DNA of 64,000 bases, from contig JBGARZ010000007.1 in NCBI GenBank assembly GCA_044229975.1, forward strand, positions 128,001 to 192,000, written 5' to 3'. The position numbers and the translations under genes are program-made. The stretch comes from Polyangiales bacterium (GTDB taxonomy: Bacteria > Myxococcota_A > Polyangia > Polyangiales > Ga0077539). Positions within the stretch are counted from its first letter, which is position 1. Every line of letters begins with the position of its first letter. Below, one piece after another: positions 1 to 64,000 of the stretch. The notes under the pieces were generated by a model, which searched no databases, was not told the DNA's origin, and saw nothing but the letters and a program-made list of their open reading frames with translations.

Positions 1-3
1 GGC

Positions 4-408
4 GTGCGCTGGCGTCAGGTGTACCGCGGCGAGGTCTCGCGGCTGGTGACATCAGGGCGCGCCGTGATGCTGACCATCGGCGACGGGGCGCTGGTGTCCC
101 TCGACGGCGGCGCCACGTGGCGACGCGCGGCGACGCTGCCGGAGGGGCGAGCGCTCGACCCGGCGTTGTCGGTCGACGGCGAGCGTCGGCACGTCGACCC
201 GAGCGCGCGGGTGCGGGTGACGCAGCAGCGCGACGTCATCGAGCTGGTGCGCCGCGAGGGAGGCACGGCCGACCGCGAGCCGCTGGTGCGCGGCCTCCCG
301 CGGGGCTGGGTGATGCTGGGCGCGCACGCAACGGCGGGCATCGTCGACCGGGTGCTGCTCACGGGCGGCGCGGTGCTCCACCGCCGCGGCGAGATGGCGG
401 CGCGGTAG
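4..408 (+). CDS. 3' part of a hypothetical protein with a BNR/Asp-box motif (5'-truncated by the window edge)
   Basis: ORF runs from the window start; SLDGGATW matches the SxDxGxTW Asp-box; stop at 406-408. Confidence 0.55.
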   Translation: MRWRQVYRGEVSRLVTSGRAVMLTIGDGALVSLDGGATWRRAATLPEGRALDPALSVDGERRHVDPSARVRVTQQRDVIELVRREGGTADREPLVRGLPRGWVMLGAHATAGIVDRVLLTGGAVLHRRGEMAAR

Positions 409-440
409 TCCCTCTCCACGGGCGACTTGAAGGGGTGGGT

Positions 441-544
441 AAGCCGCAAGGGCGCCAGGGTCGCAAGGGACGAGCCTTTGGATGGAGGGGCCTTCACCTC
501 GTCTCGGTCCTCTGACCCTTGCGACCCTTGCGCCCTTGCGGCCT
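441..544. repeat. Inverted-repeat (REP/REPIN-like) element, family A
   Basis: aagccgcaagggcgccagggtcgcaaggg (441-469) pairs with cccttgcgacccttgcgcccttgcggcct (516-544), 2 mismatches; lies between convergent genes; same motif at 45922-46099. Confidence 0.85.
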
Positions 545-574
545 TCCCCATCACCCGTGGAACAGTGCCAGCAC

Positions 575-3500
575 CTACGCGTAGGCGTCGCTTCGCCCCA
601 GTCGGCGGAGCTGCTCGTCGTACTCCTGCTCCAGCGCCACGTCGCCCGCGTCGTGCGCAGCGGTCACGGCCCGCTTCCACGCCACCAGCGCGGCGCGTCG
701 CTCGCCCATGAGCTCGGCCAGCTCGGCCGACTCCGCCTCGCAGCGCGCCAGCACCACCCGCAGGCCCATCGTCGACGCGATGGAGCGCGCCTCATCCAGC
801 GCCCACGGATCATCGACCCCCGCCAGCCGTCGCGCGCTCGCGAGCCGCAGCAACAGGTCGGCGTGGTGCCGTCGCTGGGCGTCCGTCGGCGATGCGCGCA
901 GCGCCTCGCGCACCAGCGCCTCGGCGGCCTCCAGCGCTCGCGCCGCGTCGAGGTACGCCCGCTCGATGGACTCCAGCTCCGCCCGCAGCACCAGCAGCTC
1001 GGCCGCCACCGTGCGCGAGCCCACCCGCTCGGCCACCGCCACCGCCGTGTCGACGATGCGCTGACCCTCCGCCCGCCGGCCCCGCGCGAAGAGCGCGCGG
1101 CCCAGCATCCCCTCGATGCGCAGCCGCTCCGGCGACGCCCGCTTGGACACGCCCAGGCCCTCGCGCAGCACGCCCTCGGCCTCGCTCAGCTCGCCCGTCC
1201 GCAGCAGCGCGTCGCCCAGCTTGCGCGCGAAGATCGCGATGGCCTGCTCGGGGTCGTCCACCTCGCCGCGCGTCAGCTCACGCCGCGCGATCTCCAGTCC
1301 CCGGCGCAGCGCGAAGGCGCCCGCGTGGTCGTCGCCGCGGGCCATCGCCCGGTCCCCCACGCGCTCCAGCAACAGCAGGCTCTGGAAGGTCTCCTCGCCC
1401 TGCTGCGCGTGCAGCGCCTGGACCTCCAGCGGCAGGTCGTCACCCTGCGCGTGCCGCGCGCGGTGCATCTCCGAGCGCAGCGGCGCCGGCGTCGTGGCCT
1501 CCACCACCTCGCGCAAGAACGGGTGCGCCCACCGCGCCACCTCGCGACCCGTCGGGCCGTCGAAGGTGATCCATCCGCGTGACTCCAGCTCGGCGCGCAG
1601 CGCGTCGTCCCAGATCACCCCGCTCACCGTGCCCAGCACGTCGGGCGTCGCTTCACCCAGCACCGCGAGCGCCTGCAACGTGCGCCGCGCCGGGGGAGCG
1701 AGCCGCTCGCTGCGCAGCGCGATGACGTCGACCATGGTCTTGGGCGCCTCGCCGCCGCCTTCGAGGTTCCATCGCAGGAGCTGCTCCAGGTGGAGGGGCA
1801 TCACCTCGCCGCGCGGCAGGTCGAGGCTCGTGTCGACCGGCAACCGCGAGCGCACCGACTGGATGATTCCGACCACGGTGCCCGTGTCGAGCCCCTTGAG
1901 GTTGACCACCTCGCCGCGCGCCCACGGCGCATCGAAGCGCGCCCCGTGCGTCATCACCAGGAACACCGGCACCTGCACCGCCCGCGTGTGCAGTCCCGCG
2001 AGCAGCCGCACCGTCGCCGCGTCCATGCGGTGCACCTGCTCGAAGGCCACGAACACCGGGCGACCCCGCACCCGCATCGCGCCCTCGCGCAGCGCGTACA
2101 GCATCGCGCGCACCGCCGCCTCGGAGCGCGCCGGGCCGTCGAGTTCGGGCACCCCGTCGGCCGTGAACACCTCCTGCAATCCCACCCGCACGACCGGGTC
2201 GAGGTCGCCGGCCTCGCGGGCGATCCAGGTCATCGCGTCGGCGTCGGGCGCGATGCCCAGCAGCTCGCGCATGCACCGCCCCGCGGCCGCGTAGGGGACG
2301 CCCGCCCACGCCGCGTCGGGGCCCACGCGCACCACACGCTCACCCGATCGCCGCGCGGCCTCGGCCACGGTGCGCACGAGCCGACTGCGCCCGGAGCCCT
2401 CCTCGCCCATCACCCGGATCGAGACCAGCAGCCCTGACGCCGCGCGAGCGTGCGCGAGCTCGATGAGGCTGAGCTCGGCGTCGCGACCGAGAAAGGGGAG
2501 CTCCCCGAGCACGGGCAGCTCGGGGGGCGGTCGCGCGCTCACCCGCGGCGGCCGCGTCGAGGGGATGTGATCGCGCGTGAACTGCTCGGGCGGCCGCACC
2601 CGCGTGCCGCACTCGCCGCAGAACTTCAGCGCGGGCGGCAGCGCCGCGGAGCACATGTGGCAGTGGGGCTGGTGCTGCGCGAGCAGGGGCAGGGGTTCGG
2701 GGATGGGCGACGGGCGTTCGAGCGAGAGCTGGAGCGCCTCGGCGAACTCCACCGCGCTCTGGTAGCGGTCGGCCGGGTCTTTCTCCATCCCGCGGAGAAT
2801 CACCTCGACCAGCGCGTCGGGCAGGTCGGGCTTGAAGGTGCGCGGGTCGGGCGGCGGATCGCTCACGTGCATGAGCATCACCTGCGCAGGGAGCTCGGCC
2901 TCGAAGGGCAGCCGCCCGGTGAGCGAGTGGTAGAGCACCACCGCCGCCGCGTAGAGGTCGCTGCGACCGTCGACGGCGAGCCCGCGCCCCTGCTCGGGGG
3001 CCATGAAGTCGGGCGTGCCGCACACGTGACCGTCGATGGTGACGCCGGGCGAAGGATCGCTGCGGATCTTCGCGAGACCGAAGTCCACCACCTTCACGAA
3101 GTCGTCGCCGGTGCGGAGCGCCTCGACGAGGATGTTCTCGGGCTTGATGTCGCGGTGGATGATGTCCGCGTCGTGCGCCTCGGAGAGCGCCGCGAGCACC
3201 TGCCGGCCGATCTCCACCGCGCGCGCTGGCGACAGCGGACCGCCCTCGGTGACCATCCGCGCGAGGTCGATGCCCCGCAAGAACTCCATCACCAGGAACA
3301 GCAGCCCGTCTTCGGTGCGACCGAAGTCCAGCACGCTCACCGAGTTGGGGTGGTTGAGCCGCGACGACGCCCGCGCCTCGGCGTAGAAGCGCGCAACCGA
3401 GGCTTCATCCCCCGCGAGGTGCGGATGGATCACCTTCACCGCGAGCGTCTTGCCGAGGGCTGCCTGTTCGGCGCGATAGACGCGCCCCATGCCGCCCGCG

Positions 3501-3655
3501 CCGACGGCTTCGAGGATGATGTACCCGGCGCCGAGCTTGCGGCCGATGAGCGGGTCGCCGGAGCCGTTGCGCAGCGCCCCGATGGGAAACCCGCACGCCG
3601 CGCAGTACCGCGCGTCATCGTTGCAGCGGACCCCACACTGCTGACACGTCACCAC
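575..3655 (-). CDS. Ser/Thr protein kinase with zinc ribbons, AAA/STAND-like ATPase and helical TPR-like C-terminus
   Basis: GAGGMGRVY, AVKVI, HRDIKPEN, DFGLAK, GTPDFMAPE; double CxxC ribbons at the N-terminus and after the kinase; FLGRDAEL...GEEGSGRS P-loop-like segment. Confidence 0.9.
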   Translation of the reverse strand: MVTCQQCGVRCNDDARYCAACGFPIGALRNGSGDPLIGRKLGAGYIILEAVGAGGMGRVYRAEQAALGKTLAVKVIHPHLAGDEASVARFYAEARASSRLNHPNSVSVLDFGRTEDGLLFLVMEFLRGIDLARMVTEGGPLSPARAVEIGRQVLAALSEAHDADIIHRDIKPENILVEALRTGDDFVKVVDFGLAKIRSDPSPGVTIDGHVCGTPDFMAPEQGRGLAVDGRSDLYAAAVVLYHSLTGRLPFEAELPAQVMLMHVSDPPPDPRTFKPDLPDALVEVILRGMEKDPADRYQSAVEFAEALQLSLERPSPIPEPLPLLAQHQPHCHMCSAALPPALKFCGECGTRVRPPEQFTRDHIPSTRPPRVSARPPPELPVLGELPFLGRDAELSLIELAHARAASGLLVSIRVMGEEGSGRSRLVRTVAEAARRSGERVVRVGPDAAWAGVPYAAAGRCMRELLGIAPDADAMTWIAREAGDLDPVVRVGLQEVFTADGVPELDGPARSEAAVRAMLYALREGAMRVRGRPVFVAFEQVHRMDAATVRLLAGLHTRAVQVPVFLVMTHGARFDAPWARGEVVNLKGLDTGTVVGIIQSVRSRLPVDTSLDLPRGEVMPLHLEQLLRWNLEGGGEAPKTMVDVIALRSERLAPPARRTLQALAVLGEATPDVLGTVSGVIWDDALRAELESRGWITFDGPTGREVARWAHPFLREVVEATTPAPLRSEMHRARHAQGDDLPLEVQALHAQQGEETFQSLLLLERVGDRAMARGDDHAGAFALRRGLEIARRELTRGEVDDPEQAIAIFARKLGDALLRTGELSEAEGVLREGLGVSKRASPERLRIEGMLGRALFARGRRAEGQRIVDTAVAVAERVGSRTVAAELLVLRAELESIERAYLDAARALEAAEALVREALRASPTDAQRRHHADLLLRLASARRLAGVDDPWALDEARSIASTMGLRVVLARCEAESAELAELMGERRAALVAWKRAVTAAHDAGDVALEQEYDEQLRRLGRSDAYA

Positions 3656-3757
3656 GGCGCTCGCAGCCTACCAGCGCCGCGCACGCATCGGAAGCAGTTC
3701 GCGCCCACTACCCCTCCGCCGCCGCGAGGGACTACTCTCCCCGACCGAGAGCACCCG

Positions 3758-4471
3758 GTGGACCTCCGCGCCGCGCCACGCATCATCACACCCGTGCTCG
3801 GCGCCGCCTGCTGGACCCAGCTCGCCCTGGCCCCGCTGCTCGCCCGCCGCCCCAACGCGGGCGGGGTCGCCGCCGCCGTCCTCGCGCTCGCCGCTCTCGC
3901 CTTCGGTCTGCGCACGTCCGAGGCGCAGCCCCCGCGCGCACTGCTCGCCTACGCGGGCGCCTTCCCGCTGCTGCTAGGCGTCGGGGCAGTGCTCGCCGCG
4001 GGAGCGTCGCCCGCCCGCTACGACGCGCCGGGGCAGTTGGTGGTGGCGGTGACGGTGGTGGCGTTCTTGTCGGCGGTGGCGTGGTCGTGGTCGGCCCGGC
4101 GCGAGCGGGTGCCCGCCATGGTCATCGCGAGCACCGTCCCCGCGGCGACCACCCCCGCGCCGCCGCTGCGCCTCGTCGGCGTGGTCGCGCTGGTCACCGT
4201 GGCCGCCCTCCTCGCCGTGGTCGCCCCGCTCGGGGTCTCGCGCGCCGCGGCCTTCCATGGCGCTCGCGCGGGCGCTGGGCTCCTGCGCGGTCGCCTCGCC
4301 CTCGTCACCGCCGGGGGCCTCACCCTCGCCATCGTCTGGACCTTCCTCGCCGGCGGCGCCCTCCTGCGCCGCGGCCCCGTCGTCCCACGCTCCGGGGCGC
4401 GGGCGTGGTTCTATCTGTGCGCGGCGACGGTAGCGTTCGCCATGCGATACTGGCTCGACCACTCACGCTGA
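3758..4471 (+). CDS. Multi-pass membrane protein, unknown function
   Basis: About 7 hydrophobic segments in the distal part of ORF 2450..4471; GTG start inferred at 3758. Confidence 0.7.
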   Translation: MDLRAAPRIITPVLGAACWTQLALAPLLARRPNAGGVAAAVLALAALAFGLRTSEAQPPRALLAYAGAFPLLLGVGAVLAAGASPARYDAPGQLVVAVTVVAFLSAVAWSWSARRERVPAMVIASTVPAATTPAPPLRLVGVVALVTVAALLAVVAPLGVSRAAAFHGARAGAGLLRGRLALVTAGGLTLAIVWTFLAGGALLRRGPVVPRSGARAWFYLCAATVAFAMRYWLDHSR

Positions 4472-4479
4472 GGGTTCTT

Positions 4480-4686
4480 CTGAAGCCGTCCCCCGTCACG
4501 ATCGCGTTTCGATGGTGCGTCCGCGCAGTGGGCCTCGCGCTCATGGTGTGCGCCCTCGTCCCGTACTGGCAGTCGCTGCGCGCGCTCGACCAGCGCGACT
4601 ACGTCTCGGCGCTGCTCGCGGGCTTCGTCGGGTGGTTCATCTCCCACGCGGGCCTGGAGCTGGTTCGCCCCGAGAGCGCCGAGTGA
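4480..4686 (+). CDS. Small two-TM membrane protein
   Basis: LKPSPVTIAFRWCVRAVGLALM...ELVRPESAE; stop overlaps the next start (GTGA); start uncertain. Confidence 0.6.
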   Translation: MKPSPVTIAFRWCVRAVGLALMVCALVPYWQSLRALDQRDYVSALLAGFVGWFISHAGLELVRPESAE

Positions 4687-5612
4687 CCGCGCGCCGCCTC
4701 GCCCTCTCCGTCGTCCTCGCCCTCGGCTGCGGTCGCGGTCGCGCCCCGCCCGTCCCGCGGGTCGACCTCACGCCCACGCGCGGCGCCGTCGTCGCGCGCG
4801 TCGGCGATCTCAGCCTCACCGACCTCGACGTGGCCGCCGTCGCCCGCGAGCGATCGCTCAGCGCCCGCGCCGCCCTCGACGTGCTCGTCCGCGACGCGCT
4901 GCTCGCCCACGAGGCGCGCCGCTCGGGTCTCGCGGGGCCCGTCGAGCTCGCCGACGACGCGTGGCGCGCGCGGGTGCAACGGCTCCTCGCCCGCGACGTC
5001 GAGGCCCGCTTCTCCGAGAGCACCGTGCCCGCCGCGGTGGTCGAGCAGGCCTTCGAGGGGCGCCGCGCCGCGCTCGCGCACCGCGGACTGCGCCGGTGCA
5101 TCCACGCCGTCTTCGTCGTGAACGCCGACGCGGGACTCACCTCCAACGAGGCCGCCCTCGCGCGGATGTTCGCCTTCCGCGAGGAGCTCTCTCGCGCCAC
5201 CAACGGACACCCGACGGCCGAGCAGTTTCGCGCGGCTGCGACAGCCCTCCAGCTCGGCGAACGCCTGCGGGTGGAAGACCTCGAACCCTTCGACCGCGCG
5301 GGTCGCACGCCCAGCGGCGCCGCGTACGTCGACGCCTTCGCCGAGGCGGGGTGGGCGCTCAGCGCCGCGGAGCCGCTGTCGGAGCCCTTCACGACGTCCT
5401 TCGGGGTGCACGTGGCGCTGTTGTTGGAGGAGGTTCCGCCGATGACGCGCACCGACGAGGAGGCGCGGGTGATGGTGCGGGCCGAGGTGATCCAGCGGGC
5501 GCGGGTGGAGGCGGCGCGCAACCTCCTCACGGGGCTGCGCCAGCGGCAGCGGGTGCAGGTGAGCGAGAGCGCGCTCGCGCAGGTGGAGCGCATGGCCCGG
5601 CGCGGGCCGTAG
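4683..5612 (+). CDS. PpiC/parvulin-type peptidyl-prolyl isomerase-like lipoprotein
   Basis: Lipobox LALGC; VVARVG SurA-like N-region; FAEAGWALS...LSEPFTTSFGVHV rotamase-like motif. Confidence 0.7.
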   Translation: MTARRLALSVVLALGCGRGRAPPVPRVDLTPTRGAVVARVGDLSLTDLDVAAVARERSLSARAALDVLVRDALLAHEARRSGLAGPVELADDAWRARVQRLLARDVEARFSESTVPAAVVEQAFEGRRAALAHRGLRRCIHAVFVVNADAGLTSNEAALARMFAFREELSRATNGHPTAEQFRAAATALQLGERLRVEDLEPFDRAGRTPSGAAYVDAFAEAGWALSAAEPLSEPFTTSFGVHVALLLEEVPPMTRTDEEARVMVRAEVIQRARVEAARNLLTGLRQRQRVQVSESALAQVERMARRGP

Positions 5613-5614
5613 GG

Positions 5615-6241
5615 GTGACGCTCCGACCGCCGCCCGTCCGCCCGCGCGACCTCGACCGGACGAGCTTCACCACCCCCCTCGAACGCCTCGTCGACTCCCT
5701 CCCCGAGGCCCGCTGCGTGACCTTCATCGACGACGAGGGCGAGGCCGTCGATCTGGCCACGCGGGTGGACGTCTTCGAGGCGCGCGTCGCGGGCGCGGTG
5801 CTCTCGCTGCCGCTCCACGTCACCCGTCGCTTCGCGCGCAAGCACGGCCTCGGCCCCGTTGAGGCGATCTGGATCATCGGCGAGACCCGCTCGGCCCTCA
5901 CCCGCCGGGTGGCCGAGGGGCTCGACCTGGTGCTGGTGCTCGACGGCGCCATGGTGCGCGATCGCGCCGTGGTCGCCCTCGACGTGGGCGCCGACGTCGT
6001 CGCCGAGGCCGCGGGTATCGGGGACGATCCCGCCGTGGGCTTCGTCGTCGACGCGCGCAAGACGCTGTCGGGCAAGCTGCGGCCCCTCGCCGTCATCGAG
6101 CAGGGCGTGCGCCGCGAGGTGAGCGAGGTGCTCGGCGCGCTCGAGGAGGGAACCGTCACCCACGTGCTCGTGCGCATCGATGGCGCCGGCGAGACGCTGC
6201 TGCGCTACGACCAGGAGACTGGCCGCTGGCGCAGGGGATGA
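5615..6241 (+). CDS. Roadblock/LC7 (MglB-like) domain protein with C-terminal extension
   Basis: FTTPLERLVDSLPEARCVTFIDDEGEAVD resembles a roadblock N-terminus; co-directional with the upstream operon. Confidence 0.55.
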   Translation: MTLRPPPVRPRDLDRTSFTTPLERLVDSLPEARCVTFIDDEGEAVDLATRVDVFEARVAGAVLSLPLHVTRRFARKHGLGPVEAIWIIGETRSALTRRVAEGLDLVLVLDGAMVRDRAVVALDVGADVVAEAAGIGDDPAVGFVVDARKTLSGKLRPLAVIEQGVRREVSEVLGALEEGTVTHVLVRIDGAGETLLRYDQETGRWRRG

Positions 6242-6247
6242 GCGCGC
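6095..6247 (+). repeat. Direct repeat copy 1 (3' end of the roadblock-like gene)
   Basis: First 50 nt identical to 12270-12319; the remainder is similar through the stop codon. Confidence 0.9.
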
Positions 6248-6516
6248 CTATCGGCCGCGTCGGTGGGGTGCGTTGGCGCGGAGGCGGGCGAGCTCGGCGC
6301 GACGTCGTCGACGACGTACGGGTCGGGCGCGGGGCAGCGCAGCGGCTGACCCTTCGCGAAGTACCGTAACTGGTCGCCCGAGACGCGCGTGCCGCGCTCC
6401 TGCGTCGTGATGAGCGGCACGAGCACCTGCGCGATCTTGAACTGCATCTCGTGCTCCCCCATGTCGTCCGTCGCCGGGTCGATCACCGGCGCAGACAGAT
6501 GCTTCGCGGCATCCAT
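6205..6516 (-). pseudogene. Truncated Uma2 (DUF820) family endonuclease
   Basis: DDMGEHEMQFKIAQVLVPLI...VSGDQLRYFAKGQPLRCPAPDPYVV resembles the Uma2 N-half up to the PD motif; the EV/ExK half is missing. Confidence 0.6.
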
Positions 6517-6698
6517 GACGTCGGTTCAATCGCGGGCCGGAAGTCTCGTAGGCGGAGGGAGCTGGACCGAACGTTTCCGTGCGCTCACCCTCGCGCACCT
6601 GCGGAGACGTGGGCACGGAGGTGGAGCCTGCGACTCCGAGATCATCGCGTCCGATGTTGCCGCATCGAAGCTCCCCTCTTCGCCCGACGACCGCCGCC

Positions 6699-7097
6699 AT
6701 GGGCGCGGGCTGCGGCCACGACCGGCTCGTGGCGTTTTCGTGCGAGCGCCGCGGGGCGTGTTCGAGCTGCGGGGGACGGCGCATGAGCCAGACCCCGGTC
6801 GGGGGAGAGGGCATCGCGCGGCTGCTCTCGGCCGCGACGAGCTCACGACTCCAATGGATCATGGCCGACGACTGCGCGGTGGACGACGCCGGGGCCGCGG
6901 CGCTCGCCCTCGCCACGCCGCCGTCGAAGTTCGTACGGCTCGACCTCGATCGCAACAAGGTCACCGACGCCGGCCTGAAGGCGCTCGCGGCGAGCACCAC
7001 GCTGCCGGTCGGGGTGCGCATCGCGCTCCGGTACAACGCGACCACGCTTGCGCCCGCGCAGGTGCGGAAGCTCACGAAGCGGCGCTTCGACCTGTAG
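6699..7097 (+). pseudogene. Chimeric remnant: IS91-family transposase zinc-binding fragment fused to an RNI-like LRR fragment
   Basis: CGHDRLVAFSCERRGACSSCGGRRMSQT matches the IS91/ISCR zinc-binding motif; followed by VDDAGAAALA...LDLDRNKVTDAGLKALA LRR. Confidence 0.7.
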
Positions 7098-7393
7098 TCG
7101 ATCCGTCGTCGTTGTCGATCGTCCGACGCCCGTCGTCGACGTCCCGCCCGTCCCGGGCCACGTGCCCGTCAGGACCGCGTGCGGCCCCGCCCACGACGGC
7201 CGCGCCTGCGACGTCCCCGGCGCCGGCTGCGGCACCGATCACCGCTGGCGCTGCAAGTCCTCCCCGGGGAGGGGCCTGCGACGGCGGCGGGGTCGTCGCG
7301 ACGGACGTCGGCCTCCGCCCGCCTTCGTTCATGGAGCGGGTGCAGGAATCCCCCGGTGCCCGCGGTGGCACCACCGACCCGACGCGCGCACCC

Positions 7394-8266
7394 TTACCCG
7401 CCGACCCCCAGGGCCTCGGCGACATGCTCGCTGGCGTGGTCGAGGAACTGTCGAACGAGCGGCGGCATCGACCGCCCTTCGACGACCACGGCCCGCAGGG
7501 GCCTTCTGGGCAGCGGGTGCTCGGGCAGCGCCTCGATCAGCAGCCCCCGCGCGAGGCCGCGCGCGGCGAGAAAGGGCGGGAGCTCGGTGACGACATCGCC
7601 GGCCTCGGCGAGTTGCAGGAGGTGCGCGTAGTCGTTGGTGATCATCACGGGGTCGAGGGGCACCTCGGCGTCGCCGAGACGCCAGACCGGCGCCCCCGCG
7701 CTGCGCCAGCACGCGCATGGAACGCCGGCCAGGTCTCCCGGCGCTCGCAGTGGGTGGGCCGCGAGCAGGGTGGGTGACGCGACGAGCCGATGTCGATAGC
7801 GCGCCAGCATGCGCCCGATGTAGCCGGCGTTTCCCTCTTCGCCGACCCGGAGGGCCAGGTCGATTCCGTCGGCCACGAGGTCGACGCGGCGGTCGGTGAC
7901 GAAGACCTCGAAGCTCACCGCGGGATACCGACGGCCGAAGGATCGGAAGACAGGCCACAGCGCCTCCAGGTGCGGCGGCATCGAGACCCGCAGTCGCCCC
8001 GCGACCCCCGAGGCGTCATGGAGCCGTTGCTCCGCCTGCGCGAGCGACGCCAGCGCGGGCCGCGCGTCGGCGACGAGCCGATCGCCCGCGGGCGTGAGCG
8101 CGAGACCCCGGGGCCCCCGCTCGAGCAGGCGCATGCCCAGCTCCGCTTCGAGCTGGCGCAACTGGCGGCTGAAGGTCGGCAAGGGGATCCCGCTCCGGCG
8201 CGCCGCCTCGGAGATGCTGCCCGCCTCCGCCGCCTGAACGAAGAGTCTCAGCGCGTTGAGGTCCAT
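7394..8266 (-). CDS. LysR-family transcriptional regulator
   Basis: MDLNALRLFVQAAEAGSISEAARR...LRQLEAELGMRLLER HTH; RRVDLVADGIDLALRVG; divergent from the adjacent operon. Confidence 0.95.
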   Translation of the reverse strand: MDLNALRLFVQAAEAGSISEAARRSGIPLPTFSRQLRQLEAELGMRLLERGPRGLALTPAGDRLVADARPALASLAQAEQRLHDASGVAGRLRVSMPPHLEALWPVFRSFGRRYPAVSFEVFVTDRRVDLVADGIDLALRVGEEGNAGYIGRMLARYRHRLVASPTLLAAHPLRAPGDLAGVPCACWRSAGAPVWRLGDAEVPLDPVMITNDYAHLLQLAEAGDVVTELPPFLAARGLARGLLIEALPEHPLPRRPLRAVVVEGRSMPPLVRQFLDHASEHVAEALGVGG

Positions 8267-8412
8267 TCCCCCGGGCTCACTCCCTGCTCTCATAGATGAG
8301 AGGCCGACTCTCGATACCGACTCTACCCGGTCGTTTTCGAGAGGTCCACGCTCCTTGTCACAACGCGCCGAGCGGCGCCCTCCACCAACCTCCACGAAGC
8401 GGAGAAGACGCG

Positions 8413-8787
8413 ATGAACGAGCAGATCCAGACCCTCATGCAGACCTATCAGCGCAGCTTGAACGAGGCCAACCTGGACCTCGTCCGGAGCGTCTACGCCG
8501 AGGATGCGGTCTTCATCGGGCAGCCCTTTCCCACGGCGACGGGTCGAGAGGCCATCGTGGCGCTCTATGCCGACTTTCTCTCGAAGCTCGATTTCAACGT
8601 CCGCTTCGAGATCGTCGAGGTCGAGCTGGGCGAGGCGCTCGGCTTCGTTCGTACCCGCTCGAGCGGTACGATCGTGCCGAAGGGACAGGCGCCCGGGGGG
8701 ACCGAAGGGAACCGCGAGGTCTTCGTGGTCAAGCGGATCGAAGGCGCGTGGAAGTTCTATCGGTATATCTTCAATCAGGAGCTGTGA
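8413..8787 (+). CDS. SnoaL/NTF2-like (YybH-type) protein
   Basis: YAEDAVF...ATGREAI...NREVFVVKR..GAWKFYRYIFN; RBS ggaga upstream. Confidence 0.85.
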   Translation: MNEQIQTLMQTYQRSLNEANLDLVRSVYAEDAVFIGQPFPTATGREAIVALYADFLSKLDFNVRFEIVEVELGEALGFVRTRSSGTIVPKGQAPGGTEGNREVFVVKRIEGAWKFYRYIFNQEL

Positions 8788-8829
8788 GCGGCCGTGGCGC
8801 CCACCACCCCCACGACGAGGCGAGAGACC

Positions 8830-9801
8830 ATGAAGGCCTGGAGACTCCACCAGCCCGGCGGCCCCGAAGCCTTCATCCTTGAAGAGATCCCGCGGCCCGA
8901 ACCCTCGGAGGGAGAGGTGCTCATCGAGGTCCGCGCCTTCGGGCTGAACCGCTCCGAGTGGTTCACGCGCATCGGCGAGTCGCCCACCGTGAAGCTGCCG
9001 CGCGTTCTGGGCATCGAGTGCGTCGGTACGGTGGTCCGCGACCCGAGCAGCGCGCTCGCCGTCGGGCAGCGCGTCGCGGCGATGATGGGCGGCATGGGCA
9101 GAGCGTTCGACGGCTCCTACGCCGAGTACACCTGCGTCCCTGCTGCGTGCGTGTTTCCCCTCGAGACGGAGCTGCCCTGGGCGCACCTCGGCGCGCTGCC
9201 CGAGATGCTCCAGACGGTGCACGGCTCGCTCCACGCCGGCCTCGACGTGCAGCCCGGCGAGACCCTGCTCATTCGCGGCGGCACGTCGTCGATCGGGCTC
9301 ACGGCCCTCGCGATGGCCCGGCAGGCGGGCCTGAAGGTCATCTCGACCTCGCGCAGCCCCGCGAAGGTCGGAATGCTCAAGGCCGCCGGGGCCGACGAGG
9401 TGGTGATCGACGAGGGCGCCGTCGCGGAGCAGGTGCGCGCGCTGCGCCCCGACGGGGTCGACCGCGTGCTCGAGCTCATCGGCACGACCACCCTGCTCGA
9501 CTCGTTGCAGTGCGCGCGCGCCGGCGGCGTCGTGTGCATGACCGGCATTCTCGGCGGACGGTGGGAGCTGCCGGCGTTTCGACCGATGGGTCACATCCCT
9601 ACGGCGGTGCGCCTGACCTCGTACTCGGGCGGAGCCGGTGACATCTCCCGCGAGCGGCTTCAACGCTACGTCTCCATGGTGGAGCGCGGGCAGCTCGAGA
9701 TCAGCCGCGGTCCGACCTGGAACTTCGAGCAGCTCCAGGCGGCGCATCAGGCGATGGACGACAATCGCGCGAACGGCAAGATGGTCGTGGTGCTCCGCTG
9801 A
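8830..9801 (+). CDS. MDR-superfamily quinone oxidoreductase / zinc-binding dehydrogenase family protein
   Basis: EVLIEVRAFGLNRSE, LGIECVG, DGSYAEY, IRGGTSSIG, NRANGKMVV. Confidence 0.93.
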   Translation: MKAWRLHQPGGPEAFILEEIPRPEPSEGEVLIEVRAFGLNRSEWFTRIGESPTVKLPRVLGIECVGTVVRDPSSALAVGQRVAAMMGGMGRAFDGSYAEYTCVPAACVFPLETELPWAHLGALPEMLQTVHGSLHAGLDVQPGETLLIRGGTSSIGLTALAMARQAGLKVISTSRSPAKVGMLKAAGADEVVIDEGAVAEQVRALRPDGVDRVLELIGTTTLLDSLQCARAGGVVCMTGILGGRWELPAFRPMGHIPTAVRLTSYSGGAGDISRERLQRYVSMVERGQLEISRGPTWNFEQLQAAHQAMDDNRANGKMVVVLR

Positions 9802-10200
9802 AACGGCGGGTGACGCGGGGTCCGCGTCGCGCGCGAGCTGGGGCGGTTGCCATGTGGCAACCAGCCGAGGGCGTCGGCCGTCGCGCAGCCACCGCGCCCC
9901 GAGCTCCTGTGCCAGCGTTTGAACTCCCGCCGACAGTTGATCCGCTCCGCCCGCTCGCGCCACGCAGACCGCCGCCGCCGCCGCGGTCACCTCCCCGATG
10001 TCTCCTCCGGTGACCACCACCGCGCGGACCGCCCCGTCGTCCGCCGTCGCCTGCGCCCGCGGCAGTGCCGTCGACCGCGCCGGCGACGCCCGCCTGTGGA
10101 TCGCGCACCGGGTACCGTTGAGGGAGCGCGAGTCGTTGTCGCCGCCATCGGTGGACGAGGTCCGCCTCCAGGGCGCGGGCGAGGTCGAGCATCCGCGTAC

Positions 10201-11025
10201 TCACCGGAGCTCGACCTCCGAGGCGTCGATCTCCACCCCCGCCGTCTGGCCGAAGACCGAGACCTCCACCCGCAGCCGCGTCGTCTCCGGCACGGCGGCC
10301 ACGAAGCGCGCGGGCTTTCCCGCGAAGGCCCCACCGAGGATGGTGACCGCATCTCCTGGCGCGAAGGGGAGCACGGGAATCACCAGTGGCTCCGAAGGCC
10401 CGGCGGGCTCCTCGCCGGGTGGCAGCTCCTGATCGCACCAGCGCCGCGGCGGGTTGATCCGCCCCCACACGTCGCGAACCGCGGCGTCGACGATGTGGTG
10501 ATCGAAGAGGCGCTCCGCCGCGAGGGCCGCGAGCGTCTCGATCCAACCGGCGTACGACGCGTGCTGAACGGACCAGCCGCATCCACCCTTGAAGTCGAAG
10601 GAGATGACCTGCCCCGGCGGCCCGTCGAAGCAGGCCTGGGTGGCGAGGGCCACCTCCTCGTGATCGTTGCTCAGCAACGGCACCCAGTCGCGACGCCAGA
10701 GCGCCTGGTGGGCGTGCGCGCGGCGCTCTCCCGGGGGAAGGCCCTCGTACTCCAGCGAGAGCTCGTCCCAGTGGCGCTTCGTCTGGAGGATGTCTTCGAG
10801 CCGGAGGACGCGATAGCCGAGCACCGTCGGCTCGGCGCCGGGCGTGAAGAGCGTGCCGTCGCGGAACGCGTGGAAGGCCAGGAGATCGTCGGGTACGGGG
10901 AGCCCGAGGGCCTGCCGGAAGGCCTCCAGTTCGTCGTCGCTCGCGCCGGGGCCGAAGCGGGCGAGCAGGTCGGCATGGAGGGCGAGGGCGGCTTCGAGCG
11001 CGAGGACGGCGGGCGTGCGTTTCAC
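10201..11025 (-). CDS. SMI1/KNR4 family protein with C-terminal NusG-like KOW domain
   Basis: PGASDDELEAFRQALGLPVPDDLLAFHAFRDG (SMI1/KNR4), WRRDWVPL, GPPGQVI; FAPGDAVTILGGAFAG...LRVEVSVFGQTAGVEIDASEVE (NusG CTD). Confidence 0.8.
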   Translation of the reverse strand: MKRTPAVLALEAALALHADLLARFGPGASDDELEAFRQALGLPVPDDLLAFHAFRDGTLFTPGAEPTVLGYRVLRLEDILQTKRHWDELSLEYEGLPPGERRAHAHQALWRRDWVPLLSNDHEEVALATQACFDGPPGQVISFDFKGGCGWSVQHASYAGWIETLAALAAERLFDHHIVDAAVRDVWGRINPPRRWCDQELPPGEEPAGPSEPLVIPVLPFAPGDAVTILGGAFAGKPARFVAAVPETTRLRVEVSVFGQTAGVEIDASEVELR

Positions 11026-11097
11026 GCCGCGATCGTACCCGCGGGGAGTTCGCGCGGGAGCTCGCGCTTACGTTTCGCTGTATCTCGTGGTCGGGAG

Positions 11098-11170
11098 GCC
11101 GAGGGCCATCGCAGAGACCGCGGCGGCCACGTAGCTCTCGTAGATGTCCGCTCCCATGACGGCCAAGTCG
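11098..11170 (-). pseudogene. Short fragment resembling membrane H+/Na+-pyrophosphatase (HppA)
   Basis: DLAVMGADIYESYVAAAVSAMALG vs the conserved HppA motif GDVAGMGADLFESY...AMxLG; only about 24 codons. Confidence 0.55.
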
Positions 11171-11440
11171 CGGTTGGACGAAGCCGCGGAGCCTCCGAGC
11201 TGTCGTCCGTCGTCGATGTGGGAATTGGTTCGGCCGTCACCGTGCTCGTCGTGCTTGCGGTGCTCGCCGTCGGCCTGCAGCACCGCGCGCCAGCGAGCTC
11301 CCCAACGGCGTGCGTGGAGATCTCGATGGACATCGCTGACGGGTGATGTCGTGCAACGCCGGCCTCACACCAGCCGTGATCGCGCGCGAGCGGGCCGCGC
11401 TGTGCGCACGTCGTGCGGGAGCTGTCGTAGCCTCGGCGCC

Positions 11441-11896
11441 ATGGATGCCATGGTGTTGCTTCGTGGTCCGAACCTCTCCGTCGACGAGTTCCGTCGCGAG
11501 GCGCTCGAGCGGCGCGGCCTCGTCCACCCGCGCGACGCGCGGATCGTGAGAACCTTCGCGCTCGCCGACGGCGTCGTCGCGGTGGACCTGCTCGGCCCTT
11601 TCGACGGGCTGCGGCAGCGGCCGGCCTGGAGCACCGTGCAGCTCCTGGCCCACGTGCTGGGCGACGCCTTCGGCGCGCACGACGACCCGCGCGGATTCTT
11701 CGTGTTCCCCTATGACGCACCCGGAGCCACTTCGTACGAGGGCCTCGTCGCGGAGCGGTCCGAAGGCATCTGGATCGAGCGAAACCCTGCGTACCCGAAT
11801 TGCGCGGTGGCCGACTTTCAGCAGCTCAAGGAGGAGCACCGCCGGTCCGACGACGCCGCGCACCGCCGCCTCTGCGGTCTGCCCGACGCGGAGTGA
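11441..11896 (+). CDS. Hypothetical protein
   Basis: Globular-looking ORF MDAMVLLRGP...HDDPRGFFVFPYDAP with coding-like codon bias. Confidence 0.6.
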   Translation: MDAMVLLRGPNLSVDEFRREALERRGLVHPRDARIVRTFALADGVVAVDLLGPFDGLRQRPAWSTVQLLAHVLGDAFGAHDDPRGFFVFPYDAPGATSYEGLVAERSEGIWIERNPAYPNCAVADFQQLKEEHRRSDDAAHRRLCGLPDAE

Positions 11897-12269
11897 GCGG
11901 GCGCGCCCGACCGTAGCGGCCGGAAGCAATCCCGACCCCGCGCGTCGGGGCTGTCCCCGCCCGAGGCAAACCAACCCTTCTTGCGTTCCAGATTGCATGC
12001 AAGAGTGCACGTCCGGCCGCGGCGCACCGACCCATCTCCAGTGCCTGTCTCGATGCCAGCGACAGTGCGCTCGCGGAGGAGGTGACAAGAACACCCTCCG
12101 GGGGAATCACTGGTGGACACACGGAGCGGCTTCGACATCCGCAGTCGCCAGAGCCCACGCCGCAGCGTCAGCAAGGCGAGCGACGGTGTAGGGTCCAGTC
12201 CAACCCAAAAGCCCGCTGGAGTTGATCGTCGGGACACTGACCTGCGGGCGTGAGCGCTCCGCGTGCCTT

Positions 12270-12422
12270 ATCGAGCAGGGCGTGCGCCGCGAGGTGAGCG
12301 AGGTGCTCGGCGCGCTCGACGAGGGCACGGTCACCCATACGCTCATGCGTATCGATGGCACCAGCGAGGTGCTGCCGCGCTACGACCAGGAGACCGGGCG
12401 CTGGCGAAGGCGGTGAGCGCCC
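12270..12422 (+). repeat. Direct repeat copy 2 (diverged duplicate of the roadblock gene 3' end)
   Basis: Encodes IEQGVRREVSEVLGALDEGTVTHTLMRIDGTSEVLPRYDQETGRWRRR vs ...LEEGTVTHVLVRIDGAGETLLRYDQETGRWRRG at 6095-6241. Confidence 0.9.
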
Positions 12423-12436
12423 GCCCGGCGAAGGCC

Positions 12437-12739
12437 TCAGCCGCCTCCGCCGTGCTCCTGGGACGCGCGACCGACCCAGTCGATGACGAGGCAGGCAGGG
12501 ACGACGACCGACGCGACCACGGGAACGGCCCTCGACCGGTGGCGCCTGACGGCCGCGTAGAGCGTCGCGACGGCCGCAAGCACGAGCAGCACGACGAAGA
12601 TCGGACAGGTCACCTGTCGCCAGCGATCGAGCTCGGTGAGGTGACCGTCGGGGAAGCCCAAGGAGTCCCGCAGCAGGGCGAAGTACGCCGCCTCCACGGC
12701 CGCGAGCGCGCCGATGAGGACGAGGGCCCTCTGATGCAT
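12437..12739 (-). CDS. Small membrane protein
   Basis: Three hydrophobic segments; GFPDGHLTE loop; could extend upstream to MDAAKHLSAP. Confidence 0.6.
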   Translation of the reverse strand: MHQRALVLIGALAAVEAAYFALLRDSLGFPDGHLTELDRWRQVTCPIFVVLLVLAAVATLYAAVRRHRSRAVPVVASVVVPACLVIDWVGRASQEHGGGG

Positions 12740-12755
12740 CGGACGCTCCCGCGCG

Positions 12756-12793
12756 GGCGCAGACAGGTGCTTCGCAGCATCCATGGCGTCGGT
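12756..12793. repeat. 38-nt duplicate of the Uma2 5' end (copy at 6488-6525)
   Basis: ggcgcagacaggtgcttcgcagcatccatggcgtcggt vs ggcgcagacagatgcttcgcggcatccatgacgtcggt, 3 mismatches; both read MDAAKHLSAP on the minus strand. Confidence 0.85.
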
Positions 12794-12860
12794 CGTATCA
12801 CGGCGGTCGCGGCCCCGCATCGCGAGCGCCCCTCGACCGCGCTCCCCCCTCGCCGCGACA

Positions 12861-14312
12861 GTGATAGCGTCCGCCGCCGTGGACGCCCCGCTTCGAGCCG
12901 CCTCGCTCCGCTACACCCACGTCGACCCGTCGCGCTGGCCCAAGGCCGTCCGCACGCTCGTCGCCCTCGGGTTCAACGCCGTCGACCTCCCGCTCGTCTG
13001 GCGCGACTACGCCGACGCCGCGGGGCACACCGACGAGGCCCGCCTCGCGCGCGACCTCTCCTCCCTCCTCGGCATCATCGCCGACGCCGGCGCCCGCGCC
13101 GTGCTCCGCCTCGGCCCGTGGCCCACGCCCGACGTCGCCTCGCTCGGTGTTCCCGACGCCATCCTCAATGACGCCGCCGCGCGCTCGCACACCCGCCGCC
13201 GCAACCCGCGCTGGGTCGGTGACGGCATGCAGGTCGTCCCGCTCCCTTCCGTTCGCAGTGAGGTGTACCGCACCGCCGCGGGCGCCTGGGTGCGCGCCGC
13301 CGTCACCGCCGCGCGCTCCACCGCGCCTGATGTGATCGCCCGCGTCCTCGTTGGTCACGGCGCACCGACGCCCCTGCACGACGCGCCCGATGACCTCGAC
13401 GCCGTCGGTCTCGACGTCGCCACGGTCGACCCCGCTGCCGCCGAGGCTGAGGCCACCCGCGACTTCCTCCTCCACCTCGCCGCCGAAGCCCTCGCCGCCA
13501 ACACCCCCGCTGGCGATCTTCGCCTCGCCATCCAGGGTGACCCGCTGGCCTCCTCCGCCGCGGCGCGGCTCTCCGCCGAGCACGGCCTCGCCTGGTCGTC
13601 GCTGCCACCGCGCGCGGGTGTTCGGTCCATCTGGCGCGGGGCCCGCCTCGCCACGACGCTCGCCAAGGGTCACCACCTCGACCTGCGCGCCGGTCACGCC
13701 CCCGTCGAGGCGCCGTCTCGTGCGACCGACGCCCTGGAGGCCGCGCGCCTCGCCCTCGCCGCGGGCGCTCGCGACGTCACGGTGCTGCACGGCTGCGCGG
13801 GCGCCGACTGGGTGGGCGCCATCCTCGACGAGCAGGGCGAGCCGCGCGCCGCAGCACCACGCTGGCAGGCGTTGCTCGCGTGGGCGGCGGCGCTCCCCGA
13901 AGGAGACGAGCTCGCGCGGACCATCGTCCGTCGCTCCGACGCCATCGCGAAGGCGCGGGCCGGATCGGTGTTTGGTGCGCTGCCCATTGCGTGGCTGTCG
14001 CGCTGGGGCTTCTCGCTCGACGAGGTGTCCGCGGCGCCGGTCGGGTCCGACGCCGAAGAGTCCGCGGCGGTGCTCGCGGGCGAGGCGTGGGCGCCGTCGT
14101 TTACCGATACGGGTAAGAGCGACGCGGCCGCGGTGACGCTCGACCCGGTGGGCGGCGCGATGGTGCGCGCGGTGGACACGGCGGAGGGCCGCGCGTGGGT
14201 TCTCGCCAACACCGGGCTGACGACAGTAAACGCCACGGCAGGCGGCGCGGGGTGCGTCGTCGAGCCGGGCGCGGTGGTGGTGCTTCGTGACGAGGAGCGA
14301 CGCGGTGGCTGA
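12861..14312 (+). CDS. GH35 beta-galactosidase-like protein, probably degenerate
   Basis: SLRYTHVDPSRWPKAVRTLVALGFNAVDLPLVW and AVLRLGPW match the GH35 N-terminal pattern; start uncertain. Confidence 0.6.
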   Translation: MIASAAVDAPLRAASLRYTHVDPSRWPKAVRTLVALGFNAVDLPLVWRDYADAAGHTDEARLARDLSSLLGIIADAGARAVLRLGPWPTPDVASLGVPDAILNDAAARSHTRRRNPRWVGDGMQVVPLPSVRSEVYRTAAGAWVRAAVTAARSTAPDVIARVLVGHGAPTPLHDAPDDLDAVGLDVATVDPAAAEAEATRDFLLHLAAEALAANTPAGDLRLAIQGDPLASSAAARLSAEHGLAWSSLPPRAGVRSIWRGARLATTLAKGHHLDLRAGHAPVEAPSRATDALEAARLALAAGARDVTVLHGCAGADWVGAILDEQGEPRAAAPRWQALLAWAAALPEGDELARTIVRRSDAIAKARAGSVFGALPIAWLSRWGFSLDEVSAAPVGSDAEESAAVLAGEAWAPSFTDTGKSDAAAVTLDPVGGAMVRAVDTAEGRAWVLANTGLTTVNATAGGAGCVVEPGAVVVLRDEERRGG

Positions 14313-15333
14313 CGGAACGACGCGCTGGTCGGGGATGGACGCTCGGAGCTGGTCGCGGCTGGTGTCGCTGGTGGCGCCGGGCTTCGGGCCGCTCACGCCC
14401 GCGCACCACTCGCGCGAGGCGCCGCTGGCGGGCGGCATGCTGCTCGTCGCACACGACGGAACCAACGTGCTGCGGGCGCTGCACACCCTCCGCGGCGTGG
14501 TGGCGACGGAGGGCCCGTACCACGGCCGCGAGACGCTCACGGCGCTCGCCGCGCAGTGCGACACGCGCTTCGCCGTCGCGCTGCGGAGGGACGCCGCCGA
14601 GCGCTTCATGGAGCGCGCGGGCGGCCGCTGCACGACGAGCGACGACGCCGTGGACACGACGCTGCTGACGCTCAACATCGTGCGCGAGCTGATGGACGAC
14701 GGCGCCGTCGACGTTCTGCCGGCGCCGCTGCGCTCGATTCCGCTGCCGCCCGCCGAGGTGGTGCGCGCCGCGTGGGACCGCATTCTTCCCGACGGGCACT
14801 CCGCGGTGGTCGCCCTCTTCGAGGGGCCGGCGCTGGTGAGCGGCGTGGCGCTTCGCCGCCGCGGCGGAATCATCGATCAGGTGCACGGCGTGGAGTCGCT
14901 GCGCGCGTGGTCGGGTCCGCTGGGCGGGGACTTCCGTCGCGATCATCGGGTGATTCGTGCGGCGGTGGAGCGCGCGCTCGGTCCGGTGGCCGTGGGCTTC
15001 TTCGCGCCTGAATCCATGGTGCAGGGTCTCTTGCGAGCCGAGGTGGCGGGGCAGTGGGCGAAGGCGGTGGCGGTGCGCGACCTCATCGTCGAGCCGATGC
15101 CCGCGTGGGCGGCGATGGCGACGGGCGTGAGCGCGCTGCACAAGGCGGCCGACGAGTCGCGGCGGTGGGCGCTCGACGCCGACGGCTGGCTCGCGCGTGC
15201 GACGCGCAAGGTGGTCGACCTCGCGGGCACGGTGGACGTGCAGTCGGTGCTGGGCTTCGACCCGCTGGCGGTGCTGGGTGTGGTGGCGAGGGAGAGCCGT
15301 CCGCGACCGACGGCGCCCGACGAAGGAGGCTAA
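14305..15333 (+). CDS. Hypothetical protein
   Basis: Long ORF with strong coding bias overlapping the upstream stop; GPLGGDFRRDHRVI motif. Confidence 0.75.
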   Translation: MADGTTRWSGMDARSWSRLVSLVAPGFGPLTPAHHSREAPLAGGMLLVAHDGTNVLRALHTLRGVVATEGPYHGRETLTALAAQCDTRFAVALRRDAAERFMERAGGRCTTSDDAVDTTLLTLNIVRELMDDGAVDVLPAPLRSIPLPPAEVVRAAWDRILPDGHSAVVALFEGPALVSGVALRRRGGIIDQVHGVESLRAWSGPLGGDFRRDHRVIRAAVERALGPVAVGFFAPESMVQGLLRAEVAGQWAKAVAVRDLIVEPMPAWAAMATGVSALHKAADESRRWALDADGWLARATRKVVDLAGTVDVQSVLGFDPLAVLGVVARESRPRPTAPDEGG

Positions 15334-15339
15334 GAGCGC

Positions 15340-15704
15340 CATGCCTCGCGAGGTGTCCGTGGCCGGTGGGAGAGCGCCGACTCCGCGCTCGCGGGCGGGC
15401 CTGCGGCCCTGCTCGCGCTGAAGTCGGAGCCTGGAGTTGGGCGCCCCGTCGTCACGGGGCTCTCCGCCTGCGCGTCGGTCGCTGGGGCGACCGCCGAGAG
15501 GGCATAGGCAGCCGCTCGGAGACATCTCGATGGACCTCTACATCCACCCGTCGAGTGCAGAGCACTCGACGCTCCGACCGAGAGCCCCGTGCAGACGGGG
15601 CGACCAGCTCCAGGCTCCGACTTCAGCGCGAGCAGGGCCGCAGGCCCGTCCGCGAGCGCGGAGTCGGCGCTCTCCCACCGGCCATGGACACCTCGCGAGG
15701 AATG
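15340..15704. repeat. Long inverted-repeat (REPIN/MITE-like) element, family B
   Basis: ~125-bp arms 15340-15464 and 15580-15704 nearly complementary; internal 10-bp hairpin cgtcgagtgc-aga-gcactcgacg at 15549-15571; between convergent genes. Confidence 0.9.
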
Positions 15705-15726
15705 GGGCTGATCGCCCCCGTCTCGA

Positions 15727-17244
15727 TCAGATGGTGATGGTGCCGACGAAGGACGCCGCGGTGGGCGTGCACTGCACGTAGCCGGAGCTGCCGGTGCGGG
15801 TGCCGGTGAACGTGCGGATGAGCATCGTCCCGCGGTAGACGTTGAGGGTCCACCGCGCGGTCGAGCCGCTGTTCAACTGATAGGGGTTGACGCACACGTG
15901 GTAGCTGCCCGCGGCGGGGGCGCTGGGCCAGAAGATGTTCTCGGGGCCGTTGCAGCGGTCGGAGCTGTCGGTCGCGCGCAGGGCAGGGCACGAGTCGCGG
16001 TCGAGCGTGCCGCCGCAGGCCGAGAGGCGGCTGTAGTAGATCTCCGTTCCGCACGGCGGGGTCACGTGCAGGTCGAGGTCGGCCATCACGTCCCAGGTGA
16101 GCGTGAAGCGGAGCTGACCGTTGCCCACGCAGATGTTGGCCGCGCAGGCCTCGCCCGCCGCGCAGCACACGCCGCCGCAACGGGGCTGGCCCGTCGGGCA
16201 GTCCATGGTCATCGGCGGGGGGCAGCCCTCGTCGACCATGCCGTTGCAGTTGTCGTCGAGGCCGTTGCCGCAGACCTCGGCCGCGGCCGGGCGCACCTCT
16301 CCGCCGCAGGTTCCCCACGCGGTGCTCGTGCCGTCGGCGCCGCGCACGCACGGCTGCGCGCCCGCGCGGCAGATGCCCACGCCCTGGGTGCCCGCGGGCC
16401 CCGTGTAGCAGGAGCGGTTGGCGCCGATGGCGCACGTGCAGCCGTCGTTGGCGGTGCCGTTGCAGTCGCGGTCGACGCCGTCGCACAGATCGCGCGCCGC
16501 CGGGATCACCTCGCCCGTGCACGTCCCCCACGACGCGCCGCTCGCGCCCATGGTGCAGGTCTGCGTGCCCGGTCGGCAGGCACCGCGGGTCTCGGTTCCT
16601 GCCGGGCCGGTGTAGCAGGGGCGCGTCTCGCCGGGCGAGCACTCGCAGCCCTCGTCGACGTTGCCGTTGCAGCGGTAGTCCATCCCGCCGCCGCACACGA
16701 CAGGCTGCGGTGAGCCCGCGCCCTCGCACGCGCTCCACGTTCCGAACTCTCCCGTGCCCTCGCAGCGCGTCATGCCAAACACGCACACGCCGCGGCCCGC
16801 CTGCGCGGGGTCGCCTGGGTAGCACCGCTGGGTCATCCCCGGGACGCACGCGCAGTCTTCATCGACGCGACCGTCGCAGTCGTCGTCGAGGCCGTTGGCG
16901 CACATCTCCACCGCGCCGCACGTCGGCGTCGGGCCGCCATCCTTGGTCGGGCCGCCGCCGTCTTCGGGCGTCACCACCGCCCCGTCGCTGCCGGGCGTGA
17001 CGCCGCCGTCCATGCCGGGGCTCACCCCGCCATCGGTGCGACCGGCGTCGGTGCGCGCCGCGTCGACCCGCGCGTCGGTGCGACCCGTGTCGGTCACGCG
17101 AACGTCCCTCCGCGCGCTCGCATCGGACGGAAACCCGAACTCGATCTCCGCCGAGCCCGACGCGCTACAGGCGGCGAGGAGGGCGCCTGGGATCAAGATC
17201 AGCCAGCGGTGCGACGTGTGGCGTTTCACGGGGTGGGGCTCCAT
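15727..17244 (-). CDS. Cys-rich lipoprotein with MopE-like metal-binding repeats and a C-terminal YfaP/DUF2135-like domain
   Basis: Lipobox LAAC; CxNGLDDDCDGxVDE and CYTGPAGT repeats; LRFTLTWD..ADLDLHV..P...GGTLDRD...GPENIFW. Confidence 0.85.
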   Translation of the reverse strand: MEPHPVKRHTSHRWLILIPGALLAACSASGSAEIEFGFPSDASARRDVRVTDTGRTDARVDAARTDAGRTDGGVSPGMDGGVTPGSDGAVVTPEDGGGPTKDGGPTPTCGAVEMCANGLDDDCDGRVDEDCACVPGMTQRCYPGDPAQAGRGVCVFGMTRCEGTGEFGTWSACEGAGSPQPVVCGGGMDYRCNGNVDEGCECSPGETRPCYTGPAGTETRGACRPGTQTCTMGASGASWGTCTGEVIPAARDLCDGVDRDCNGTANDGCTCAIGANRSCYTGPAGTQGVGICRAGAQPCVRGADGTSTAWGTCGGEVRPAAAEVCGNGLDDNCNGMVDEGCPPPMTMDCPTGQPRCGGVCCAAGEACAANICVGNGQLRFTLTWDVMADLDLHVTPPCGTEIYYSRLSACGGTLDRDSCPALRATDSSDRCNGPENIFWPSAPAAGSYHVCVNPYQLNSGSTARWTLNVYRGTMLIRTFTGTRTGSSGYVQCTPTAASFVGTITI

Positions 17245-17363
17245 CGGTAGGGCATTGCGGCGAAGGAAGGTTGGAGACGGCGAGGCCCCACCCTAACAGA
17301 GCCGTCATCGCGCCGCGATGGCCACGCGGGTGAGCATCAACCTGTGATACCTATGCGGCCGCC

Positions 17364-17759
17364 GTGTCCAACGTCACGCCGCCAAAACAGACCGTCGCCG
17401 TGGAGGTCGCCGGGCAGCGCCTGCGGCTCAATGCCCACGCCGACCCGCAGCACATCGAGCGCCTCGCGGGCATCGTCAACGAGCGCGTGGAGACCATCCA
17501 GCGCGCGGCGAAGGGGGCGGGCATGCCCACCATCCTGGCGCTGCTCGCGCTCGACCTGGCCGATGAGCTCCACGCCACGCGGCGCCGCGCCGAAGAGGCC
17601 CAGACCCGCTCGAAGGAAGAGCTCGATCGCACCCGCGCCCACGCCCGGCAGGTGGAGCAGTCGGCGCGCGAGGCCATCGCCGACGTGCTGGCGGAGATCG
17701 ACCGCGCGCTGGTGATCGAAGAGCCCGAGCCGAGCTCAGGCGACAAGGTCGTCGGCTGA
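17364..17759 (+). CDS. zapA: Cell division protein ZapA
   Basis: VAVEVAGQRLRL...HIERLAGIVNERV...ILALLALDLADELH followed by a coiled coil. Confidence 0.8.
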   Translation: MSNVTPPKQTVAVEVAGQRLRLNAHADPQHIERLAGIVNERVETIQRAAKGAGMPTILALLALDLADELHATRRRAEEAQTRSKEELDRTRAHARQVEQSAREAIADVLAEIDRALVIEEPEPSSGDKVVG

Positions 17760-18398
17760 GCCGAGGACGACGCCTGCGGAGGAGAGTTCGCGGAGCGCGG
17801 CGGCGCCACCCTCGTCGGTGACGGCGGCGATGGCGTCGGCCGCGACGGTGACGCGAGAGCCGGCGCGGTCGGGGCGCGCGGCGATCCAGTCGAGGAGGCC
17901 GAGGGCGGCGGCGCGCACGCAGTAGTCGGTGGCGACGCCGAAGACGACGAACTCCAATTGGCCAGCGGGTGCGAGCGCGTCGAGGACGGCTGCGGCGTTG
18001 GGGTTGGCGAAGAGGGAGTAGACCTCCTTCTCGAAGTACACGGCCTGGGTGCCCTTCGGCACGCGCGCGGCCGCCTCGGGGTCGGGCACCACCGGAACAA
18101 AATAGAACCTCTCCGGCAGCGTCTCCGGGAGCTTGAGCCAGCCGGACGTTCCCTTCACGCAGTGCGGGGGGAAGCGCGGGTCTTCGCCCTTCGGCCCGAC
18201 GCTGGCGTTGGTGCCGAACTCCCACGCGTCGTGCGAGTGCGAGTCGACGGAGCCCACGAGCAGCGCCCCGTCGGCCACGGCGCGGGCGACGAGCCGGGCG
18301 CACGCGGGCATGGCGTCGGGCGCGCCGCGGACGAAGAGCGCGCCGCCGGGGCGGCAGAAGTCGTGCTGGGTATCCACGTCGACAAAGACTCGTTGCAT
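17736..18398 (-). CDS. pncA: Nicotinamidase/pyrazinamidase (isochorismatase-like cysteine hydrolase)
   Basis: VDVDTQHDFCRPGGAL, DSH, FPPHCVKGT, FEK..YSLF, GVATDYCV. Confidence 0.8.
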   Translation of the reverse strand: MQRVFVDVDTQHDFCRPGGALFVRGAPDAMPACARLVARAVADGALLVGSVDSHSHDAWEFGTNASVGPKGEDPRFPPHCVKGTSGWLKLPETLPERFYFVPVVPDPEAAARVPKGTQAVYFEKEVYSLFANPNAAAVLDALAPAGQLEFVVFGVATDYCVRAAALGLLDWIAARPDRAGSRVTVAADAIAAVTDEGGAAALRELSSAGVVLGSADDLVA

Positions 18399-18527
18399 CG
18401 GTGGTGCTTACCTCTCGCCCGCGTTGAAGGGCGCGCGGAGAGTACGACAAGGTCGCCGCGCTGGTACCGAAGAGCGGGGCTCGTGAGCGTCGGGGTTCAC
18501 CATCCAGCGGGGAGGTGATAGGAGGAA

Positions 18528-19262
18528 TTGGTAGTGAGCAGGTCGAGCCAGATCGTGTCGCTGTCGCTGCGTGAGCGAACGGAGATCGACGCGGTCTTCT
18601 CTCGTGTGCGGCGGGGCGGGCACTACGAGGTGCTCGGGCTGTCCATCGATGTGGACGAGGAGACGGTGCTCCAGGAGTCGTCGCGGCTGCGGCACTGGGC
18701 CGAGCGCCTGCTGGAGCCCGAGCGCTTGCTGGGTGAGTACCAGCCCAAGGTCGAGGCCATCGTGGCGGCGGTCGATCAGGCCACGCGGGTGCTGGGCAAT
18801 CCTCGCGAGAGACTGCGCTACGACAGCACGCGGCCACGGCCGAGCGACCCTTCGCAGCGCACCGTCGACGCCGCCGCGCGGGCCGCGGGCGCCTCGCCGA
18901 CGCCGCGCACGCCGCCGCCGCGGCCGGGGCCGGAGTCGCAGGTGAGGTTTCTCCTCGCGGCGCTCGATGCGCAGCTCAGCATGGTGTTTGGTCGGCCCGT
19001 CGGGCTGGTGAGCCGGCTGGCGGAGTTCGACCTGACGGCGGACGACAAGCACGCGCGCACCGAGGCCGAAAACGCCGAGCGCGAAGAGCGCTGGGTCGAC
19101 GCCGTGGTGTGGTGGCACCTCGCCGGGGTGGTGAGCCCGCGCGACCCGACGATGCTCCTGCGCGCGGGTTCGGCGATGCGCCGGGCGGGCGCCGTGGGGG
19201 CCTTCGCGCCGTACGCGCGGGTGGTCACCGGCGACCCGTGGTTCGGCCGCGGCGAGCGCTGA
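18528..19262 (+). CDS. J-domain-like / TPR-like hypothetical protein
   Basis: HYEVLGL...ATRVLGNPRERLRYD J-like pattern with HPD replaced by EPE; start uncertain. Confidence 0.6.
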   Translation: MVVSRSSQIVSLSLRERTEIDAVFSRVRRGGHYEVLGLSIDVDEETVLQESSRLRHWAERLLEPERLLGEYQPKVEAIVAAVDQATRVLGNPRERLRYDSTRPRPSDPSQRTVDAAARAAGASPTPRTPPPRPGPESQVRFLLAALDAQLSMVFGRPVGLVSRLAEFDLTADDKHARTEAENAEREERWVDAVVWWHLAGVVSPRDPTMLLRAGSAMRRAGAVGAFAPYARVVTGDPWFGRGER

Positions 19263-19375
19263 CGGGGCGCACGTCGGGCCATGGGGTTAGGGCTGCCGGT
19301 AGGTTTCGCCGGGCGTGGGGTCGTGGTAGGGGGCGGCGAAAGCGTTCGATAGAGACGGGCGCAGGAGTGTACCGA

Positions 19376-20218
<843 letters not shown>

Positions 20219-20228
20219 GCTCAGCCGA

Positions 20229-20588
20229 TCAGTGCCAGGCGGCGGCCGTCTTCACGGCGGCGCCGCTGCGGTCGTGCTCGATGAGCAGCGTCTGCGCGAC
20301 CCCGATGCATCCCGTACACGATTGAAATGCGCTGCCATGGGCGCAGCGCACGGTGGTCCACGGGGTCTCGCCGGGCTTCGGCGCGCCGCCGCGGGCGCGC
20401 AGGTCGCCGGCGGTGTTGAGGTGACGGCCGCAGGCGATGCAGTGGATGTGGGCCTCGTCGTTGAGGCCGGGTTCGAGCTCGATGCCGCGCGAGGGGAAGC
20501 TGCTCGCACGCATCGGGGGCTTCGGGCCCGATCCGTTGACTGCCTGCTTCTCCTTGCGGGTCAAACGCTTGGTTCGTTGGAATGCCAT
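20229..20588 (-). CDS. Small putative zinc-binding protein
   Basis: HIHCIACGRH, CAHG, CTGC; basic N-terminus. Confidence 0.75.
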   Translation of the reverse strand: MAFQRTKRLTRKEKQAVNGSGPKPPMRASSFPSRGIELEPGLNDEAHIHCIACGRHLNTAGDLRARGGAPKPGETPWTTVRCAHGSAFQSCTGCIGVAQTLLIEHDRSGAAVKTAAAWH

Positions 20589-20655
20589 AGGCGGGGGACT
20601 TCAACCCCAAGCCGCCCCACAGCGCAATGGTCGTCGTCGACGGACGACGTGGTCG

Positions 20656-20895
20656 CTACCGGGCGCCGCCCTGCCACGCCGGGTTGCGCGACAGCGCGTT
20701 GCGCGCGGCCACCTCGGCCTGATCGCGCTGCATCCCGTTGCGCCCCATGAACTCGCGCTCCACGAGCCGACGGTGCACCTCGTCGTAGGACAGCAGCGCC
20801 CCCCGCGAGTCGGAGCACATCTCGCAGTACTTCCCCTTCGCCTCTCCCATCATCGGCCGCCCGCAGCTCTCACACGCCGGTCCACCCATCAGCAT
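20656..20895 (-). CDS. Putative zinc-ribbon domain protein
   Basis: CESCGRPM...YCEMC...NPAW pattern. Confidence 0.7.
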   Translation of the reverse strand: MLMGGPACESCGRPMMGEAKGKYCEMCSDSRGALLSYDEVHRRLVEREFMGRNGMQRDQAEVAARNALSRNPAWQGGAR

Positions 20896-20963
20896 CGCGT
20901 CACCTCGGCTTTCACTCTGCCCAGCCTGAGCCCGTCACACCCGACCGGCAAGGCCCGCCGCGC

Positions 20964-21302
20964 TCACAGCCGCGAGCACAGCCACATCACGGTGTACCCC
21001 GCCGACCAGCCCAGCATCAGCACCGCCATCGGCCAGAAGCGACCCGACCAGCGCGCGCACACCTTCGCGTCGTCGGGCGCCCAGCGCCACGCCGCCCAGG
21101 TCACCAGGCCCGCCGCCGCGATGGTCATGTTGGAGCGCGCGAACCAGTCCATCGCGATGACGCCCGTCGGCGGCGACCACGTCCACTCACCGCGCGTCGG
21201 CAGGTAGAAGAGCACCCCCGCGCGCGTGGTCGTCGTCACGAGGTACACCGCCCCCGCGGCCAGCGCCCCGGCGCCCGTCGCGAAGCGCCCGCGCGCGCTC
21301 AC
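20964..21302 (-). CDS. Membrane protein
   Basis: Three TM segments; start overlaps the upstream stop (GTGA). Confidence 0.65.
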   Translation of the reverse strand: MSARGRFATGAGALAAGAVYLVTTTTRAGVLFYLPTRGEWTWSPPTGVIAMDWFARSNMTIAAAGLVTWAAWRWAPDDAKVCARWSGRFWPMAVLMLGWSAGYTVMWLCSRL

Positions 21303-21742
21303 ACCGACCTCACGCTCGCCACCAGCAGCCCCGACAGCGCGTTGAACCACACCCCGAGCGCGACCGTCAGCGCGCACCCGAAGAGCACCCGGCTGGGCTT
21401 CGCCGGGTCCTCCGCGCGCGAGAGCACCACCGTCGCCAGCACCAGCGGGAAGAGCAGCGTCGCGAGGTTTTCCTTCAGGTCGAAGAGCACCGCGATGCGC
21501 GGCGCGTGCTCGTCGAGGTAGTTGGCGCGAACCTCCACCCGGTACCGCGGGTAGATCACCGTGCCGAGCGCATACACCACCGTGTAACAGCCCAGCGCCA
21601 CGGCCGGGTACAGCCGCTGGAGCCGCGGGTTGGGCTTGCCGAGGCGCGCCTTGCGAAGCACCAGCGCGAGGTGCGTGGTGGACCCAGTGAGCGCACCCGC
21701 GGCGACGGCGTGGAGTATCAGCCCGAGCTTGATCCAGAACAT
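21299..21742 (-). CDS. Four-TM membrane protein
   Basis: LILHAVAA...STTH, YPRYRVEVRA, FDLKENLA. Confidence 0.75.
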   Translation of the reverse strand: MFWIKLGLILHAVAAGALTGSTTHLALVLRKARLGKPNPRLQRLYPAVALGCYTVVYALGTVIYPRYRVEVRANYLDEHAPRIAVLFDLKENLATLLFPLVLATVVLSRAEDPAKPSRVLFGCALTVALGVWFNALSGLLVASVRSV

Positions 21743-21781
21743 CGGCTCGGCGGCTTCTCTACGCCCGCCCGCGCCGCGCTG

Positions 21782-22240
21782 TCACGCGCCCGCTCCGCGC
21801 GACGGTCGTCGGGCGACGAGGGTGACCAGCGCGTCGAGGCTGCGCGCGAGCCGGGGCTCCAGGATGCCTTTGAGCAGCGGCGCGAGCCCGGGGATGGCCG
21901 CCTCGAAGCGCACCTCCCAGACGAGCGCGGTGCCGTCGCGGTGCGGGGCGAGTCGTTGCTCACCGCGGTGGTCGCGGAGCGCGCCGCCGCGCACCACGCG
22001 GTAGCCGAAGCGCTCGTGCAGAACCGACTCGACCACCTCCTCGTCGAGCGTGGACGTGAACCCGAAGGCCGGGACTGTCACCGTGCGCGTGGCGCCGACG
22101 TCGTCGTGTCGGCCGTTGGCGCCGGGGCGCAGGGCGCGCACCTTCGCCTCGGACCAGAGGTTCATGTCGTCGGGGTTGGTGAGGTAGCCCCAGGCGACGG
22201 AGGGCGGCGCGGCGAGGATGCGCTCGAACCGGATCTTCAC
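21782..22240 (-). CDS. SRPBCC (polyketide cyclase/START-like) family protein
   Basis: ILAAPPSVAWGYLT, VGATRTV, DHRGEQRL..HRDGTALVWEVRF. Confidence 0.85.
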   Translation of the reverse strand: MKIRFERILAAPPSVAWGYLTNPDDMNLWSEAKVRALRPGANGRHDDVGATRTVTVPAFGFTSTLDEEVVESVLHERFGYRVVRGGALRDHRGEQRLAPHRDGTALVWEVRFEAAIPGLAPLLKGILEPRLARSLDALVTLVARRPSRGAGA

Positions 22241-23023
22241 TCAGCGCCCCTGGAAGCGCGCGTCGCGTCGCTCGACGAAGGACCGCAGTCCCTCCGCGGC
22301 GTCTTCGCTCCCCATGAGCGCGCGCGCCTCGGTCATGAGTCGGGCGTACGCCGCCGCGTGGCCCTGCTCGACCGCGAGCTTCGCGTTGGCGCGGGTGGCC
22401 TGCACCGCGAGGGGGGCCTGCTGCGCGATGGTGGTTCCGATGGCGATGGCCCGCTCGACCTGCTGGCCGGGGTCGGTGACCTCCTGCACGACGCCGATGC
22501 GGCACGCTTCGTCGGCGTCGAAGACGTCGCCGGTGAGCATGTAGCGCATGGCGTTCTGGTAGCCGGCGACCTGGGCGAAGCGGAGGGTGGCGCCGCCGAA
22601 GGGCATGATGCCGCGGCGGACTTCGAACTGCGTGAAGCGGGCGTCGCGCGAGGCCACGACGACGTCGGCCGCGAGCGCGAGCTCGACGCCGATGGTGTAG
22701 CAGTAGCCCTGGACGGCCATGACCACGGGCTTGGCGCGGCGGGTTCCCGAGAGGTCGAGCGGGTCGATGCCGCCGTCGACGTGGAGGCCGCCGCCGCCCG
22801 CGACGTGGGGGCCGACCTCGGCGAGGTCGAGGCCCGCGGTGAAGTGGTCGCCGTGCGCGAAGAGAACGAGGCAACGGAGCTCGGGGTCGGACTCCAGGCG
22901 GCCGTAGGCGGCGGCGAGCTCGCGGAGCATCTGGAGGTTGAAGGCGTTGCGCTTGGCGGCGCGGGAGAGCCCCACGACGAGGACGTGGCCGCGGGTCTCG
23001 ATGGTCAGGGTGGGGTCGCTCAT
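22241..23023 (-). CDS. Crotonase/enoyl-CoA hydratase family protein
   Basis: AKRNAF, HFTAGLDL, KPVVMAVQG, EVRRGIMPFGG, EDAAEGLRSFVERR. Confidence 0.95.
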   Translation of the reverse strand: MSDPTLTIETRGHVLVVGLSRAAKRNAFNLQMLRELAAAYGRLESDPELRCLVLFAHGDHFTAGLDLAEVGPHVAGGGGLHVDGGIDPLDLSGTRRAKPVVMAVQGYCYTIGVELALAADVVVASRDARFTQFEVRRGIMPFGGATLRFAQVAGYQNAMRYMLTGDVFDADEACRIGVVQEVTDPGQQVERAIAIGTTIAQQAPLAVQATRANAKLAVEQGHAAAYARLMTEARALMGSEDAAEGLRSFVERRDARFQGR

Positions 23024-23159
23024 CGCGCGATGACAACGCGATCGACGCGGGGCCGCAACGGGGACGTCTGGGAGCGTCGCGCTGATCGTCAGTCTCCACG
23101 GCGTGGAGCTCCCGCTTTCTTGACCGCACCCCGTTGCCTCCGCTAGCGCCCGTCGCTCA

Positions 23160-25706
23160 GTGGTCACCTCGTCGTCCATCGCCTGGAAGTCCTCCTCGCT
23201 CCTCGGCGCCGTGGCCGCCCTGCACGTCGCGCTCACCGCGCCCTCGCGCAGCACCCTCGCGCCCGACGCCCGCGCCCGCCTCGCCCGCGCCGTCGCCGCC
23301 AGCACCCGCCTCACCGTCACCGCCGACGACGTCCTCTTCGAGCGCACCCGCGCGGTCACCCTCCGCGACGCCGTCGTCGGCCGCGCCATCTGGTTCACCG
23401 GTCGTGACCGCCCCGGCGCACCGCGCGACGTCTACCGCGCCGAGATCCGCCTCACCCCCGACGGAACCCTCCTCGGCCTCCGCTCGCTCGCCAACCTCAC
23501 CCGCAGCCCGCTCGGCGACGACGGCCCCATGGTCGCCGAGTCCGACGTCGGCGCCGACACCCCGCGCCGCATCGCCGTCCCCTTGCGCGCCTTCGGCCAG
23601 GTGCAGTCCGCCACCGTGCTCGACCCCGCCGGTGACACCACCACCGCCGCGCGCCTCCGCCGCGCCGTCACCAACCTCCTCGAAACCGGAACCCCCGCCG
23701 GCGTCGCCCGCTACGACCTCCGCCTCGATCGCCCCGTCGCCCACGCCACGCTCCGCTTCTTCTCCCACGACCGCGTCTCCCTCGACGGCGACGCCCACCG
23801 CTGGACCCTCGACCTCCGCACGCTCGACACCGCGCCCGCCGAAGGCGCCTCGCTCTCGCGCCAGCAGCGCGTCGACAAGCCCTTCATCATCTGGACGGTC
23901 GACACCGTTCGTTCGCTCCCCTTCGTCGGCCCCGCGCCCATCGCCTGGCTCGAACGCCACGCCTTCGACCTCCGCGACCGCTGGCACCAGGCCACGTACC
24001 GCTGGTTCGGTCGTCGTCCGCCGCCCGCCACCGTCGCCGAGGAGTCCGCCGTCGACGCCACGGGCCACGTGCTCACCGCCGCCGCCGAGCACGCCCGCGA
24101 CCCCTCGTGGCCGCCCTCCGACATCGCGCCACCACTCGGCGCCGCCGACCCCGGCGAGGGCCGCTGGGTCAACGCCACGCCGCCGTGGGTGCATCACCTC
24201 GAAGGCGCGCCGCCGTCGTTCTATCGAACCTTCGTGCGCCTCGACGACGAGCGCCCGTACACCCGCGTGCTGCTCGTCGCCATGGACATGCGGCAGCTCC
24301 AGCTCGGTATGCAGGCGGGCGTCGAAGACCCCGTTCCCCTCGTCGGACCGCGCGGCGACGGGCGCATCCCGCGCACCCCCGGCCTGCTCCCTCGCATCGT
24401 CGGTGCCTTCAACGGCGCCTTCAAGACCGAGCACGGTGCGTACGGCATGGTCGTCGATAGCCGCGTTCTGTTGCCTCCACAGCAGGGCGCCGCGACCGTG
24501 GTCACCCTCGATGACGGTCGCATCGCGATGGGCTCCTGGGATGCCCTCCCGACGCTGCCCTCCGCGGTGCAATCACTCCGGCAGAACCTCGATCCGCTCC
24601 TCGCCGATGGCGTCGAGAACCCCACGCGCCGCGGTCTCTGGGGCTTCGTGCTCGGCGGCATCGAGTCGATGCCCACGGTGCGCTCGGGGCTCTGCGCCGA
24701 CGACCGCGGCCACCTCTTCTACGCGTGGGGCGAGGAGACCACCGCGCGTCGACTCGGGCGCGCGATGCGGCTCGCCGGGTGCACCTACGGGATGCACCTC
24801 GACATGAACCCCACCCACGCCACCTTCCACTTCCTGCGCGTCGATGACGTGGCGCATCGGCAGTTTCAGTTCCGCACGCTCGACAGCGCGATGCAGTCGC
24901 ACGGCGATCGCTTCCTCTATTACACGCTCAAGGACTTCTTCTACCTCTCGCTCCGCGAACCCCTTCCGCCACCCGTCCGCGGCATTGCCTGGACCTCGTC
25001 GCGACCGCAGCCCGCACCCGCCTGGATGCCTGGCATCACCACGCTGCGCCTCGCCGTTGCGTCCGGTCGCGAGGTCACCGTCGACGCCCTCGACGCCGAC
25101 CGCGTGCGCCTCCATCTGCGCGCCGGTCGTCGCGAGCCCGCCACGACGTTGGTCGGCGAGGACAACACCTTCGCACCGTCGCCCGAGCGCCCGCTGCTCG
25201 GCGCCATCGAGCTCGGGACCGCGACCTCCATCGCCTCTCCCCGCGGACTGTGCATCGGGGGGAGGGTGCATCTGCCGTTTGTTCCGTCGGCGTCGGCGGG
25301 GCACCTCGCGGTGGTCGACGGGCGCGCGTCCATCGTCGCGGGCGCCGCCGTCGCGACGGACGTGCGCGACGCGTTGCAGGGCTCGCTCGTCTGGAACCAC
25401 GGCGCTGCGACGGCCTGGCGCGACTCCGCGGTGAGCGCACGGCGCGTGCTCGCGACCACGGCTGCTGGACGGCTGCTGGTGATCGCTGGTGCGATGTCGG
25501 GTGATGAGCTCTCGGCGCTGCTGGGTGAGCTGCGCGCGACCGATGCGCTGCTCTTCGAGCGCGCGACGGGCGGCGCCCACTGGACGGGCGATGAAGGCGT
25601 GCGCGACGCGTGGCCGGAGAGCGCGGTGTTCATCGAGGGCGTGGCTGCGCCGTCGCAGGTGTTGAGGCTGGAGAGCTGGCTGCGCGGGGCACGCGGAGGC
25701 GCGTGA
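23160..25706 (+). CDS. Large exported protein with phosphodiester glycosidase (NAGPA-like) domain(s)
   Basis: IVGAFNGAFKTEHG, SLRQNL, TVRSGL, YGMHLDMNP; a second degenerate copy in the C-terminal third. Confidence 0.65.
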   Translation: MVTSSSIAWKSSSLLGAVAALHVALTAPSRSTLAPDARARLARAVAASTRLTVTADDVLFERTRAVTLRDAVVGRAIWFTGRDRPGAPRDVYRAEIRLTPDGTLLGLRSLANLTRSPLGDDGPMVAESDVGADTPRRIAVPLRAFGQVQSATVLDPAGDTTTAARLRRAVTNLLETGTPAGVARYDLRLDRPVAHATLRFFSHDRVSLDGDAHRWTLDLRTLDTAPAEGASLSRQQRVDKPFIIWTVDTVRSLPFVGPAPIAWLERHAFDLRDRWHQATYRWFGRRPPPATVAEESAVDATGHVLTAAAEHARDPSWPPSDIAPPLGAADPGEGRWVNATPPWVHHLEGAPPSFYRTFVRLDDERPYTRVLLVAMDMRQLQLGMQAGVEDPVPLVGPRGDGRIPRTPGLLPRIVGAFNGAFKTEHGAYGMVVDSRVLLPPQQGAATVVTLDDGRIAMGSWDALPTLPSAVQSLRQNLDPLLADGVENPTRRGLWGFVLGGIESMPTVRSGLCADDRGHLFYAWGEETTARRLGRAMRLAGCTYGMHLDMNPTHATFHFLRVDDVAHRQFQFRTLDSAMQSHGDRFLYYTLKDFFYLSLREPLPPPVRGIAWTSSRPQPAPAWMPGITTLRLAVASGREVTVDALDADRVRLHLRAGRREPATTLVGEDNTFAPSPERPLLGAIELGTATSIASPRGLCIGGRVHLPFVPSASAGHLAVVDGRASIVAGAAVATDVRDALQGSLVWNHGAATAWRDSAVSARRVLATTAAGRLLVIAGAMSGDELSALLGELRATDALLFERATGGAHWTGDEGVRDAWPESAVFIEGVAAPSQVLRLESWLRGARGGA

Positions 25707-25755
25707 CAGGCCCGTGGTCGAGGGGCTATAGCCAACGACGCGGAGGCGACGAGCA

Positions 25756-26178
25756 ATGGCGACGCAGGTGAGTGAAGTCGAGCAACGGGTGGTGGAGATC
25801 CTCAAGGGCGCGGCGATCCCGTTCGTGCACGAGGATGGCAAGTGCCGGGTCGAGCGCGGGTCCACCGCGGTGTTCGTGTCGGCGCACGCGTGGCAGGACC
25901 GCTACACCATCATCGAGCTCGTGTGCCCGGTGCTCAACGGCGTCGAGCTGAGCGAAGACCTCCTCAAGCGCCTCAACGAGCTCAACGAGAAGCTGTATTT
26001 CGGCAAGGCGTACTGGCGCAACAAGGAGGTCTGGATCGCCCACAACCTCCTCGGCGACCACCTCGACAGCGATGAGCTCATCGCGAGCGTCGGGATGATG
26101 GCCGTGGTGGCCGATCACCTCGACGACGAGCTCAAGGCGCGCTTCGGCGGCAAGCGGTGGCGAGAGACGCAGCGCTGA
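25756..26178 (+). CDS. YbjN-like / T3SS chaperone-fold protein
   Basis: GSTAVFV, LLKRLNELNEKLYFGK, ADHLDDELKARFGG. Confidence 0.75.
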   Translation: MATQVSEVEQRVVEILKGAAIPFVHEDGKCRVERGSTAVFVSAHAWQDRYTIIELVCPVLNGVELSEDLLKRLNELNEKLYFGKAYWRNKEVWIAHNLLGDHLDSDELIASVGMMAVVADHLDDELKARFGGKRWRETQR

Positions 26179-26185
26179 GCGCCCG

Positions 26186-26959
26186 GTGCGCCGCGCGGGT
26201 CTGATCCTGCTGACGGGGATGGTCCTGGGGTGCGGGGCGTCTCCTGTCGACCAGGTGGTGGACGCCGGTCGCAGGGACACGGGCACGCGCACCGACCGCG
26301 GCGTGGTGGCCGATCGTGGACAGGCCACGGGCGAGGACACCGACCGCGACGGCCTGTGCGATCGCACCGAGCAGAAGAACGGCACCGACCCGACGCTCGC
26401 GGACACCGACGGCGACGGGCTCACCGACCTCTTCGAGCTGCGCGCGGGGGATGATCCGCGCAACCCGAGCGACCCCTTGGCGGTCGATCGGGTGCAGCTC
26501 CGCGAGGCGCCCGAAGAGGTGGTGGTCACGGACTACGGCGTGGTCATCGATGGCGCCGAAGAGGGCGACGTGCTCACCGCGCTCTGGCAAGACCGCGGCG
26601 CGGGCGTCGACGACCGGCTCGCGAGCGCGTGGGTGTCCTTCGACCTGATCGCGCTCTCGGCCGACCCGGCGGGCGTGGTCGATCAGATCAGCGGTCCGCG
26701 CTTCGTGGGCGTGCGGGGTCGCACGCGGTTGACGTGGCGGCTCACCACGCGCTCTCGCAGCGGCGCGACCGACCGCGATGCAGGCGTGACGCGGCTCGGG
26801 TGCCGGCGGGCGTACGAGTTCGTGGTGGCGGTGTTCGCGGCGGGGGGCGACGCGCTGCGGGTGCGCCGGATGACCCTCGACGTGCTGGGCGCGCGCACTG
26901 GCGGGACGTGGCCCGACATCGACGCCGAGGGCTTCTGCCAGCCCGCGCAGTGCAACTGA
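26186..26959 (+). CDS. Lipoprotein with bacterial TSP3 Ca-binding repeats
   Basis: Lipobox VLGC; DTDRDGLCD..E...GTDP..ADTDGDGLTD. Confidence 0.8.
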   Translation: MRRAGLILLTGMVLGCGASPVDQVVDAGRRDTGTRTDRGVVADRGQATGEDTDRDGLCDRTEQKNGTDPTLADTDGDGLTDLFELRAGDDPRNPSDPLAVDRVQLREAPEEVVVTDYGVVIDGAEEGDVLTALWQDRGAGVDDRLASAWVSFDLIALSADPAGVVDQISGPRFVGVRGRTRLTWRLTTRSRSGATDRDAGVTRLGCRRAYEFVVAVFAAGGDALRVRRMTLDVLGARTGGTWPDIDAEGFCQPAQCN

Positions 26960-26960
26960 A

Positions 26961-28385
26961 CTACGGGCAGCGCGAGGCGTCGGCGCAGAGCGAGAAGCCG
27001 CCCGCGCGCGGCGAGGTGCAGCAGCGCAGGTCGTCGTCGGCGCAGGCGGTACACGGGCAGGTGTTGCAGGTCGGCTCGACGCGGGTGTAGCGGCACTCGC
27101 CGTCGAGGCAGACATCCGTGGTGCCGCACTCCTCGCCGCAGTCGCCGCAGTGGAGCGGTGAGCTCCTGCGGTCGACGCACTCGCGCCCGCACAGGGTCAT
27201 CGGCGCGCGGCAGTCGGCGGGCGGACGGCACATGCCGTTGACGCACGCGTTGGGGCTCACGCAGGCGTTGTTGATGCGACCGCAGTGGTCGCGGTTGCTC
27301 TGGAGGTCGACGCAGCGGCTGCCCGTGCGGGTAAGCCCGGGGCGGCACACGCACGCGCCGCCCTGGCAGGTCTCGTCGGAGTCGCACTCGTTGCCGACGC
27401 GGCCGCAGTTCTCGGGGTCGACCTGCGTCGCCACGCAGCGCCCGTCGCCGTCGGCTACGGTGCCCGCGCGGCACTGGCAGCGGCCGGCGGTGCAGGTGCG
27501 ATCGGCGGCGCAGACGGTTCCGCAGGCGCCGCAGTTGGCGGGGTCGTTGGTGCGGTTGACGCAGCGGCCGCCGCACGACGCGAGGCCGCCGGTGCACTGG
27601 CAGCTCCCCGCGACGCACGCCTCGCCGGCGCCGCACGCCCGCCCGCACGCGCCGCAGTGGGCGCGATCGGTGAGGGTGCTCACGCAGGCGCCCGCGCAGA
27701 GGGTCTGCGTAGCGGGACAGGCGCACATGCTGAAGGTGCACATCTGACCGGGACCACACGCGACCCCGCAGCGCCCGCAGTTGGCCATGTCGAAGCGGAA
27801 GTCGACGCAGCGCCCGGCGCAGGGGAAGAGCGGCGCGGTGCAGTCGGGCTGGCAGGAGCCGTCGACGCAGCGCTGGCTGCTGGGGCAGACCCGGCCGCAC
27901 GAGCCGCAGTGGCGGAGGTCGGTGCGAAGGTCGTAGCAGGCGGCGCCGCACGCGGAGAGGCCCGGCGCGCAGGTGCTGCCGGTATCAGCAACGACGGGGA
28001 CATCGGGCGCGACCGGGACGTCGGGTTCGGTGGGAACGTCGGCTTCGATGGGAACGTCGGGCGTGACCGGGACGTCAGTGGGATCGACGACGTCGGGCGC
28101 GATCGGGACATCAGGCGCGATCGGGAGGTCGATGGGCAGGAGGGCGTCCGTCGGCGCGTCGTCACCGAGCGTGTCGGGCGCGACGTCCGCGCCTGCGTCG
28201 ACGCTGGTGTCGGCGACGGACCGATCGGGCGGGACGACGGGCGCGTCGCGCTCACCCGCGTCGACCGGGACGACGTCGCTCGTGGGGATGCGAAGGAGGC
28301 GCGTCTCGTCGGGGGACACCAGGATCCCGCAGCCCGCGGCGACGACGGCGAGGAGGGCGATGGCCGTGCGCGGACGGGTGATCAT
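26961..28385 (-). CDS. Cys-rich repeat lipoprotein (STIG1 / MXAN_6577-like repeats)
   Basis: Lipobox AAGC; Pro/Asp/Val linker; about 7 CVD..TD..HCG.CG..C repeats. Confidence 0.85.
   Translation of the reverse strand: MITRPRTAIALLAVVAAGCGILVSPDETRLLRIPTSDVVPVDAGERDAPVVPPDRSVADTSVDAGADVAPDTLGDDAPTDALLPIDLPIAPDVPIAPDVVDPTDVPVTPDVPIEADVPTEPDVPVAPDVPVVADTGSTCAPGLSACGAACYDLRTDLRHCGSCGRVCPSSQRCVDGSCQPDCTAPLFPCAGRCVDFRFDMANCGRCGVACGPGQMCTFSMCACPATQTLCAGACVSTLTDRAHCGACGRACGAGEACVAGSCQCTGGLASCGGRCVNRTNDPANCGACGTVCAADRTCTAGRCQCRAGTVADGDGRCVATQVDPENCGRVGNECDSDETCQGGACVCRPGLTRTGSRCVDLQSNRDHCGRINNACVSPNACVNGMCRPPADCRAPMTLCGRECVDRRSSPLHCGDCGEECGTTDVCLDGECRYTRVEPTCNTCPCTACADDDLRCCTSPRAGGFSLCADASRCP
27990..28140 (-). 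repeat. Degenerate 18-nt coding tandem repeat (PDVPxA linker)
   Basis: PIDLPIAPDVPIAPDVVDPTDVPVTPDVPIEADVPTEPDVPVAPDVP. Confidence 0.7.
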
Positions 28386-28527
28386 GGCCCTGCGGACGAT
28401 ACACCACTGCCGCGATCGGACGGCGTTTCGATCGGTCGCGGGATGACGTACGCCGCTCAGGTCGAGGACCGAACCGTCGAGCTCGCGTCCCCTTGTGCTC
28501 CGCTCTTGATGGGTGCTGAATCCCACG

Positions 28528-31500
28528 ATGCACCCTCCTGCGGCGCGCTCGCGTACCCCCGCCGTGCTCGGTCTCCTCGGCGGACTCGTCGCCCTCTGGA
28601 CCGGCGGAACCGCCAGCCTCATCGCGCTCTCCGACCCGCCCGCGCTGCCCACCATGCGCTCGTCGCTTGCGCCCGCAACGCGGCTCAGGCCGCCGACGCC
28701 CGTCACGCTGACGCCGTTTCCGCGCTCGCTCGACGAGCTCCGCGCCCTCAACGCCGAGGCCACCCGCCTTCGCCCCGACGCCCGCTTCGTCGCTGCCTTC
28801 GCCGAGGTGCAGCGCCTCCGCGGTCGACCCAACGCCGTCGCCACCACACAGTTCGCGCGTGACCACTGGGTCGTCTCCGTCGACGGTCAGGCTGTCGGCG
28901 AGCTGCCCCTCCTCGCGACGCCCGCCGACGCGCTCACGTCGCTCACTCGCTCGGTCCCCGCGAGGGCGCCGATCCCGCCCGACAACACCGCGCCTCGGCA
29001 CGTCGCCGACGTCGCCCCCGGCGCCGAGATCGCCGCCCTCCGCGCGCTCGCGGGGCCCGTCACCGCCGCCGGACCGCCCCACCCGGCCGCCGCGGCCCGC
29101 GCGCTCGCGGTGCTGTTCCATCGCACCTTCGATCGCGTCGACGCCAACGACGCCCTCGCGGCCCGCGCGCTCGCCGCCGCCGCATGGGCCCGCGCGGTGG
29201 GCTCGCCCGCGCCCGATGCCGAGGTGCTCGTCGCCCAGGAGATGGCGTACCCCGCAAACGCGCGGGTGCTCGCGGCACCCCTCGTCCCGAGCGACCCGGT
29301 GCGCCTCTACCTCGACGAGCAGCAGCGCCTCGGCTTCGTGCCCCGGCCCGGCGCCAACTACCTCCACTACCGCGTGATGGCGTCCTTCCACGCCCCGGAG
29401 GGACCAGACGTCGTCGCGCAGATGCCGGCGGAGATGCGCCCGTCCCTCGCCATCGTGGGCTGGCTCCCCTGGACGGCGAGCCCCGCCGACTTCGGCGCGC
29501 GCATGACCGCCCTGCAAGAGAGCCCCTCCCGCACCCTGGCCGCGCTCCAGCGAGAGGTGGGCATCGAGCCCGCGAGCTCGCTCCTCGACGACGCGACGGT
29601 GCTCGCTCGCACCGAAGCCCTCCTGGCGCGTCCCCCCGAGGCGCTCCCCTGGCTCGACGCCGGCCTCTCCGCCGCCCGCATCCGCAGCGCCACCTGGAAC
29701 GCCATGCAGCGCTCCCTCGACGTCGAGCTCCAGTCGCGCAGCGATCCCGAAGCAGCTCGTCGCCAGCTCCGCGCCATGGAGCGCGGCGGCTTCCCTGCGA
29801 TGCACCCGATGCTGTCCTGGTTCGGTGCGCTCGTGGACGCGGCGGAGCGCAGCCCCCGACGGCTCGCCGAGAGCGCGGTCAGTCCCGATGCTCTCCCCGG
29901 TACCTTGCGGCTGCGCGCGGCCGACGACTCCTCGGCGTGGGCGAGACGATCGGCGCTCCTCCAGATCGTTCCGCACCTCGACGCGCGCCCGACCCACCGC
30001 GCCGACCTCGCCGAGCTCTTGATGCAGGAGCGCCTCGACCCGCTCTGGCTCCGCGACCTTTGTCGGTCCGTGGTCACAGAGCCCCTCGTCAACGAAGACG
30101 TCGTGGCGGCGTGCCAGCGCCGCGACGCGCACGCCCCCAACTCCCCACCGACTCCGGCCGAGACCCCCGCGCAGATCGAGGCGCGCTTCATCGCCCTCAA
30201 CGCGCACGCCGGGACCTGGATGGCGTCCCGCGCCGAGTACGGTCGCTGGCTCAACGCGCAGGGCCGCGCGGCCGAGACCGTCGCGATGGCCCGCGCGTGG
30301 CTCGCGGCGCATCCCGAAGGGCTGGAGCCCGCCTTCACGCGCACCGGCATGGCGCGCGCCCAGCTCGCGATGAACGACCCCGCCGCCGCATGGACCTCCA
30401 TCGAGCCCGCGCTCGCGAGCTGGCAGGGCGGCGCGATGGAGATGGGCGTCCTCGTGTTGATCGCGCTCAATCGGCTCGACGAAGCCCACACCCTCGCCGA
30501 GCAGCGGCTCGCCCGCTACCCCGGCGTGGAGCAGGCCGCGACCGTCGCGGAGGTTCTCTGGCGGCAAGATCGGGTCGCCGACGCCGCGCGGGTCCTCGCG
30601 CCGCACGCCCCGCGCGGTGATGTGACGGAGTGGCGCAGCGCCGTCGGCGAGGCCCTCTCGCGGGCCTACGTCTCGCGAGACCCGACGGCAGTCCGTGCCG
30701 CCGCGGACGCGATGGTGCAGGGCGGCCTCGACGTCGGTGCGGTGGAGATGCTCGCGATCGAGCTCGAACGCTACGGCCACCCGACACACGCGCTCGCGGC
30801 GCACGAAGCGTTGAGCGCGCCGGGGCTGCGGGGCATGGCGCTCCTCGCGGTGCGACACCGGCTGGTGGCGGCGGCGCGATCACCCCGCGAGGCCGATCAG
30901 TGGCTGGAGGCGACGGTTCCGCCGCAGGGTCGCGGTCCGGTGGCGATGTTTGCGTTTGGCGAAGGCGAAGATGCGCTCGTGTGGAGCGCCGCCGACAGCG
31001 CCGAGTCCGACGCTGACGGCACGGCGTACCTCTGGCTCCTGCGCGCCGGGGCCCTGCTGCGCGCGCCGCCCGACCCCGCCCGTCGAGCACGTGTAGAGGC
31101 GGCCGTCGCCAACCCGACGGAGCCCTACCACCACATGGCGCGCTACCTCCTCGGCCTGGAGTCGCAAGAGCAGATGCTCAGCCTCCCGACCGCGGACGAC
31201 CGCCGCGCCGAGGTGGCGTTCTGGGTCGCGTATCGCGCTCACTGCGAGGGCCATCTGGAGGAAGCCGCAGAGTGGTATCGCTTCGTCGCGCGACGCGGAC
31301 CCGAGAGCGAAGGTGAGGTGGGCTGGGCGCTCCGCCCGCTGCGCCGATGGAGCGACTCGGCCGGGTGGCTCGACGCGGTCGTCGACCCCTGGGCGCAGGC
31401 TCACGCGGGTGTTGTTCCGACGGCCGAGCCCGTCGCCGCCGAAGAGCCCTCCGCAGGGGGAAGGCATCACCGCGGCCGTCACCGTTCACCCGGCGGCGGT

Positions 31501-31554
31501 CATCATCACCGTCGTCACCACTCGGGTCTCCACCTTCACGGAGCGCGCTCATGA
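28528..31554 (+). CDS. Large membrane-anchored TPR-like helical protein with a His-rich tail
   Basis: N-terminal TM; Ala/Leu-rich helical repeats; C-terminal GRHHRGRHRSPGGGHHHRRHHSGLHLH. Confidence 0.75.
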   Translation: MHPPAARSRTPAVLGLLGGLVALWTGGTASLIALSDPPALPTMRSSLAPATRLRPPTPVTLTPFPRSLDELRALNAEATRLRPDARFVAAFAEVQRLRGRPNAVATTQFARDHWVVSVDGQAVGELPLLATPADALTSLTRSVPARAPIPPDNTAPRHVADVAPGAEIAALRALAGPVTAAGPPHPAAAARALAVLFHRTFDRVDANDALAARALAAAAWARAVGSPAPDAEVLVAQEMAYPANARVLAAPLVPSDPVRLYLDEQQRLGFVPRPGANYLHYRVMASFHAPEGPDVVAQMPAEMRPSLAIVGWLPWTASPADFGARMTALQESPSRTLAALQREVGIEPASSLLDDATVLARTEALLARPPEALPWLDAGLSAARIRSATWNAMQRSLDVELQSRSDPEAARRQLRAMERGGFPAMHPMLSWFGALVDAAERSPRRLAESAVSPDALPGTLRLRAADDSSAWARRSALLQIVPHLDARPTHRADLAELLMQERLDPLWLRDLCRSVVTEPLVNEDVVAACQRRDAHAPNSPPTPAETPAQIEARFIALNAHAGTWMASRAEYGRWLNAQGRAAETVAMARAWLAAHPEGLEPAFTRTGMARAQLAMNDPAAAWTSIEPALASWQGGAMEMGVLVLIALNRLDEAHTLAEQRLARYPGVEQAATVAEVLWRQDRVADAARVLAPHAPRGDVTEWRSAVGEALSRAYVSRDPTAVRAAADAMVQGGLDVGAVEMLAIELERYGHPTHALAAHEALSAPGLRGMALLAVRHRLVAAARSPREADQWLEATVPPQGRGPVAMFAFGEGEDALVWSAADSAESDADGTAYLWLLRAGALLRAPPDPARRARVEAAVANPTEPYHHMARYLLGLESQEQMLSLPTADDRRAEVAFWVAYRAHCEGHLEEAAEWYRFVARRGPESEGEVGWALRPLRRWSDSAGWLDAVVDPWAQAHAGVVPTAEPVAAEEPSAGGRHHRGRHRSPGGGHHHRRHHSGLHLHGARS

Positions 31555-32489
31555 ACGCCACCGCGCCGATGCCCTACCGCGACTTCAATCCGTCGTCCGC
31601 TTCCGCCGCCGCCGCGCCGCCGAGGCTCTGGACCCTCGCGCTAGGCGTCGTCTTCACTGCGGGCGTCACGCTCGTGGGCTTCGTCCTGACGCTCGGCGTC
31701 TTCGCCATCGCGTTCGCGGCGCGCCTCTCTCGTGCTGGTCGTCCCCCGTCGCCGCTGGCGCTCGTCGAGTCGATGAGCGAGTTCGCGCTCACGGGTCCCG
31801 GGGTGCTCGCGAGCGGCCTCGTGACGGCCCTCGCCTTCGGCGGAACCTCCCTGCTCGCGGGCATCCTCTCCGACGCGGGAGCGCGTGCGCGACTGCGACT
31901 GGGGCCGTCGCGGCGGTGGTTCGCGACGGGGCTCGTGGCGACGTTTCAGCTCGTGGGCTTCGGGATGATGGCGTCGCAGGTGGCGACGTTCCTGGGGATG
32001 AGCGAGCAGGGCTCGCTGCCGATGCTGCGGCGCGCGTTCGCGCACATGACGCTGCCGCTCGCGGTGCTGTCGGTGCTCATCGTCGGCGTGGGCGCAGGCG
32101 TCGCGGAGGAGCTGTTCTTCCGCGGTTACCTCCTCACGCGTCTCGAGCAGCGGGTGCGCCCCTGGCTCGCCAACGCGGCGGTGGCGATGGCCTTCGCGCT
32201 CGCGCACTTCGACCTGGTGCACTCGACCTTCGCGCTGCTGGTCGGCTTCGCGCAGGGTTGGACCTCGCGACGCAGCGGGAGCATCCGACCGGCGATGGTG
32301 GCTCACACCATCAACAACATCATCGGCGTGGTGGGCATGGCGGTGGCGGACTCGACTCGCCCGGAGCCGTTCTCGGCGCCGGAGCTGGTGGGTGGTGCGC
32401 TGTTGATGCTGGTCGGGACGGCGGGCGTCTGGCGACTCACCCGCGACAACGTGGCAGGTCAGCCGCCGTCAAACGGCGGAGCGCCGTAG
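31551..32489 (+). CDS. CPBP (Rce1/Abi CAAX protease-like) intramembrane metalloprotease
   Basis: AEELFFRGYL, FALAH, SGSIRPAMVAHTINN; ATGA coupling to the upstream gene. Confidence 0.92.
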   Translation: MNATAPMPYRDFNPSSASAAAAPPRLWTLALGVVFTAGVTLVGFVLTLGVFAIAFAARLSRAGRPPSPLALVESMSEFALTGPGVLASGLVTALAFGGTSLLAGILSDAGARARLRLGPSRRWFATGLVATFQLVGFGMMASQVATFLGMSEQGSLPMLRRAFAHMTLPLAVLSVLIVGVGAGVAEELFFRGYLLTRLEQRVRPWLANAAVAMAFALAHFDLVHSTFALLVGFAQGWTSRRSGSIRPAMVAHTINNIIGVVGMAVADSTRPEPFSAPELVGGALLMLVGTAGVWRLTRDNVAGQPPSNGGAP

Positions 32490-32914
32490 AGGTCCATCGC
32501 GCCGCCGTCGTCGTCGGGGGCGCCGGCGTCTTCGGGCGGAGGGATGCCGTAGGGCGGCGCGACGTTGCCGATGTCGAGCACACCGGTGTCGACGGCGCCG
32601 GTGTCGCGCGCGCCGGTGTCCGTCGGCGCGTGATCGACAGGGAAGCCCTGATCAGTGGCGGGGCGATCGACGGGGACGTCACCACCGCCGACGTCGGCGT
32701 TGGGTGCGGCGTCGGTGGCGGACACCGAGCTGCTGCACCCGGCGGCCGTGAGCGAGGCGGCGAAGGTGATGAGCGCGGCGCGGGACAGCCGACGCGGCGG
32801 GTCGCGGCGGGTGGGCAGCGGTCCGACGATGGGACGGTGACAGAACGGGCACGCCGACTCGGTCGCGACGACGTGGCGATGGCAGCCGGGGCAGGGGGCG
32901 AGCGGGCGGTACAT
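32459..32914 (-). CDS. Zinc-ribbon lipoprotein with C-terminal YGxPP motifs (paralog 1)
   Basis: CPGCHRHVVATESACPFC; RLSRAALITF...AAGC; VAPPYGIPP, MDLYGAPP; clearly paralogous to 41883..42440. Confidence 0.8.
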   Translation of the reverse strand: MYRPLAPCPGCHRHVVATESACPFCHRPIVGPLPTRRDPPRRLSRAALITFAASLTAAGCSSSVSATDAAPNADVGGGDVPVDRPATDQGFPVDHAPTDTGARDTGAVDTGVLDIGNVAPPYGIPPPEDAGAPDDDGGAMDLYGAPPFDGG

Positions 32915-33041
32915 CGGTGGGTGACCTCCGCGCGCGAGCGTATCGTGAAACCGCGGGGCACCACCGTCACTCGGTGCACACGATGGCGCGCGTATCCTGA
33001 CGGCCATCACCGCGCTGATGCTCGTCGCACCGCTCACTGGT

Positions 33042-33057
33042 TGGCGACCTGTTTGCA
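33042..33057 (+). promoter_or_regulatory. Putative sigma54 -24/-12 promoter
   Basis: TGGCGACCTGTTTGCA (GG-N10-GC) ending 13 nt upstream of ATG 33071. Confidence 0.5.
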
Positions 33058-33070
33058 GTGCCTCACTCCC

Positions 33071-34390
33071 ATGAACGAAGTCCGCCTCCGCCGACTGATC
33101 GAAGCCGCCGTCGCGCTCACCCTCGCGGGCTGCGCTCAGCGCATCGACCCGGCCACCTTCGCCGTCAACGTGTGCCGTGATGGTGTGTACACCCCCCTTG
33201 CGAACATCACCCCGGCGACGCCCGTGGACTTCGTCGCGCTCCGCGATCAGGTCGACCAGAACGTCGGCTTCCCTCCGGGAATGGACTTCGAGACGGTCGC
33301 ATCCACGGGAGCGTCCTGCTCCACTGCGACCGACCCGGTCGCCTGCACCACCGCACTCGCCGCCCTTCGCTCCGCAGAAGGATGGAAGCCCAACGTGCCA
33401 TTTGCCCGGCGGTGGGAAACGCATCGCTACGTGGTCACGACGCGCGGCGACACCATCGCCACCATCACGACGCTCGACGCGCTCGCCGACTTCCTGGGGC
33501 CGTTGGCGACCGAGGACGAGGCGGCGTGGTTTGCGAGCGAGCGCGGGTACCGCATCTCCTGCGATGGTCCCAACGCGCGTCGCACGCCGACGGGCTTCGA
33601 GCTGCGGGTGCAGTCGGGCAGCGACTGCGGCGGAGACGTCGGCGCCGTCGGCGTCGACGAACACGTGCTCGCGGTGGACCAGAGCGGCCGGGTGACGGTG
33701 CGGGAGACCGTTCGGGTGCGGGACGCCTACCCCAACTGCATCTCCGGTCGACGACCCTCGGGCATGGCGCTCGGTGGTGCTTCTCCGACGGCTCACGTGG
33801 GCGATTACCTCGCACGCGCCGCGGAGCTGGAGGCCGCGTCGGTGCATGCGTTTCGCAGACTCGCGTGTGAGCTGCGGGCGTTGGGTGCGCCCGAGAGGTT
33901 GGCGCTCGCGGCGGAGCGATCGATGCGCGACGAGGTGCGCCACGCGCGGGTGATGTCCCGCCTTGCCCAGCGCCACGGTGGAACAGTGCGCTCGCTGCGA
34001 CCGCCGCCATCGCAGCCGAGGCGATCGGCCTACGCCATCGCCCACGAGAACGCCGTCGAAGGATGCGTGCGGGAGACCTTCGGCGCGCTCCAGGCAACGT
34101 ACCAGTCGGCGCATGCTCGCGACCCGGAATTGGCCCGCGCGCTGGGTGCGATTGCGCGCGACGAGACGCGCCACGCCGCGCTCGCGTGGGACGTCGCTGC
34201 GTGGCTGGAACCGCGGCTCACCGATCGACAGCGAGCGTCTCTCGCGGGGGCGAGGCGGCGGGCGGTCGCGACGCTGCGACGAGAGCTCAGCGCTGCGGCG
34301 CCGCGCGATGCGGTTGCACTCGCGGGGGTGCCCGACGTGGGCGCGGCGCGGTCGCTGCTGACGTCGGTCGCGGGCGAGCTGTGGGCGTAG
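33071..34390 (+). CDS. Lipoprotein with a C-terminal ferritin-like diiron domain (GRRP type)
   Basis: Lipobox LAGC; CISGRRP; ELEAASV, DEVRH, ENAVEGCVRE, DETRH carboxylate/His ligand set. Confidence 0.85.
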   Translation: MNEVRLRRLIEAAVALTLAGCAQRIDPATFAVNVCRDGVYTPLANITPATPVDFVALRDQVDQNVGFPPGMDFETVASTGASCSTATDPVACTTALAALRSAEGWKPNVPFARRWETHRYVVTTRGDTIATITTLDALADFLGPLATEDEAAWFASERGYRISCDGPNARRTPTGFELRVQSGSDCGGDVGAVGVDEHVLAVDQSGRVTVRETVRVRDAYPNCISGRRPSGMALGGASPTAHVGDYLARAAELEAASVHAFRRLACELRALGAPERLALAAERSMRDEVRHARVMSRLAQRHGGTVRSLRPPPSQPRRSAYAIAHENAVEGCVRETFGALQATYQSAHARDPELARALGAIARDETRHAALAWDVAAWLEPRLTDRQRASLAGARRRAVATLRRELSAAAPRDAVALAGVPDVGAARSLLTSVAGELWA

Positions 34391-34396
34391 CGCCCG

Positions 34397-35365
34397 TTAC
34401 CCGATCGGGTACTGCGCCTTGAACTTCGCGATCTCCACCTCCCACCGCCGACTGAACTCCTCCCAGCTCGGATACTCCAGCCCAGGGATGCGCGGCGTCT
34501 CGACGCGCCATCCGTGGTGCCGGTCCCACGCCTCCCAGGTCGAGATCTTGTACGCGAGGCTCTCCGGGGGTCCGCAGTCCGCCTGGTGGTGCTCGTCCCA
34601 CGCCTCCTGCGATTGGATGAGCGGCCACCCTTCTAGCGCGACGGCGAGCGCGAGCGTCGGGCCCGCGTCCCACGCCGCCCCACCGATGACCTCGTCCCGC
34701 AGCAGCGCCTGATCGGTCGGGTCGAGCTCCAGTCGGTCGCCGTGTCGTCGCGCCCGCGACAGCACGATGGGCTCCCCGTGGTGCGTCACCGTGAGCGTCG
34801 CCTCGTCGGGGCCGACGTCGATCACCCGCGGCGGGCACCGGGCGTTCCAGCGGAGCGTCAGGTCGCGCTTCCACATCTGCGCCCACATCCCGGCGCGCAG
34901 GTAGAAGCGCACCGTGCGCTGCCAGCTCCAGCAGGTGTCGAGTCGCACCCCGAGCTTCTCCGCGGCGGCGATCTCGCGGAGCCGATCGAGCGCGCGTCGC
35001 CCGGTGCCGAGACCGCGTCGCGAGCGCAGAACGTAGAAGCTCCAGATGCGCATGTCGGCGACGCCGTAGGTCGTGCGCGAGAGCGCGATGGTTCCGACGC
35101 GCTGGCCGTCTTCCAGCAGCCAGTAGGGTTCGGAGTACGAGCTGCCGACGGGTTCGAGCGCGTCGTGCCACTCGGTGGTGGCGGTGGCGATCCAGCGGGC
35201 GCGGCGGTCGGCGTCGAGGGTGAGGGGGTCGGTGTCGTCGCCGAGGCGGTGCTCTGCGAAGGCCGCGAGGTCGCAGTCGATCCAGCGGCGCTCATCGGCT
35301 CCGCCGCGCTCGACGGGCTCGATGAGTCCGCGAGCGAGGAAGGCGTCGTGGGTGAGGTCCCTCAT
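34397..35365 (-). CDS. GNAT-domain protein with C-terminal extension
   Basis: IWSFYVLRSRRGLGTGRRAL acetyl-CoA motif; VRFYLRAG. Confidence 0.7.
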   Translation of the reverse strand: MRDLTHDAFLARGLIEPVERGGADERRWIDCDLAAFAEHRLGDDTDPLTLDADRRARWIATATTEWHDALEPVGSSYSEPYWLLEDGQRVGTIALSRTTYGVADMRIWSFYVLRSRRGLGTGRRALDRLREIAAAEKLGVRLDTCWSWQRTVRFYLRAGMWAQMWKRDLTLRWNARCPPRVIDVGPDEATLTVTHHGEPIVLSRARRHGDRLELDPTDQALLRDEVIGGAAWDAGPTLALAVALEGWPLIQSQEAWDEHHQADCGPPESLAYKISTWEAWDRHHGWRVETPRIPGLEYPSWEEFSRRWEVEIAKFKAQYPIG

Positions 35366-35416
35366 CGCCGCGATGGTACCGCTCGGGCGACGGCGGGTCG
35401 CTGTTTCCGCGACGCC

Positions 35417-36026
35417 CTACAACTCCCCGAACAACTCCTTCATCGGCACGCCCAGCGCCACTGCGAGTCGGTACAGCGCGGACACGCTCGCGCTCCCTTC
35501 GCCGCGCTCCACCTGGGACAACTGCGACACCGACAGATCCGCCCGCCGCCCGAGGTCCTTCAGCGTCAGCCCCAACCCATGCCGCTTCGTCCGAACCACC
35601 TCGCCGATGGCCTTGAGCACCTGCTCCTCCGGCGCGCGCAGCAACCCCCTGCGCCGCAGCACCCGCGTCACCACCTCGCGCAGCGCCTCTACGGTGAAGG
35701 GCTTCTTCAGGTAGTCCATCGCTTCGAGCTGCATCGCCGCCACGGCCGTCTCCACCGACGGAAACCCGGTGATCATCACCACCGCCAGGTCGCGGTCGAC
35801 GGCGCGCACCTTCCGCAGCGTCTCCACCCCGTCCTGCTGCGGCATCATCACGTCCAGCAGCAGCAGGTGGTACGCCCCGTCGCGCACCCGCGCCTCGGCC
35901 TTCGTCGGGTCGCTCTCCGTGTCCACCGCGCACCCGTCGTGCGCGAGAACGGTCACCAGCAGCTCGCAGATGGCCGCGTCGTCGTCGACCACCAGCACCC
36001 GCGGAATCGTCGGCGTCGAGTGCCGC

Positions 36027-36034
<8 letters not shown>
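35417..36034 (-). CDS. Response regulator (REC) with C-terminal XRE/HTH_3 domain
   Basis: VLVVDDD, LLDVMMP, YLKKPF; GLTLKDLGRRADLSVSQLSQVERG. Confidence 0.9.
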
Positions 36035-37558
<1,524 letters not shown>

Positions 37559-37562
<4 letters not shown>

Positions 37563-38557
37563 GACACAACCGCCTTGCGCCCGCCCGGCAGGAAGCGCCG
37601 CAGGTCGAGCTCGCGCGTGCCGAGGAGGCCTTGTGGTCGCGCGAGCATGAGCCCGATGAGCAGCAGCGCGTACACCACCAGCCGGTAGCCGTGAAACTCG
37701 CGCAGGAGTTCGAGCGAGACGGCCACGGCGACGCCGCCGATGACGGCGCCGGTGATGCTGCCGAGGCCGCCGAAGATGATCATCACGAGGATGTCGACGG
37801 AGCGATCGAGGCGGAAGAGACCGGGGTCGATGTGCTGCCCGCCAGTCGCGTCGTGGGCGTAGAGCGATCCCGCCAGGCCGGTGGTCATCGCGCTGATGGC
37901 GAAGGCGAGCACCTTGTAGCGGGTGGTCGGGATGCCCGCGGCCTCGGCGGCGATCTCGTCTTCGCGGATGGCGGTGAGCGCGCGGCCGTAGGAGCTGTAC
38001 GTGAGGTTGCCGACGAGGAGGACGGTGAGGAGGACGCCGCCCCAGATCCACGGGAGGGTGGCCGTCGCGGGGATGCTCTCGGCGCCGAAGGGCCAGCCGC
38101 CGCCGCCGCCGAGGGGCGCGAGGCTCTCGATGGAGATGCGGATGATCTCGCCGAAGCCGAGGGTGACGATGGCGAGGTAGTCGCCGCGCAGTCGCAGCGA
38201 CGGAACGCCCACCGCGACGCCCGCGAGGCCCGCGCAGACGACGGCGACGAGGCAGGAGACGACGAGCGCGAGGGCGGGCGAGGTGTGCCCGAGGGAGCCC
38301 GCGGTGAGGTGCGAGGTGATGGCCCCGGCGTAGGCGCCGACGGCCATGAAGCCGGCGTGGCCGATGGAGAACTGCCCGGTGGTTCCGTTGACGAGGTTGA
38401 GGGAGACCGCGAGCATGGCGTTGACGCCGCACATGGCGAGCACGCGCACGGCGTACTCGCCCGCGGTGGCGCGGGTGAGGCGCTCGACGGCGAAGAAGAG
38501 CGCGATCGCGACAACGAAGCCGAGGAGTCTGCGTGCAGCGGTCACAGGAGGGTTCAC
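37559..38557 (-). CDS. livM: Branched-chain amino acid ABC permease LivM
   Basis: NLVNGTTGQFSIGHAGF, LRLRGDYLAIVTLGFGEII, IREDEIAA, GGLGSITG. Confidence 0.9.
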
Positions 38558-38668
38558 CCCGGCGCCGGAGGAGAGGAGTCGGAGACCCGGCGCGCGGCGG
38601 CGATGCTACGTCGAAACCGGGTCGCATCGAAGCCCTTCGGTGAGGGGGCCAGCAACCCCGATCGACGT

Positions 38669-39520
38669 CTATCCTCCGTCGCCCGGCGCCCCGGCGTCCG
38701 CCGCCTCGCGCGGCATCGCGTTGGGCCCGCAGTCCACCACCATCGGGGTCAAGCCCCCCGGCGGCGTCTGATCGAACACGTCTGCTGGCAGCTCGGGGTC
38801 GATGGACACCTCGCGGTAGCGCACCAGCAGGTCGATGCCGTCGCGCTCCATCTCCACGCGCACCCGCCGCGGAAAGGCCACGCCCTCGAACTCGGTGTAG
38901 TCCTCGAAGGTCAGCACCGCCCGCACGCCCCGCGCGTCGCGCATCTCCGCCCGCGTCGGCCGCGGGTGCTGCGCCTCGGGCCGCGCGCCCTCCCGCTCGG
39001 CGTCGGTGATCTCCATCCACAACGACTCGCCCGCTCCTCCGGTGCCCGCGATGTCGATCACGTAGTGCCCGTCGTCCCACCGGATGCGACGGTCGCCCGC
39101 GATGAGCGGCGGACCGCCCCCGAGCACTGCCACCACCTCCGCCGACTCCATCGGGATGCCGAGGAGCTGCGCCGCCACGCAGGGCCGCGCCTCGCCGACG
39201 TAGAAGTTGCCGCCGCGCAGGTCGGCCATCGCGAGGTGCTGCCCGTCCGAGAGCAGCGTGCTCACGGTGTTGCCGAAGGCCCGCGTGTCGACCCGCACCC
39301 GCGACGGTCGCTCCACGAACACGAACACCTCCCCCCGGATGCGCCCCTGCGGCCCGAAGTGGTCGGCCGATCCGTGCGCTCTCAGTCGGTGAAAGCGCTC
39401 GTCTCGCGCGCTCACGTGCCGCAGGGCCATGGCCGGGTCGGTGATGGGAAACCGCGGCGGGTGGCCCGAGCAGCCCACCACCACCGCCAACAGCCACGCG
39501 CCCACAGAAGCTCTACGCAT
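38669..39520 (-). CDS. Lipoprotein, LolA/LolB-like fold (DUF4292-like)
   Basis: Lipobox VVGC; ERPSRVRVD...FG; GVAFPRRV. Confidence 0.65.
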   Translation of the reverse strand: MRRASVGAWLLAVVVGCSGHPPRFPITDPAMALRHVSARDERFHRLRAHGSADHFGPQGRIRGEVFVFVERPSRVRVDTRAFGNTVSTLLSDGQHLAMADLRGGNFYVGEARPCVAAQLLGIPMESAEVVAVLGGGPPLIAGDRRIRWDDGHYVIDIAGTGGAGESLWMEITDAEREGARPEAQHPRPTRAEMRDARGVRAVLTFEDYTEFEGVAFPRRVRVEMERDGIDLLVRYREVSIDPELPADVFDQTPPGGLTPMVVDCGPNAMPREAADAGAPGDGG

Positions 39521-39576
39521 CGCGCGGGAACATATCGCGGCCCGGCGCGGGTGTGCGGTACAACGCGCGCCCTGTG

Positions 39577-40407
39577 ATGCTCGCGACGATGACCTGGTGG
39601 GAGGCGGTGGTGCTCGGCGTGGTCGAGGGCCTCACCGAGTACCTCCCGGTGAGCTCGACGGCCCACCTCATCCTGGCGCAGCGGGCGCTCGGCATCGCCG
39701 CGAGCGAGGAGGCCAACGCCTTCGCCATCTGCGTTCAGCTCGGGGCCATCGTCGCCGTGCTCGGGGTGTTCTTCGCGCGGGTGAAGTCCATGGCGCTCGG
39801 GGTGATCGGCCGCGACCCGGTCGGCCGCGCGCTCGCCCTGCGCGTCCTCGTCGGGTTCATCCCGGCGGCGATTCTCGGCAAGCTCTTCGACAAGCGCATC
39901 GAGCGGGTGCTCTTCGGGCTGTACCCCGTCGTCGCTGCGTGGTTCGTCGGCGGCCTCGGCATCCTGGTGCTGCACTTCACGAAGCGCGATCGCAAGCCCG
40001 GCCGCGCGCTCACCGAGCTCACCACGCGCGACGCCGTCCTCATCGGCCTCGCCCAGTGCCTCGCCATGTGGCCGGGCACGTCGCGCTCGCTCGCCACCCT
40101 CGTCGCGGGCCTGCTCGTGGGCCTCTCGCTCGAAGCCGCCGTCGAGTACAGCTTCCTCCTCGGCCTCGTCACCCTCAGCGCCGCCAGCGGGTACAAGCTG
40201 CTCAAGAGCGGCGCGGTGATGTTCCATGCGTACGGGCCGGTGAGCCTCACGCTGGGCTTCCTCGCCGCTGCCATCTCCGCCGTGCTCGCGGTGCGCTGGA
40301 TGCTCACCTGGCTCAAGGGCCACGGGCTCTGGGTCTTCGGCGTCTACCGGGTGCTGCTCGCGCTCGTCGTCGCCGAGATGCTCGGCACCGGGATGCTCCG
40401 GCCGTGA
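39577..40407 (+). CDS. uppP: Undecaprenyl-diphosphate phosphatase UppP/BacA
   Basis: LGVVEGLTEYLPVSSTAH, QLGAI, PGTSRSLAT, EYSFLL. Confidence 0.95.
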   Translation: MLATMTWWEAVVLGVVEGLTEYLPVSSTAHLILAQRALGIAASEEANAFAICVQLGAIVAVLGVFFARVKSMALGVIGRDPVGRALALRVLVGFIPAAILGKLFDKRIERVLFGLYPVVAAWFVGGLGILVLHFTKRDRKPGRALTELTTRDAVLIGLAQCLAMWPGTSRSLATLVAGLLVGLSLEAAVEYSFLLGLVTLSAASGYKLLKSGAVMFHAYGPVSLTLGFLAAAISAVLAVRWMLTWLKGHGLWVFGVYRVLLALVVAEMLGTGMLRP

Positions 40408-41372
40408 GCGTCTGCTCGCTTCCAGCTCGCCGCGCCGCGCTCGCCATCGCTGCCTCGCTGCTCTCGTTCTCCATCAACGCCAGCGCGCAGACCGTCCCCG
40501 CTCCCACGACCAGCGTCGTGCCCGCGGCTGCGCGGCCCACCAGCGACCGCATGACGCGCGACGAGCGCATCCTCTTCGGCCTGCTCACCGCGACCTACGG
40601 GCTGCGCCTCGGCTCCGCCATCAACCTCGGCGCCTTCGGCCGAACGCCCGATGACCCCGAGCCCGAGACCTATTGGCTACTCCCTGGAGCGCTCGCCATC
40701 GCCGTCCCGGTGGGCGCGCTGCTCATCGAGCACCGCTACCCGCTGCGCCGCGGGCGTGGACTGTCGGCGGGCACCGGCGGCCTCATGGGCTACCTCGCCG
40801 GGACGGCCCTGCGGTCGTGGATTGCTGAAGAGTCGTTCCCTTCGAGCGCGACCCTCTCCGGGTGGACCACCTTCATCGGAACCACCTCCGGCATCGCCCT
40901 CGGCGCCCTCGTCGGTCACCTCACCGACGCCACCCCCGCCGACGCGCTCTACGTCGGGACCGGCGGCGTGGGCGGCGCGCTCCTCGGCGGCCTCGTCTGC
41001 GGCTCGGTGCGCTGTGGCACGAGCCTCGGCGCCTACGTCCTCGTCGGCGAGGTCACGCTGCTCACCACGGCGCTGCTCACCCGCTCGCGGGTGCGACCCA
41101 CGGCGCCCACCATGCGCCTCGTCGGCGCGGGCGCGCTCGGCACCGGCGTGCTCATGGGCGGCGGCGTGCTGCTCGCCCACGCCGTGCGCGACGGCGAGAT
41201 CACCCGCGAAGGCGTGCAGCGCAGCGCCGTCTTCGGCCTGGCGGGTCTGGTGGTGGGGGCGGTGACCTTCTTCGCGATCGGGCGGCAGGCGGAGGGGAGC
41301 GCGACGGTGGTTCCGACCGCGCAGGTGACGGGGCCGGGCATGGTGCTCGGGCTCGCGATGAGCAACCGGTAG
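40404..41372 (+). CDS. Gly-rich exported/membrane protein
   Basis: Signal peptide ending ASA-Q; several Gly-rich hydrophobic helices; GTGA coupling to uppP. Confidence 0.7.
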   Translation: MSVCSLPARRAALAIAASLLSFSINASAQTVPAPTTSVVPAAARPTSDRMTRDERILFGLLTATYGLRLGSAINLGAFGRTPDDPEPETYWLLPGALAIAVPVGALLIEHRYPLRRGRGLSAGTGGLMGYLAGTALRSWIAEESFPSSATLSGWTTFIGTTSGIALGALVGHLTDATPADALYVGTGGVGGALLGGLVCGSVRCGTSLGAYVLVGEVTLLTTALLTRSRVRPTAPTMRLVGAGALGTGVLMGGGVLLAHAVRDGEITREGVQRSAVFGLAGLVVGAVTFFAIGRQAEGSATVVPTAQVTGPGMVLGLAMSNR

Positions 41373-41444
41373 AACACCCCTTCGACGACGGTGCGCCATG
41401 CGCAGTGTGTGACAACCCCCGCGGGACGGTGAGAGTCTCCGCGC

Positions 41445-41825
41445 ATGACACCCGCAGCTCGTTCGCTCCTCGCCGTCCTCCCGCTGCTGCTCGTCGCGTC
41501 TGCGCCGTCGACGGCCTGGGCGCAGTCCGCGGCCGTGTGTGCTCCCGCGGTGCCGATGGAGCCGCGCGGTCCTGGCAACCACGACGCGCCCGAGCGGCTT
41601 CACTCGGGGCGTCATGTGTTGCGTATCGACGGTCGCATCCAGCTCGTCGTGCGTGGCGACCGCCCGGTGCGCGTCGACGGGCTCGCTCCCGGCGTGCACA
41701 CCATCGAGTACTTCTACGACGGGCACCGCATCGCGACCGTTCGGCGGAGGCTGCGCGCGGGGCAGGTGCTCGGGCTGGTGCCCGACGACTACGACGGCCC
41801 GCAGGTGCTCCCGGCGCGCTGCTGA
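41445..41825 (+). CDS. Small secreted protein (PEGA-like beta domain possible)
   Basis: Signal peptide AWA-Q; RVDGLAPGVHTIE. Confidence 0.6.
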   Translation: MTPAARSLLAVLPLLLVASAPSTAWAQSAAVCAPAVPMEPRGPGNHDAPERLHSGRHVLRIDGRIQLVVRGDRPVRVDGLAPGVHTIEYFYDGHRIATVRRRLRAGQVLGLVPDDYDGPQVLPARC

Positions 41826-41882
41826 GTCGGCGCGGCGTCGCCCTCCTTCCACCACGCGTGGCGGTCGTGGTGTCATCGCCCC

Positions 41883-42440
41883 ATGAGCCACGACACGCTG
41901 GTCCCTTGCGGCGGCTGCCATCGTCACGTGCGTTTGAGCGAAGCCGCCTGCCCCTTCTGCGCACACTCGCTCGCGGGCGCTTCGGCCGATGGCGTCGTCC
42001 CGGAGCCCGCGCAGCGCCTCAGCCGCGCGGGCGTGCTCGCCTTCGCCGCGGCCTTCCTCTCGACCGCGTGCCCGGCGCAACCCGCGCCGCCGACCCCCAA
42101 CAACAACGGCGGCGTGATGCAGACCATCTACGGCGGTCCGCCGCCTCCCACGCCGCCACCACCGACCGTCGACGCTTCGGCGCAGGCCATCGTCCCGAAC
42201 GCTCCCTTGTATGGCGGTCCGCCTCCCGAGCCGCCGCCGCCGCCCTCCCTGCCAACCGCCGACGCGTCGACCGTGCCCTCGACGCCTCCGACGCCTCCGC
42301 ACCGCCACCGGCGCGAAGCGCACGCGCAGGAGACGCCCCACGCGGTGCCCATGCCTGCGTACGGCATCTCCCCTCGGCCCGACCCCGGCAGCATGGTGAC
42401 CCGCTACGGCGCGCCGCCACGCCCCGACGTCGACGACTGA
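41883..42440 (+). CDS. Zinc-ribbon lipoprotein with four YGx(x)P motifs (paralog 2)
   Basis: CGGCHRHVRLSEAACPFC; RLSRAGVLAF...STAC; MQTIYGGPP, APLYGGPP, MPAYGISP, MVTRYGAPP. Confidence 0.8.
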   Translation: MSHDTLVPCGGCHRHVRLSEAACPFCAHSLAGASADGVVPEPAQRLSRAGVLAFAAAFLSTACPAQPAPPTPNNNGGVMQTIYGGPPPPTPPPPTVDASAQAIVPNAPLYGGPPPEPPPPPSLPTADASTVPSTPPTPPHRHRREAHAQETPHAVPMPAYGISPRPDPGSMVTRYGAPPRPDVDD

Positions 42441-42548
42441 CGAGCGTCGTCGGCGGTTCGTCGAAGTCCTCCGCGCGTCGCCCCCTCCCTCACCAACCGA
42501 CCATCTTCCATGTTGTTGGTTGACTATTTTCCGTGATATTCTGCATGC

Positions 42549-44225
42549 ATGATTTCCTCGTTTTTGTCTGGTCGCGCTGAAAAGCGCCCTTCTCCCAGCG
42601 GACCTGAGGTCACTTCCCGTCCGCCGCCTCGCACCTGGCGCGAGCGCGCCCGGCTGCTCCGCTACGACGGTCATCGCCTCCTGGGCATGGCTCAGGTCGC
42701 GGGGCGCTTCGGCATCGCCGACCCTCAATCGAGTCTCTACGACCTGCTCTTCGCGGTCGGCGTGATGGACTCGCCGCCTCCTGCCCACGTCGACCCGCCG
42801 GAGCTCGACCCGATGCCGTGGGGTGGACGCGAGTACGCCGCGCCGCCGCCGACGCCCCCACCGGGCTTCGACTGCATGTGGCCCCAGGCGCCCGCGGTGC
42901 ACCCGGAGTTTCCCACCGCGGTGCTCAACGTGAGCGCCGAGGAGAGCCGGCATCACCTCTACAAAAACGCCGCGCGCTACCTCGGTCAGGCGCTCGCCCT
43001 CGTTCCCCGCGCGGTGCTCCGCTGTTGGTTCAATGACCCGCTGGCGACGATGGACGCCGCGCGCTTCGACGCGATCATCTCGGAGACCTGCTTCGCGCAG
43101 TACCTGAGCGACGTCGTCGACGAGGACGACCTCGCGTCCCTCGGTTCTCCCAGTGAGCCGGTCTTCGTGATCGACGCGGTGCCGGTGGACGACGTGCCGA
43201 CCTTCGATGGCCTGCATGTGTCCCGCTGCCGCGTCTTCTTCGTGCGCGGCGAGGGCGACCGCTTCGCCGTCCGCGCCGTCCGCATCGGCGACCAGCTCTT
43301 CCGCCGCGACGACGGGCCCGACTGGTCGTTATCCCTCTATCACGCCTTGATGGGAATCAATTACCACCTGCTCGCCGGCCAGCACGGCATGCTGCACTTC
43401 CCCTATGACGCCATCAACGCAGTGACGCAGAGCCTCGTGCCGCGCGGGCATATCCTCTATCAGATATTGCGGCCCTTTACCCGATACACGCTGGGCATCA
43501 ACAAAGCGGTGTTGAACCACCGTCGCTCCGTCTATCACAACTCACAACGGGAGATCTATTCGCCCTTCGCCATGAGGAGCGCGGTGATTCGCGCGGTCAC
43601 GGCCCTCGGCTACAACGGCGTCGAGGGCGACCCCTACCACCGGCCCTACTGCTTCGGACAACGGCGGATGGTCCCGAGCGCGTACAAGCGCTTCCTCGAT
43701 GACTGGGAGTCGGCGATCGGGGAGCTCGTCTCGACGGTGGCGGCGGGCATCCCGAAGGGCGACCCGTATGTGCGGGCCTGGGCGGACGCGCTGGCGGGGC
43801 ACGTCCCCGGCTTCCCCGATGGCGAGAGCGTCTTCGTGGGCGACGCGCTGGCCCGCGCGGTGACGAGCTACATCTTCACGGTCACCGTCCACCACGCCGG
43901 GGACCACCACAGCTACGCGACGATTCCGGTGGAGGAGAGCCCGCTGCGGCTGCGCGTGCCGCCGCCCGATCGTCGCGCCCCGCGGCCCTGGCGGCGCGCC
44001 GACCTCCAGACCCGCGAGGACTACTTCCGCCACCAGCTCGCGCGGCCGATGTACTTCGCCCCGGTCAACATGGAGACCATCGACCAGGTGGTCTTCGGGT
44101 TTCAATCACGACACTACAAAGACGCGGTGAAGCTGTTTCGCGCGCGCATGGTGGAGATCGACGAGCGTTGGGCCGGGAGCCGCTTCCCGAGCTCGCGCGA
44201 GATCGCCTGCAGCATCCAGTACTGA
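42549..44225 (+). CDS. Divergent lipoxygenase-like protein
   Basis: HLLAGQHGMLHFPYDAINAVTQSLVPRGHILYQILRPFTRYTLGIN aligns to the LOX His cluster; VTVHHAGDH; C-terminal IACSIQY. Confidence 0.75.
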   Translation: MISSFLSGRAEKRPSPSGPEVTSRPPPRTWRERARLLRYDGHRLLGMAQVAGRFGIADPQSSLYDLLFAVGVMDSPPPAHVDPPELDPMPWGGREYAAPPPTPPPGFDCMWPQAPAVHPEFPTAVLNVSAEESRHHLYKNAARYLGQALALVPRAVLRCWFNDPLATMDAARFDAIISETCFAQYLSDVVDEDDLASLGSPSEPVFVIDAVPVDDVPTFDGLHVSRCRVFFVRGEGDRFAVRAVRIGDQLFRRDDGPDWSLSLYHALMGINYHLLAGQHGMLHFPYDAINAVTQSLVPRGHILYQILRPFTRYTLGINKAVLNHRRSVYHNSQREIYSPFAMRSAVIRAVTALGYNGVEGDPYHRPYCFGQRRMVPSAYKRFLDDWESAIGELVSTVAAGIPKGDPYVRAWADALAGHVPGFPDGESVFVGDALARAVTSYIFTVTVHHAGDHHSYATIPVEESPLRLRVPPPDRRAPRPWRRADLQTREDYFRHQLARPMYFAPVNMETIDQVVFGFQSRHYKDAVKLFRARMVEIDERWAGSRFPSSREIACSIQY

Positions 44226-44240
44226 TACCGATTCACCTCG

Positions 44241-44515
44241 TGGAGGTTCGCGAAGTGGGCCGGGGTTCACGGTGCAGGCTCCGCGTCCGTCGCGCTCCGT
44301 TCACCCCGGTCAATGGTAGGGGGTCACCCCGCCGCTGCGCGACGGGGTTGCAGGATCGGATTCATTCGAGATCCGTTGTTGAAGTCGTCGAGAGACCTCT
44401 CTTGCAACCCCGTCGCGCAGCGGCGGGGTGACCCCTACCATTGACCGGGGTGAACGGAGCGCGACGGACGCGAAGCCTGCACCGTGAACCCCGGCCCCCA
44501 CGTCGCGAACGTCCA
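44241..44515. repeat. Long inverted-repeat element, family C
   Basis: ~112-bp arms 44241-44352 and 44403-44515 nearly perfectly complementary; inner end gtcaccccg...cggggttgca; between convergent genes. Confidence 0.9.
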
Positions 44516-44555
44516 TGGGGCAGATCGGTATGAGGCGCCGCGCCGTCGGCGCCGA

Positions 44556-45653
44556 TCACTCCCCCAGCCAGCGGCTCGCGATGGCGGCGATGGTGCCGTC
44601 CTGGCGCAGCGACAGGAGCGCGACGTCGATGGGCACGCGCAGGCTGCTGCCGTGGCGCACCGAGAAGCCGTACCCGAGCGGCTCGTACGACGCTTCGGAG
44701 ATGGTGAGCTGGAGGTCGGGGCGTTGGTTGAGCAGGTGCCGCAGCGCGGGCCGATCGAACACCACCGCGACGACCTCGCGGCGCACCAGCGAGCGCACCG
44801 CCCCGTCGAGCGTGCGGAACTCCACGGCCGTCCCGCCGTGGTGGCGCACGAAGAGCGGCGAGGTGGTTCCGCCGACGGTCGCGACGCGGCGGCCGCGCAG
44901 GTCGCCCGAGGTGAGGATGGACGCCGGGTCGAGCTGCGAGAGCGTGAGCGCGGTGGTGAGCGACGCCGTGAGCGACGACGTGATGACCAGCGCGGAGAGC
45001 ATCCACACGCCCGCGATGAGGCGCCCCGCCGGAGTGACGGGCGCGCGGTCGCCGTAGCCCACGGTGGTCATCGTCACGAGCGCGAGCCACACGCCGTTGG
45101 CCACACCCGGCCCCGCCGCCGTCGGAAACTGCGCCCCGTTGCGCCGCCGCTCCGCGAGCCAGAGCAGCACGCCCACCAGCAGCACCGCCAGGGTGATGGA
45201 CGCCGCGCCCAGCGCGAAGGTGCGCGAGAGAAACGGCCGGATGCGGTCGGAGTACCGCCGCTCGGCCGGCGCGAGGATGGCGAGGCTCGCGTCCTGGTAG
45301 GGCTGGCTGAAGGCCACGCGCTGCGCGCGCTCGGCGGTGATGCTGGTGGGTCCGACCCCGACGTCGACCTCGCCTGCGGCGACCAGCCGGAGGAGCTGCT
45401 CGGTGCTGTCCACGCGGCGAAACTCGTAGGTCCAGTGGTTGCGCGAGGCGACGTCGCGCCACACGTCGACGCTGAGGCCGTTGGGCTCCGCTCCTTCCAC
45501 ATCGGGCGCCACCACGAAGGGCGCCGACCCCGCGACGCCGACGCGTATCGGGTGCGCGGCGGGTTCTGGCGGCGTGATCGGTTGTGCGATCGCGGCCCGC
45601 GACGCGAGCGCCAACGCCGCGATGGAAAGCCAGCGGGTGATCGGGTTGGCCAT
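44556..45653 (-). CDS. GluR0-like ligand-gated K+ channel (SBP family 3 split by an M1-P-M2 pore)
   Basis: Signal peptide; SITAERAQRVAFSQPY; TMTTVGYGD selectivity filter; C-terminal S2 lobe. Confidence 0.9.
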   Translation of the reverse strand: MANPITRWLSIAALALASRAAIAQPITPPEPAAHPIRVGVAGSAPFVVAPDVEGAEPNGLSVDVWRDVASRNHWTYEFRRVDSTEQLLRLVAAGEVDVGVGPTSITAERAQRVAFSQPYQDASLAILAPAERRYSDRIRPFLSRTFALGAASITLAVLLVGVLLWLAERRRNGAQFPTAAGPGVANGVWLALVTMTTVGYGDRAPVTPAGRLIAGVWMLSALVITSSLTASLTTALTLSQLDPASILTSGDLRGRRVATVGGTTSPLFVRHHGGTAVEFRTLDGAVRSLVRREVVAVVFDRPALRHLLNQRPDLQLTISEASYEPLGYGFSVRHGSSLRVPIDVALLSLRQDGTIAAIASRWLGE

Positions 45654-45921
45654 GGAGGGTCGCGACTCTATCGCGGGGCGTTCAGGTGATCCCGAAACCG
45701 GCGGCGTGGCGGGTCGAGGGTCGCCCCATCGACTGCCCCGCTGAACGCACCGGCGGTCGAATGGTCGCAGCGCTCTTCTGCCTCGCGTCCGTCATGCACG
45801 CGCGGGCGGTGCGGTCGACCTTTCTCCATTACCGCGAGGAGTTCACGCCGTGAACGGAGGGCGCGCTTCAGAGCGCGGGTACAGGCGATTGGTTGCAGTG
45901 CTGACGTTCGGAGAAGACGGT

Positions 45922-46099
45922 GTTGGGAGGCAGAAGCCGCAAGGGCGCGAGGGTCGCAAGGACCGGGGTTTCATGAGGAGTGGAGACGAGCGCCGTGTGC
46001 GTGAGGGCGGTGCTTTGAAAGACTGCGGGCCCATACGTCCGCTCTTCTGAAACTCCGATCCTTGCGACCCTCGCGCCCTTGCGGCTTCTGCCTCCCAAC
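45922..46099. repeat. Inverted-repeat element, family A
   Basis: 52-bp arms 45922-45973 and 46048-46099, 2 mismatches; core aagccgcaagggcgcgagggtcgcaagg shared with 441-469. Confidence 0.9.
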
Positions 46100-46198
46100 G
46101 CCGCCAACGCCAGCTCCGAACATCCGGTCGCATTGACGCGCGCTTGACGCGAGCGCTGGGTTCATGGCGCTTCGTCGGTCACCAAGGAGGGAGCGCAG

Positions 46199-46426
46199 AT
46201 GTTCGATTTCTTTCGCCGCCGCAAGGCCAACGGTCTGCTGGAGCGAGCCAGGGAGGCGCAGCGCAAGGGGGAGCGCGAGGAGGCGGCGCGACTCTTCGAA
46301 GAGGTGATCGCGCTCGGCACGGACCTGGCCGGTACCGCGGCCGCTACGCTCGCGGCGATGGCGCACGAGCGCGGGGACCACGCGAAGACCTGTCGTCACC
46401 TGGAGAGAGCACGCAGGGCGTGCTGA
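46199..46426 (+). CDS. Short TPR-like protein, possibly truncated
   Basis: Strong RBS aggaggg; MFDFFRRRK; one TPR-like helix pair. Confidence 0.5.
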   Translation: MFDFFRRRKANGLLERAREAQRKGEREEAARLFEEVIALGTDLAGTAAATLAAMAHERGDHAKTCRHLERARRAC

Positions 46427-46571
46427 TGCCCGAGGAGGGGGTGCTCGCGCTGCAACTCGGCGACGGAGGGCGCGCTCCAGATCGCGGGTACGTGCGACTA
46501 CGTCGTGGACTGATCGCTCGTCGACCGAGGGAGCGCCGCCCGGCGTCGAGCGTGGTAGTGCGGAGCCCACG

Positions 46572-47600
46572 ATGATCTCCATCGAACCGGCGTTCGACGT
46601 CCAGTTGGAGCATGGCGCGTACCTCCTCGCGGCCTCGGCCTCGGGTCACGTCGCCGCCCTCGACTCGAACGGAAAGGGCACCCTCCTCGGGTCGGATGGG
46701 GCGGTTTGCGCGCGGTTCCAACTCTGCGCGCGAGCGATGGGCCTGGCGCTCTCGACGCAGGGCGAGTGGATCGCGGCGTCCAACGAGGACGGGTTGCGCG
46801 TGGTTCGCGCGACCGGCGAGGAGGTGTGGCGAGCGTCTGGCTCGACGCAGGGCGTGGTGTTCACGCGCGGCGATTCGCTGCTGTGGAGCGTGGTCGTCGT
46901 GTCGCCATCCCTGGGCCGCGTGCAGGTCCGCGACGTCGCGACGTCCCAGGTCGTCAGCGAGGTCGAGGTGCCAGACCCCTTCGAACACTCGGTGTGGGTG
47001 CTGCTGAACCGTCCGGCAGACGACGGCGTCGTGCTCTGCTGCGTGTGGCCTCACGGAGGGCGCGCGCTCTTCCACCTGTCGCTCGACGGCGGGGCCGTTC
47101 GCGTGGCGCAGATTCCCGGGCACGACACGGCGACGGAGCCCCGCTTCGACGCCACGGGATCGCGCTTCCTCGACGTCGGGAACGACCGGGTCCGGCACCG
47201 CGAGTTTCCGGGCGGCGCCGTGTTGGGAGAGCTGTACTGGACCCCCGACACCGACTGGGTCGGGGACTACGTCTGCTACGCCACGGCGGAGCACGCGGTG
47301 GTCGTCTCCGGTGGGGGGCATCTGCACCTGCTCCGGTTGCGCGAGATGACGCTCGTCGACGAGCTCGTGCTGAGTGGCCACGAGCCGCAGCTCCTGAGCG
47401 CCCTCTACGATCAGCTGACGGGGAAGGATGCGCTGTGTGGAGACGCCGGCTACGTGCAGTTGCATCCCGCGGGTGGCCTCGTGTCGGCGCATCGTCATCT
47501 CGGGCGCTCGCTGAGCGATCCGGCGAAGTCGCGCGTGCTCCGGTGGCGCCTTCCTGCGGAACTCGATCCGACCGCGGCGGCGGCCCGCGCTCTCCCGTAG
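46572..47600 (+). CDS. Hypothetical beta-propeller-like protein
   Basis: WD40-like beta repeats (LALSTQGEWIAAS, RFDATGSRFL). Confidence 0.6.
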   Translation: MISIEPAFDVQLEHGAYLLAASASGHVAALDSNGKGTLLGSDGAVCARFQLCARAMGLALSTQGEWIAASNEDGLRVVRATGEEVWRASGSTQGVVFTRGDSLLWSVVVVSPSLGRVQVRDVATSQVVSEVEVPDPFEHSVWVLLNRPADDGVVLCCVWPHGGRALFHLSLDGGAVRVAQIPGHDTATEPRFDATGSRFLDVGNDRVRHREFPGGAVLGELYWTPDTDWVGDYVCYATAEHAVVVSGGGHLHLLRLREMTLVDELVLSGHEPQLLSALYDQLTGKDALCGDAGYVQLHPAGGLVSAHRHLGRSLSDPAKSRVLRWRLPAELDPTAAAARALP

Positions 47601-47646
47601 ATCGGGTCGCCACACTCCCACGTGATGCGCGTCGGCGCGCGAGGGA

Positions 47647-47977
47647 GGCGGTCGGACCGCGAGCGCCCACTGCGCGGTTGCGGACGGCCCGTGGGCGGGC
47701 CTGCAACCGCTGAAGTGGGAGGCTGGAGCTGGGCGTCCCGCCGTCGCGGGACTTGCTGGCGGAGCGCCGAGCGCGCTGCGCTCGACGAGTGGAGGTAGAG
47801 GCTCGCCGAACGGCTTGGAGAGGAACGTCTTCACCCTCTCGACGGTCGCTCCAGCGACCGGCGCTCCGACAGGAAGTCCCGCGACGGCGGGACGCCCAGC
47901 TCCAGGTCCCGACTTCAGCGCGAGCAGGGCCACAGGCCCGTCCGCGAGCGCGCAGTCGGCGGCCTCCGATCGACCGC
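47647..47977. repeat. Inverted-repeat element, family B (more diverged)
   Basis: cgctgaagtgggaggctggagctgggcgtcccgccgtcgcgggactt pairs with aagtcccgcgacggcgggacgcccagctccaggtcccgacttcagcg; right arm matches 15600-15670. Confidence 0.85.
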
Positions 47978-48171
47978 TCTCACGTACGTTGATGCACAAC
48001 CCGTGGGCACTGAACCCACCGAGGTCGAACCGTCGCAGCTCGCGCCTGGGTGGTCGATGCCCGTCGCTTCGCGACGGTTGAGGAGCGTCGGGCTGACCTG
48101 AGCGGGCGCTGAGCTCGCACATCCCTCTCGACACACCGATGGGGTCCCGCCGATACTCTCTCCCGCATGTG

Positions 48172-49032
48172 ATGGATGTGGGCGATCTCATCGCAGATCG
48201 GTTCGAGCTGGAGAGGGTGGCAGACCGCGGCGGCATGGCCGACGTGTGGCTGGCGCGCGACCGACACTCCGGGGCACCGACGGCGGTGAAATTCCTTCAC
48301 GACCGCACGGGTGATTCGGAGTTCGAACGGCTTGCGCGCGAAGCCCAGGTGCTCGCGGGCATCGTGCATCCGGGGGTGGTGCGCTACGTGGCTCACGGCA
48401 CTGCGCCCGGGGGAGTGCCCTTTCTCGCGATGGAGTGGCTGGAGGGTGAGACGCTGGCGCGTCGCCTCGCGGGAGGGCCCATCGGAGTCGGCGAGACGCT
48501 GCGGGTGCTCCGCGCCGTCGGCGACGCGCTCGCGGCTGTGCATAGCCGCGGCATCGTGCACCGCGACCTCAAGCCACAGAACCTCATGGCGGTGGGAGGC
48601 GACCTCTCGCGGCTCAAGCTCATCGACTTCGGCATCGCCCGATGGGACGAGGTGCTCTACGCGATGACGCGCACCGGCGTCGTCGTCGGCACCCTGGGGT
48701 ACATGGCGCCCGAACAGGCTCGCGGTGAGCGCGACCTCGATGCGCGCGTGGACATCTTCGCCCTCGGATGTGTCGCCTACGAGTGCATCGTCGGGCGCCC
48801 GCCCTTCGCGGCGTCCACCTCCGTCGCGCTGCTGGCGCGCCTCGCCCTTGAGACGGCGCCGCGGGTGAGCGAGACCTCGCCCGACATCCCCGCCGAGCTC
48901 GATGACCTCATCGCCGCGATGCTCGCGCGCGACCCGGCGAAGCGCGTCGCCGACGGGAGAGCGCTCGCGTCGAAGCTCGCGGCCTTCGACGCGACATCGT
49001 CGCGAGCGTTGACACCCGCGCGGGAGAAGTAG
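48172..49032 (+). CDS. Ser/Thr protein kinase (kinase domain only)
   Basis: RGGMADVW, AVK, HRDLKPQN, DFG, GTLGYMAPE. Confidence 0.92.
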   Translation: MDVGDLIADRFELERVADRGGMADVWLARDRHSGAPTAVKFLHDRTGDSEFERLAREAQVLAGIVHPGVVRYVAHGTAPGGVPFLAMEWLEGETLARRLAGGPIGVGETLRVLRAVGDALAAVHSRGIVHRDLKPQNLMAVGGDLSRLKLIDFGIARWDEVLYAMTRTGVVVGTLGYMAPEQARGERDLDARVDIFALGCVAYECIVGRPPFAASTSVALLARLALETAPRVSETSPDIPAELDDLIAAMLARDPAKRVADGRALASKLAAFDATSSRALTPAREK

Positions 49033-49079
49033 GAGTACCGTGCAGCAGCCTCAGGCCTTCAACCAGTGAGCGACACGCG

Positions 49080-51551
49080 ATGACGACAGGGGCCGACGAC
49101 AAGCCCGATGGCCTGACCCTCGGAGCCAACGGACTCACCCTCGAGTTTCTCGCCAACCGGTCGAGCCGGTCGCCCGCGCCGGACGTCGAGCTGTCGTTCA
49201 CGGCACCGGCGCTCGGCGATGCCGCGCTGCGCGTGACCGCTGCGGACGTGCGCGAGGCGCTCAACGAGCTCTACGACATCGAGGTCGAGCTCAACACCCC
49301 CGACGCGTCGCTCGACCTCGACCTGCTCCTCGGCGCGCGCGCGGCGCTCGTCGCGAGCCGCGGGCCCCGGCAGCGCCGCTTCTGCGGCATCGTTCGCCGC
49401 GTCGAGCCGCTGGAGTCATGGGCCGATCGACGGCGCGCTCGCGTGTGGCTGGTGCCTGCGCTCTGGACGCTCTCCCAGCGGTCGGACTGCCGGATCTTCC
49501 AGGGGCTCTCGGCGGTCCAGATCGTCCAGAAGGTCTTGCGCGACGCCGACCTCACGGGAGAGGCGCTGAGCATCGATCTCCGCCGGGAGTATCCCGTCCG
49601 GGAGTACTGCGTTCAGTATCGGGAGACCGACCTCGCGTTCGTGATGCGCCTGCTGGAGGAGGAGGGGATCACCTTCTTCTTCCGACATGATCACGCCGAA
49701 GAGCAGCTCGTGCTCGTGGACTCTCCCAGCTTCGCGCTGGTGCCGACCCTCGACCGGCGCGCGGTGCCCTTCGCTCCGCCGCAGTCCGATCGGGCGCCCG
49801 TGGAGGTCGTCGATCGCTTCGGGCTGACGAGGGAGCTGCGACCCACCGGGGTGACGCTGCGCGACTACGACTTCACGCGCCCCACCGCGGAGGTCGACCT
49901 GACCCGCGCCCGACCTCGCGGCAGTGCGGGCCCGCGCGCCCTCTACGACTACCCGGGCGACTTCACGCAGGGCGAGTACTCCGTCGACGGGCAGTACTAC
50001 ACCGAGCACGACGGGAGCCGCCGGGCCGAGGTGCGGCACCTCGAAGCGCTGACGCCCGAGCGCCGCGCCGGCGGGAGCGGAAACGTCACCGGGTTCATGC
50101 CGGGTCGCGTCTTCGAGCTGCTCGGACACGAACACCCGAGCCACGACCAGCGCTACCTCCTGACCGGTGTCGTGCATCGGTTTCGCGCACCGGAAGAGCT
50201 GCTGGCCGGGGCCGCGCAGACGAGCGACGCGAAGGGTGACGAGCCGTATCGCAACACCTTCGAGTGCACGCCCACGAGCGTGGCGTGGACTCCCCCGCGG
50301 CGCACCCCGCGACCGGCGGTGCTGGCCTCGCAGACCGCGACGGTGGTCGGGCCGCCGGGGGAGGAGATCCACGTCGACTTCCACGGGCGCATCAAGGTCC
50401 AGTTTCATTGGGACCGCCGCGGCAAGCGCGATCACGACAGCTCGTGCTGGATCAGGGTCGCGCAGACGTGGTCCGGCGCCGGATGGGGGACGCACTTCAC
50501 CCCGCGCATCGGGATGGAGGTCGTGGTGACCTTTCTGGAGGGCAACCCCGATCGGCCGCTGGTCATCGGGTGCGTGCCCAACGGCGCCAACGCCACGCCG
50601 TACCACCTGCCCGACATGAAGACCCGCAGCACCATCCGGAGCAACAGCACGCCGGGGGGCAACGGCTACAACGAGCTGCGCTTCGAAGATCGCAGCGGGC
50701 ACGAGCAGGTGTTCGTGCATGCGCAGCGCGACCTCGACGAGGAGGTGCGCCGCCAGCACACCATCAAGACCGGGGAAGACGAGCTCATCACCATCGGCGC
50801 CAACCAGGTCACCAACATCGCCAACGTTCAGCGCATCAGCGTGGGCGCCGACCGCTTCACCACGGTCGAGAAGAGCGACCACGAGAACGTGCTCGAAGAC
50901 CAGGAGCAGGTCGTGGAGGGCGCGCGCACTCGGGTGGTGGTGAAGGACGAGACGGTGACCGTCCACGGTCATCGGACGATGAACATCCATCACGGCGAGA
51001 CGCGCGTCGTCCGCGGCGGATCGTCGACGGTCGTACACCCGATGCCTCCGCCGCCGCCGGGCCATCCGCCGCGGAACGACGACGACGGGCACTTCGCCAA
51101 CAGCACCGCCATTCACGGCAACCAACTCACCCAGATCCACGGGAACGAGCACGTCGAGATCAGCAACCGTAAGACCTACGTGGGGCGCCACGAAGAGCTC
51201 AAGGTCGAGAAGGACTACGTGATCAACGTCGGGGAGTCGGCCAACCTCCTCGTGGGTGACCTCGCCGAGCCCGGCAAGTCCAGCACCGGCTATTACATCG
51301 CCGCCGACACGGTGCGGCTCGGCGGCACGAGCGCCGACCTGAATGAACTTTCTCTTTTGAGAGAGAGCGACAGCATGACGTTTACGCCCGAGGCGATCAC
51401 CGTCGAGAGCCACGGGCGCGACATCGTCATCCAGATCGCGGGCACCGGGACGCACATCAAGATCTCCGGCGACGGCGAGGAGATCGAGATCAGCGCGAAG
51501 AACAGAATCACGCTGAAGGCCGCGAAGATCGCGCTCTCGTCGGGAGGTTAG
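49080..51551 (+). CDS. vgrG: Type VI secretion spike protein VgrG
   Basis: REYCVQYRETDLAFVMRLLEEEGI, GRIKVQFHWDR, SCWIRVAQ.WSG.GWG, PRIGMEVVV.FLEGNPDRP, YNELRFED, HAQRD. Confidence 0.95.
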   Translation: MTTGADDKPDGLTLGANGLTLEFLANRSSRSPAPDVELSFTAPALGDAALRVTAADVREALNELYDIEVELNTPDASLDLDLLLGARAALVASRGPRQRRFCGIVRRVEPLESWADRRRARVWLVPALWTLSQRSDCRIFQGLSAVQIVQKVLRDADLTGEALSIDLRREYPVREYCVQYRETDLAFVMRLLEEEGITFFFRHDHAEEQLVLVDSPSFALVPTLDRRAVPFAPPQSDRAPVEVVDRFGLTRELRPTGVTLRDYDFTRPTAEVDLTRARPRGSAGPRALYDYPGDFTQGEYSVDGQYYTEHDGSRRAEVRHLEALTPERRAGGSGNVTGFMPGRVFELLGHEHPSHDQRYLLTGVVHRFRAPEELLAGAAQTSDAKGDEPYRNTFECTPTSVAWTPPRRTPRPAVLASQTATVVGPPGEEIHVDFHGRIKVQFHWDRRGKRDHDSSCWIRVAQTWSGAGWGTHFTPRIGMEVVVTFLEGNPDRPLVIGCVPNGANATPYHLPDMKTRSTIRSNSTPGGNGYNELRFEDRSGHEQVFVHAQRDLDEEVRRQHTIKTGEDELITIGANQVTNIANVQRISVGADRFTTVEKSDHENVLEDQEQVVEGARTRVVVKDETVTVHGHRTMNIHHGETRVVRGGSSTVVHPMPPPPPGHPPRNDDDGHFANSTAIHGNQLTQIHGNEHVEISNRKTYVGRHEELKVEKDYVINVGESANLLVGDLAEPGKSSTGYYIAADTVRLGGTSADLNELSLLRESDSMTFTPEAITVESHGRDIVIQIAGTGTHIKISGDGEEIEISAKNRITLKAAKIALSSGG

Positions 51552-51554
51552 CTC

Positions 51555-52811
51555 GTGATCGAAGTCGTGAGTGAGATGAAGTACTACGAAGACCCCGCGC
51601 CGGCCGACACGCCGACGAACGAGGCGGACTTCGAGACGCAGGGGAAGGCCCTGATCGCGGCGGTGGACGCCCTGACCCCGACGTGGGCGCAGACGAGGGC
51701 GGGCGACAGCGACGGCGGAGTGGTCAAGGACTTCGGGCGGTGGTTCTCCGAGCTGCAAGACAAGCTCACCGCGTCGGTGCAGTGGAGCGACGCCCACGAG
51801 GCGGCGCACAAGCTCCTTTATCGATATGCGATGTGGAAGATGGAGACGCAGTGGGGGATGAGCCCGGTCCCCGCCAACATCGAATACCTGTGTCGGTTTC
51901 TCGGGAAGGCCGAGGACAACCAGCCGCCGATCAGCCGGATCAACGGCCAGGTTCGGATGCACGGCGGCGTCCTGATGACCGAGAGCAGCGCGTTTTTCGG
52001 TGCGCCGGGCGCCGCGGCGTGGTGCGCGCCGGCGAGCTCGATCCCCATCCAGTCGGTGCTTCGCAAGTACAAGATCATCCTGATGGATGGCGGTGACCCG
52101 CAGGGCGCCTGGGCGAAGAAGCTGAACATCACCGTGTCTGGAGAGGCCCTCGACGCCTATACCCTCACGCCTGGTGACTATCTCCAGATGGTCGGTCACG
52201 GCGGACCGCTGTCAGGCCACATCGCGACGGCGATGAAGGCCGAGCCTGCCACCGGGCCCGCGCAGACCATCTGGTATGTGTCGGGCAACGCGGGTCGCTT
52301 CGGAGGAGGCGCCATCCGCATCGACAGCGTCACGCGGGAGAAGCCCCCGGAGGGGTACAGCTACCGACGGGTGAGCGGGCTCGGCAACGATCGAAACAAC
52401 CTGGGCGGCGACATCAAGAAGCGGCAGGCCAACATCGACAGCCTGCGATCGCAGGGCCACTGGAACCCCACCCAACACAACGACGTGCAGGACGCCAACG
52501 CGGCGGCCGAGGCGCACCGCAAGGAGGTCCAGAAGAAGATCGACGCGGACACGGCCGGCATCGCTGCGGACAAGGCGCAGATCGCCCGGGACGACCAGAG
52601 CCTGATCGACGAAGCCGCGAAGGTGAACCCGGGCGAGAGCGCCGCGACGGCGGAAGCGGCCGAGAAGATGCTCAAGCCGAAGACGCCCGGCACCATCTGG
52701 CTGACCTATGTGGCGACGACCGGGAAGATGGACTTGAACTCCTTGAAGCCATCCACCGATCCGTCGATGGCGTCATGGATGAAGAAGTGGCGCGGCTCCG
52801 CGACCCGCTGA
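51555..52811 (+). CDS. Putative T6SS cargo effector, CHAP/NlpC-P60-like amidase
   Basis: Between vgrG and DUF4280; AWCA...PGD...GHI...VSGN order matches CHAP catalytic motifs; coiled coil follows. Confidence 0.6.
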   Translation: MIEVVSEMKYYEDPAPADTPTNEADFETQGKALIAAVDALTPTWAQTRAGDSDGGVVKDFGRWFSELQDKLTASVQWSDAHEAAHKLLYRYAMWKMETQWGMSPVPANIEYLCRFLGKAEDNQPPISRINGQVRMHGGVLMTESSAFFGAPGAAAWCAPASSIPIQSVLRKYKIILMDGGDPQGAWAKKLNITVSGEALDAYTLTPGDYLQMVGHGGPLSGHIATAMKAEPATGPAQTIWYVSGNAGRFGGGAIRIDSVTREKPPEGYSYRRVSGLGNDRNNLGGDIKKRQANIDSLRSQGHWNPTQHNDVQDANAAAEAHRKEVQKKIDADTAGIAADKAQIARDDQSLIDEAAKVNPGESAATAEAAEKMLKPKTPGTIWLTYVATTGKMDLNSLKPSTDPSMASWMKKWRGSATR

Positions 52812-52821
52812 GGCAACCTTC

Positions 52822-53211
52822 ATGGCGAAGATCGTGGTTCATGGCGCCAGCCTGATGTGCAGTTGCGGCACCGCTCCGTCCTCGCTGACGGTGTTGCCGA
52901 TCGTGGTGTCGGAGGCGGACACGCGCCCCACGGCGACCGTCAACGACTTCGCCCCGATGTTGAACATCGCGCCGTTTGGCATGTGCACGACGCAGCTCAA
53001 CCCCCAGGTTGCCGCCGCGACGGCGGCCGCCATGGGGACACCGACGCCTCAGCCGTGCATCCCGGTGACGACCGCGCCGTGGTCGCCGGGTTCGTCGGTG
53101 GTCACCATCGACGGCCTCAAGGCGCTGACCAACGACTCGACGTGCAAGTGCCAATGGGCCGGCAGCATCTCCGTGAGCGATGCCGGCTCGGGGCAGGTCG
53201 AACTGGACTGA
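52822..53211 (+). CDS. DUF4280 (PAAR-like) spike tip protein
   Basis: VVHGASLMCSCG, NIAPFGMC...NP.V, PCIP...PW.PG, CKCQWAGSI. Confidence 0.9.
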   Translation: MAKIVVHGASLMCSCGTAPSSLTVLPIVVSEADTRPTATVNDFAPMLNIAPFGMCTTQLNPQVAAATAAAMGTPTPQPCIPVTTAPWSPGSSVVTIDGLKALTNDSTCKCQWAGSISVSDAGSGQVELD

Positions 53212-53214
53212 GCG

Positions 53215-54867
53215 TCAGCCCTTGCCGCCGAAGGTCTTCGAGAAGAACCCGGTGATCTTGTTGGTGACCGAGTTCTTCTCCTTGATGTAGGCCTCGCGGC
53301 GCGACTGGAAGAGGTTGAACTCGCGCTGCGCTTCGAGGTTGTTGGGGTTGATCTCCAACGCCTGCTTGAAGAACCCCGGCGCCCGCTTGTCGCCGCGGAA
53401 CTTCAGCGCGATGCCCATCAGGTAGCGGGAGGCGTCGTTGGACTCCACCGTCTTGATGATCTTCGCGAGCCGCGTGATGACCTCTTCGAGGTGCGGCGCG
53501 GGATTGGTCTCCAACAGGCAGCGACAGAGCAGCACGTTGACCGCGATGTCATCGGGGTTCTTCTCCAGCACCCGGCGACAGATCTCGACGGCCTCCAGCG
53601 GCTTGCGCTGGTTGTAGAGAATCTCCGCGCGGTGGGCCTCCTGCACCGTCTCGATGACGTCGTCGACCTTCTTCTGCGCCGCGGGCGTGCCGCCGCCGCC
53701 GGTCATGCGGTCTTCGTACTCGTTGCGGGCCGTGGGGTCGGTGAGCGTGCTGTGGGCCTTGTTGTAGAGCGCGAAGATGTCCGTGTAGACCGCGCGCAGT
53801 TCGGGCGTCGCCACCCGGTCGGGGTGCCACATCGCCGCGAACTTCGGGAAGCGCGAGCGGATGTCCTCCATCGAGGCGCTCGGCAGCAGGTCGAACATCT
53901 CGAAGTAGGTGAAGTGCTGCATGCGCGAGAGCTGCACCTTCGCCTCCTTCACCTTCGGGTCGACGGGCGGCCCCTCCGGCGGAGCGATGGACGCGTTGGG
54001 CGCCGGGATGATCGAGCTGCCCGGCTTCGCCGCAGGCGGATCGCTCGGGCCGCGCGGGGGCGCGATGCTGGCCGCCGCCGCGCTCGCGGTGACGGGCGTG
54101 AGGGCCACCGCCTCGATCTGCTTGGTGAGCGCCAGCAGGTACACCATTGTGCGCACCAGCGTGGGGTTGGGCGCGAGGCCCATGAGCTGCTCGACGCTCG
54201 ACGCCGCGGTGCGGAGCTGCGTCGCCGCGAGGCCCAGCTCGACGCCGAACTCGAAGCGGTCGAACTCGTGGCCCTCGCGCAGCCGCACGCCGCGCGCGCC
54301 GATCTTCACGAACACCGCCGCGAGCGCGTCGTCGGTGGGAGGCGATGACTGCAAGCCCCGCCACACGATGGGAAACACGTCCTCGGCGACCTTCGCGCGA
54401 CCTTCGCCCGAGAGCAGGTCGACGCCGGCGTAGTAGGCGTAGGTGCCCTGCGCGTTGCCGAAGAGCGCCGCGACCTTGCGGCGGAACTGCTCCCGCATCG
54501 CCATCTCCAGCGTCGCCGGGTCGGCCGCGCGCAGCCGCAGCAGCGTGGGGATCTCCTGCGCGCCGGGGGCGTCGAGCGCCTGCTGCGCCTTCACGAACGC
54601 GTCGTCGGTGAGCTTCCCGAGCTCGTGCAGCACCCACGCGAGGTTCTGCGAGAAGCGCGGCAGCTCGACGGCCACGACCGAGCCCTGCTCGAGCACGACG
54701 ATGGACTCGCCCACCCCGTCGTCCTCCGCCCCTTCGGGCGAGAGCACCGGGTTGCGCACCACGAACGACCCCGTCATGCGCTTCTCGCGAGCGTAGAGGA
54801 GGACGTTGGGGAGCGGAGTCTTGGAGAAGGTCCCTTCGGTGGTCGGCTGCGTGGTCGGGGCGGTCAT
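53215..54867 (-). CDS. DUF4388-like + DnaJ (HPD) + TPR protein
   Basis: EGTFSKTPLPNVLLY..EKRMTG; YFEMF...WHPDR...LTDPTARNEY; C-terminal TPRs (ALEINPNNLEA). Confidence 0.85.
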   Translation of the reverse strand: MTAPTTQPTTEGTFSKTPLPNVLLYAREKRMTGSFVVRNPVLSPEGAEDDGVGESIVVLEQGSVVAVELPRFSQNLAWVLHELGKLTDDAFVKAQQALDAPGAQEIPTLLRLRAADPATLEMAMREQFRRKVAALFGNAQGTYAYYAGVDLLSGEGRAKVAEDVFPIVWRGLQSSPPTDDALAAVFVKIGARGVRLREGHEFDRFEFGVELGLAATQLRTAASSVEQLMGLAPNPTLVRTMVYLLALTKQIEAVALTPVTASAAAASIAPPRGPSDPPAAKPGSSIIPAPNASIAPPEGPPVDPKVKEAKVQLSRMQHFTYFEMFDLLPSASMEDIRSRFPKFAAMWHPDRVATPELRAVYTDIFALYNKAHSTLTDPTARNEYEDRMTGGGGTPAAQKKVDDVIETVQEAHRAEILYNQRKPLEAVEICRRVLEKNPDDIAVNVLLCRCLLETNPAPHLEEVITRLAKIIKTVESNDASRYLMGIALKFRGDKRAPGFFKQALEINPNNLEAQREFNLFQSRREAYIKEKNSVTNKITGFFSKTFGGKG

Positions 54868-54916
54868 TGCGATCTGAGCTCCGGAGGGGATAGAGCGAAG
54901 TGCGGGAAGGGCCCGA

Positions 54917-56557
54917 CTATACCGCGCGCCACGCCGTACCCGAAGCACCATCCCGCAGTTCGATGCCGAGGGCGGTGAGCTCGGCCCTGATCTCGTCGGC
55001 CCGCGCAAACTCCCTGCCCTCCCGCGCCGCGGTGCGTTGCCGCACGAGGTCGTCGATGTGCTTCGGGTCGAGCTTGCGGCATCGCACCCGCCGCTCGGTG
55101 ATTCGCGCGAAGAATGCCTCGGGATCGCCCTCGCCCACCCCGAGCACGGCCGTCACGTGGGCGATGGCCGTCCCGGCTGCTTCGAGGTCGCGCGCGTCGG
55201 GCCGCTTGGCGTCGCAGAGCTTGTTGGTGAGCGTGAACACCTGCCCGAAGGGGTCGAGCGCCCCGGCCGTGTTGAGGTCGTCGTCGAGGGCGGCGTCGAA
55301 GTCCCGCACCAGCTTCTTCATGGTGTCGACGAGCGTGGGCTTGGCCTGCACCCCCGCGGCGAGCTTGCCCGCCAGCTTGAGGCGCGTGTCGTAGACGTAC
55401 TCCAGGCGCTTCTCGGCCTGCTCGATGGTGGGGAAGGCCACGTCGTCGCCGACCTCGGCCAGGTCGAAGGCCAGCGGCGCGCGGTAGTGCGTCCCGAGGA
55501 TCCAGAACCGGATGGCCTCGCCGTCGACCCGGTCGCGCAGCCGACGGAGCTGAAACCAGTGCCCGAAGTGCACCTTGCGTTCGAGCACGGCCATCATGGC
55601 GCGGTCGGTGGCGGTGAGCGTGGTGGGGTCGCGGTCGCGGTACCCCTGGAGCTTCTTGGGGTCGGACTTGGACACCTTCCGCAGCTCGGGCTCGCACTCC
55701 TTCAAGATCGGGAGCATCGCGATGACCTCGGGGCTGAAGCCCGAGTGGCGCTCGATGTCGACCTCGATGAAGCCGTGGTGCATCCACGCGCTCGCCATGG
55801 GGCCGTACACCGGCTCGCTCTGGGCGATCTCGTTTTCGTGGTGGGGAAACTTCAGGTCGGGCCCGCCGCCGTGCACGTCGAAGCCGTCGCCGAGGAGCTC
55901 GTGCGCCATGGCCGAGCACTCGATGTGCCACCCGGGGCGTCCATCGCCCCACGGCGAGGACCACCGGGCGCCTTCGGGCTCGTGGGGCTTCGCGGCCTTC
56001 CACAGCGCGAAGTCGTGCTCATTGCGCTTGCCCTCGCCCGTCTTGCCGCGGCCCTCGTCGGCGCACTGCTGGTCGATGTGGCGCTTGGAGAGCTTGCCGT
56101 AGCCCGCGAACTTCGCCGTCTCGTAGTACACGTCGCCGGCCTCGGTGACGTACGCGAAGCCCTTGGCGATGAGGGCTTCGGTGAGGGCGATGATGCCGGG
56201 GATGCTGTCGCTGACGCGCGGCTCGGCCCACGGCGGACGGCACACGAGGGCGCTCACGTCTTCCTGGTAGGCGGCGATGTAGCGGTCGGTGATGGCGCGC
56301 GGGGTGTCGCCGGTGTCGAGCGCCGTCTGGATGATCTTGTCGTCGACGTCGGTGTAGTTGCGGACGTAGCGGACGATGTTTCCCTGGCGTTCGAGGTGGC
56401 GGACGAACACGTCGAAGACCACCGGGCCTCGGGCGTTGCCGACGTGGATGTACCCGTACACCGTGGGGCCGCAGAGGTAGAGCGAGGTCTCGCCAGGGGT
56501 GCGCTGCGGGAGCGGAACAACGGTGTTGGTCAGGCTGTCGTGCAAACGGAAGGACAT
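54917..56557 (-). CDS. cysS: Cysteine--tRNA ligase
   Basis: YLCGPTVY..IHVGN, RNYTDVDDKII, DFALWK, GRPGWHIECSAM, HGGG.DLKFPHHENE, KVSKS, ALDDDLNT, ADEIR. Confidence 0.97.
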   Translation of the reverse strand: MSFRLHDSLTNTVVPLPQRTPGETSLYLCGPTVYGYIHVGNARGPVVFDVFVRHLERQGNIVRYVRNYTDVDDKIIQTALDTGDTPRAITDRYIAAYQEDVSALVCRPPWAEPRVSDSIPGIIALTEALIAKGFAYVTEAGDVYYETAKFAGYGKLSKRHIDQQCADEGRGKTGEGKRNEHDFALWKAAKPHEPEGARWSSPWGDGRPGWHIECSAMAHELLGDGFDVHGGGPDLKFPHHENEIAQSEPVYGPMASAWMHHGFIEVDIERHSGFSPEVIAMLPILKECEPELRKVSKSDPKKLQGYRDRDPTTLTATDRAMMAVLERKVHFGHWFQLRRLRDRVDGEAIRFWILGTHYRAPLAFDLAEVGDDVAFPTIEQAEKRLEYVYDTRLKLAGKLAAGVQAKPTLVDTMKKLVRDFDAALDDDLNTAGALDPFGQVFTLTNKLCDAKRPDARDLEAAGTAIAHVTAVLGVGEGDPEAFFARITERRVRCRKLDPKHIDDLVRQRTAAREGREFARADEIRAELTALGIELRDGASGTAWRAV

Positions 56558-56645
56558 GGTGCAGTGGAGGTAGCCCAGCGCGTCGGGGTGCGGCAAGGGG
56601 CACCGCAAACCTCCGGCGACGGCGGGCGGTGGTACTTAGGCATCC

Positions 56646-57788
56646 ATGGACGCCACCACGCTGCGGTCTCGCATCACCGGGTCGCTCGACGGATTGTTTC
56701 TCGGCGACGCGCTCGGGTGCCCGGTGGAGATGAAGACCCCGGCGGAGATTCGCGCGAAGTACGGCGAGCTGAAGACCCTGGAGGACACGCCCCGCCCGTG
56801 GTGGCGACCCGCGGGATTGCACTCCGACGACAGCCAGCAGGCGATGGCCGTGTGCGACGCGCTCCTCGAAGCGCCGTCGGCGCCCGAAGGTCCCTTCGCG
56901 CGGATGCTGGTGGAGGTGTATCGGGCGTTCAAGGGAGGCCGCGGGCAGCACGGTGGTCACCGCGGGACGGGGAAGAATTTCCGCGAGACCGTGGACAAGC
57001 TCGTCGCGGGCGAGGCGAGCGATCCCTTCGCGGGCGCGCAGCCGACGGCGGGCAACGGCGTGGCGATGCTGGCGGCGCCCATCGCGTGGCGCTTTCCCAC
57101 GGAGCCCGATCGGAGGCTCGCCGCGCTGCTCTCCATCGCGCGCGTGAAGACCACCGACCCACGAGCGGTGGGCGCGGGCGCGGCCGTGGTCGAAGCCGTC
57201 GCCTGGGGCATCGAGCACGGAACGCTCCGCACCCTCGACCACACCCGCTGGATCGACGCGACCGCGCGGGCCGAGCGCGAGGCGGCCAGGGCGTGGGCGG
57301 TGGACGGCCCGACGACGCACGCGTTTTCACGCGCGCTGACGGCGATGCTGGCGCGGCTGCCGTGTCCGCGGGCGGAGATGCTGTCGGCCATCGAGGCGGT
57401 GGCCCTGGCGACGAGCGATCGCCCGGTGGGCCCGAGCGGCGGCTACGCGCTGGGCTCGGTGGTGACGTCGCTGTACCTGGCGCTCGACGCCGCGACGCTG
57501 GAGCGCGCGCTCATCGACGCGGTGAACCTGGGCGACGACGCCGACACGGTGGGCGCGATGGTGGGCGCGGTGCGCGGCGCGGCCGATGGGGCGAGCGCGG
57601 TGCCGCGGCGGTGGCGCGAGGGCCTGTGGGCGAAGGGGGCGTTCAACGACCGGGTCGAGGCGCTGGTGGCCGGGTGGTCGAGCGGATGGAGCGGGCCGGA
57701 GGGCGGGTGGCGGCCGCAGGAGTCGCTCGCGGACAGCGAAGGGCGCTGGTCGAAGATGGCCGACCGGGCGCGCGAGTCGGCGGGGTAG
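56646..57788 (+). CDS. ADP-ribosylglycohydrolase family protein
   Basis: GDALGCPVE, SDDSQ, AGNG, AVNLGDDADTVGAMVG. Confidence 0.92.
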   Translation: MDATTLRSRITGSLDGLFLGDALGCPVEMKTPAEIRAKYGELKTLEDTPRPWWRPAGLHSDDSQQAMAVCDALLEAPSAPEGPFARMLVEVYRAFKGGRGQHGGHRGTGKNFRETVDKLVAGEASDPFAGAQPTAGNGVAMLAAPIAWRFPTEPDRRLAALLSIARVKTTDPRAVGAGAAVVEAVAWGIEHGTLRTLDHTRWIDATARAEREAARAWAVDGPTTHAFSRALTAMLARLPCPRAEMLSAIEAVALATSDRPVGPSGGYALGSVVTSLYLALDAATLERALIDAVNLGDDADTVGAMVGAVRGAADGASAVPRRWREGLWAKGAFNDRVEALVAGWSSGWSGPEGGWRPQESLADSEGRWSKMADRARESAG

Positions 57789-57823
57789 AGGCGAGCGTTC
57801 ATTCAAGCGGGCGGTGATCTCGT

Positions 57824-58101
57824 CCGGTGGTCGCCGGAGTTCGCGTGCCTCCATGAGCCGGGGTGCAGTCGCTCACTCCGGGCTATTTCACGTCGTCACC
57901 CCGCGGCGCGGGGTTGCAGGGCCAGAGGCGTTTCCGCTGCCACGCGCTCACTCGACGGACCCATCGCAGACGCGAAGACGAACAGATTCTCCGCGAGCGG
58001 ATTCTCTGCAACCCCGCGCCGCGGGGTGACGACGTGAAATAGCCCGGAGTGAGCGACTGCACCCCGGCTCATGGAGGCACGCGAACTCCGGCGACCACCG
58101 G
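57824..58101. repeat. Perfect 96-bp inverted-repeat element, family C-related
   Basis: 57824-57919 is the exact reverse complement of 58006-58101; 86-nt spacer; between convergent genes. Confidence 0.92.
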
Positions 58102-58110
58102 GCGCTCGGG

Positions 58111-59370
58111 TCAGAGCCCCGCGGAGGCCATCGCGTCGACGATCGCCTGGCCGTCGCGCAGCCGCCCGCCGCGCTCGCGGCGCATCATCGCGGCGATGAG
58201 GTCTTCGAGTGCCTCGGGCACGTCGGCCCGCACGTCGCGCACCCGCGGGGTGTCTTCCAGCATCAGCCGCGCGATGGTCGCCATCGGCGTCGCGCCGTGG
58301 AAGGGCGACACGCCCGCGAGGCACTCGTAGGCCACGCAGCCCGCCGCGAACACGTCGCAGCGCGCGTCGGGCGTGAAGCCCTCCTTCACCTGCTCGGGGG
58401 CGAGGTAGCCCGGCGTCCCCAGCAGCATCCCGCTCTGGGTCAGCGGCGCGCTGTCGTGGTCGCGCGCCAGACCGAAGTCGATGAGCACCATCGCGTCGAC
58501 GTCGCCGCCCACCAGAAACAGGTTGGCCGGCTTCACGTCGCGGTGAACCATCCCCGCGTGGTGCACGTGCGCCAGCGCCTCGCCGACGTGACGAATCAGC
58601 CGCGTCACCTCCTCCACCGGCAGCGGGCCGCGGGTGAGGCGGCGCGCGAGGTCTTCCCCCTCCAGCCAGTCCATCACCAGGAAGTGGAAGCCTTCGCCCA
58701 CCTCGCCGTGCGCTCGGTACGGAACCACCCGCGGATGCGTGATGCTCGCCAGCGTCTGGCACTCCCGCGCGAAGCGCTCGGTCGACGTGGGTGAGCGCGG
58801 CACCAGCTTCACCGCCACCGACTGCCCCGTCTGCTCGTCCTTCCCCGCGTACACGGAGCCCATGCCGCCTTCGGCCACGCGGCGCTCCAGCAGGTAGCGC
58901 CCCGCGACGACCGTGCGCCCGGATCCCACGGCGAGCGGGAGCAGCAGCGTCGGGTTGGTGCCGCTCGTGGAGGGCTGTGTCGGGCGCTCGGAGTGGCGGT
59001 GCAGCCGCGCGCGAACCGTGTCGATGAGCTCCTCCGCCGTGAAGGGCTTCACGAGGTAGTCGTCGGCGCCGAGGTTCATCCCGCGGCGCACGTCCTTGCG
59101 GTCGGCCCCGCCGCTCAGCAGCACGAAGGGGATGCCCTTGGTCGAGGGCAGCGTGCGGAGCTGCGTCAGGGTGTCGTGCCCGTCCATCTCGGGCATCCGC
59201 ACGTCGCACAGGATGATCGCCGGCAAGAGGTCGGTGGCCAGCGCGACGCCCACCCGACCGTTCTCCGCGGGGAAGACCTCGAAGCCGTCGGACTCCAGCG
59301 CGAGGCACATCATCGCCCGGAAATCCGGGTCGTCCTCGATCACCAGCACTCGCGGCGAAGACTCCTGCAT
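58111..59370 (-). CDS. Response regulator receiver-Ser/Thr kinase fusion
   Basis: VLVIEDD, LCDVRMP, GADDYLVKPF; then EGGMGSVY, HRDVKPAN, DFG, GTPGYLAPE. Confidence 0.92.
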   Translation of the reverse strand: MQESSPRVLVIEDDPDFRAMMCLALESDGFEVFPAENGRVGVALATDLLPAIILCDVRMPEMDGHDTLTQLRTLPSTKGIPFVLLSGGADRKDVRRGMNLGADDYLVKPFTAEELIDTVRARLHRHSERPTQPSTSGTNPTLLLPLAVGSGRTVVAGRYLLERRVAEGGMGSVYAGKDEQTGQSVAVKLVPRSPTSTERFARECQTLASITHPRVVPYRAHGEVGEGFHFLVMDWLEGEDLARRLTRGPLPVEEVTRLIRHVGEALAHVHHAGMVHRDVKPANLFLVGGDVDAMVLIDFGLARDHDSAPLTQSGMLLGTPGYLAPEQVKEGFTPDARCDVFAAGCVAYECLAGVSPFHGATPMATIARLMLEDTPRVRDVRADVPEALEDLIAAMMRRERGGRLRDGQAIVDAMASAGL

Positions 59371-59439
59371 GGTCGTGTTGTGGGCTTGCACCCGTCTCTG
59401 CTCCTCCGCGGCATCAAACACTGCCGGACTCCTGAGCGG

Positions 59440-59455
59440 TGCAGCGCATGTGCCA
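59440..59455 (-). promoter_or_regulatory. Putative sigma54 -24/-12 promoter
   Basis: Minus strand TGGCACATGCGCTGCA (TGGCAC-N5-YTGC), 70 nt upstream of the REC-kinase start. Confidence 0.55.
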
Positions 59456-59628
59456 CGACGCTGCGGCGCGATCCCTCGTACCACGACCCCACTGGCGGAT
59501 CACACCTGCCTGCCCCACTGTGGCAGCGTGACACAGCGCTTGCGCCGTCACGCAATCCACGATTCGGGTAGCGTGCGACGACACAGGGGAGCGCACTCCC
59601 CACAACCACCAACAACAGGACCGCGGCA

Positions 59629-61015
<1,387 letters not shown>

Positions 61016-61041
<26 letters not shown>

Positions 61042-62110
61042 ACGACAGCGTCGCTCCGCCGCCCTCGTCGCTCTCGGCGGTGATGGCGCCGCGGTGCGCG
61101 AGCACGAGCCCGCGGGCGATGTAGAGCCCGAGGCCCGCGCCGTGGCGGCCCGAGCGCTCGCCCTTCCAATAGCGATCGAAGAGGCGCGGGAGGTGCTCGG
61201 CGGCGATGCCGGGGCCCGTGTCGGCGACGGAGAAGCGGGCGTGCTCGCCGTCGCGACGGACGCTGACGGTGATGGCGCCGCCCTTCGGGGTGAACTTCAG
61301 CGCGTTGCCCAGCAGGTTGGAGAACACCTGGAGCACGCGGTCGCGGTCGGCCATCACGCGAAGCGGCTCGACGAGGGTGGCGTCGACGGTGACCTTGCCC
61401 GCGGCGGCCTCGATGGCGGCGGCGTCGACGGCGGCGCGCACGAGGTCGTCGGCCTCGACGGGGCGCGGGGCCACCTGCACCGACCCGTTGTCGAGGCGCG
61501 AGGCGTCGAGGAGGTCTTCGATGAGGCGCTCCATGCGCTTGCAGCTCCGCGCGATGCGGTTGACGATCTCGACGTCGTTGGGGGCGGTGAGGCTGCGGCG
61601 CAGCATCGCGGCGCCCATGGAGACGGTGCCGAGGGGGCTGCGCAGGTCGTGCGAGACCACCGCGAGCACCTCGTCGCGCACCTTCGCGGCGACCACCGAG
61701 GCGCGCAGGAGACAGGCGTTTTCCAGGGCGATGGCCGAGAGCCGGGCGAACTGTTCGAGCGCGGCGGCGTCGATGCGCGGGTCGAGCCACGCGCCGCCGT
61801 GCAGCACGATGCGGCCGAGGCGGCGACCCTGTCCGTCGCGCAGGGCCTGCACGAGCCCGTCGCCTTCGGTGGGCCCCTGGCCGTCGAGCTCGGTGGCCAC
61901 GCGGGTGAGGGCGGGCAGGTCGTCGCGGGCGTCGACCTCGACGGAGACCTCGCTGGCGCCGAAGAGGGCGCGGGCCTCGACGGCGATGGCGGCGACCATC
62001 TCCTCCAGTGAGCGCGCGGCGTGGATGCGACCGCTGCACTCGACGAGCTGGTGGAGCCGCTGGGCCTGCTGGGCGAGCTGAGCCTGGGTGAGGTCGGGCA
62101 TGATCCGCAT
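61016..62110 (-). CDS. Sensor histidine kinase with a GAF-like N-terminus
   Basis: VSHDLRSPL, NLLGNALKFT, DTGPGI, GAGLGL. Confidence 0.92.
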
Positions 62111-62181
62111 GGCTTCGGTGCTTCGGGTGGCGGTGTCAAGGCGCCGCGTGATGCCGGAGGCGTGCTATCTCCGGCGCCGCC

Positions 62182-63555
62182 ATGGCCCTTGAGTGCGCCC
62201 ACTGTGGAACCCGCTGCGACGACGGCTCTCCCCGCTGCCCGAAGTGCCTCCGCGCAGGCAACCTCGTACCCGTCACCGAGGCGCCCGCGGGCGGCGGCCG
62301 GCGGATGCGCGGACCGATGATCGGTGCTGCCGTCGCGGTGGTGGCGCTTGGGGTCGGGGGAGGGTGGTACGCCCTCGGACGTCGAGCGGCTCCGGGGGCG
62401 GAGCGGGCGGTGCCGGCGGAGGTTCCGGCGCAGGCCAACGACGCGCTGTCGGTGGGCACGACGCTGGGCGAGGTGGTGGCTCGCGTGCGCGCCGAGCGGG
62501 ACCCGGTGTCGCGCGCGCGGCGGGCCGCAGAGCTGGTGCACCAGCGTCGGCGGGCGAGGGTGACGGGGGAGGGGGAGGAGGTTCCGCCGCCGCGGTCGGC
62601 GGAGCTGGTGTGGGGGGTGCTGCCGTCGGAGCGCGAGCGGGTGAGCTCGCTCGACCTGGCGCGGCTGGTGGCGGCGCTGCTGCGCGCAGCGGGGGACGCG
62701 GGCGTGACCGTGGCCGAGCGGACGGCGCCCGCGCGGGCCGACGAGCCGGTGGACCCGACGGGGATGCTCGGGAGCTTCGTGGTGCGCGCGGGCGAGCACG
62801 TGGTGGAGGTCACCGAGGGGACGCTCACGGCGCAGGCGAGCGTCGGGCACCAGTCGCTCGACAACGCCTCGCTGGCGGGCGCGATCGCGGCGCAGTCGGC
62901 GCTGGAGCTGGCGACCAACCGCGGTCCGCGCGACCGGGCGCAGCAGTACGCCTCGGCGGCGGTGGACGCGTGGACGACCTCGCCGACGCCGCTCATGGCG
63001 CGGGCGAGGGTGTGGATCGAGGTGGGCGGTTCGAGCGGCCTCGACCTCGCCGACGCCGACCTGCGGGCGGCCATCGCGCTGCGTGATGACCCGGCGGCGC
63101 ACCTCGCGCGGGCGCGGGTGCTGCTGGCGATGGACCGCCTCGCCGAAGCGGCGACGGAGTCGTTGCGCGCGGCCCGGATGGCCCCCGCGTGGGGCAGCGC
63201 GGCGCTGGCGATGATCGCGCTGGGTCCGGTGCTGTCGCGGCTCGACGCGTCGGCGCCGAGCGGATGCGACGGGCTGCGCCGGGGACGGGCGCCGTGGACC
63301 GACGATGCGTACGCGTTGTGCGCGCCGGACGTGGCGGCCGAGGCGCGGCGCGCGGCGGCGACGCGGCTGGTGGCGGGCAGCGACGACCCGCTGCGGGCGG
63401 CCTACGGGGTGGCGACGCTGGGCGACGGCGCGGCGGGTGAGCTGCATGATCGGCTGCGGGTGGGGCCGCGGCGCGAGGCGGCGCGGTGGCTGTTGTTGTT
63501 GGGTCACGCCGAGCTGGCGGCGCGGGTGATGGGCGACGCGGACGCGGGGCGCTGA
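62182..63555 (+). CDS. Zinc-ribbon, TM-anchored TPR-like protein
   Basis: CAHCG...CPKC; TM segment; C-terminal TPR-like helices. Confidence 0.7.
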   Translation: MALECAHCGTRCDDGSPRCPKCLRAGNLVPVTEAPAGGGRRMRGPMIGAAVAVVALGVGGGWYALGRRAAPGAERAVPAEVPAQANDALSVGTTLGEVVARVRAERDPVSRARRAAELVHQRRRARVTGEGEEVPPPRSAELVWGVLPSERERVSSLDLARLVAALLRAAGDAGVTVAERTAPARADEPVDPTGMLGSFVVRAGEHVVEVTEGTLTAQASVGHQSLDNASLAGAIAAQSALELATNRGPRDRAQQYASAAVDAWTTSPTPLMARARVWIEVGGSSGLDLADADLRAAIALRDDPAAHLARARVLLAMDRLAEAATESLRAARMAPAWGSAALAMIALGPVLSRLDASAPSGCDGLRRGRAPWTDDAYALCAPDVAAEARRAAATRLVAGSDDPLRAAYGVATLGDGAAGELHDRLRVGPRREAARWLLLLGHAELAARVMGDADAGR

Positions 63556-63559
63556 GCGG

Positions 63560-63967
63560 GTGCGCGTCGCGGTGCGGGCGGTCGCGGTGATCGCGACGGC
63601 GGGGTGGCTCGTGGGGTGTGAGCGCGCGGCGGTGGAGGATGGTCCGGTCGACGCGCGGGCGGCGATGGGGCAGTGGGTGCGGTGTGCCTTCGACGGGGTG
63701 GGCGACGCGCCGGCGGCGGGGAGCCTGGAGGGCGCGATGCGGCAGGCGCTGCGACGCGACCGGGCGCAGTGGGTGTTGCGCGCGGGGCGGTGTGAAGACG
63801 CGCTGTCGGTGCGGGGACAGACACCAGCGTGCCTCGTGGGGTTGCGGACGCGCTGGGCGGAGATGCTGCCGGTGGTGCAGCGGGCGAGCGACGACGCGAT
63901 CGAGACGGACGTGGCGGTGCGGCGCGTGGGCGAGGCATGGAGCGCGGCGCGGCGCGGGTGCCCGTAG
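63560..63967 (+). CDS. Hypothetical lipoprotein
   Basis: Lipobox LVGC; co-directional with the upstream gene. Confidence 0.6.
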   Translation: MRVAVRAVAVIATAGWLVGCERAAVEDGPVDARAAMGQWVRCAFDGVGDAPAAGSLEGAMRQALRRDRAQWVLRAGRCEDALSVRGQTPACLVGLRTRWAEMLPVVQRASDDAIETDVAVRRVGEAWSAARRGCP

Positions 63968-64000
63968 GAACGCTGGTGCTCACCCTCGACAACCGCACCG

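Follow-up and report, generated by a model that had tools for sequence, protein, structure and literature searches.

A 64,000-nt stretch of the genome of a Polyangiales bacterium (a myxobacterium; GCA_044229975.1, contig JBGARZ010000007.1, positions 128,001-192,000), here called the window, contains two related genes, P0001 and P0002, which raise the question whether they encode substrates of a peptide-splicing enzyme encoded elsewhere in the genome. An earlier note on this DNA had described them as paralogous zinc-ribbon lipoproteins and candidate precursors of the splicease/RiPP type. Their features are given below (positions in the window).

32459..32914, (-), P0001, orphan candidate substrate gene 1, 151 aa (ORF translation, structure model)
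32840..32893, (-), P0001 CxxCxRH-x7-CPFC zinc finger, C8-C25, predicted enzyme-docking module
32735..32791, (-), P0001 RLSRA, hydrophobic helix and lipobox-like AAGC (Cys60) (motif, model)
32537..32557, (-), P0001 PPYGIPP, candidate splice site, Y122 (translation, homologs)
32474..32497, (-), P0001 MDLYGAPP, candidate splice site, Y143 (translation, homologs)
41883..42440, (+), P0002, orphan candidate substrate gene 2, 185 aa (ORF translation)
41907..41960, (+), P0002 CxxCxRH-x7-CPFC zinc finger, C9-C26 (translation)
42015..42071, (+), P0002 RLSRA, hydrophobic helix and lipobox-like STAC (Cys63) (motif)
42123..42419, (+), P0002 span of four candidate splice sites (translation, homologs)
42123-42143, (+), P0002 TIYGGPP, candidate splice site, Y83
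42204-42224, (+), P0002 PLYGGPP, candidate splice site, Y110
42354-42374, (+), P0002 PAYGISP, candidate splice site, Y160
42399-42419, (+), P0002 TRYGAPP, candidate splice site, Y175

P0001 is predicted to consist of a zinc finger, an export signal and a disordered Asp/Gly/Pro tail with two xYG sites; in P0002, zinc finger and export signal are followed by a Pro-rich tail with four xYG sites. The anatomy that the earlier note had seen in both reading frames was recovered (CxxCHRH-x7-CPFC, RLSRA and a hydrophobic run closing in Cys, AAGC60 and STAC63), as were all six YG motifs that it had quoted. Its description of the repeats as xYGxP applies to five of the six sites but not to AYGIS, and its Pro/Asp-rich tail is found in P0001 (Asp 18%, Pro 14%), while P0002 is rich in Pro (31%) but not in Asp (5%). 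Nor is YG the sole conserved tail motif that the note had taken it for: D-A-G/D-T-G triplets are conserved as well. In the structure model of P0001, residues 1-30 reach a pLDDT of 92-96 and the hydrophobic helix spans residues 45-57. The two proteins share 36% identity over 131 aa, and their GC3 (0.88 and 0.86, respectively) matches that of coding genes of the same genome. They are spaced by 9 kb, and the intervening genes (GNAT, response regulator, ABC transporter, BacA) are unrelated, which rules out a single local cluster at 32459-42440. A CPBP-family protease gene adjoins P0001 in convergent orientation. Pfam and NCBIfam gave no named family for P0001 or P0002, all zinc-finger matches being sub-threshold.

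The family comprises 15 genes in this genome, each with YG. Two of them lie between enzyme genes on another contig, and 13, including P0001 and P0002, are orphans. In the 14 paralogs found by regular expression, 31 tyrosines follow the zinc finger; 26 of them stand in YG and 25 in YGxP, compared to 9.2% and 0.6%, respectively, of tyrosines in coding-like ORFs genome-wide, and YG is thus enriched beyond chance. Homologs retain the zinc finger, RH and the YG sites at the ends of the tail, while the linkers diverge. In P0001, both Y and G of the first site (Y122) and LYG of the second (Y143) are conserved in 8/8 close homologs. P0002 has homologs in 7/8 other genomes of the genus; its first site is present in 7/7 of these and its last in 6/6 of those that no contig end truncates, whereas the middle sites vary. 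YG was likewise kept in orphan members elsewhere (24 of 26 ORFs, 20 orphan loci of other genomes), and 150 of 156 complete members retrieved with a YG-free profile have it. The residue preceding YG, counted over 202 sites, is often Pro (48), Glu (21) or Asp (18).

As the earlier note had stated, the window itself holds no radical SAM gene: tblastn with the enzyme of this genome gave no match in it at E<=0.01. The enzymes are encoded on another contig, in a co-directional operon (C14:173264-177051) with the order enzyme-substrate-substrate-enzyme, so that two paralogs are directly flanked by enzyme genes. One of these paralogs, C14:174581, is the nearest paralog of P0001 (44% identity). The two enzymes match TIGR04103 with 511 and 474 bits, both below the curated cut-off of 725 bits; the next match in the genome has 55 bits, and the 511-bit match spans almost the whole model. 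Both enzymes contain CX3CX2C and a 7-Cys SPASM motif. Judged by their sequences, they are radical SAM/SPASM enzymes of the PlpX/PcpX clade. The genome hence displays features of a spliceotide system, namely a PlpX-clade enzyme with these cysteine motifs and precursors with conserved xYG.

Pairing of family and enzyme extends across the phylum. Among 201 genomes, which include related ones and are therefore not independent samples, 36 matched a family profile built from the N-terminus only, and 34 of these hold the enzyme when the cut between strong and weak enzymes, chosen after the table had been seen, is set at E<=1e-100 plus G049 (split hits). The two enzyme-less genomes were rejected as family carriers, their matches being unrelated zinc ribbons without signal and without YG. 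In 32 of the 36 genomes a member lies within 5 kb of an enzyme gene, an adjacency shared by the two C14 paralogs, while P0001 and P0002 themselves are orphans. The family was found in 0/17 genomes with distant radical SAM matches only. Retrieval by the enzyme alone yielded 79 loci, 69 with a zinc-finger member within 4 kb.

Further support for this pairing is provided by a predicted complex of the enzyme with P0001 residues 1-66, which scored 0.74 (best of three controls, 0.00). It was run with custom alignments and a zinc ion alongside, neither being used in the calibration, in which 116 of 157 solved complexes attained the score mark, as did 2 of 215 mismatched pairs. The runs share at least 24% of contacts, with a partner pLDDT of at least 58. 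The modelled interface comprises P0001 residues 3, 5, 7, 11-14 and 23, and the confident contacts link C11-H14 with enzyme residues F262-L268 and Y346-Y347; both sides are conserved. The zinc finger is thus predicted to be the docking module for the enzyme, in line with the recognition role that the earlier note had proposed for it.

Only the operon genes might be true substrates, with scattered paralogs such as P0001 and P0002 being unmodified plain envelope proteins or drifting copies. The window lacks an enzyme, 13 of the 15 family genes are separated from the enzyme genes by over 5 kb, and the middle YG sites of P0002 are present in some homologs and missing from others, one having turned into YD. 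However, the zinc finger, RH and the terminal YG sites were retained while the linkers diverged, the enzyme is present in all 34 genomes with true members, and the docking predicted on the enzyme involves the zinc finger of an orphan, P0001. We regard this possibility as unlikely.

The best explanation, which we hold to be probable, is that P0001 and P0002 are substrates of the spliceotide type, which undergo modification in trans, are then exported and become lipid-anchored. Enzymes of the backbone-splicing type, whose genes lie elsewhere in the genome, likely convert the xYG sites of both proteins to reactive keto-amides. Overall, the interpretation of the earlier note is supported. The enzyme would dock on the zinc finger ahead of the signal and, by analogy to PlpX/PcpX chemistry, excise tyramine (loss of 135 Da) at xYG. 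The tail may be modified in trans before translocation; it must be reached by then, because the enzyme is cytoplasmic and oxygen-sensitive and would have to act in competition with export. Some xYG sites may stay unreacted, since the DYG site of RcsA was found unmodified (available part of PMC11626197) and the preceding residue in this family is often Pro, Glu or Asp.

Motif analysis supports the second half of this pathway. A Cys closes the hydrophobic run in 144 of 146 members, and position -1 is Ala or Gly in 138 of these 144. The layout of a Sec/SPII signal (basic n-region, hydrophobic h-region, lipobox Cys) is present by motif alone, and the signal is unusually long, including its n-region (median Cys position 62). 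Genes for LspA and Lgt are present. In P0001 and P0002 it is a likely export signal for lipid anchoring. RLSRA was also considered as a Tat motif and rejected: RR-x-hydrophobic-hydrophobic precedes the h-region in 0/146 members, and the commonest motif is SRAA. As in known families, Lgt/LspA processing would remove the zinc finger along with the signal. Tethered to the envelope, the product could conceivably act as a flexible array of keto-amide electrophiles and trap Ser/Cys proteases; such proteases are inhibited by spliced but not by unspliced spliceotides, according to the available part of PMC11626197.

Alternatively, the proteins could be spliced but serve as classical RiPP precursors, the tail being cut to short soluble keto-amide peptides with no lipid-anchored chain. 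Repeated cores within a predicted disordered tail would suit such a role, 3 of the 15 paralogs have AxA-type cleavage sites in place of the lipobox Cys, and a protease gene lies next to P0001. That gene is convergent with P0001, however, and a scan of 18 ORFs in the surroundings of the C14 operon gave no match to a peptidase or exporter family. Given also the lipobox-like Cys of nearly all members and the long, apparently folded C-terminal regions of some, we consider this quite unlikely.

The proposed lipid-anchored substrates of a splicing enzyme differ from known systems in several respects. Y proteins are only distantly PqqD-like; the three PqqD-family matches in the genome all lie on contigs other than that of the operon. 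Leader families matched none of P0001, P0002, P0005 and P0006. Type I spliceotides, PlpX/PlpY/PlpA and PcpXYA of Pleurocapsa (TIGR04103; PMC11414181, PMC11002830), share the enzyme clade, the xYG target and multi-site precursors with the zinc-finger family, but combine a Nif11/NHLP leader with a small Y protein, neither of which was seen in the C14 operon. Here, a zinc-finger head and an export signal replace the leader, and one genome holds 13 orphan substrates. Membership in type I was rejected on these absences and on the bit scores. Two-component systems, classed as types II-V in Scott et al. 2022 (e.g. RhaXA, RcsXA) and represented here through PMC11414181, PMC11626197 and PMC10849128, likewise pair an enzyme with a YG precursor without a Y protein, and it is the N-terminus of the precursor itself that provides the element for activation or docking. 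The RhaA leader works via a helix, whereas the confident contact predicted here is the zinc finger.

The second-best model for both enzymes is TIGR03913 (GDL-motif peptide-associated radical SAM/SPASM maturase; 494 and 425 bits), and assignment to it was rejected, both scores lying below 592 bits. The partner peptides of TIGR03913 belong to a different family. A radical SAM/SPASM gene next to a putative lipoprotein gene is also known from the TIGR04133/TIGR04134 pair of Bacteroidota, whose lipoprotein has a YG motif; the enzymes score no more than 173 and 169 bits against a cut-off of 425, TIGR04134 matches no family gene, and this assignment was rejected as well. Cytoplasmic modification followed by Lgt/LspA lipidation, as proposed here, is described for the DAG-RiPPs DybA/DybH in the available part of PMC13056109, where the enzyme is of the MNIO class and recognizes a C-terminal motif, in contrast to the radical SAM/SPASM enzymes of this family. 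According to that source, RiPPs that become lipidated should either be independent of a leader or depend on a follower, whereas the module predicted in this family is a leader that precedes the signal peptide. The literature searched, which comprised few subscription journals, yielded no YG precursors of the zinc-finger/lipoprotein kind from Myxococcota; Scott et al. 2022 may cover them.

Compared by eye with PcpX (sequence from the supplement of PMC11414181), the radical SAM block is identical at 45 of 62 residues. If the pairing were real but the enzyme acted on the tyrosine of YG by another radical reaction, for instance to form an aromatic cross-link, this would accord with enzymes below the family cut-offs and with their conserved N-terminal extension of ~35 residues, absent by eye from the printed PcpX. 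Such a chemistry is very unlikely, however, in view of the high, collinear similarity to PcpX, which again by eye runs from the radical SAM block through the SPASM domain to the C-terminal tail, and of a conserved target that is exactly xYG.

Native products and roles of spliceotides were still unknown according to the available part of a 2022 review (PMC9811515), and a lipid-anchored, multi-copy substrate family would offer a direct way into them. If splicing of these proteins is confirmed, a RiPP enzyme would use a leader although the N-terminus of its substrate is a signal peptide, and lipoprotein-RiPP hybrids would extend to radical SAM backbone splicing. The zinc finger would then provide a compact docking element with which beta-amino acids could be engineered into proteins.

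Some family members have long, apparently folded C-terminal regions. The solved structures nearest to the C14 enzyme by sequence are SkfB and PqqE, none of them close. An ESM Atlas search returned only unnamed Myxococcota clusters (0.96-0.97). A fold search with the model gave four matches at low Z (2.0-2.6), all NZF/RanBP2-type finger chains, among them the weak match 1q5w_A (Z 2.2, rmsd 2.3 over 30 residues).

The zinc-finger xYG proteins P0001 and P0002, candidate substrates, are a real feature of the window (xYG being the candidate site for tyramine excision by a splicease). Their genes are:

32459..32914, minus strand: P0001, 151 aa, hydrophobic run closed by Cys at position 60, two xYG sites
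41883..42440, plus strand: P0002, 185 aa, hydrophobic run closed by Cys at position 63, four xYG sites

Both open reading frames match the anatomy claimed in the earlier note, with CxxCHRH-x7-CPFC, RLSRA, a Cys-terminated hydrophobic run and a low-complexity tail with xYG. The proteins are 36% identical across 131 residues, GC3 is 0.88 for P0001 and 0.86 for P0002, and neither received a family name from Pfam or NCBIfam. Homologs and related loci carry the label Polyangiales/Myxococcota. The genes separating the two (GNAT, response regulator, ABC transporter, BacA) are unrelated; P0001 and P0002 are therefore two separate genes, and a single cluster was ruled out.

Other genes were noted in the window. 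A CPBP (Rce1-like) intramembrane protease gene with weak likeness to myxosortases (31561-32489, plus strand) is convergent with P0001 and overlaps its 3' end by 31 bases, a layout also seen in locus L163. Divergent from P0001 lies a 439-aa lipoprotein-like ORF (33071-34390, plus strand), with a faint match to rubrerythrin (ferritin-like) in its C-terminal part (E 0.14). At 26961-28847 (minus strand) a Cys-rich protein has six Stig1-type repeats (PF04885) after a Pro/Asp/Val-rich linker. A 558-aa ORF at 42549-44225 (plus strand) found no match in Pfam or NCBIfam; we take its His-rich motifs and C-terminal SIQY to be reminiscent of a lipoxygenase-like fold.

A search by motif through every six-frame ORF of the source genome identified 14 CxxCxRH..CPFC genes, and a profile of residues 1-75 picked up a fifteenth. 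The same 15 were returned by a zinc finger plus signal profile with YG removed. The paralog count by family profile proposed earlier thus stands at 15, each gene having at least one xYG. Behind the finger of the 14 motif-found paralogs, 26 of 31 tyrosines are in YG and 25 in YGxP, compared to a genome background of 9.2% and 0.6%. A lipobox-like Cys is present in 12 of the 14, and AxA-type cleavage sites in the other two and the fifteenth gene. The source genome shows clearly that both signals occur behind the same finger, and its clear contribution is scale, with two enzymes and 15 candidate substrates, of which 13 are orphans at a distance of over 5 kb from the enzymes.

These two enzymes, radical SAM/SPASM proteins of the PlpX/PcpX clade, lie on contig C14:

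C14:173264-174562, same strand as the whole run: enzyme 1, TIGR04103 match
C14:175738-177051, same strand as the whole run: enzyme 2, TIGR04103 match

They are the only strong TIGR04103 matches in the genome (511 and 474 bits; next best 55), and no relative was found within the window, which agrees with the earlier statement that it holds no radical SAM. The order on C14 is enzyme, substrate (4 YG), substrate (3 YG), enzyme, all co-directional and separated by 2 to 60 bases, and the first substrate is the closest paralog of P0001 (44%). Both enzymes contain CX3CX2C (C50, C54, C57) and seven SPASM cysteines and are 66% identical to each other. Two enzyme copies were also seen in 15 of 79 loci (L064-L070, L073, L075-L077, L081, L083, L090, L092), and such pairs may reflect split substrate preference. 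Some twelve weak radical SAM matches are concentrated on the 150-kb contig C30, which is not part of the window.

Co-occurrence of family and enzyme was analyzed in 201 genomes of the phylum, which are related and not independent samples. An N-terminus-only alignment matched 36 genomes; enzyme matches at E<=1e-60 were found in 70. Strong enzymes (E<=1e-100, plus G049 with split matches; 53 genomes, a cut chosen after inspection of the table) were present in 34 of the 36, and 32 had a family member within 5 kb of the enzyme. The matched genes of the two exceptions, G154 and G178, are unrelated zinc ribbons with neither signal nor YG. The co-occurrence test with PlpX-like enzymes proposed earlier was favourable. 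None of the 17 genomes with only weak enzyme matches had the family. Strong enzymes occurred without a family match in 19 genomes; loci were examined for five of these genomes, four of which contain a more divergent CxxC..CPxC gene with signal and YG. When loci were retrieved by the enzyme alone, 69 of 79 had a member within 4 kb; the other ten are mostly truncated at contig ends or partial enzyme matches. YG is present in 150 of 156 complete members (these 79 loci and 30 from the phylum enzyme search). Of the remaining six, one has YAG, and the other five appear to have suffered truncation or a frameshift.

YG is also retained in genes distant from the enzyme. It was found in 24 of 26 ORFs from 20 orphan regions of other genomes (covering 23 of 25 orphan matches), a few of which may be false orphans because some contigs are short. 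Both sites of P0001 are invariant in eight close homologs with a variable linker; in the four metagenome loci with the closest homologs the enzyme was not found, three of these loci being under 3.5 kb. P0002 homologs occur in seven of eight other genomes of the genus, and the first (7/7) and last (6/6 complete) YG sites are conserved, the middle ones variable. All 79 proteins of a homolog set, retrieved with a YG-containing query, have YG (202 of 216 tyrosines). Lack of YG conservation among homologs, named earlier as a refuting point, was not found: YG is kept in most orphans and at the terminal sites. That orphans remain unmodified is an unlikely alternative.

In the AlphaFold2 prediction of P0001, residues 1-30 reach pLDDT 92-96, residues 45-57 form a helix, and the tail has low confidence. 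Fold matches of the finger were all chains with NZF/RanBP2-type fingers, at weak Z scores (2.0-2.6). A predicted complex of the enzyme, P0001 residues 1-66 and zinc scored 0.74 (best control 0.00); among solved complexes 116 of 157 attain the mark for this score, among mismatched pairs 2 of 215. Run-to-run contact agreement was at least 24% and partner pLDDT at least 58. Confident predicted contacts join finger residues 3, 5, 7, 11-14 and 23 to enzyme residues 262-268, 346-350 and 374; the hydrophobic helix lies outside them. In the finger, R13 is conserved in 128 and H14 in 142 members out of 146, and enzyme P264 and E266 in 53/53 and Y347 in 52/53. The modelling supports the proposed binding of the P0001 finger to the enzyme.

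The hydrophobic run ends in a Cys (median position 62) in 144 of the 146 distinct members with YG, Ala/Gly directly preceding this Cys in 138 of the 144, and none of the members has a twin-arginine consensus. Lgt and LspA genes were found in the source genome. Release of soluble peptides, to which the AxA-type signals might be referred, seems improbable, slightly more so than unmodified orphans.

We consider it probable that the finger docks, tyramine is excised at xYG before export, and the chain is then exported and lipidated. The finger would fold first and bring the not-yet-exported chain onto the cytoplasmic enzyme, the disordered tail would present its xYG sites to the active site, and after tyramine removal export and lipidation at Cys would shed signal and finger. 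Against splicing before export stands the competition of export with modification; against splicing at every site, the unmodified DYG site of RcsA and the frequent Pro, Glu and Asp at X in the family. Known spliceases are described as depending on an activator, either a Y protein or a leader helix within the precursor itself (PMC11414181); we infer the finger to be the counterpart of this activator here. The product would most likely be an envelope-tethered array of keto-amide electrophiles against Ser/Cys proteases, the weakest step, by analogy with other spliceotides (PMC11626197, PMC9811515).

Family and enzyme resemble a two-component spliceotide system in operation and, by the respective cut-offs, belong to none of type I spliceotides, TIGR03913 and TIGR04133/4. 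The C14 enzymes score 494 and 425 bits with TIGR03913 and 173 and 169 bits with TIGR04133, below the cut-offs of these models and of TIGR04103, which we take to be IPR026482. PlpX is assigned to IPR026482 in PMC11002830. In a by-eye comparison with the PcpX sequence given in the PMC11414181 supplement, 45 of 62 residues of the radical SAM block are identical and SPASM and C-terminal motifs are collinear; a different chemistry is the least likely alternative. Scott et al. 2022 is cited as counting 27 splicease systems as confirmed and a further 939 as predicted, across 189 genera (PMC10849128, PMC10533398), and may already cover these myxobacterial precursors. PMC13056109, whose main text lacks the word "splice", describes lipoprotein-RiPP hybrids that involve MNIO enzymes. 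Our literature search found no paper on a zinc-finger/lipoprotein YG precursor type.

Some members have unusual architectures. Paralogs at L019:2501-3157 (minus strand), L025:2501-3199 (plus) and L031:2501-3148 (minus) have one YG followed by a folded-looking C-terminal region of 100-130 residues with no Pfam match; two have AxA-type signals. Adjoining an enzyme, L133:5250-8435 (plus) encodes a 1062-aa protein, either a fusion or an accident, with zinc finger and signal preceding a large region with three CxxCH, and a single YG far downstream. L156:1-2701 (genome G184) holds six or more zinc-finger YG genes in tandem, five of them with GAD or GADE at the place expected for the lipobox Cys. In ACYG members, L026:2501-2785 (minus; C32) and L030:2501-2773 (plus; C36) of the source genome and further ones in L057, L062, L147, L154 and L157, the lipobox-like Cys is the X of xYG. 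If spliced, the lipidation residue would become a keto-beta-Cys, and the two modifications would compete or yield an unusual N-terminus.
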